From NCBI RefSeq assembly GCF_902652985.1, contig NC_047028.1:19964001-20028000 (forward strand): a stretch of 64,000 bases of DNA. Direction: 5' to 3'. This document shows positions 1-64,000 of the stretch, piece after piece; the stretch's first letter is position 1; every line of letters starts with the position of its first letter. The notes under the pieces were generated by a model. The model made no database searches and was not told where the DNA came from. It saw only the letters and a program-made list of their open reading frames with translations. The stretch comes from Pecten maximus. Lineage: Eukaryota. A program made the translations under genes and the position numbers.

Positions 1-14345: not shown

Positions 14346-15559
14346 TGTCGAATGAGGTTTTTCCTGTCAGTAGAGAAATTACTTTAAAGTCCCATATTAA
14401 TCTTAATTGTTCTGATTTGAGGTTAATCAAAATGCTGTAATTATCCAAAAATCTCTAATAAGTAGATAAGATGTTAAATAGTAGTATCTTTTTTAATTCC
14501 GTAGATCCATGGCAATTTCTGGTTTATTTTTAGTGTTAGAGATTAAAATTATTATGAGTTTAAGATAACTTAACACTACACGCAGAAGTACTACATTTAA
14601 TGAAATGCAGATTCTCATTATACACTGTATAAGACCGGTGTTTTAAGATTGGCAGAAGTACGGTATGAAGGACAATTTTAAGATTTGGATACACACCTAT
14701 AGCATGCTGTGTCTGTGCCATCAGATTTGTTGAACATAATGAATTTATGTGTGCCTTTAGCATTAATACAGAGTAAACTACAAAATGTATATTAGCAGTT
14801 AGTTTGACAGGTAAAGAGCTTTGTGATAAGTTTGAATTTTTGTATTAAAAGAAATTGTTTTTCTAACCTGTCTGACATTTTAGTCACTTTTAAGATTATA
14901 AAGTAAATTATTGTTTTTTTTGTTAATATGTGCTAGTATCTGTACCACAAATATCCCTAAGAAATTACTCGCTTCTATTGAATAAAAAAGGGTAACAATT
15001 TCTAGTATTGATAGTTGATACTGTCATATTTTAGGTAACTGTTGGACTTAGGTTGAAGTTTTTATATACATGTAACTACCAAAACAGTGTGGGGAAAGAA
15101 ATTATTATTCTGAAAATAATTTGAAAATACTTTGTTCAGAAATTGTGATAAGTATTGCAACAACTTACATCAGGACCAAGTTATTTATTACTTTTTTTTT
15201 TTTTTTTTTAGAAATCCATACCTTTACTGATTATTGGGCAATGAAGGCCAACAAGCTTTCTTCCTCATTGCGTATATTTGTTTGTTTGTTTGTATAATGT
15301 ATGAAAGATTATATCATAGATATATGTCACAACTATTAACAATTTCTTACTGGTATGCACTATATATATATGTATATTTTGACCAGTGATGTCATTTCTT
15401 GCTTGTGGTATGTACCCATGTTTGAACAAGATTTACTTGTCAGCTGTGGTCTCTTATCTACTTAATTTAACATACTGGATTCGGGTTGGATCAAGGCACT
15501 GGATGTAGGATGTCTATGATAAAAGTTAGTCTTATTCTCATAATAGCTTCCTTTCAAGT

Positions 15560-15692
15560 TAGTTTTAAACTTCGACTGTTAAAACTGTTAAGTTAGTGGC
15601 ACCTAGTTTTAAACCTTGACTGTTAAACTGTTCAGTTAGTGGCGCCTAGTTTTAAACCTTGACTGTTAAACTGTTCAGTTAGTGGTGCCAGT
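15560..15692. repeat. ~43-bp tandem repeat, 3 copies
   Basis: TAGTTTTAAACCTTGACTGTTAAACTGTTCAGTTAGTGGC repeated. Confidence 0.85.
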
Positions 15693-18496
15693 TACGAACT
15701 CAAGGCATTGGTATTTAGTTTATTTAAAAGTGATGTAATATTTCACTAAGGATTTTTTAATGGCGACATTTAACCTACTGTAAATACAGCCTCTAAGTAG
15801 ATTTACTGTTAGGATTAATGTAAAACTATAGACTATTCCATAATTGTTAGAGGTTAACACTGAAAAATACTTCTAACGGCCATCGCAGTAAGCATGATAA
15901 CATCTGACCAACTAATTTAACTAGTGGTTAGCATAATATCCATCTGATCAACCAACCAGCGGCCTATGGTGTTATAGGAGTCACAATTCCGTCCTACAAT
16001 AATACTTCTAACATGCTTCTGAGACATTTAATTTATTATCAAGTAAACAATTTGATTTACCTTAAGGTAAAATTGAGTATTAAAAAATAATATCACAATT
16101 AAAATCGATAAATGAAAAAGTATAAAATGTTGATTAATATTTATTAATAATCAGGAGTAAGTAGGGCTAACAAAGTTTTTTGTGGTTGAAACCTACCATG
16201 AAAATGTTTCTATTGATGGCCGTCTGGAAAGTCAAGTATTATCGTTCAACATTGAAAGGAAAACAAATATGAACTAGAATTCAAATGAAATATATTTCAG
16301 ATTTCAAAATTTCTATTGATGGACCTATGCGAAGAAAAGGAATTTGAAATTTTAAGTTCGGAGTGAGCATCATAAGATGGATCTAGGAGACCAATAACGG
16401 TCCTGATCACAGGTCAACAATGATACCCATCCAGGTGTAAATATGAGAGAATGACACGTGCAGATACTAGACATATATTTTTGATTAACTGTATTTTGTT
16501 GGGTGTTATGTAAGTTTTGTTTTTTGAAATTATGAGGTATTTTGCTTTGTACATTGTAGATATGTATAATATATATTAATTATGGAATAAAGAGTGTATG
16601 AAAATACATATAGTATACATTGTGTAGTTTTATGTTATGTATTTGTGATGACATAATCAGTTAGTTTTCCCTTTGTTTCCATTGTTTATTATTAACTATC
16701 AAAATATCAACTGTCTTTTCTCAGCAACTATAATATTTGATATACTGCCTACACATACAGATATCAAACAACCTATGTATGACAATTAGTTGAGCAGCTC
16801 AGATTTGGTGATTGAAGTAATGCTGTGTGTTCTGTTGGGTACTTTAGAGAGGGGTGTAGTGGTTGTGATATTGTACAGAAGTAAATAAAGCTAAATGCTG
16901 TATTTGCATGAGGAATCTTATGCTAGCTTACAAATACTGCATGCTTCAAAATACAGAGTTGGTTAATGAATCTCAATCTTTGATTATACCCCTTTAAAAT
17001 TAGAACATAAAGTGCTTTTCAAGCCAATGTCATGTGCAAGAAAATACTGGTGTTGTGCAAGAAGTACTCTAAGCTAGAGCTTTAGTGACTTCGTTCTTCT
17101 ACATAATCGAGAACAATGCTCTATTATTGCTGTCCTGCCGTTGTCCTTAGCTGCAGACCAGTGTTTGGTTTGTTATTTTGTTATGTGGTAAATGTGTGTA
17201 CACAGTAATGTTTGTACCCGTATTGTACCGATCACTACCAGTTATGCAAAACTGTAAATAAACTGTGTATATCCTGTTATAATTAATTTGCTTGGTTATT
17301 GTTTTTATATGTGTATGTGATATGCTTGAAAGAATGAAATATCAAGTTCCTTTGACGGAGAAAAAACATTTTTCATAGAATTTTACTTGCTTAAACTTCA
17401 AATATTAGATTTTTTTTATGGTAAAAGATACATTATATTAAAAAGTTGGTTTTGAGTTAGAATTATTTCTCATGATGTAAGAAAGATCGTTTTAATAATC
17501 TTATTTTGTAGCCGAATTCACCAGGACGGATAACAAGCTAGTCCTAACTTATTGATAATTTGCCCCATACATGTGTTACTTGTATCACATTTTACTGTAA
17601 ATTTTACAGGCCAAAGTTTGTACTCTTATACTGGATATCTCTGAATCTTTATCAGTAACTATTGTCGATCACAAATTCTTGTTTTCAGTAGAAACTCTTT
17701 TGACTTTGTAATGGTTAACATTTATAGGATATTTAAAAAGTAGAAAAATATGGTGAAATACATTCAACATGAATGGTGTTGAAAGTATAAGTAGTGTGTT
17801 TGTTATTACTTATTTAAATGCATTACTGAGGGTTTCATGTGTGGAATAAATTCGTTATTTCATATACTTATGATGTCTTTTTTATTTTTGTAAGTTATGA
17901 AAAATAAGTGTCGGGTGAAAATGTCAAAATTTATACCTAAATACGTATGATATACTACTTGAAATCTAATCCCGACCTGTTGTTGTTCACAATAATGTCT
18001 TTCCGAGTGATAATAGTCTCTGAATCTCGCTCTGATACAGGTCTCGCACAACTAATTATTTCAATGTATGCTATTACCAATGAGTCCATCCCCTAAATCT
18101 TGATTTCCCTACCAGAAAACTGATGTTATTGGATAGGTTTAATAGCATATAAGAGCACACTAGTACTTGGAAGACAGTAACCCTGATATTTACAGTGGAT
18201 TTGGGAATTCCTGCCTTTTAACACCTGGAATCTTACCTCTTTCTATTTATACCAGGAGTGTATATTTTTGATTTTCAAAATGTCAAGACCCTACTCTTTA
18301 TTCTCGTATAGAGAAAGTACCCATTTCAAGTATCATTTACTCAGGAAATAGCTACAAACCTAAGAAACACATTTTCTTCCAGGACTTTGTTCAGCTTCAC
18401 CAGCTGATTGACTGTGAATTAGTTGTGCTCGGGTTCTGCTATAGAAACAGTGATAACACACCCTCTGCTATTACTAGTATATACTGGATATACATT

Positions 18497-18724
18497 TAAT
18501 TAGTAGTAGAGGGTCCAGTATACATGTTATTAGTAGTAGAGGGTCCAGTATACATGTAATTAGTAGTGGAGGGTCCAGTATACATGTAATTAGCAGTAGA
18601 GGGTCCAGTATACATGTAATTAGCAGTAGATGGTCCAGTATACATGTAATTAGCAGTAGAGGGTCCAGTATTCATGTAATTAGCAGTAGAGGGTCCAGTA
18701 TACATGTAATTAGTAGTAGAGGGT
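18497..18724. repeat. 30-bp minisatellite, ~7.5 copies
   Basis: Unit TAATTAGCAGTAGAGGGTCCAGTATACATG. It explains the spurious TANYMYTGPS ORF. Confidence 0.95.
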
Positions 18725-21240
18725 GTGTTATTGTCTCTATGTATCATTACGCTCTGAAGATGTTGTAACCCATGTACTAATACCTGAACCTGAAGATAAT
18801 ACTGAACCCTAAATACCACAGGGATTTGTAGTTAAAAACAGCAAGCATACTGGGTATTGCTAAAGCAATACATGTCCCCTACAGACCTCTGTTTAATTGC
18901 CCAGTAACACTAAAGGTAATTAGAGCCAAAAATGGCAAAAACGAAACATCAAACAATCAAACGAATTGTTTAAAAAATATGATAATGATAAAGTATATTA
19001 GTACACTCAGTGACGTACTAGTATAACATTTGAAATGACAAATTTGGCTATGATTACTCATTTATATTATGGTACAGATTTTACGTTAACCGTTTCGAAA
19101 AGAAGTTTTATACTTGTAAATAATAATGCGGTTAAAGAAACTTTTCTTTGTAGGTTGCAGACCAATACAATCTAATAATTAAGACGTCTTAACAATAAAT
19201 TCCAGTTTTCAACTTTTATCTAGCTAGCTTATATTAATTGAACCTGTGTTTTTTATACTTGGCTTTGCTTTGTTCTGTTTTTACTATACAAATATATCTA
19301 CTTTATTCCTTCCAACAGGTAACAGGAATCGGTTTCATCAATATCACTTAAAATTGTCCATGGGAAAACATTTGAAATTACGGAAGGTTCCTTAACTAAA
19401 ATTTTCCCTTAAACTCTGTAGTCCTTTAATTTTAGGTTAAGAAACGCTGATGAAACAAGACCCAGATCGTGTGTTTTACATGTATAGATCTATCAACATG
19501 TACTTATTTTCAGAAAGAGTAAAACTTCGGGATGCAGGAAACGACGATAACGGGGATTTTTTCAGCATCGCTGATCTACGTGTCTATATTATAATTATAT
19601 AATAAGCTGCGATTAGGTATAGCTCTGGACGACGGACGGACGATTTCTGACAGATGGTCGTCAGGAAAGTGTCAACGTCGGGCTATAGTCTTATAATAAT
19701 ATAAGATTTCGAAGGTAACAAAATTTTAAATATCCGGTAATAAAAGTTAAAAATAACAAATAACGAAAATGTAAATATCCAATAATAAACGTATAAATCG
19801 CGATATGAATTAACCTCATAAATTTTATATTACAGGACTAGACTACGGACTGAGTTCTGACAGCAAATGGTCGTCCTGCGTGTATAGAAAACAGTGTATG
19901 ATCTTGTATATGTTTCCGGTAAGTACGCAGGTATGATGGGTGTACATCTATATATATACCGATGTGGGGTTCTAAAGGACACCACTGTATATAGATATGG
20001 ATGATTTAAGCTAAAATATGCATACAAAGGTAGCATTAAAAGCAAGACAGGTTATACGGATAATAACGAAAAGTGGTGCACAATATCCAACATGCCACTT
20101 TAGAGTAGCGGCTATACACCAAAAGTACAGGTAAATTGAACTTTACAATATTGACGTAATTAATCTTATATGGTTGTTTGCATTAATTAGTTCCTCTCAA
20201 AAGAGTACTATAATTATTTGATATAATATAACACTTCAAAATCACACCAAGTTAACTATTTCGTGGACCATGATCTTACAGTTAATTAAGGACTATTGCC
20301 CGTGTCATTCAGCCGTCTTTGATGGTAGTGTAGAATAATTGAAAAACAAATCCTATAGTGTTATTTTTGTGGGCTTTCATGAAATGACCACCGGTCCGGA
20401 ACTCTATGTCCGCTTGGCTCTATATGTTACTGTTGACGTGAAAAATAACGGAGACTACTACACCTAAGGGGCGCTGTCTAGCTTTTTTTACTGATTTTCC
20501 GAAGAAGTAAGTTCCTATTCCACTACTAAAAATCAACAATGTCAGGAGAGTTCATTATAAAAGTGCCTTCAATATGCCATCATTTATTTATTTTTTTCTG
20601 GAAAAAAAAATGTATTTCATTTTGACCTACTTTCTTTGTGTACACGTATATTGCAGTCTGAACCATCGGCACTTTCCGTACACTTTCGTTTAGTGCCGAC
20701 AGTTCCCGATTCGTGTCAGATCCGAAGACCACTCGGACATCATATAGGGTCATTTCACCTAGCTAAGCGATTGATATGAACCTTATGAAACATGCTTGTA
20801 CTATTATTTTTTGCAGCCATTTAATTCAGGTCAGGACAAAAATAAATTAAACGGGCGCGTCGCTCATTCGTCTTTAATATCTTGTTATCACTACTATTCC
20901 TGAATGGTTAAGAGAAAATTAAGACGTTCAGTAACTATAGGTACAAAATAGAGTTACACTTATTTATTCACTTTCTTCTTTATTTAGTGTGTTTACGTAA
21001 ATGCACATTGCACATATCAACTAATTTACTAAAATACGAGATAAAATTCACAGTTGGACAACAGTAATCTGCATGTTTACCTCAAACTTGCATATTAAAG
21101 TTATGGATTTTGGATATTAATTCGTCTTTAATTCATATGAGATAACAATGGATAGAAATATATACCTGACTGGAAAGTCTACATTAATCTCAAAACAACA
21201 CGTGATCGTGACTACCAATGTTTAATGACGTTTCAGGGTC

Positions 21241-24670
<3,430 letters not shown>

Positions 24671-25211
24671 TAGACCTAGTTTTGTACATTAATAATCTTA
24701 TCACTGTTTATGATCAGAAGCATTCTATTGGTAGTGATCGTCATTACGGGAAATAACTGACAAAAAAGGACTATCAAGGTGCTCTTCGCCAAAATGAAAT
24801 GATATTGATCCTGTAAATGCACATTAATCGGAGGTTTAGTTAATCCCATCTTGTGAGTTGTATACAACAATATATGACTTTAGCTAAATTATCAAGTCCC
24901 TATCACACTCAAACGAAGACCATGTAGATCGCACTACATTCTGAAAATTAAAAAAAAAAACCATAGCGGGGACGTGGTCAATCTTGGCAATTATGCAGGT
25001 TTAACGTCCTTATAACGTCCCTATCCAGTTCCTACCCCGATCACACTAATTCCATACCACATGATCACATGTGCACCACACCCAATGCGTTCTTACTACG
25101 TTCATTTAATATTCAACCAAACAGATTTCTCTACCCGTGCACCCACATGTGCCACGCACCTCTGGATCTGGATCTTGATATTAATCAGCATCCACTTACA
25201 AATAAACACTA

Positions 25212-26361
25212 CGATGGACGATTGATATGCTATGAGCCTCGTATTGAAGGAGGTACTCGATGATGTTCTTTTTAAGTCCTACTATTCTCTGACGTGTACC
25301 CAAGGACTGGTCTCATTTGGTTAGTTTGAATCGACGAGGTAGCACTCTAAAGTAAACAAGACAAGCGGGTTTTGCAAAATGGACAAAATCGGTGAAAAAA
25401 CAGTGATCCAATATTTCCATAAAAATGTTTAACACCTAATAAAGGATATCCATAAAGATATGGTAGCAACACTAGGGAAATATGTCCCTTCATATGCTAC
25501 AGTGAAACGGTGGGTGGCGGAATTTAAGCCGACTCAGCCTTGAGGATGACCCCCGTCCTGGAAGGCCTGTCAATGTTGCAACCCAAGAAATGGTAAATAA
25601 AGTTCATGATATTTGTATGACTGACAGACGAGTCACGGAAAGATATATAGCCAGTAGAGTTGGCATTTCACCGGAAAGACTACATTCCATTCTGACCGAG
25701 GATCTTCAGAGATTTGTTCCTTTGGATGAAACATGGGTCCATCATTTTACCCCAGAGGCCAAACAACAATCGAAACAATGGAATCACCATGGCTCTCCCC
25801 CGCCAAAGATGGCAAAGACTGTTCCATCAGTGGGGAAGTTATGGCCTCTGTTTCGTGGATGCATATGGTATTCTGCTGATAGATTATCTCCAAAATTGTC
25901 AAACAATCCATGGCACATACTATGCTTCACTTCTGAGGCCGATACGGGAACATATTAATCTGAAGCGCCGCGGAATACTCACTAAAGCAGTCTTTTTCCA
26001 TAATGACAATGCTCCTGTTCACAAGTCTGTCATTGCAATGGCTGCCATTCACGATTGTGGCTTTAAATTGATTGAGCATCCGCCTTGTTCACATGATCTC
26101 GCTCAATCAGACTTTCATCTATTTCCTAAACTGAAAACAGCTATTTCAGTCGCCCACTTTCAGTCCGATGATGACATCATACAAGCAGTGGATGACTTTC
26201 TGAACAACCAAGAAAAGGAGTTCTATAAAAGAAATATTCAGACCCTTAAACACCGCTGGCAAAAGTTTATGGATACTGAAGGGGATGATGTTGAAAAATA
26301 ATATGCCCGGCAAAATCCAAATCCTTCAATATGAAGCCCACAACATATCAATCAGCTCTCG
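25212..26361 (+). mobile_element. Mariner (DD34D) transposon, defective copy
   Basis: TA flanks at 25210-25211 and 26362-26363. Imperfect ~40-bp TIRs (CGATGGACGATTGATATGCTATGAGCCTCGTATTGAAGG versus the reverse complement of the right end, CGAGAGCTGATTGATATGTTGTGGGCTTCATATTGAAGG). Confidence 0.9.
25379..26301 (+). pseudogene. Mariner transposase pseudogene
   Basis: Motifs DDPRPGRP, DETWVHHF, HNDNAPVH and HPPCSHDLAQSDFHLF, with 34 residues between the 2nd and 3rd Asp. Several frameshifts; the WVPR linker region appears deleted (EDLQ|RFVPLDETW). Confidence 0.9.
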
Positions 26362-28189
26362 TATTTCGTGTTGATTTTTCTGTCATTAGTCCATCATATT
26401 GGCCAAAGGCGAACCCAGCAAAGACTCAAATGAGGACTTCTAATCGGTGTTGAACGTGGCATTGGTGCAGTAAAGAACCTGCTGTAGACGTGTCATAAAC
26501 GTAGTTAGCACAACCTGAACGCAAATACAATCTTATGTAGTCTTCAACAACATGACATGGACGAACCATTGTCACAGTACAATAGTAGAGGTCGTACTGG
26601 GAAAGGCATTGTTGAGACAACACAACAACAAACTTTTCCGTCTCCGCTTCGGTTTTACTGTGTTACTGAAGTCTCCATTAGGTTTTGATTACGTCATCAC
26701 TACGGCAATGCCATCCTTCATGCATATTAGGTTCTTACTGCATCCTGTTCAAAGTTCACGTCCATGGGGACCATGGCAACGTCCTTGTCGAGTTTTATTG
26801 CGTTCTCACTACGTCCTCCGATTTTTCTAGGACCTTGTTGGACGTGATGGGAACGTGACCGAGTTTGATTGGGGTTTAATCGGGCTTCGTTATGCGTTAC
26901 AACGCGATTCATGTCGTGTGCGACAAGTGGATAATACACGTCCTAATATTTCAATTGCATCACTACTCCAGATCTAGTCAGTTCCAGACCACCGCCAGAC
27001 TGTTGGTGCCTGCGATTATAAACTTCAATACTGAACAAATGCGAGTAGTATGATGGTTACTTCGAGCTATGGTTGGTTAGAATATTAGTCTTCTTATTAC
27101 CGAAAATTGTCCGGACATTAGACAAAATGGAAGTTACCATCGTCTTGGAACAGGTTTTTCCTGTAGAAACTCTTTGTTTTCATCATTTAAAGAAGCAGCC
27201 CGTGTGTCATATACATCATTCGGGTTGTGCTATGATGTTTTCCTCATAACTATAAATTTGATTAATTTTCAAACCTGTGGTACAATATGTAATCTAAGAG
27301 GCAACAATAGGTCCGGAGGGCTTGTATCGCTCACGTGGATATGGCAGTAAACACTTCAAAAGACGCAGGTTTTTTTCCAAAGATTTGCTATATTTTCCCT
27401 AATTGGGCCCATGGGGGCCAGATATATCGTTTATACAAAATACATGCGTCAAACCAAATCGTTTTATAGACTTTTGTTGAATTCTGCTAAGTGATTCATG
27501 ACAAATAGTTGACAGAAGACGGCCGCTACGCCATTGCATAAGCTAATAAGGGAAGACTGCATGAAAACAATAAATCCATCAGTCATGATATTTTATTCTG
27601 CTATTGCTACTATAAACACACTATATGAAATATTCATGGATAATTTCTATAGTGATTGCAAGTCACTACGACTATCTACTCGATCACCTTCCTGTTTATA
27701 CCACCACACATACCCGGAGTACGTTTGAAGAACATCTAGATTTACGAAAACAAATCCAAAACATTATGGCATATCAACCAGTCAAGTGCAAAATTTTCCA
27801 GAATTCTTAAAAAACAAATCTCGATCTTCTCACATTTAAGCAACATTCCAAATCACTCAATAATGCACTGGTTTGCATACACAATTTATTTTCTATCAAA
27901 ATATAATACTAAGTATAACGGACTATATGAACTCACTTTTAACATATATTGCATACCACCACAAATATCATCTCTTACATTCAACATTCGATAAACAGTT
28001 CAAATCAGCACCATTAGAAATAAATTGTGACATAACACATTTGTCATTGAGGTAGTTGATGGCCTGAAATATGTATATATATATCCATCTCATAAAGTTT
28101 GTAAATGCACATTACTTGAGATTCAAATTTCCAATATAGTTCAATAGTTAAACGGAAGAATGTATTACTAAGTACTATGAATGAACATT

Positions 28190-29250
28190 CACTGTAGAGC
28201 TGGAGGAAACTGTAAAATGTCTTTGAAACCTTCTCCTTGACGTCCATTGTAGAGCTGGAGGAAACTGTAAAATGTCTTTGAAACCTTCTCCTTGACGTCC
28301 ATTGTAAAGCTGGAGGAGACTGTAAAATGTCTTTGAAACCTTCTCCTTGACGTCCATTGTAGAGCTGGAAAAGACTGTAAAATGTCTTTGAAACCTTCTC
28401 GTTGACGTCCATTGTAGAGCTGGAGGAAACTGTAAAATGCCTTTGAAACTTTCTCCTTGACGTCCATTGTAGAGCTGGAGGAAACTATAAAATGTCTTTG
28501 AAACCTTCTCCTTGACGTCCTTTGTAGAGCTGGAAGACTGTAAAATGTCTTCGAAACCTTCTCCTTGACGTCCATTGTAGAGCTGGAGGAAACAGTAAAA
28601 TGTCTTTGAAACCTTCTCCTTGACGTCCATTGTAGAGCTGGAGAAGACTGTAACATGTCTTTGAAACCTTCTCCTTGACGTCCATTGTAGAGCTGGAGAA
28701 GACTGTAAAATGTCTTTGATACCTTCTCCTTGACGTCCTTTGTAGAGCTGGAAGACTGTAAAATGTCTTTGAAACCTTCTCCTTGACGTCCATTGTAGAG
28801 CTGGAAGACTGTAAAATGTCTTTGAAACCGTCTCCTTGACGTCCATTGTAGAGCTGAAGGAAACTGTAAAATGTCTTTGAAACCTTCTCCTTGACGTCCA
28901 TTGTAGAGCTGGAGGAAACTGTAAAATGTCTTTGAAACCTTCTCCTTGACGTCCTTTGTAGAGCTGGAGAAGACTGTAACATGTCTTTGAAACCTTCTCC
29001 TTGACGTCCTTTGTAGAGCTGGAGTAAACTGTAAAATGTCTTTGAAACCTCGTTGACGTCCATTGTAGAGCTGGAAGAGACAAATGTCTTTGGAATGTTT
29101 ACCAGGACGTTCATTGTAGAGCAGGTGGAGTCTATAAAACATTTTAGAAATGTTCTCAAAAAAGTCCATTGTACAGCTGAATGAGACTGTAAAATGTCTT
29201 TGAACTTTTCTCCTGGGCGTCCATTGTAGAGCCGGAGGAGACTGAAAAGT
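28190..29250. repeat. 55-bp satellite, ~19 copies with 52-bp variants
   Basis: Unit CATTGTAGAGCTGGAGGAAACTGTAAAATGTCTTTGAAACCTTCTCCTTGACGTC, degenerating toward 29250. Confidence 0.97.
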
Positions 29251-29499
29251 CTTCAAAATGTTCCCGTATTCAGACAAATTGCCAATAAAGCATACAAAAT
29301 TAGCGAAATATGTTAAGCTACCTGGTCACAGATGTGCAAAAATGTTTTGACCACACACCATTTCCATTCAGATCTGACCAGTTGAATTATATACCGCCTT
29401 ATCTACACTAGATACATTTGAAGGATATTGGTGACAAGATAAGGCACCATTCAAAGTCCATTTTAGTCCAGGTGAATTAGGAGTCATACTTAAGTGCTA

Positions 29500-30400
29500 C
29501 CATACCTAGTCCTCTAATTATTGCATGCATATCATTATATGGTGACGGATTTGGGGATGGCAGAGGTACAATGATGAGAGACAATTTACAAAGCTGGGAA
29601 GAGGAACATGGTCAAAGGTGACATTAGAAAATTGAGGAAAAATCAGGAAACAAAAATGGTGGAAATAGCAGGTATACCACGATAGACGACAAACGTGGTT
29701 TGACATCTGGTAACAAGGACCTTTTGAATACAGTTCCTTTTGAGTTCATGGTATGGCCTGTTGCCATCACCAACAAACCTCATCAGATGGCTATTGACAG
29801 AAGTGGTAATATCACTCTCACTCAGGGATGATACAGATGGAGATATGACAAAGGCATGAGGGAGTCTGCTGACACATTGCTAAAGGAAGAATGAAGAAAA
29901 GAAATCACCTATGTGACAACATTGTACATCCAGAGAGGGGGCTACATCTTACCAGATTGAAATCCCTGATGGAGCACAGGACTGGGAAATCAGGTCAGAG
30001 TTGGACAGATAACTGGGTTTTCAATACATCATCAAAATCTACACCCCCGATATTCTCATCTGGTCACAGCAGGGAAAGAAAATGGTCATGGTGACCGTGC
30101 CCACGGAGGAGGATCACAGGAAGATTTCAAAGTATGAGAGACTGACAGAGGAATGCAGGATTGGGCCTTCCTTGTGGAGATAGGGTGCTGGTATATTCTC
30201 CTCAGAAGGGATCAAGGCTAGAGATAGGAAAGCAGCTGTTGACCGACTCTCAAAGACGGCAGAGAAATCATACAGCTGGCCATGCTGAAGCCATCCAAAG
30301 ACGGGCAGTGATTTGGCAAATCTCTTCTGACTCGCCACCTTTAAGCATTCCAGGATAGGAGTCAAAAAGCCCTGTTAGAGGTGAGTCTGGATGATAACTT
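29500..30400 (+). mobile_element. Decayed non-LTR retrotransposon with restriction-like endonuclease (HERO-like)
   Basis: Frameshifted translation gives PDILIWSQQGKKMVMV-TVPTEE..KISKYERLTEECR..VEIGC..GIKARDRKAAVDRLSKTAEKSYSW, matching the RLE C-terminus of HERO-type elements (RPDIVxWS...ELTVPWEE...KY..L...VEVGCRG). The 5' boundary is approximate. Confidence 0.7.
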
Positions 30401-30587
30401 TGTGGAGCACCAATTCAGTGATTGAATGTAGGTAATGTAACAAATTTTTTGGCCATGGCCCATGGCATCATTTATGTCCTTGATAATTCAGTGATTGTAT
30501 TTCGGCATTGGCATTGTAATAAATGTATACATATTGACATCCATTCTAAGCAGAATGTTGTAATGCTTCATGTTGGAACAAATGACG

Positions 30588-33500
30588 CTACTTTTTCTTG
30601 GCCATGTTTTTGATGACAAATGCTGGTACGTCAAACTTTCTCTTGCACCCGGCATAATTCATGTAACGTATTTTGCCAAATATCTCCCTCTCTTTCCATC
30701 CCTGGTCGTGAATGCCGCAGATTGACCACATACAACCTACAAGAAAAGCAAACATTATTTAATTTCGGATAAGGATCATTTCGTATGAAAAACTGATTGA
30801 GAGATAATCTTATTGATAAAATGTGTGATCACATTAAAAACTCGTAATTACCACCAGAATATGATGTACAGCATAACAATGATGTACACATCTTCAAATG
30901 TTATGATCCTGTTATTAACACGGCAAGTAAATCAACTTATTGGTTAAGCGGAGTGTACACTTTTACTTCTTCTTTGAATATGTTATATGGAACCCTTGAC
31001 ATTTTATCTTTTCAAATTTTTTTAAAAACTTTACTACATTTAATCCCATATGATCAGAAATGTGAGTCAAGGTCATTCAATAAACAAACATCATAGCCTT
31101 TCCTCCTTGAGTGCTATTAGCCATCTTTATAACCTACCAACATAGCCATTTGGATCCCGGCCATCCAATGAGAATCTATCGTTAAGATAGATGGCGGTTT
31201 CCAAGGCAACCTCTGGACTTTCTGTCCATTCCAATATTTTCTTGGCCCAGTACATCCTCAGGAAGCCATGCATTTTTCCCTCTTTCACCATCTGTATCTG
31301 TTAATGGGGAACAAGTAATGTAATTGATACAGGGGCAAATTTCCCCATATCCTTATCTAAATTACAGAGCAGTAACCAGCTGGCACTGTAAATTGTACCA
31401 GTTTGTTTGTACGAATTTACATAATTTGTATACATGTATTAGTCTTTAGTTTCCAGGAATTATTAGTCTTTATTTTCAAGGAATTAGGTTACTTAACCTA
31501 ATAAGCGACAACTTCATCATAATTGAATCTAGGGCATATATAATAAGTATGTGTTAGTAGCAGAACAAATACAAAATCACCTGGAAGTCGGACCTAAAGT
31601 TCGACTACAATATAAAACATAACTATTTTTCCAGGTAAAAGGGGACATAATCTACCAGCATTCTTCATTTAACACCGGAGACAGACATTTGTAAAGTCAT
31701 AAATACTTCAATTTTTGATCATCAAATAGCAAAATTCATTGTCAACAGCCGTATACCTGTATAATTATAACCTTATATAAACCCAGGCATCCATCACATG
31801 AACTTTGACCCAAAGAAAGAGACAGGCTTATTGAAGAACCTTTGTTAGCAGTTTTCTGGACTACAATGGCAGACATTGGCTTGTTGTCAGACAAATACAG
31901 TGATGAATTTTACCTGAGCTGCATTCCACAGATCATCGTGTGTTTTGCCCGCAGCCAGTTGATCCCTGGTATAGAGAAATTCTCTTTTGTCTGAGGCATG
32001 GATCTTCAATGTCTGCTTTGCCCAGTCATAGGCACCTACAGCAAAAATAGCCAGTATATTAAAGAGAGGAGTTGGAATTTTAAAATTTTACTGTGAAATC
32101 CTATAATAACTGCATAAATCAGTCTCTACAACACATATTGCTATTTTTATCATATACACAACTTCGCTAGCCAAGGGTGTTTGATACAATACTGTCCTTT
32201 TCATCTGAAAAGAAGATTATTATATTGAAAACCCTTGGATAGCGAAGTTGCCCTTTATAACGGTGTAGGCAGCAGTACATAACATGTTAAACTTCTCTAT
32301 GATTTGGATTTAGAATGGGTCAGATGGTTTAAAGTTTGAAACCAGGATTGTAATAGAACTATTACTTAATCACTCAAGAGATTTACATGAAACATTATTA
32401 CACATAGAGGTATCAAAATTGTTGGCCAAAATTAAATACCACATTACTTGCAAACATTACAAATAAGAAATACATACCTTCAACAGAATCATAGTTTTTA
32501 TTGTAATAGCAGAAATTATCAGATAACTCCCGTCTGATGACAGCTTCCTCAATGAAGGCATTGACTCCTTCACTCGACTTACTGCGATATTTGCGTACTG
32601 TCAGAATACATCGCTGAACAGAGATTTGTCCTGTAACAAACAGTGGAACAGATACCTGAAATCTCAGAAACTTAACAAAATAGATATGAATGCACATCAT
32701 CAAAACAAATAAATGTATCATCAAGGGAAGTAATTTGAAGCCAGAAAAACTTTCCTAGTTGCTTCATCAGATATAAAACATACTCTTTCTTTACAGCATT
32801 TACACTAATCATATGGTATTCAATAGTAACTAGCAGGGGAGAGAAAAAAACAGGATTTTGATCTATTTCAAGCTTAAGATGAAAACATACAGATACTCAT
32901 GCAAGTGCGTTGAATGACCTACCAAAGTGTATCCATGGTGACAGATTGCTGAGAGCATTTTTATTTGGGTTGTTCCTGTCAGAGGAGAAATAGCGGAGAC
33001 GGTCATTGCAGAAAGACTCGAGCATGGCTAAGCCTCCATTGGCTCCTGGTGTGGCCCAGGAGACCTCTGGTACTGATTGGTCTACCTCCAGGGAACCCCG
33101 CACACTCTCCCAGTCAACACTCTGTTATATCAGATGGTATCCAGTATTAATACATCTTAGATATTAAAATATCATGGATAAATCTGAAGGTTTCTGATAT
33201 TTTATCATCATCGAACAGTTGATTGCACAGTGATATTTTATAAGCCTTTTAAATATCTGATATGGGCTGACTAACTTGTTGGCCCATATCAGATTTTTCA
33301 GGGGCTAACACATGGCTTATTCTGGGGACTTTTTGGGGCCGTTAATGGGCCCCATTCCCAATTGAAATTATTTCATATTTAAGCAAAATTCCTAAAAATT
33401 GCAGTTTACTCCTGAAAAAATCTTTTACAATTAACCAATTTCCTTCCCAAAATTGGACAAAAAAGCCCTTTCCAAAACCAGTGATAAAAAGCCCTGTAAC

Positions 33501-36500
33501 AAGAATGATTACATGAACCTATATATAGCAGTCCAACATCATCATACTTTCATTGTTTGATTCTTAAGGGACATAGCTAGATGGAGATCAACTCGGACTT
33601 AAAAACCTGAAATAACACTTTTAGATTGTTTGCAATACAAAATTTAAAGGTAAACAATACAACAGACAAACAAGGGAAGTCTGAAATCATACTTTTTAGC
33701 TGAAAATGATAACATCTGTATGCTATGGTGTTCTGTTAGGGCTAAATTTCCGATATTGTTCCTTCGCTCTAAACGCGAAGGAGCAAAAACATGATGGTGA
33801 AGGAGCGAAAACAGGTTGGCGAAGGAGTGAAGGAGCCATCGTGTTTTCGCTCCTTCGCCATCATATTTTCACTCCTTCTTCATTGTGTTTTCACTCCTTA
33901 GCTCCTTCGAAACACCATAGTATGCTTCATGTACTTTGTCAATGGCCCTTTGTATGACAGATCACATATATCATGTTTCCAAAAAGTTGTTGAGCGAGTA
34001 GCATCATGACTCTGGACAAACTGTTTAGTATGTACCTGAGGACTAATCTTTGATTTGTGTGGGTGTTCACACACAGGTGGGAATTCTGTGAGGAACCCAG
34101 ACAGTTGGTTGTGGATCTTGTTTCTAATGGTTCTGGCACCATATTCCAGCTTAGGTGAAGCTTCCCAGCAAGGAACTATGTTGTGAGCATCTACCTGTTA
34201 AATAACACTAACTGTATATAAACTCTCTCATAATGATACTACCAGTCAAATTCTGATCAGCGGTTATGAAGAAGGCAATTGTTGAGTGACCCCGGACGCC
34301 ACGGTATAGCATATGCTCACCTTGGTCCTTTGGAAATTCTTTGAACCAGGTGAGCTAATGAGAACCATGGTGGGGACAACAGAACCATACTTTATATGTC
34401 TGATTTGAAACGGCAGAAGGAAATAGGATGTTTCCATATGAGATCTTGATGTCAGCTTGAAAACTTTCCCATGGTCATTGCACAGTGAGATAATATGTCT
34501 GATCTAGCCACTATGCATGCATGATATGACCAAAGTTTGACTTCTGCAAGACTGACAATTAGACTATTTCAGTTTTGAAATAAACATCTAACACATTAAA
34601 TCACTTTATAAACAAGGTTTTGTGTTATTCAGAAACTCCTTTTTCAAATTTGTATCCTAATTTGTGTAAGCCATGACTGACAGAGTAGAGTCTTTATAAT
34701 TCTTATAGAAGTTTATGTAACAATTTTGGACTTTATTCTTACCTGGCAAAACGGCACCTTCTTAGGAAGTCTTTCTTTGACATCATTGACCCACCCTACA
34801 GGCACCCTTAAGGGAGAGAAGTCAGTCACCACACCTCCAAAGTCATTGTCTTCCACAAATCCGGGTAAAACATCCTTTGCATAACCCTGCAGTAAGTGAA
34901 AGTTGATGTTCAAGGAACGACATTCCTACAAAAGGAAAAACAGGTACATGCATAAATATTTTGTAAATCATAATAAGTATTGAAATCGAACAATTAAATA
35001 AGATGATTGGTATACATTTGCAAGCACTAAGTTTACAAACTTATTAGATATCAAAGAGAGAAAAATAACACATTTTAGGTACCTTTCCGACATAAAATAT
35101 AAACACCATCAAACTAAATATATAATAGAAACACCATCAAACCAAATATATAATAGACACACCATCAAACCAAATATATAATAGAAACACCATCAAACCA
35201 AATATATAATAGAAACACCATCAAACCAAATATATAATAGACACACCATCAAACCAAAGAAATTCAAAGCAATTTACTGAAATATTGACGCACATTAGTA
35301 TCTTTATATAACAAAAGTATAAACAATTCCTGGTTTAAATACCTCTCCAAAACCTACCCTGCACCCACACAGCAATGTGAGTGGTTCTGTAGCACAGTTG
35401 TAAAGCACCAAGGTGTCTTGGGTCATTATCTAGAAATCTAATTTTATTTTCTTGCACAGGGTATAATTTTCTTCTAATTCATTACATATGAAATCAATTT
35501 AATTCCCATATTTAATAAAGTCATTTCCTGTGAAAATGTTTAAAACACACCTGTTCCACTTCCTGAAGTCCTTTCAACATGAAGCCGTAATGACGGATGG
35601 TGGCCTCGAGAAACTTCGGTACCAGACAGAAACACACAACCAGGGGAACTTTCAGTTTTAGAGCCAAACGTTGAGCATACAACATGGCCCAGTTATCTGA
35701 AATCAGAAATAATGTTTTAAGTCATATTGTTGTTTAAAATATGAACATGGAAAGAGGATAAAAACACTTTATTTTCTATTATTGTGATATATCCAGATAG
35801 AACTACTTAAAAAATGAATGCTCCTTATGACTTCCCACAAATAGTGTATAGTACAAAATTTAATTGACTATTGTACTTGCCTTATTTTGTCGATTAAAAT
35901 TAAATCTTAACATGACATGGGTCATTGAATTTAAAAAATCGTATTTTGGTGCAATAGTAAGCCAACATTTTATCTGAGAGCCTGATGATGATTTAATTAT
36001 AAGTACATGTAATCAGAATTTTTACCATTTTTCACCAATTTCATGTTACCAAGGTTATCGTGTTCTGAATGCCTTTAAAAGGGAGGGATGGTATGCTAGC
36101 ATAACGCCCTGCATTTTTTATACAGAAAACAGTTTCTTCGTTCTGTTGTTAGAACAAATATTTTGCTGGAGTGTACACCCCCCCCCCCCCCCCCCCCCTT
36201 TCCAGGAAAGAGTTCCCCCCCCCCCCCCCCCCTCCCCCTTTCCAGGAAAGAGTTTTCCAAAGTTTCCCATTAGCAAAAGTAATTATTATAAGATGCTTAT
36301 GAAAGAAAGGTGGCATATTTGTAAACTTTCAACTATCTTGCTACGACAAATATAGATGATATAAATGACACAGCCTTGCAGCTAGAGGCAAACAAATAAA
36401 GTGCTAGCATTCAATGAATACCAACATGCATTCAAATTAAAGTGTATCTTGAATTATTGATCAGGCTACGGGATCATGAAACAATTTTAGACTTAATTAC

Positions 36501-36957
36501 ATGCTTGACCAATCAGATATGATGTTACTTTTCCTGATGTTATCTGTGATTGGATAAATCAGAACTTCAGACAATTTCAGACTTATTTTTGTTTCATGAT
36601 ATCCTGGGTACTGGACCCGAATGGTTCATGTTGGTTAGGATTTTACTTTGTAGACAACATCTATTTTCTCACCTTGTACCCGCTGGTCCCTGGACATCCA
36701 GTACAAAACACCATTACAGGAATCTGGGAAGTCTTGGGCCACAGATAGTACACGCACTCTCTTCTTGTGGAACTTGAAGTCAGCCACAGAGCTGCATAAT
36801 GCATTTCGGAGACCTGTTATCTGCTCTTTAAAATCCCTGCCAGTTTGTTTTGTTGGGCTTGTCTTTGTTAATTTAGATGATGCTCTCCCAGTGTCAGCTG
36901 GTTCATTCCCTGAGTCAATCTTCGTTTCAGTGATTTACGGTCTTTACTTTCAGCCAT
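30588..36957 (-). CDS. phr: Class II CPD (deoxyribodipyrimidine) photolyase, 9 coding exons, apparent frameshift near codon 12
   Basis: Exons on the minus strand: 36957-36673, 35696-35551, 34925-34743, 34194-34036, 33121-32923, 32630-32478, 32035-31914, 31297-31138, 30736-30588. Motifs: [113 protein letters not shown]. Confidence 0.93.
32160..32250. mobile_element. Small MITE/hairpin in a photolyase intron
   Basis: AACTTCGCTAGCCAAGGGT and ACCCTTGGATAGCGAAGTT form inverted repeats. Confidence 0.65.
35101..35258. repeat. 28-bp minisatellite, ~5.5 copies
   Basis: Unit AAACACCATCAAACCAAATATATAATAG. Confidence 0.95.
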
Positions 36958-38010
36958 TGCTTCACTGGAAATTGAAATAATTATTTATTAATTTTACTAT
37001 TATACTATTGGCTGCTGAGTCTTATGCAGTGTGGTTTACACTTGTATTACTTGAGGACATATAACCAAGGTTCTACAATATACATAGACATCCACTAGAT
37101 CGGGACAACAACACTTTGGACTTCATCAGGAAACTATCTTTGTATATTGTTTTAAATGCAATTAATTTATTTAAACCAGGTTTGGATAACTATCATTCTA
37201 TTGTATAATGATCACTTATACTGCTATATTAAATGTAATAATACATAAATTGTTTGCATTCGGAAAACTATTTGGTAGGTTAATAAAGTTATCCTCTTCA
37301 TGATGTACAATGACAGTGTAATGATTGCCTGTCAATTTCAGGGGCACAGAAGTTTAAATTTTAATCAGTTACATTGTAGTTAAAACGGTCATCGACTATT
37401 GCTATAGGTTTCGTCTCACCATGCCCCTGTGGTATGAGTTCGAGTTATAACCTAACTCAGTTACCTCGGGAGGCATCGAGAACTCCTCGGGGAATATACT
37501 ATTAAATATTTCAGGACATTACCCGATGAGTTGACCAGTTTCTTGTCAAAATTGCTCAACTAAATTCTAATACTAGATTATCTCCCCTATTTTGAAACTT
37601 GGGCTAGAATCAGACATATCCTCAAGACCAAAATCATAGGCCTCAATTTGATTTATAATTTCAATATTCTAGAGATAGGTGTGTAGTCTACCAGATGAGT
37701 AATGGATATATATTAAATACATAGTTTGTTTCAAAAATAGACAAACAGGCCCATTGGGCCTCTTTTTATACACAATGGGCTATTGTTTTATCCTAGGGGT
37801 TACTAGCCTATATATCATACCAACATCATATAAGATTCCCATGGTAGTTTTTTATATGGTGGTGTCATATGATATACGAGAATTGAAGAATTTAGAAATT
37901 TTTGGTTCGCCTTTTTTTTTATAAAAATAATTCCCATTTAACGTTAATGTTTAACAGTGCATGCAAATAAGTTATGAAACAATGATGAAGTTGAAAGAAT
38001 TTGGACTCAC

Positions 38011-38130
38011 AAACTTCAACTTCAATACCGTAAAAGGATGTCAAGCAGCATGCAAGAAATGCCGTTGATGTGTTTCGTGTGTGTTTTCCCACCAAACTGC
38101 ACGTGGAGTTTCATAACATCAACATGGTAA
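38011..38130 (-). other. Probable non-coding first exon of the photolyase
   Basis: Donor TTT|GTGAGT at 38011/38010 matches the acceptor at 36964. The upstream region is CpG-richer and has an E-box CACGTG at 38100-38105. The 5' limit is unknown. Confidence 0.5.
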
Positions 38131-39527
38131 AGTTAACTACAGCCCGGGACAGCCGGACTAATATGTACTGCCCGGTCAAACAAACACTAGCCAGACAGAG
38201 TTGTCGTTCCTTACCAAATCTGGACAGTCTCCAAAAAACAAAAACCCATTTCACATCCGCCCAAATTAAGTCATTTTCGCCAACAATTACAAAACAATAC
38301 CACTGACAATCTTTATTTTTCCGTCGAACAATTTTTCATCCACTGGCGTCCAGGCGCCTGCTTACGGATATCACGGTGACAAAAAGTAGGAGAGAGTTAT
38401 ATGACTACATGTCCCCGCGGATTGTTTTTACAATAAAAACTACTCCTACTATAAGCAGACGCATGTTATTCAATTAATACAGATAACTATTTTGAAAACA
38501 GATATCGCTATTTCATAAATACAATTATTCAGATATATATATTCTAAAACAGAAAACGCTATATCTTTTGACATACATATAGATATCTATATTTTAATCA
38601 AAAGATATCTCCATCTGAATTAAAGATATATATGCATACCATTTATACCAGAAATAGAGATATCTGTATCTAATAAAATTAGCATATCTTAATAAAACGG
38701 ATAAAACCTCAATCTGCTTGCAATAAACAAACCAGATATTTGACCCTTTGATCATTATTGGGTTAATTTTTTGTTTGTCATTTTTGTTTTTGTCGAAAGA
38801 TTGCGTCAAGCCCCGGTGCTCATATCCTCACTTTCCCGTTTTCTAAGCATAGGCAAGACATGCAAATGAGATTTATTTTCTAATAGTATTCTATTATACT
38901 TTTGTAAGAGAGATACATGTATGACTATTCTGACGACCCGTGTAAACTTAGATAAAACGTTAGTAATGGTGCAGCTCCCTTAGATGTACGACTTTCTCTT
39001 TTAAATATAATATATACATGTACAGCGTATCAGTTAAGAGAACTCATCTCGATCGGATATTATCTGTGACCGTCTAGGTCTTTTTTCCCCGCCAGCAATG
39101 TGCAGTTTAAGATGCTACGTTGCCGACAGCATACAACACCGATTTTCTCCAAAAAATGCATAAAAATAGCACATGCGGTTTAGAAAACATTTTATTGCAT
39201 TTTGCTAGTGAAATATAAAATTGTTATCAAACTGATAGATTTTGCAGTGAAAATATGTTCTTCGTTTTTTACCATTCAAAGCGCTTCATTGATTCCAATC
39301 GAAGCGAAGAGAGATAAATGGGTTGTTTTGCTGTATTTTTTAAATATTCAGACTAGCTCTTGACCACTGACTTGACATTAGCTTTTCATGCAGATTCTCC
39401 GATAACAGCAGAAAACGCTTAAATTGCGCTGATCAGTCATTTGAAAATGCACCATCAAATATGACGTCGACGTCATGTTTTTGCTTTTTTTTAGAACAAA
39501 AAATGAAATAAAAAGAAAAAAATTGAA

Positions 39528-39652
39528 TGGTTTCCCGTTGAATGTAACATATCTTTCACTCGCATGACAGAATATTTCGATATTTTTCTCTCGTGAAAAT
39601 ATCGTTATTCTGTTGTACTCGTAAAACATATGTCATATTCAACGGGAAACCA
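39528..39652. repeat. 125-bp imperfect palindrome within a non-autonomous repeat
   Basis: TGGTTTCCCGTTGAATGTAACATAT...CGATATTTT pairs with AAAATATCG...ATATGTCATATTCAACGGGAAACCA. A related sequence occurs at ~50135-50205. Confidence 0.85.
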
Positions 39653-40784
39653 AACGCCATTAAAACAAAAATAATGACGGTTTGGAAATCATCGCAATAA
39701 GAGGACTGAAAATGAACAATTTGTTCGTGATGCAATAAAATATATCTATCCACTTTAAATTCAAAAGATAAAATTAGAAACTAAAACGTTTAGAAGGCGG
39801 AATAATGTTTTACGTATGGTACCTGTAGTATTGTCTTTTTAGGAGATGCAGCATCTCTGAAGACAACATAACAATTGCCGACATTATAATGAGGGTCGTT
39901 TCGAGAATCACAGGACTAAAAAAAAAAAAAAAAAAAAGGGGGAGGGGGGATTCGAAGTTCTTTACAAACCTACTATTATTACTGACCGAACGTTCATCAT
40001 CCTCTCGCAAACAGAGTTTGGCAGCCCTTACAGCATACTAAGAAACAATATTAGGTCTCTTGGTTATTAAGAAAACACCAATTTTGACTCGTTACATTGA
40101 AAGTCGGTAAAAGATCATTCATTTGAACGGAATTGATAACTCTTCATCCCAGCATGTTGCATGCACAGTAACAGTAGACATCGAGCCTTTTGGTTGTTGA
40201 GAAGAAGTGAAGGGAAAAGTTGACAACGTATGGCGGACACTGTGCCATGCCATAAGCTCAATCATTTGGCCTTTCTGGGGTTTTATTTTTTTGCTTAAGG
40301 CCCTTCTCATTTCAGTCCATTTTGATCTTTTTATCCAGCTTATTAAGACCCAAATAAGGAATATTTCCAAAAATTAATATAAATGTTCTACTTTTGATGA
40401 AAAGATTTTGTAAGGCCTGTTAAAATATCTAGATAGACGATACAAGCCCTTTGCCCATATTGTCAGTAACTTAACTAAATTAAATGAATTCCTTGTTAAA
40501 TTACTATTAACAAATATATCAATCTTTATTTTATTAATAAATTTTCTAGATAGGCCATACATGCCCTTTGCCCATATTGTCACTTAACTAAATTAAATGA
40601 ATTCCTAGTAAAATCACTATACGTGTTAGACTTAGATTAGAAACTACAGAAAGTAAAAGAAACAGAACAGAGGTAAGTTGACATTTTCTTTATTGCCTCT
40701 ACTTTTGATTATAACAGTGATATAACATACTACATACATACACACAGGATAAGGCATGTGGTGGTGATGACAATGCTACACCCA

Positions 40785-41165
40785 ACCCTGGGCACTTCAC
40801 AGTGATTGGTCAGAAAAATCTGTGAATGTTGGTGATTGGTCAGAGCCTAGCAACATGGGCACTTAACAATGATTGGCCAATGTCTAGCAACCCTGGATAA
40901 CTCACAACGATTGGTCAGTACTTTGCAATCATGGATACTTTGCAACAATTGGTCAGTGCCTTGCAAACTTGGGCACTTCATAATGATTGGTCAGTAACCT
41001 AGAAACCCTGGACACTTCACAACAGTTGGTCAGTACCTAGGAATCCTGGACACTTTACAACGATTGGTCAGTGCCTAGGAAACCCTGGACACTTCACAAC
41101 AATTGGTCAGTACCTAGGAAACCCTGGACACTTCACAACGATTGGTCAAGTACCATTTAACATCT
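40785..41165. repeat. ~36-bp ATTGG/CCAAT-box tandem array, ~10 copies (second copy ~59530-59930)
   Basis: Unit approximately GATTGGTCAGTACCTAGGAAACCCTGGACACTTCACAAC. Confidence 0.85.
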
Positions 41166-42185
41166 GGCCAGCATTGATTGGTTAATTAAAATCTTCAAAG
41201 TATAAACTTACAGTTTCCACATCATATGCTTTGTTTTGCCTTAAATGGTTCCAATGTACTACATGCGACATATAGATGTCATTTTTATTTTATCTGTATG
41301 TTGACAAAAAACCAAAAGTGCTGAATACATTTTCAAAATGACTTGATTGCAATGTGAGTGTATGACTGATAGACCAATCCCTGTGAGTGGCCTTCAGATG
41401 TACCTCCCGACTACACACTATCAGTGTATTTCTATACAGACAAGCCGATACATTATACTCCTACAAAGTCCAATAAAACACGACAACATGACTAGGTATG
41501 AAGGAGAGAAGGGAACACAGTTCTATTTCAATCAACAATCTAGGTCAGGGCTGTGCTTGATTTGTTGTATGCCGGTCTTTAATGGAATGTGCCAGTCACT
41601 TGATAGGGGCATGCCAGTCCTGTTGATTTTGCCAATGAGTGGCTGCCCAGTCAAGCCGGATTCTTTGCCACTGTACAAATCAAGCAGAGCCTATTGAGGA
41701 AGTGGTTGACATGAGACACCAGTATCATGGTAGATTGACAACAGTTTTGATAAAATTTGTTAAGTTAATTGTATTTCTATTTGATGGAATGTTCAAAGCT
41801 AAAATGTACGAACATTATTATAAAATGAATTCCCAATACATCTATTACCTGAAAAGGGGCAAGAACAAATTTTCTTCAAACATTGCAGTTGTAACTTGAC
41901 TTGTCTCTTTGAGATCCAGCTCATTTTTTTTAAACAAATAATATTTTCGTATTAAGGTATTTAATCTTTATCTTAAAACAGTTCTAATTAAAATATTTCC
42001 ATTTAATGCAGGTAAAGTTAAAGAAAGTCAGCCATGCCACAGAATAGCAAGTATCATATTAAAAGTAATTAAAGTTCAATGATGAAAAGTTCAAAAAGAT
42101 TTAAAGTTCTATAAATGCAAATAGTATGATATCACCACAAAAATAGTATGTAGCAATCCAAACGTCTAACATATAATATTTATCA

Positions 42186-42300
42186 TGCAATAAGCCCTTT
42201 TGTCAAACATTACATACCAATGAAACAGCGTTCATTCCCATTTCTATTTTAAAGTAAAATAGATATGGGTGGGCTTATCGCCAACCATGGGCTTATTGCA
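42186..42300. mobile_element. Small MITE
   Basis: TIRs TGCAATAAGCCC and GGGCTTATTGCA. Confidence 0.6.
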
Positions 42301-44727
42301 GAATATGATACATATATGAAATACTGATAATATATTTGACGTACAATTGTTGTTGTTTTTTTACATAAATTGTTAAAAAAAAACCAGATCATCTTTATTC
42401 AGAAACACATTTTTCTTTCTCAAATTTGTTAATCAACTTTATTATTTATATTTTTCATAGGACAAAACATTCACGTCAATATTCCTTATTTTCCAAATCT
42501 GGCCTAAATTCTGTTGTATCTTAAATATTGTCTGCATTCATTTTTTAGTTTACATCAGGTTTTGTGCTTTGTATACAGTAGATGAAACATTGGATATCAT
42601 TGATCATTTTGATGCCATCATATACACAATATGTGATGAATCTCATATGTTTTCATCTAATAGCTAAAATTTGGTCTATAGTAGGAATGTTCTTTAATTT
42701 ATGTTGATGAAAAGCATACTGATTCCCTTTTAATACTACCAGATGTAATGCTTTTTATACATTAATCATTTCAAATTTTAGGAAATTGATAAAAAAATTA
42801 CAAAAAAAAATTACGAAAGACACTTAATATATAAAATCTACGAAAGCAGTTAATTTGAAATTTTTCTTTAAATAAAAAAAAATCATTAAAATCTGTTTTT
42901 AAAATCTAAAATATCTCACCACACTAGGTTTACTTCAGGTGTTAAACATGTATGCATTTGATGCATGGAATATATCAAACATACTTTTTAAATGTACAGT
43001 AACTTTCCTTTACGTAATGAATGCACATACTGCAGGTATATTTTTCTACAGGAAAAAAAAGTATAAACACTCTACTGTATTCTTTCAAGTGATACAACAA
43101 AATCAGTTTTCTTTCAAGTGATACAATAAAATCACAACATTTTTTTCACATTGCATACTGAGAAATGCACATTTGGATAGCAGCTTTGGCGCAAGAGCCA
43201 TTTATTTTCTTTTTCAAAATTATAACTTTCTGTTTAATGCCCGAATTATGTACATGTATATCATTAGCAGTACACCTCCATATGATAAGAACAAATAGTA
43301 TTCAATTTTTATGTGAAATGAATTTTACTTTTTAACAAAACAAGAGGCAGAACAGAAACAGCAATAGTGCATTCAAGATTGTGAATTCCAGGATTGAGTC
43401 AGTGTATTTTCTTTTCAAATCGATCAAATCATTGGTGATACAATAAGAATTTATTCATTTCAGAATTAAAATAGTTTTTGAATCTCCTTCCGACACAATT
43501 TTGATGGCAGAAAGTTTTACAAACCAGACAGAAAATATCCTGTACCATATCATACACTCTAGTTTGAGTTCTATAAAATGTAGCACAAGCTCAAATCCAA
43601 TTTTTTTTTAAACTAGACAGCCGTACATGATTATCAACATCATTTTACACAGATTGTCAACTCAGAAATCACTTTAAAATGCATTCCTACAACACCTATC
43701 CAGCTTTTGCGTTTTCCCATACATTATTTTCTTTATCATTTTTCAGATTTCCTCTTGATTTTCATTTGTATTGCCAAATCCTTTTTTCAATGCCAAAAAC
43801 TCCCCAGACCAAATAGTGGAGGTACAATGTATAATATGGTTTTACTGACAAATACTGGTAGTACAATCTGTATATAAATAATAAGGTTTTACTGAAAAAA
43901 GTGGCAGTATAACAAGGTTTTATGGAGAATAATATACTGATCTCTGTTTTAATACTTGAAATATATTGGCTAAGATTTAAATACAGGTAAATGAATATCT
44001 GAAAAATACAATAATGACAAAATTATTTCCTCTGAAGCAAACATATGATACAAACATAATCAGTTTAAAACACAATATCTTCCTCTACCTCAATGCTTAA
44101 TACCACCGAGTTACAAAACAAATAAAACTTCATTAAAATCACTACAGTTATTACATTGTAGAATTGAAAACTGATGTTCCTAACTTTGCATGTACAGCAA
44201 ATATTCTGGCAGCAATTCAACATGATGACACCTTGTATACAAACCAGACACACATCACAGACAGTTTTATATAATTTGTCTTTCAATCATGATATGCGAG
44301 GCGGAACATGTGTTGTATGTGTGTGTATATACCTGTCGATCATGTACATGAGCGATACTCTTCACATGTTAATAATACTATCAACATTCTGGCAAATATG
44401 TGGCAACATTTACACTGCTATGTTTATTAACTTCTCACATCTTTATCAAGAACACAAAAAAATATATATCAGCAAAAATGGGATGGAGTCTAACACACAT
44501 AAAACCATGCATATATTTCATTTTTCAAATGTATCATAAAACAACAACAGATTAACACACAAGTAACATACTTAAATTATTTGTAGTAATGTATCAAAAA
44601 ATAAACTTAAAACATGATTAATTATTATTAGTAAAAGAAATAAATGGTTCAAACCAGTAAATAAAAGGGTAATTCAGAATTATTACAGTCTATCTGCCTA
44701 GATGACCACTCAACAAAATAAAAACGT

Positions 44728-45180
44728 TTTGACCAATGGTATCATCTATTAAAATGTTTTGACCAATGGTATTACTAACCTAATGTATTAGATTTTAAAT
44801 TTCCATGATTATTATAAGAAAAACCTATAGAACCCATAACATTGGAAGAACCAAAGGACCAATAAGAAACTTTATAACATATAATTAGATATTTCCTGGG
44901 AAAACAAAGAGCCAATAGGCACCTTTATAGCATCCTAGACACACCTAAGGGACCAATAGCAAGCTTTGTAACATCCAAGATCATTGGTAAATCCAGGAAC
45001 CAATAGGCAGCTACAAAACATCCTAGACAGAACTAAGGAACCAAAAGAGAGTTTACCCCCAGAAATTATACTCTTGAGATAACTAAGGGACCAAGTTTAA
45101 TTGTAAAATTTCATTTGTATAACCAAGGGACTAACAGAAGCTGTGATCATGTTATTGAATATTGGTCACCAAAGGACCAG
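44728..45180. repeat. Degenerate GACCAAT/AACCAAT array (second copy ~63475-63930)
   Basis: Recurring (A/G)(A/G)CCAAT(A/G)G...AACATCCTAGA...AAGGGACCAA, opposite in orientation to the 40785 array. Confidence 0.7.
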
Positions 45181-48100
45181 TTAATTTTTTTCAACATTCT
45201 TATCTTCATTCTAATCAGAACAAATGTTTGAAATTCTTCCATGGAAAACAGAAAAAAAACTATGGTATCATGTTTGAAAAAGCTCTGGACAAATACTTAG
45301 AACTTTCATATTAATCAATGACTGAACATTATAGGGTTATTATCCTATAAATACATGCATGTGCTTTCATTTTAAAATGGTGCATAATGATTTCAAGAAT
45401 GAAATTTCAAGAATGACATCAATCTAGTTATCTTATACCAAAGGATAGTTACATATTAAAAAGATAGATACAAAACCCTTTATACATATTCTTGAACAAT
45501 ACTTCTATTACTATATTCTATACCGATACAAAAGTGACTTACACACATGCGTACATACACAACAAGCCTGTTCTAAATAGATCAAGAGCAGCCAAATATA
45601 GTTTATGTTTCCCTGAGACCGTCTCCGATGTTGTATCAAATAGAAAAAGGCTGCAAATGGTTTAAAATGGAGGGTGGGGTAGGGGAGACCAATATGGAGG
45701 TGGGTCCTCAAGTGTTAAGCTTAATTATTCAGTCTCTACAACCATTCTTCTGGTGCACAGAATAAAAAAAATGGATACAAATTGAGCATATAATCCTCCT
45801 TTAAAACAAATGATGGTATGCATATGTTTTTTCTGACAATGTTGGGCTTACTCCTGATTTCAGATTTCTTAAAAAAGTATGGATATTTTTATAAAGAGCT
45901 CAATAAGTCATGAAAAGTTAAAATATTTCTAATTTTACTAATACACTAGACTATACTGCATGTCTACAATAGCAGTCAATTTACTTCAAAATTGACCATG
46001 AGAAATAATAAAGGAAGGTCAATACAGGTCAATCGGACCTTTAAAATGACCTACAATCTTATTGTTTTGTTTTTAATTCACTATTCATTTTGGTAGCCAT
46101 AATATCTTCAGCCTATTTTGTTGCCTAAAGAAGAAAGGTCTTTACTGATAGACTATTAAATGAATTCTTAGCACTGATGACAACTGACAAGATATATTTT
46201 TCCAGATCAAAGTTCTTCCAATGATTTATAATTGCTTTTAATTATACATGTTCATCATACATAAATATATACTCTTGGAAATTGTACCCAAGCAAACACA
46301 TGAAATGTATATGCAACTAGCACATATATATGCATGTTTATACTGTTGTTGACATTATTACAATCAATATTTCAAAATACTATCATATTAATTCGAATAT
46401 TTATAAAATCTCTAATGTATACAGACCCAGGTAAAATTCTTGTTTGTTGAAGCCAAATGGTCATGCAAAGAAATTTCAGCAGAATAATAAATAGTTCAGG
46501 CACCAAAAAAGACCTGTTTTAGAAGTTGTGTGATTCCTAAAAAGAGTTTTTAGTAGCTGCGCAAATCCTAATTATGCACAGGGTTGAAAGAATTTTTTTT
46601 AATGGAATGGCTTCTGTAAAGGAAGATAAAATGTGGCCTTTTCCAGGAATCCCAAAATGTTGTAATTACCTGGTAGCAAGTCTATGTAACTTGTTCTGGT
46701 AACTATAAAATTGTGCATATAAAATTTCTGTCAAGAATGACTTTTTCAGGACTTACTTCAAAATAACCTTACTAATAACATTGGCTACTAGAATCTTTTT
46801 TGTCCCTGTAGTGAATCTCAAAATTTTGGGGCCTTGTCTCTTTAAACCTGAGATATATTGAAGTCTGTAATATAAACATATATATATATTCGCAAGTCAT
46901 ATGATTACAGTTGTACTAAAATCATCAGATATTCCGACATATATTCCATGGTGAATGAGTAGTTGTCCGCCTATGTTGTGCTCTATCGCTGCCAGGTACA
47001 TTGCTGTACATTGCTATCATCATGCATGGCCATTTTGTTTGGAGCCTACATAGTCCCCGTAAGCTACCATTATTTTTTCACTCCTATATCGAGTCAATCG
47101 TAAATTCCTACGCACTTCGTTTGTTATAGGTCCACGAAAGCCACCTTTGCGGAGAAGAGAGTCTATTGTCTGTTCTATGTTCCATCCTGTAAGGCAAAAA
47201 AAGAGTGTTGTAAAGGTTACAAAACATTTGGTTTATTTTGTTTAAAATCCTATTAACAGCCACCCTTAGCAAAATGCAATGGCATTAAAATACCATTGAA
47301 ATAGCATTACTTCAAAACCATTGATAAGCCATTGAAATACCATTTATTTAGGTTGATCAATGCTTCTCATGAAGAACCATTGAAACACCATTTGAACACC
47401 ATTGAAACGCCATTGAAATGAGCCGAAATATTTAAATTAGTTTGCTAAATAAGGTATCATGAAACAATGGTATTTCAATGGTTTTTCAATGGTATTTAAA
47501 TGGTATTTTAATGGTATTTTAATGGCATTTCAATGGTCTTGGAAATAAATTTCAATGGTATATCAATGGTTTTAAGAAAAAAACAATGGTAATTCAATGG
47601 CATTCCAAGACTCCGTCTATCTACATGTATCTGAACCCAGGAACCTAGAATAATCAAATCACTTCTATATTCATGGTGTGGTTTTCTAGTGTTCAATTTA
47701 CGGTGTTCATCAAAATTATTAATAAAACTCGAAGGGTGGTAACTCTAAATATGACCTGGGTGTCCTAGGGTGGTGGTAGATTTTTTTACTGGACTATCCC
47801 TCAGACATTGTTTGATCTCCATCAGTCACTCCATTCATTAAGCAGTCAAGCAGATCTTTTCCCTTGAATCTTCTTGGTTTTGTTACATTATGCTGTATTG
47901 TGACTAACATTGATAGGTGAATTGAATAATAGCCCACAATGAATCTGATGATGGGCTAATAATTGAGAAAACATATCCAACTTTAAATAAAGATAACCTC
48001 AGAATATTGCTTCTTTTTCATTTGCATGTGTTTATTTTATTAATTTCTGGTATCCAAAAAGAAGTACATAGAGAAACATCACTGGTGACAATATGTGTTT

Positions 48101-48867
48101 CTTTCAAAATAGCTTTCACCTTTTTGGGCATACTCAAGTATTTGAGATACTCTACAGAAATGCCTAGCTTAAATTTCAGTTTAAAAAAAAAAGAGAAATC
48201 AATACGAAAGCATGGCACATATTTTTTAGATTTTCATATTTGGTAATTATCTTAGACCAATATCATAAGTCAGGACAACTGAAAAAAAAGTCACATTTTT
48301 GTTACCATTGCAACAGTTTCTGGCCATGGTACAACATGCATGTCCGTCCTAGGCCTGTTACAGACATTCTATTTTGTCAAAAATTTAATTTTACATGATA
48401 TGAAACATTTCTGCATGGATAAATATCATAATGTTTTGTATTTTAATCTTTGAATAAATTTTTAAAATTTGGATTTCCGGAGTTGCGTTTTTCTTCTTAT
48501 ATGAATTTGAACAAAGAAACAATTTATACAAAGGAATATGCCATTTCTACAGGTAAGAACAATCCAAAGACATAATGTTTATAACAGAAAAAAAGGTTTC
48601 CTTAAATGCATAGTGGTCCTAAACCAGTATTAAATGTTAATTACAAGAGTGACAATTACATAACAGGAACCGATTTAACAAGATGGACATTTTTGCAACA
48701 TGGTTTAACAGTGTTGTTCCGATGATCGATCATATTTGATATCTAATCGAAAGGCAACCAATTCTTATTAATTGATTATGAGGTTCACTTTCACTTCATG
48801 TACTACCTAGAAGAGAACGACAGTTCTGTATTAGATTAAATTACTACCAATCATGTTATTTAATATA

Positions 48868-49333
48868 ACAAGTACTAATTGTAAGGACAACCGTTAAATT
48901 AATGTCCCCCAAACTACCCCAACGGTCGTAAATAATGATAATGGAAGAGTTTTCACCGAAATCAAACAATATCTAAATTTGGGGGAAAAAAAAACCAGAA
49001 ACCTCAGACAATTTTGTAAGTAGTACCATTCTGATCAGCTTCCCTCAATCCCATATACCAATCTGTACCAAAATCAAACAATATCTAAATTTCGACCAAT
49101 CAGAGGCCACGAAATGGCAGCCATTTTTGAGTTTTGTTCCAAGACATGCACGTTGCACACCTTCTGCCCCCCAAGCAATACTCATGTGAAGTTTCATAAG
49201 GATCTGTCCAATAGTTTAGGAGGAAACTGCCGGACAAGTTCACCATGAAAAGATAGAAGAAAGCTAAAGAAGAATTTAATAAGAAATGAAACAAACACAA
49301 TATGGCCCCCCAACTTTGTTAGGGGGACATAAT
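48868..49333 (-). mobile_element. HINE-like element nested in the CACTA left arm
   Basis: ATGTCCCCCAA sub-TIR (~48902), terminal hairpin CCCCCCAACTTTGTTAGGGGGACATAA, and an internal core (GTGAAGTTTCAT, GGACAAG) like the 9761 element. Confidence 0.65.
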
Positions 49334-49726
49334 TAATTATAAAATATTAATGATAACTGTTCATCGGTGAAGACTGTAACTCTGAAATGGTATGAATGAA
49401 AGATAAGAAACTGCGAGTGAGCGGCAGCTAGACATAAGACAAAATGTCCAAAGAAAAATCCCATTTGTTAAGCATTATGTACGTACTAGTATGCCAACCG
49501 ATTAATCCTTAAATTCATTGTAGAAACTGCTAGAAGGAATGAAATAAATGCAAATTATCAAAATATTTATAAATGTTTGTCCATCAATGTTGAAATATCA
49601 ACTGATTCCCAACACTACTTCTTCAACATCTGGGGACACAAAGCGATACATTTCTGTCGAATTTCTCAAATACTTATAGTTTGTCGTCACCCTCAGACTT
49701 CTTTCTTCCTTTCTGCTCTGCTCCCC

Positions 49727-52700
49727 TTACTTGCAACTCTTTCGTTTTGATAACCTATGGTTCCCAATCTTGTTCTGGATAGCAGTGATGTACTTCTTCT
49801 GGGATAGTTCTTGAAAGTTTAATGCACTGCATCTTGTATGGAGATATTCTGAAAGAATAGTACAATTATTAAGGCATTAATGTCCATTCTTTTAAAGTCG
49901 GTATCAAACTACAAAGTATTAAAGCTGTAATTCACATCCCTCGCTTTCGCCTCAAATTGCGTTAATCAATGGACCATGAGTCACTGCGGCAAAAAATGTC
50001 TCTTTTCGTTAATCAAGGGGTCATAACTCCTGCAAATAATGTCCCAACAAAACCTGCGACCTAGCCCTTTAGGCATTTGACCATGTCACCAACTTCCTTT
50101 TAAGCAAAAGCGGGGGATAAAAATTGAATGCCTTCCTGTTGAACATAACATATATTTCACTCGTATGACAGAACTTTGCGATATTCTGTCATACTCGTGA
50201 AATTACTGAATTACGTAGCTGCTTCTTGCAATTAACAAAAAAGATCTGTCATATTTTAAGTTAATTTCTTTTATAAAAAGCTATATACTGTTTTTTCTTT
50301 TACTCCTGACATTACTCATACCTTGTATAGCCTCTCTCTTGTTGATAGGGAGGGAACTAACACCTTTGCTGGCGGCCATTTCTTCAAATGAAAATACTAA
50401 GTCCAGAACTTTATTCAACAGGTACAATGCTGGATTTTTCATGGATCCAGCCTTGTTCTCTATGCCCCTTAACTGTGATGGATTCACAAGAATTTCAGCA
50501 AAGTGATCTTTGTCATCTGGATCTATGATCAAGGGAACGAGTCTCTGGGAAATATAATAAAGTAAATAGGTTAGGGTACACATTAAAACTTAATACACAA
50601 TGTATTTATATAGCTATATTTTGGATACTTTGCAACAAAAAGATTTTTTTTGTATTTCAAGTTTCTTGAAACAAAGTCATTTTATCAGTTGTGTTGATAA
50701 TTTGCAAGCAAATAAAAACATTTGTTATAATAATTACATAGAATATGAAAGCCATTAATACAGAAATTTAATGTGTACATTTTACTTAACCTGGGATTGA
50801 TACTAGTGGTGGTCAATAATTCTTACTAATTTAAGTTGTTCTAAAGCATGGCAAAGTTGTAAATTAAACAATAACATATTTTTCTAAGAAAGAAATTCTC
50901 TTTCATTTTTAAATCTTTTTCTTTCAAACTGAGAAAATATGTACATGCAAGTAAAAAGACTTGACTTTTAATTGGCAAATTATTCAAATCCACACGTCTT
51001 TGTTGTTACCACTTTAACAAAATTGTCTGATGTCTTGGAAGGACTACTAGAAATTGTTAAGGATCGACTGAAAACTGTATCTGGTATATGTGGTCTTGCT
51101 GGCCACCTGATAAAACAAGTTGTAGTATTTAACACTGTTAACGAAGATTTTATGTGAAAGATAAATATTTCTAGGTACTGCATGAGTATGAGGCATATGT
51201 ACATACCATTTCACTTTTCTGTGCAGATTTGACAGATGATCTTGGATTCCTGTCAAAAACCTGAGTATTTGGCGAGTTCATGGAGTGCTGGTTGTTCCCA
51301 AATATTTCTCTTCCATTAGATTCCCCCTGTTGACGTAATTGCAATGTCAGTAGCTCCAGAAACCCAAGCAAGGTCACTCTTTGGTTGTTGTCCAACTCTC
51401 TAAAGTAATCTATTAAAGGATGAAGAGAAAAAAAAGGAAATTTTCAACAAGAATTAATATGTTAAATCCCTATTTACAAGTATCGATCACTGTGTGATCT
51501 AAATAGTATTCTCAAATTGAATAGTATCATGATCAAGAATATAAGACAATGTCAAGAAGGATTTGTATACAATATGTATAATATACAACCCCTTTTAAGT
51601 TATCAGACAGAGTTTAGAGTTATTATCAAATAGCTGAAAATCCAACTAGTAATTATATGAACAAAGAAAAAATACCAGGCCTCACCGGACAAGCAAAATC
51701 AAATTTCAAATATTTACCTTAATTTGAATTTTAAAATGATATCCAATATATATGACTAGGGCAACAATCCACCAAGGTTACATATTGTAAAATTGGATGA
51801 ATTTATTCAGTCTTCCAAGCCATTGTACTGTACAGACAGATGGATAAAAAAAACATACAATAAAAAGCATGAATTAGATTTTAAGATATATATCGAAACA
51901 CTTTTTATAAATATTTTTTTAACACATACCTGTGATCGGATTACAATGCTGGGACATGGGCATGTGCACTGGATACACTGGGGTACTTGATATTTCATGC
52001 TGTACATCCTCTTGTGATTCCTTCGGGTTATCCCATGAATAATTGGCGTTGTAGCCATAGTACTGGTTTTCACTTCCAGAAGCCGATTGAACTGATGGCA
52101 TTTCTGAATAAGAGAAACCATTGTGGTCCTGGTCATTCAAAACACTAAGGCCAGAAAACACAGCTTGTGATGTTTCCTGTTGACTATCCAAAACCAATTC
52201 TATCTTTTTTGTTGAGTACGCTTTCTTGGAGGGAGTCTTGGAATTTGTAATTGTTACAGAAGTAACTTCTGATGTGCATGTTTCTGATCTTGGCCTAATG
52301 CAAGTGTCAAATAGTCTAGTTTTTGTATGGCTTGTTTTTATGGATGGTGTCTTTTGGGTATCGCGGATAGGTGTGGCTTTGGAAGGAGTCTTTTTGGTCC
52401 CGCGGACAGGTGTGGCTTTGGAAGGAGTCTTTTCAGTCCTGCCGACAGGTGTAGCTTTGGGAGGTGTAAATGTCTTTTTGGTCCCACCTACAGGAGTGAC
52501 TTTGGACGGTGTCTTTTTGGTCCCACCTACAGGAGTGCATGGCTTTGGACGGTGTCTTTTTGGTCCCACCTACAGGAGTGGCTTTGGACGGTGTCTTTTT
52601 GGTCCCACCTACAGGAGTGGCTTTGGACGGTGTCTTTTTGGTCCCACCTACAGGAGTGGCTTTGGACGGTGTCTTTTTCGTCCCGCCGACAGGTGTTGCT

Positions 52701-53841
52701 TTTGAAGGTGTCCTTTCCGTCCTGCTGACAGTTGTGGCTTTGGGTGGTGTCTTTGATTTTTCAGATTCTGACTCGGGCTCACTAGCTACATTGGCAAATG
52801 CAGACATTTCATTAAGTTTTATGATGTCTAGTAATTTTGGTTCTTTCGATTTAACAGGTAGGGGTGTACACGTTTTCCTCTTTTTTTTAGCACTTTTCTT
52901 TTCATATTCATGGTCACCTGCTATAGAATCACTTCTGTCCTTTTTTTGTTCTGGCTGTGATGTATGGTGCTGTATTTCATCACTTGCCTGCAGTAGTCTT
53001 TTAAGCTTGGTCGCGGCTCCTCTTTTTCCTGATTGCTTTCTCTCCTTTGCCAGGGACAAAAGTGTCTCAACAACTCCTTCATCTGTCAGGTTTATGCCTT
53101 CGCTCTTGGTGAAATTCATAAATGCCCGAGCAGATGTTGCACCTGATGAAAAGAAATCAAAACATTTATAAATAATTCGAAGTCTTAAAAAAAGGAAATG
53201 GATACGAATACATTAAATGGTTTAAACATTCACAATAACTCGCACAGTATATAAAAAATATGGCTCGAGCTCGATATATATAACAGCAGTCGTGCATCCA
53301 TAGGCAATTAGTTTATATACTCTACATATACAAATTTACATGAAGCCAAAAATTCAAGGGAAAAAATATGAAAATGCGTGAAATACAGAAAGTCAAAAGT
53401 TGCATCAATTTTGGCTCGTCAATCATCAATGTAGATTATCTCGATCGCGACCTATACAGGTGCCCGATCGCGATCGTACATGTATCAATACACGGCGCCT
53501 AATATTAATGTTCAGTATTGAAACCAAAAAATATTGATTAACGTAATAACATTGTCTAAAATAAAATTTAAACAAAGAGAAATGAACCTTACTTAATCGT
53601 AAAATACTGCATGGATTTTATTTTAAACTTACTTCCAGAGAAAACAGTTGCATGAGCCTTCATACGGTTCGTCCCTTATCGATACTGTTCCGTCTTCATT
53701 AATTTCCTCCGTTGGATAATCTACGGAGACTGTACTTGTTGCTTCGTCTATGCATCTTACAGTTTGTTTTTTGCGGTTGACAATTTGCAGAGCTCTATCT
53801 GCCGTAAAGTATACAACAAGGTAATCTTCTTGTGTCGCCAT
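49727..53841 (-). pseudogene. Transposon-borne BEN-domain gene with 13-aa TPSK repeats, at least 2 frameshifts
   Basis: Exons on the minus strand: 53841-53633, 53142-51930, 51409-51207, 50544-50322, 49848-49727. The C-terminus ALYLLNKVLDLVFSFEEMAASKG..LPINKREAIQEYLHTRC..KYITAIQNKIGNHR fits the BEN helical pattern (recognised by eye, no HMM run). Frameshifts at ~53655 (exon phase mismatch) and a 4-nt insertion at ~52538. Confidence 0.7.
52340..52752 (-). repeat. 39-bp coding repeat (KATPVGGTKKTPS)n, ~10 copies
   Basis: Unit GGTGTCTTTTTGGTCCCACCTACAGGAGTGGCTTTGGAC on the plus strand. Confidence 0.95.
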
Positions 53842-54231
53842 CTTGCTCAAATTTGGTTTTGGCGCAATCGCAGCATCAGTGCAGCAGATATGCTTGAGTA
53901 CAGTACCGGACACGATCGTGGTCAATTTTGTGAAATTATTTTTTTCCTTAATGCTTTAATAGCACCGCAATTTATATTTCTTTATCATTTTTTAAATAGG
54001 TTTAATTTATTTTGAAAGAAAATTTATACATTGTAATATTTCCCTCCCAAAAGAAACTACAGAGTCACGGAAACCTGTTTTTATGCTATGCACATCAAGC
54101 GCTGAGGCGATCAAGATTGAGTCAGGATACATGTGGTTGCATTGTCAACTAAGTAATTCCCATTGCCAATATAATGGAATGGTAAAACCAAGCCAAACTA
54201 CGACGGTAGGAAGAGTGTATGCAGGGAGAAA
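53842..54231. promoter_or_regulatory. Putative bidirectional promoter between the BEN gene and the transposase
   Basis: 390 bp between divergent ATGs; the surroundings (53200-54600) are CpG-rich relative to the window. Confidence 0.55.
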
Positions 54232-57200
54232 ATGGATCAACCGTACGCGTCAACTAGTAAGAAACGCAAGAGAGGACCTTATGGTTCTAAAAAGGTAAGA
54301 TCGCCCCCATGTTCACTGCGCTAGAATCTAACTCAGAACATCAAATGTTTTTGAGATTGTCATATTTTCCTATCCGTCATTTAACTTACCCCTGATCAAG
54401 CATTTTCTTCATGTAGTTTGATTTTCTAACCAATTTTTTCGTCGTATGTTAGACGTAATGCGTACATACTCGCTCGTGCCGAAATGCATCGTTAGGCGTA
54501 GGAATTCTTAGACTTTTTTATAGTATGAAAAGCATAAGCTTACACACGCGGTTAATTAATTAATTATTAGCGGTACATAGTGCCATGCTGAGTCTTTAAC
54601 GTTTTAGGGGTTTGTTTTTTGCTATATTTCTTTGTATTTCCTACTTTATTTTCAAAATTGTTTCCTGAATTCGGTACTAGATTTTAGAAGGATTTTGACA
54701 ATCGTAGACAATTTGGTACATAAATATCCCAAGTTATATTCTTTTCATAATAGGCCTATTAATTAAATTATTATGCACCTGGTCAAACTGGAAAAGCTGT
54801 AAGAAACTGTCCATAAAAAAGTTGGGGAAATTCATAAAGTTTGAAACACAAAGAAAATAAAGCAAAATAAGAAAGAATTATGTGTGACAAAAAATTGGCA
54901 ATTAAATCACTGTATTGGTAAAATTAATAACAAGAAAGGGAATGGAACAACTTTGTATTAGACAGTCTTATCATTTTTGTTTCATAATCATTTCAGGGGT
55001 CTGATGAGGACAAGGATTTTCAGTGCATGAACTTGGTTGTAAAAGAGGACCACAGACTTCAGTCAACTATCAACATTGTTTCCCCAATTGCATCACATCT
55101 GTCAGCTGAACAAACAGTACAGGATGATAATCAGGGATGTGTTACAACCGTTGATGACAAACAATTAACACAAACAGATGATGATGATGATGATGATGAT
55201 GAAATATCATCAGCTGATGATCATGATGAACGATGTCGTGTTACGGATGAGAATATATTTGTTGAACATGAAAATGTCCTCAAGAACACACCTCAGAAAC
55301 CAGCAGGAGCTAACAGTGATGTACAAGACTCTCTGACACATGAGGCTATGGATACTTTTTTCTCCAAGATGGAGGACAAAGATTTGGATGATGATATTGA
55401 TGATTTGATAGACCAAATGTTACATGATAATCAGCTGCGAAACCAAGAAAATCTTGTGAATGATGAACAGACGGCTGTAATTCTTGAGGAAAGGGTTGAG
55501 GTCCTGCGGCAAATTACAGAAATATTTACAGACAGTGAAGAATCTAAAAACCCTGCAAATGATGAATCAACTGGATCAAGCAAGTTATTTCCAGACTCCC
55601 CGTACAGTCTCGGGCTATTGGTACTTCTAATATGTTGTTTCTTGATTCGTTTCCGGTTACCTGATGAAGCAGCAGCATACATGTTGAAAATATTCGCTGC
55701 TGTGCTTCCACAAGGACACAGTTTATTCCGTAGCTTGTATCACTTGAGAAAATTCATAAAGAAATTCACAGAAGACATGTTTCCCACCTTGCATTATTAT
55801 TGTAGTAGCTGTTACTCAAAGGTTGAGAAAAATGACAAAGTGTGTATATCGTGCAGAAAGGATCTCACAAAGTCCGGAGGAGTTGCATATTTTGTACATT
55901 TAAAGCTTATATCACAACTGAGGGCTCTATGGAAAACTCAAGACTTTGTGAATGACGTTAGAAATCACAGATTCCAACACATTAAGAACAATAAAAATGG
56001 TAATCTTAAAGATGTGTATGATGGACAATTATACAAAAATCTTTTCGAAAACGGCATTCTGCAAGAAGAAAATAATTTGTCATTTTCACTAAATACGGAT
56101 GGTGCCCCTCTGTTCAAATCTTCAAATGTAAGCATGTGGCCTGTGTACATGCTTATTAATGAACTTCCCATCGCAAAACGGAAACATCGACAGAATTCAG
56201 TGTTCTATGGTGTTTGGATTTCATCCAAAAAGCCTCAGATGTGGTCTTTTCTTCAACCCCTTTATTCAGAATTGAAACATTTGGAAACTGAAGGGGAAAC
56301 ATTTGAAGACTGTGATGGAAATTCATTCTTGTGTAAATGCTTCTTGCTTACGTGTACATGTGACTTGCCTGCCCGAGCTATGGTATACAATGTAAATCAG
56401 TACAATGGGGATTTCAGTTGCTGGTTTTGTTTACATAAAGGTGAAACACTTAAACTTGATACTGGTGGAATAGTTCATATTTTTCCATACAATAGTAGCA
56501 ATCCAAAAGGAATTCCAAGAACAAAGGAAAGTATTCTTGAAGATTTGACAAAGGTTCAAACCAATGTGGAAAATGGTGTGAAAAAGTTCACAGTTCACGG
56601 ACATAAAGGACCTTTCTGGTTTCTGTATCTGACATATTTCAATGCAGTATATAGTTGTGTGATTGACTACATGCATGGTATTTGCCTTGGAACTACCAAG
56701 CAACTCATGAACTTGTGGTTTGGTGCCTCGAATAAGAGTAAACCGTACTCTGTATATCATGCGAAACAAACTGTTAACAAATTCTTGTCAGAAATTCGTC
56801 CGACACTATTTGTAACCAGGGTCCCACGGCTGATAGATGACATCGCTCACTGGAAATCATCAGAATTTCGTAACTTTTTACTTTATTGGGGTATACCAGT
56901 GATGAGCAAAATCTTGAGAAAGGAATACTTTGTACACTTTTGTTTACTTGCTCGGGCAATCTTTTTGTTGTCCATGGAAAACATATCCCCGGTAGACATT
57001 GCAACTGCTGAGGGAGCTCTTCTTCTTTTTGTAGAGAATTTTGAAAGGTTGTATGAAGCAAGGTATACGACTCTGAATCTTCATCAATTGATTCATTTGG
57101 TTGATTGTGTTAGGCACACAGGACCTCTGTTTGTGAACAATTGTTTTATTTTTGAGGACCTTAATGGGTACATAATCAAACATGTACACGGTACACAAGG

Positions 57201-57816
57201 TGTTGAAAACCAGCTCGTAAATATTATTGGACTTGTAAAGGCCATTCCTATAATGTATGACAGATACTTTAAGGGAATAGATGATTGTGATTATGTTTTT
57301 GAGCTGTATCATGAGTTATCTGACAGTATAGCTTCAAGAAGAATTCATAAACATGAAATTGAAGATGGTATAGTCAGAGTAGGGAATTTATTCAATGGGG
57401 AACTAAGTGATGATGAATTTGCTGCCATTTCTAATTATGGAGTACAGTGTACTAGGAATGTTTCAAAGTATTATAATATCAATATGTATAAGAAGGGGTT
57501 TTATGTATATGGGAAATTGTACAAAAACCTTGTAAAAAGACAGCAGCATGTTATAACATTTTTTCATGAGAATGACTACAAATTTGGATCTGTGGTGTAT
57601 TTCATGGAGTCAAATGATAAGACCGGTAATAAAATCAACCTCGCACTTGTTGAACCGATGAAAAAAGTCAAGTCTGTTGGCAGTGTTTGGAAAATAGAAT
57701 TTAGGAAAAGTTGCATTGCCATCCCATTGAAGTGCATAACTAATATCAACAATTTTGTGGGAATAACTGGTGATTTCTTTGTATGTCCTCCTCCAAATAG
57801 GTATGACCGTGACTAG
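54232..57816 (+). CDS. EnSpm/CACTA-type DDE transposase, 960 aa, 2 exons
   Basis: Exon 1 54232-54294 (MDQPYASTSKKRKRGPYGSKK, NLS-like) splices GT-AG in frame to exon 2 54997-57816. Motifs: CxxC..CxxC, DVYDG, LNTDGAPLFKSS, WPVY..INELP, TCDLPARA, QYNG..CWFC, DYMH, WKSSE, NLHQLIHL, GPL, FIFE..NG. No internal stops. Confidence 0.9.
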
Positions 57817-58294
57817 AATCAAGTTCATATAATTCCAGTTTACATGTAATGTTGTATAGGGGTATAACTTCTACAGAATTTGAAGTTGAAACTTCAAAAA
57901 TATAGTACTTTACTTCTATACATTTATTTTATTGTGTAAAGACAATTGACATGCATGTATTTGCATTGCATATTGTTTACATTAATTATGCAAATGTACT
58001 TTTATACTATAATAATAAAAGGTAGTATCATTCTGTAGAACTCAGAATTTATATATCCAAAATATATACTGGTAGTAATTCTCCAGTGCAGGTGAATATG
58101 AAAGTCTAGATCTGTGGCCATTATTTTTCATTTCTCAAAAAAATGGTCAGAAATGGTTGAGCCAAAGCTTTTCTTTCTAGAGCATGGATGAAAATAATGG
58201 TCAAACAAAGTCAATGGTATTTCAATGGCATTTAAATGGTTCACCTGTGAGTAAACCATTTTTTTGTACCATTGAAAGACCATTGATCTGAAAA

Positions 58295-61200
58295 GTGAAA
58301 ATATCGTTATTCTGTTGTACTCGTAAAACATATGTCATATTCAACGGGAAACCAAACGCCATTAAAACAAAAATAATGACGGTTTGGAAATCATCGCAAT
58401 AAGAGGACTGAAAATGAACAATTTGTTCGTGATGCAATAAAATATATCTATCCACTTTAAATTCAAAAGATAAAATTAGAAACTAAAACGTTTAGAAGGC
58501 GGAATAATGTTTTACGTATGGTACCTGTAGTATTGTCTTTTTAGGAGATGCAGCATCTCTGAAGACAACTTAACAATTGCCAACATTATAATGAGGGTCG
58601 TTTCGAGAATCACAGGCCTCAAAAAAAAAAAAAAAAAAAAGGGGGAGGGGGGATTCGAAGTTCTTTACAAACCTACCATTATTACTGACCGACCATGCAT
58701 CATCCTCTCGCAAACAGAGTTTGGCAGCCCTTAATACCAGCATACTAAGAAACAATATTAGGTCCCTTGGTTAGTAAGAAATTGTTTAAAGAAAACACGA
58801 ATTTTGACTTGTTACATTGAAAGTCGGTAAAAGATCATTCATTTGAACAGAATTGATAACTCTTCATCCCAGCATGTTGCATGCACAGTAACAGTAGACA
58901 TCGAGCCTTTTGGTTATTGAGAAGAAATGAAGGGAAAAGTTGACAACGTATGGCGGACACTGTGCCATGCCATAAGCTCAATCATTTGGCCTTTCTGGGG
59001 TTTTTGGCTTAAGGCCCTTCTCATTTTAGCTATGAAGCGTGGTCCTTTTTGATTTTTTTTATCCAGTTAATCAAGCCCCAAATAAGGAATATTTTCAAAA
59101 ATTAATATATACGTTCTACTTTTGATGAAAAGATATTGTAAGGCCTGTTAAAATATCTAGACCGGCGATACATGCCCTTTGCCCATATTGTCAGTAACTT
59201 AACTAAATTAAATGAATTCCTTGTTAAATTACTATTAACAAATATATCAATCTTCATTTTATTAACGAACTATCTAGATAAGCCATACATGCCCTTTGCC
59301 CATATTGTCACTTAACTAAATTAAATGAATTCCTTGTAAAATCACTATACGTGTTAGACTTAGATAGATTAGAAACTACAGTAAGTAAAAGAAACAGAAT
59401 TGAACACAACTACAGAGGTAAGTTGACATTTTCTTTATTGCCTCTACTTTTGATTATAACAGTGATATAACATACTACATACATACACACAGGATAAGGC
59501 ATGTGGTGGTGATGACAATGCTACACCCAACCCTGGGCACTTCACAGTGATTGGTCAGAAAAATCTGTGAATGTTGGTGATTGGTCAGAGCCTAGCAACA
59601 TGGGCACTTAACAATGATTGGCCAATGTCTAGCAACCCTGGATAACTCACAACGATTGGTCAGTACTTTGCAATCATGGATACTTTGCAACAATTGGTCA
59701 GTGCCTTGCAAACTTGGGCACTTCATAATGATTGGTCAGTAACCTAGAAACCCTGGACACTTCACAACAGTTGGTCAGTACCTAGGAATCCTGGACACTT
59801 TACAACGATTGGTCAGTGCCTAGGAAACCCTGGCCACTTCACAACAATTGGTCAGTACCTAGAAAACCCTGGACACTTCACAACGATTGGTCAATGTACC
59901 ATTTAACATCTGGCCAGCATTGATTGGTTAATTAAAATCTTCAAAGTATAAACTTAGTTTCCACATCATTGTTTTGCCTTAAATGGTTCCAATGTACTAC
60001 ATCCGACATATAGATATCATTTTTATTTTATCTGTATGTTGACAAAAAACCAAAAGTGCTGAATACATTTTCAAAATGACTTGATTGCAATGTGAGTGTA
60101 TGACTGATAGACCAATCCCTGTGAGTGGCCTTCAGATGTACCTCCCGACTACACACTATCAGTGTATTTCTATACAGACAAGCCGATACATTATACTCCT
60201 ACAAAGTCCAATAAAACACAACAACATGACTAGGTATGAAGGAGAGAAGGGAACACAGTTCTATTTCAATCAACAATCTAGGTCAGGGCTGTGCTTGATT
60301 TGTTGTATGCCGGTCTTTAATGGAATGTGCCAGTCACTTGATAGGGGCATGCCAGTCTTGTTGATTTTGCCAATGAGTGGCTACCCAGTCAAGCCGGATT
60401 CTTTGCCACTGTACAAATCAAGCAGAGCCTATTGAGGAAGTGGTTGACATGAGACACCAGTATCATGGTAGATTGATAACAGTTTTGATAAAATTTGTTA
60501 AGTTAATTGTATTTCTATTTGATGGAATGTTCAAAGATAAAATGTACGAACATTATTATAAAATGAATTCCCAATACATCTATTACCTGAAAAGGGGCAA
60601 GAACAAATTTTCTTCAAACATTGCAGTTGTAACTTGACTTGTCTCTTTGAGATCCAGCTCATTTTTTTTAAACAAATAATATTTTCGTATTAAGAATATT
60701 TAATCTTTATCTTAAAACAGTTCTAATTAAAATATTTCCATTTAATGCAGGTAAAGTTAAAGAAAGTCAGCCATGCCACAGAATAGCAAGTATCATATTA
60801 AAAGTAATTAAAGTTCAATGATGAAAAGTTCAAAAAGATTTAAAGTTCTATAAATGCAAATACATTGTAGTATGATATCACCACAAAAATAGTATGTAGC
60901 AATCCAAATGTCTAACATATAATATTTATCATGCAATAAGCCCTTGTGTCAAACATTACATACCAATGAAACAGCGTTCATTCCCATTTCTATTTTAAAC
61001 TAAAATAGATATGGGTGGGCTTATCGCCAACCATGGGCTTATTGCAGAATATGATACATATATGAAATACTGATAATATATTTGTCGTACAATTGTTGTT
61101 TTTTTTTTACATAAATTGTTAAAAAAAAAAACAGATCATCTTTATTCAGAAACACATTTTTCTTTCTCAAATTTGTTAATCAACTTTATTATTTATATTT

Positions 61201-64000
61201 TTCATAGGACAAAACATTCACGTCAATATTCCTTATTTTCCAAATCTGGCCTAAATTCTGTTGTATCTTAAATATTGTCTGCATTCATTTTTTAGTTTAC
61301 ATCAGGTTTTGTGCTTTGTATACAGTAGATGAAACATTGGATATCATTGATCATTTTGATGCCATCATATACACAATATGTGATGAATCTCATATGTTTT
61401 CATCTAATAGCTAAAATTTGGTCTATAGTAGGAATGTTCTTTAATTTATGTTGATGAAAAGCATACTGATTCCCTTTTAATACTACCAGATGTAATGCTT
61501 TTTATACATTAATCATTTCAAATTTTAGGAAATTGATAAAAAAATTACAAAAAAAAATTACGAAAGACACTTAATATATAAAATCTACGAAAGCAGTTAA
61601 TTTGAAATTTTTCTTTAAATAAAAACAAATCATTAAAATCTGTTTTTAAAATCTAAAATATCTCACCACACTAGGTTTACTTCAGGTGTTAAACATGTAT
61701 GCATTTGATGCATGGAATATATCAAACATACTTTTTAAATGTACAGTAACTTTCCTTTACGTAATGAATGCACATACTGCAGGTATATTTTTCTACAGGA
61801 AAAAAAAGTATAAACACTCTACTGTATTCTTTCAAGTGATACAACAAAATCAGTTTTCTTTCAAGTGATACAATAAAATCACAACATTTTTTTCACATTG
61901 CATACTGAGAAATGCACATTTGGATAGCAGCTTTGGCGCAAGAGCCATTTATTTTCTTTTTCAAAATTATAACTTTCTGTTTAATGCCCGAATTATGTAC
62001 ATGTATATCATTAGCAGTACACCTCCATATGATAAGAACAAATAGTATTCAATTTTTATGTGAAATGAATTTTACTTTTTAACAAAACAAGAGCAGAACA
62101 GAAACAGCAATAGTGCATTCAAGATTGTGAATTCCAGGATTGAGTCAGTGTATTTTCTTTTCAAATCGATCAAATCATTGGTGATACAATAAGAATTTAT
62201 TCATTTCAGAATTAAAATAGTTTTTGAATCTCCTTCCGACACAATTTTGATGGCAGGAAGTTTTACAAACCAGACAGAAAATATCCTGTACCATATCATA
62301 CACTCTAGTTTGAGTTCTATAAAATGTAGCACAAGCTCAAATCCAAATTTTTTTTAAACTAGACAGCCGTACATGATTGTCAAAATCATTTTACACAGAC
62401 TGTCAACTCAGAAATCACTTTAAAATGCATTCCTACAACACCTATCCCGCTTTTGCATTCTCCCATACATTATTTTCTTTATCATTTTTCAGATTTCCTC
62501 TTGATTTTCATTTGTATTGCCAAATCCTTTTTTCAATGCCAAAAACTCCCCAGACCAAATAGTGGAGGTACAATGTATAATATGGTTTTACTGACAAATA
62601 CTGGTAGTACAATCTGTATATAAATAATAAGGTTTTACTGAAAATAGTGGCAGTATAACAAGGTTTTATGGAGAATAATATATTGATCTCTGTTTTAATA
62701 CTGGAAATATATTGGCTAAGATTTAAATACAGGTAAATGAATATCTGAAAAATACAATAATGACAAAATTATTTCCTCTGAAGCAAACATATGATACAAA
62801 CATAATCAGTTTAAAACACAATATCTTCCTCTACCTCAATGCTTAATACCACCGAGTTACAAAACAAATAAAACTTCATTAAAATCACTACAGTTATTAC
62901 ATTGTAGAATTGAAAACTGATGTTCCTAACTTTGCATGTACAGCAAATATTCTGGCAGCAATTCAACATGATGACACCTTGTATACAAACCAGACACACA
63001 TCACAGACAGTTTTATATAATTTGTCTTTCAATCATGATATGCGAGGCGGAACATGTGTTGTATGTGTGTGTATATACCTGTCGATCATGTACATGAGCG
63101 ATACTCTTCACATGTTAATAATACTATCAACATTCTGGCAAATATGTGGCAACATTTACACTGCTATGTTTAGTAACTTCTCACATCTTTATCAAGAACA
63201 CAAAAAAATATATATCAGCAAAAATGGGATGGAGTCTAACACACATAAAACCATGCATATATTTCATTTTTCAAATGTATCATAAAACAACAACAGATTA
63301 ACACACAAGTAATATACCTAAATTATTTGTAGTAATGTATCAAAAAATAAACTTAAAACATGATTAATTATTATTAGTAAAAGAAATAAATGGTTTCAAA
63401 CCAGTAAATAAAAGGGTAATTCAGAATTATTACAGTCTATCTGCCTAGATGACCACTCAACAAAATAAAAACGTTTTGACCAATGGTATCATCTATTAAA
63501 ATGTTTTGACCAATGGTATTACTAACCTATTGTATTAGATTTTAAATTTCCATGAATATTATAAGAAAAACCTATAGAACCCATAACATTGGAAGAACCA
63601 AAGGACCAATAAGAAACTTTATAACATCTAATTAGATAATTCCTGGAAAAACCAAGAGCCAATAGGCACCTTTATAGCATCCTAGACAGAACTAAGGGAG
63701 CAATAGCAAGCTTTGTAACATCCAAGATCATTGGTAAATCCAGGAACCAATAGGCAGCTACAAAACATCCTAGGCAGAACCAAGGAACCAAAAGAGAGTT
63801 TACCCCCAGAAATTATACTCTTGAGATAACTAAGGGACAAAGTTTAATTGTAAAATTTCATTTGTATAACCAAGGGACTAACAGAAGCTGTGATCATGTT
63901 ATTGAATATTGGTCACCAAAGGACCAGTTAAATATTTTTTCAACATTTAGATCTTCATTCTAATCAAAACAAATATTTGAAATTATTCCATGGAAAACAC
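58295..64000 (+). repeat. Long direct repeat, copy 2 (runs off the window end)
   Basis: Begins GTGAAAATATCGTTATTCTG, as at 39593; offset 18,702 bp at the junction. Confidence 0.97.

Follow-up and report, generated by a model that had tools for sequence, protein, structure and literature searches.

We describe a very young cut-and-paste DNA transposon of Pecten maximus that, from its sequence, belongs to the Mirage-like group of the CMC superfamily. Next to its transposase gene the element carries a divergent gene, hereafter named gene 2, whose product is predicted to end in a BEN domain. With moderate confidence, we favour the reading that this BEN protein is the element's own sequence-specific end-binding cofactor. 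A BEN domain linked to a CMC, CACTA or Mirage transposon was not found described in the literature searched, nor was the pairing of a BEN-protein gene with a CMC-superfamily transposase.

The element lies in a 64,000-nt stretch of the genome, hereafter named the window. A sequence-only reading of the window had proposed an animal CACTA element consisting of an intact transposase gene head-to-head with a spliced BEN-domain partner. All features named in that reading were located where it had placed them, and their limits are given in Table 1 together with those added here.

Table 1. Features of the element copy carried by the window
Feature	Position	Strand	Remarks
Element copy (family A)	47263..58294	+	Left end complete; right end lacks the last 128 bp
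Left TIR, 12 bp	47263..47274	+	CCCTTAGCAAAA; perfect reverse complement of the right end ...TTTTGCTAAGGG
Left subterminal array	47278..47610	.	8 forward CCATT-core sites followed by 11 reverse sites, many 11 bp apart; consensus ATACCATTGAAAT
Gene 2 exon 5, coding part and stop codon	49727..49848	-	Predicted second half of BEN domain; joint 50322>49848, CT..AC ends, in X2 and X3
Gene 2 exon 4	50322..50544	-	Predicted first half of BEN domain; spliced joints in contigs
Gene 2 exon 3	51207..51409	-	Long helix (high-confidence prediction), then linker; joints in X1, X2, X3 and X10
Gene 2 exon 2	51930..53142	-	Lysine-rich, with 39-nt (13-aa, TPVGGTKKTPSKA) tandem repeats; private TGCA insertion at 52536-52539 causing a frameshift
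Gene 2 exon 1	53633..53841	-	Beta-rich N-terminal region; private TGCA insertion at 53649-53652 causing a frameshift
Region between the divergent start codons, 391 bp	53842..54232	.	Presumed bidirectional promoter with 5' leaders
Transposase exon 1, 21 aa	54233..54295	+	KKRKR basic cluster; MDQPYASTSKKRKRGPYGSKK
Transposase intron	54296-54996	+	GT..AG; in-frame join giving 960 aa
Transposase exon 2, including stop codon	54997..57816	+	DDE catalytic core, from Pfam and motifs
Right subterminal array	58110..58294	.	Truncated in the window copy

The element belongs to a young family with defined ends

The element is one of 12 near-identical copies (~99.9%) of a family, hereafter named family A, in the P. 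maximus genome. Ten other copies match 47263-58294 at about 99.9% identity over exactly that span. Their common left homology limit is exactly 47263, the left end being 100% identical in 12 loci, and the homology of the window copy stops at 58294. Complete copies extend 128 bp past this point, to ...TTTTTGCTAAGGG, and the full length of the element is 11,163 bp, as measured on the C3 copy. The right end ...TTTTGCTAAGGG was seen in nine complete copies, each with a 2-bp TSD alongside (9/9); the flanks of these copies differ and their 12-bp TIRs are perfect. No right TIR occurs anywhere in the window.

The termini of the element read CCCTTAG...CTAAGGG. CACTA-type ends were considered and rejected, as the apparent CAC.../...GTG at the limits of the window copy is made of flank and truncation and is not a TIR. 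The name of animal CACTA element can thus be kept in the sense of the CACTA-related CMC superfamily, but not in the strict sense, given these termini and the TSD of 2 bp. The two-gene element proposed from the sequence is likewise only partly present in the window: the copy still encodes an intact transposase but lacks the last 128 bp and carries two TGCA frameshifts in the BEN gene. Because of the missing right TIR and these two frameshifts, the window copy should be immobile and unable to make the BEN protein. Family A itself looks currently or very recently active, since its 12 copies are ~99.9% identical, its reading frames are intact and its transcripts are spliced. No MITE-like or other non-autonomous derivatives with family A ends were present among the scored matches, so that nature offers no example of mobility conferred by the ends on their own. 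An Rfam search of the element returned nothing.

The transposase carries the CMC motifs

The transposase ORF (55027-57816) encodes 929 aa. The sequence-only reading had added a short basic first exon, giving a protein of 960 aa, and this exon is indeed spliced in frame: the GT..AG joint (54292>54995, cut +2) is present in a contig of run X3. The transposase protein is 100% identical at the amino acid level in 11 loci. Its top Pfam match is DUF1258 (54.9 bits for a cut-off of 33.1, E 1.2e-14), followed by Transposase_21 (35.4 bits, cut-off 28.6), and a match to Plavaka (25.5 bits) falls just below the cut-off of 26.3. DUF1258 has been equated with the Mirage group (PMC3985635). The motifs D358 (NTDGAP), D446 (CDLPAR), C465xxC468, H686xxxH690 and E710 (FIFED), in ORF numbering, follow one another in the order D, D, C(2)C, H(3)H, E that defines the transposase of the CMC/CMCT clade (PMC12730594). 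The CMC/CMCT assignment is thus based on motifs and on Pfam envelopes (326-479 and 654-732), not on structure. The TIRs and the 2-bp TSD of the element agree with it, TIRs and a TSD of 2-5 bp being characteristic of CMC/CMCT elements. Upstream of the catalytic core, residues 259-276 form a CxxC...CxxC zinc-ribbon-like region (CSSC...CISC).

Gene 2 is complete, spliced and expressed

Gene 2 starts with an ATG at 53841 on the minus strand and runs divergently from the transposase gene. It comprises five coding exons with canonical splice sites, encodes 653 aa, and agrees exon by exon with the NCBI model P0001. All four introns, like the transposase intron, appear spliced in contigs of public runs; as many as four runs, each from a different study, show the gene 2 joints, and one run is recorded as RNA. 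The divergent five-exon partner and the divergent spliced transcripts looked for after the sequence-only reading were both recovered, with a spacing of 391 bp between the two start codons. The 391-bp region is presumed to act as a bidirectional promoter carrying the 5' leaders. At the other end of the gene, the 3' UTR continues leftwards, one contig extending 619 nt past 49700. The ORF at 50281-50583 is not the last exon: exon 4 stops at 50322 and is joined from there to exon 5, at 49848.

The TGCA insertions (4 nt each, at two sites) are private to the window copy. The insertion in exon 1 is missing from the X1-X3 contigs, and exon 2 keeps an open frame of 389-428 codons in each of the 10 other copies, the window copy alone being interrupted. 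Coding-exon indels of gene 2 among the other family A copies are in frame (3, 39 and 78 nt). No separate host copy of gene 2 was seen among the scored genome matches, the others being partial or degraded copies (C13 and C2749).

The gene 2 protein is predicted to end in a BEN domain

We searched each exon and the whole 653-aa gene 2 protein with Pfam at E values up to 10. BEN was not matched, so the Pfam check suggested with the sequence-only reading came out negative. The sole row for P0001 was Thioredox_PDIA6_C (E 1.4), which is not meaningful. As nothing was matched at a meaningful level, the protein is also without a match to a Pfam TnpA-type family. The BEN-like C-terminus seen in the earlier reading was borne out by fold, not by Pfam. 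The last 117 residues are predicted with high confidence to adopt a BEN fold, the domain spanning about residues 535-653 of P0001. The AF2 model of the C-terminal part reaches a pLDDT of 98 over residues 70-182 and of 89-96 over a helix at residues 8-32, encoded by exon 3. With VIA-align, 14 solved BEN entries gave Z scores of 12.3-8.0, the next fold reaching 5.3. With Foldseek, 13 of the 14 best rows listed, to rank 15, were BEN domains, and the BEN rows had a probability of 0.9-1.0. The best structural matches (NACC1, BANP, Bsg25A and Insv) are structures solved with DNA targets. Neighbours of the BEN region in the ESM Atlas were BEN clusters (0.94). The AF2 model of the N-terminus (4 sequences, pLDDT 58) is beta-rich and too poor for a fold search, and the ESM Atlas, where 0.88 was the top score, assigned this region to no family.

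Sequence relatives point in the same direction. A phmmer search gave 44 relatives, of which 32 were scanned; Pfam BEN (PF10523) was found in 7 of these, the best at 40.2 bits for a cut-off of 23.2, and two relatives bear the UniRef title “BEN domain-containing protein”. When PDB sequences were searched with a profile of the 44 relatives, BEND3 and NAC1 came out on top at a non-significant E of about 0.7. Salamander KRAB-BEN proteins are direct sequence relatives of the gene 2 BEN domain, and the relatives are patchily spread over bivalves, salamanders and paddlefish; the genera represented include Crassostrea, Saccostrea, Pinctada, Ambystoma, Pleurodeles and Polyodon. Tentatively, BEN domains might travel on CMC/Mirage transposons as an end-binding cofactor, with host BEN genes (e.g., salamander KRAB-BEN) being domesticated derivatives of the transposon protein and the patchy spread resulting from horizontal transfer of the element; we consider this possible but doubtful.

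Phased arrays of a short motif occupy both ends

The repeat clusters reported in both arms were recovered quantitatively. The motif CCATTGAA has 15 exact matches in the window for 4.7 expected, a number reached in 0 of 100 shuffles, and 12 of the 15 are located in the two arms. The terminal 400 bp contain 17-31 CCATT/AATGG cores per kb, against about 1.5 per kb inside the element, with 11-bp phasing. The left array is an imperfect palindrome (opposite-strand self-match of 68% over 333 bp). The site core of family A is CCATTG (22/39 sites), and that of a sister family, family B, is CCATTT (35/43 sites) with the same block architecture. In family A, four CCATT/AATGG cores lie at most 75 bp from the ATG of the transposase gene; family B does not conserve the CCATTG/AATGG cluster found in the leader of this gene (54160-54182).

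A sister family retains gene 2

The transposase of family B is 61% identical to that of family A and has an equally short first exon, ending ...TRRGPYKK. Family B has a 12-bp perfect TIR and a 2-bp TSD in 2/2 copies, a similar end architecture, and all five exons of gene 2 in unchanged order and orientation. Gene 2 is thus found with the transposase gene inside the termini in every complete family A copy and in family B, which is the co-occurrence expected of a two-gene element. Exon 4 is the best conserved gene 2 exon between the families (57% amino acid identity), with a pN of 0.31 for a pS of 0.87. Because silent sites are saturated (pS 0.76-0.87), we quote only pN against pS between the families, not dN/dS, and substitutions within family A are too few for dN/dS. 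For the dN/dS check suggested with the sequence-only reading, the comparison thus gives pN below pS in exon 4 and not dN/dS itself. From the family B exons and the comparison of pN with pS, gene 2 appears to be retained under selection.

We also searched the surroundings of a more distant CMC family (35% transposase identity). No BEN exon was present within 8 kb upstream and 6 kb downstream, and the ORFs beside it matched no relevant Pfam family. The BEN partner is therefore not general to the CMC superfamily.

Possible roles of the BEN protein

We propose that the BEN protein would act as a sequence-specific DNA-binding cofactor belonging to the element itself. Its sites would be the ~40 CCATT(G/T)A motifs that lie, with 11-bp phasing, in the outermost 350-450 bp of the two ends, the array sequence CCATTGAAAT being taken as the target of the BEN domain. 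As a multimer, the protein would hold the two ends together or attract the transposase, which would cut at the CCC..GGG termini and insert with a 2-bp duplication. Such a role would resemble that of TnpA in En/Spm or of the Myb-like protein in PIF/Harbinger, without homology to either. It is plausible that the BEN protein binds the end arrays. Circumstantial support comes from the DNA-binding nature of the closest folds, from the phasing of the arrays, from the core that differs between families with differing BEN domains and from the retention of gene 2 together with the arrays in both families. Counted against such binding is the zinc-ribbon-like region of the transposase (259-276), which could read the arrays, as in hAT elements.

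The BEN protein could instead be a regulator (a repressor, an insulator or an anti-silencing factor) acting on the element or on host chromatin, with the transposase alone in charge of end recognition and synapsis. It would then set the output of the bidirectional promoter or shield the copy from heterochromatin. According to structure titles, the closest folds (Insv, Bsg25A/Elba, BANP, NACC1 and BEND3) are repressors or boundary and chromatin factors. Both genes share a short divergent control region, the four cores near the transposase start codon of family A would suit a promoter role, and the transposase owns a zinc-ribbon-like motif and an NLS-like exon. However, the leader cluster is missing in family B, and the motif density, 10-20x higher at the two ends than inside, fits an end role better than a promoter role. 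We regard this regulator as rather unlikely. Cut-and-paste transposases often bind the subterminal repeats of the element that encodes them. This self-binding is established for Ac and the P element, and the CSSC...CISC motif upstream of the catalytic core could allow the N-terminal region of the scallop transposase to do the same, leaving the BEN protein to recognise another sequence (host targets or target-site choice). That division of labour would leave unexplained why the BEN gene and the same phased arrays were kept in two families saturated at silent sites, and we find it distinctly unlikely.

Known cases of CMC/CACTA elements carrying captured host fragments (Pack-CACTA, PMC6379663) provide a precedent that would allow gene 2 to be a captured host gene, a passenger without function for the element. 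The absence of a Pfam family from its protein would agree with this. On the other hand, gene 2 is complete, spliced and expressed over five exons, family B has kept it and the BEN exon has a pN far lower than its pS, and coding indels in family A preserve the frame, the defective window copy apart. The scored matches in the genome did not include a separate host copy either, and a passenger gene seems very unlikely.

Significance and comparison with known systems

The element would be a rare case of an animal CMC transposon that is amenable to experiment, and one with two components. If its BEN protein reads the phased CCATT arrays, these would define a DNA target for a new BEN subfamily, with a natural specificity pair (CCATTG in family A, CCATTT in family B), and the whole would be an animal analogue of the classic TnpA/TnpD system. 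As a transposon end-binding cofactor, the BEN protein would give animals their first counterpart of the En/Spm TnpA system. If true, this would also point to transposons as the origin or the vehicle of some animal BEN genes. For annotation, LOC117323146 (“uncharacterized protein” in NCBI) and its paralogues belong to the transposon and not to the host.

Termini of the CMC clade are CA..TG or CAC..GTG in most cases (PMC12730594, PMC4079192), whereas the scallop element ends in CCC..GGG. With the Mirage group it shares DUF1258 as the best match of its transposase, short TIRs and a 2-bp TSD, but it adds the divergent BEN-protein gene and the long phased subterminal arrays. The TSD of the Mirage group is said to be 2 bp, after the Repbase / Yuan & Wessler description.

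Maize En/Spm has CACTA termini and a 3-bp TSD, and produces the TnpD transposase and TnpA by alternative splicing of one transcript; TnpA binds subterminal 12-bp repeats. Like En/Spm, the scallop element belongs to the CMC superfamily, encodes two proteins and carries numerous short repeats, oriented both ways, over a few hundred subterminal bp at each end. Unlike En/Spm, it has no CACTA termini, its TSD is 2 bp rather than 3 bp, and its proteins are encoded by two divergent transcription units. Its second protein has a predicted BEN fold without a Pfam TnpA-type match, and would be at most an analogue of TnpA.

PIF/Harbinger elements, which occur in animals and plants, also have two genes, a separate small Myb/SANT-like DNA-binding protein cooperating with the transposase (PMC12730594, PMC9710019). 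The scallop element is a two-gene cut-and-paste transposon of this kind, in which cooperation of the partner with the transposase is proposed only; the transposase superfamily and the DNA-binding fold are both different. The BEN partner is probably not needed for nuclear import, since the transposase has its own basic NLS-like exon.

Among cellular proteins, Insv, Elba/Bsg25A, BANP, NACC1 and BEND3 match the predicted scallop domain over the whole fold (Z 11-12.3, 93-104 residues, rmsd 1.9-3.5 A). The conserved LD..K..AI-type block and the C-terminal N-x-R basic helix of BEND3 and NAC1 align with it. Unlike these cellular BEN proteins, to which it has 18-20% sequence identity, the scallop domain falls below the Pfam BEN threshold and is encoded by a mobile element.

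Copies, termini and classification of the element

The 918-Mb P. maximus genome, in which the window corresponds to C14:19964001-20028000, was searched for copies of the element found at 47263-58294 (family A). Its transposase was 100% identical at 11 loci, and a 12th copy carried a partial transposase. Ten fetched copies were about 99.9% identical to the window copy, with homology beginning exactly at 47263. On the right side, the other copies continued for 128 bp past 58294 and terminated in ...TTTTTGCTAAGGG, the reverse complement of the left end CCCTTAGCAAAA, which gives a complete element of 11,163 bp. The nine complete copies with readable ends had 2-bp target-site duplications (TSDs; GA, AT, AT, GT, TA, CA, CT, AA and AT) and flanks that were all different, and are therefore true insertions rather than assembly duplicates. 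Twelve 100% identical occurrences of the left 378 bp were found in the genome; these matches included no short derivatives of the ends. Family A is a young, mobile, two-gene element of the Chapaev-Mirage-CACTA (CMC) superfamily.

The sequence-only reading had described a CACTA element. CACTA proper was rejected, since the termini are not CACTA, the TSD is 2 bp and the best Pfam match of the transposase is DUF1258 (E 1.2e-14, 54.9 bits), a domain equated with the Mirage group (PMC3985635). From these sequence features, we class family A as Mirage-like within the CMC superfamily.

Some copies have begun to decay. The C2 copy (G000:C2:48495337-48498123) has one TAG within the transposase frame, and for the C5 copy (G000:C5:17077267-17078685) only transposase residues 456-929 were matched, at 97%. 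Together with the window copy, at least three of the 12 copies are thus already damaged. The C16 copy (L021, G000:C16:30792795-30802695) carries about 2.7 kb of extra sequence at the position of window ~49970, in intron 4 of the second gene, which is probably a nested insertion.

Organization and expression of the two genes

The long transposase ORF also matched the Pfam families Transposase_21 (E 8e-9) and Plavaka (E 1e-5). Its putative catalytic residues (D358, D446, C465xxC468, H686xxxH690 and E710 in ORF numbering) follow the order expected for the CACTA/Mirage/Chapaev/Transib clade, whose signature is defined in PMC12730594. The short first exon, missed by the ORF track as previously proposed, joins in phase 0 to an AG acceptor at 54996/54997, yielding a protein of 960 aa (21 + 10 + 929); this GT..AG joint was found exactly in one contig of the public sequencing run X3. 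The 75 bp just upstream of and at the transposase ATG (54160-54235) hold one CCATTG and three AATGG cores, against an interior background of about 3 per kb. This cluster is not conserved in family B, the sister family described below.

Coding features of the element, in window positions
Feature	Position	Strand	Details
Transposase exon 1	ATG at 54233, 63 nt	+	encodes MDQPYASTSKKRKRGPYGSKK, GT donor at end
Transposase ORF	55027-57816	+	929 aa
Second gene exon 1, coding	53841-53633	-	contig joints
Second gene exon 2, coding	53142-51930	-	contig joints
Second gene exon 3, coding	51409-51207	-	contig joints
Second gene exon 4, coding	50544-50322	-	contig joints
Second gene exon 5, coding	49848-49730, stop 49729-49727	-	contig joints

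The divergent five-exon gene predicted about 390 bp from the transposase was recovered from contigs of four public runs mapped to 49700-55500, which carry no transcript ends, strand or levels. Contig joints defined introns at 53143-53632, 51410-51929, 50545-51206 and 49849-50321 (CT..AC, that is GT..AG on the minus strand), and the two ATGs are 391 bp apart. Two of these introns were spliced in X1, all four in both X2 and X3 (the three runs being guessed to be RNA), and one in X10, on record as RNA. Because the introns are present in all 12 genomic copies, the spliced contigs must derive from RNA. On the complete C3 copy, exon phases are compatible and all splice sites canonical. An ORF at 50281-50583 was rejected as the last exon, since exon 4 stops at 50322 and the protein ends in exon 5.

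Exons were searched singly, and whole-protein work was done on an NCBI entry. A word search that took the C3 copy's exon 2 as query retrieved the "uncharacterized protein LOC117323146" (P0001, 653 aa), which is residue for residue the exon-by-exon reading of the second gene. Within exon 2 (window 52300-52800), a 39-nt repeat encoding 13 aa (TPVGGTKKTPSKA) varies in number among copies (L013-L031). Exon 2 measures 1168, 1207, 1210 or 1285 nt from 2 nt inside its 5' end, always in frame.

The window copy is defective

As in the earlier reading, the transposase gene of this copy is intact. An alignment of ten copies revealed two 4-nt TGCA insertions specific to the window copy, at 52536-52539 (exon 2) and 53649-53652 (exon 1); the latter is also missing from the run contigs. 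Exon 2 is broken here and open in 10 of 10 other copies (389-428 codons). The right terminal inverted repeat (TIR) was absent across the whole window, so the copy is truncated: the transposase gene is intact, the partner gene broken and the right end missing. Another NCBI model (P0002, 607 aa) leaves out part of exon 1 together with one exon 2 repeat unit, as would be expected of a model made to avoid these frame breaks.

Both insertions convert one TG to TG-CA-TG (GGAGTG|GC to GGAGTGCATGGC and CAGTTG|AG to CAGTTGCATGAG). Excision of an element with 2-bp duplications would leave such a trace, made up of the TSD and two palindromic (hairpin-type) nucleotides. Two rounds of insertion and excision within this copy may thus have left these footprints.

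The second protein ends in a divergent BEN domain

The sequence-only reading had proposed a BEN-like C-terminus. Pfam gave no BEN match to the exons or whole protein even at E 10. The ESM Atlas neighbours of P0001 residues 535-653 were BEN clusters (score 0.94, 198 of 256 features shared), with 19 of 30 hits in this set. When the last 182 residues were compared by phmmer with all 1.84 billion representatives, 44 relatives emerged, from oysters, pearl oysters, axolotl, Pleurodeles and paddlefish; seven of the 32 scanned carried a Pfam BEN match (best 40.2 bits, cut-off 23.2). AlphaFold2 on the alignment of the 44 relatives modelled this stretch with a mean pLDDT of 88, and of 98 over its residues 70-182. 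BEN domains made up 13 of the best 14 Foldseek matches listed (to rank 15), with E 0.04-1.2 and probability 0.5-1.0 (a single one below 0.9). VIA-align returned 14 BEN entries, led by NACC1 (Z 12.3), BANP (11.5), Bsg25A (11.5) and Insv (11.0) and extending down to 8.0, the next fold scoring 5.3; 77-104 residues were covered in chains of 91-164. In a profile search of PDB sequences, BEND3 and NAC1 ranked top, not significantly. From the Atlas, the relatives and the predicted fold, we conclude that residues ~536-653 (exons 4 and 5) form a divergent BEN domain. Exon 3 is confidently predicted as a long helix, a candidate for multimerisation, and the N-terminal 70 residues appear beta-rich in a poor-quality model.

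In Ambystoma mexicanum, P0025 and P0027 fuse an N-terminal KRAB box (40-43 bits) to a direct sequence relative of this domain (BEN-like, 17 bits). These may be host repressors that arose from a BEN domain of the transposon type.

A sister family retains the second gene

Family B, whose transposase is 61% identical to that of family A, comprises two copies (C9 and C6) of 9,563 bp, 99.5% mutually identical, with ends CCCTTATCGAAA... and ...TTTTTGCTAAGGG and 2-bp TSDs CA and TA. Its transposase likewise has a short basic exon 1, ending ...TRRGPYKK. The predicted co-occurrence of the two genes inside the TIRs was found here too: all five second-gene exons are present, in the same order and divergent orientation. 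They share 35-57% amino acid identity between families, with the maximum in BEN exon 4. In the comparison of substitutions, exon 4 gave a pN of 0.31 and a pS of 0.87, with silent sites saturated between families. Coding indels among family A copies are in frame (3, 39 and 78 nt), the window copy being the exception. The second gene encodes a BEN-fold protein that has been retained under constraint. A CMC family of P. maximus that is more distantly related had no BEN exon nearby, so the partner belongs to this lineage and is not general to the superfamily.

Of the 31-letter words of 49900-55400, 20-30% were present in runs X18-X20, which are labelled as two other organisms. The element may thus have near-identical parts outside P. 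maximus, perhaps through relatives, contamination or horizontal transfer.

End arrays and possible role of the BEN protein

The repeat clusters reported for both arms held up: the window contains 15 matches to CCATTGAA where 4.7 would be expected, a count reached in 0 of 100 shuffles, and 12 of the 15 lie in the arms. The terminal 450 bp of both ends contain 39 CCATT-core sites in family A (consensus ATACCATTGAAAT) and 43 in family B (TTACCATTTATTT); the base after the core is G in 22 of 39 and T in 35 of 43, respectively. In a complete family A copy, the density of CCATT/AATGG cores reaches 17-31 per kb over the terminal 400 bp, versus ~1.5 per kb inside. Sites often run with 11-bp spacing, and at the left end a forward-site block followed by a reverse-site block forms a 330-bp imperfect palindrome; the block layout is identical in family B. 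Phased short repeats are concentrated at both element ends. Just outside the element (59528-59897) lie nine 38-39-bp tandem repeats (...CACAACGATTGGTCAGT...) unrelated to these arrays.

Given these arrays and the predicted fold, we see about an even chance that the BEN protein binds the end repeats, along one face of the helix, and that once multimerised it would assist in pairing the ends or in loading the transposase. Considerably less probable, in our view, is that this protein has a regulatory or anti-silencing role. It seems unlikely that the arrays are instead recognised by a zinc-ribbon-like region of the transposase itself, and it is more doubtful still that the second gene, kept in both families, is a passenger. 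Our literature search found no paper linking a BEN domain to a CMC, CACTA or Mirage transposon, and a repeat-library entry may exist. A BEN protein acting at the end repeats in end pairing or transposase loading would have its counterparts in TnpA of En/Spm and in the Myb-like protein of Harbinger.
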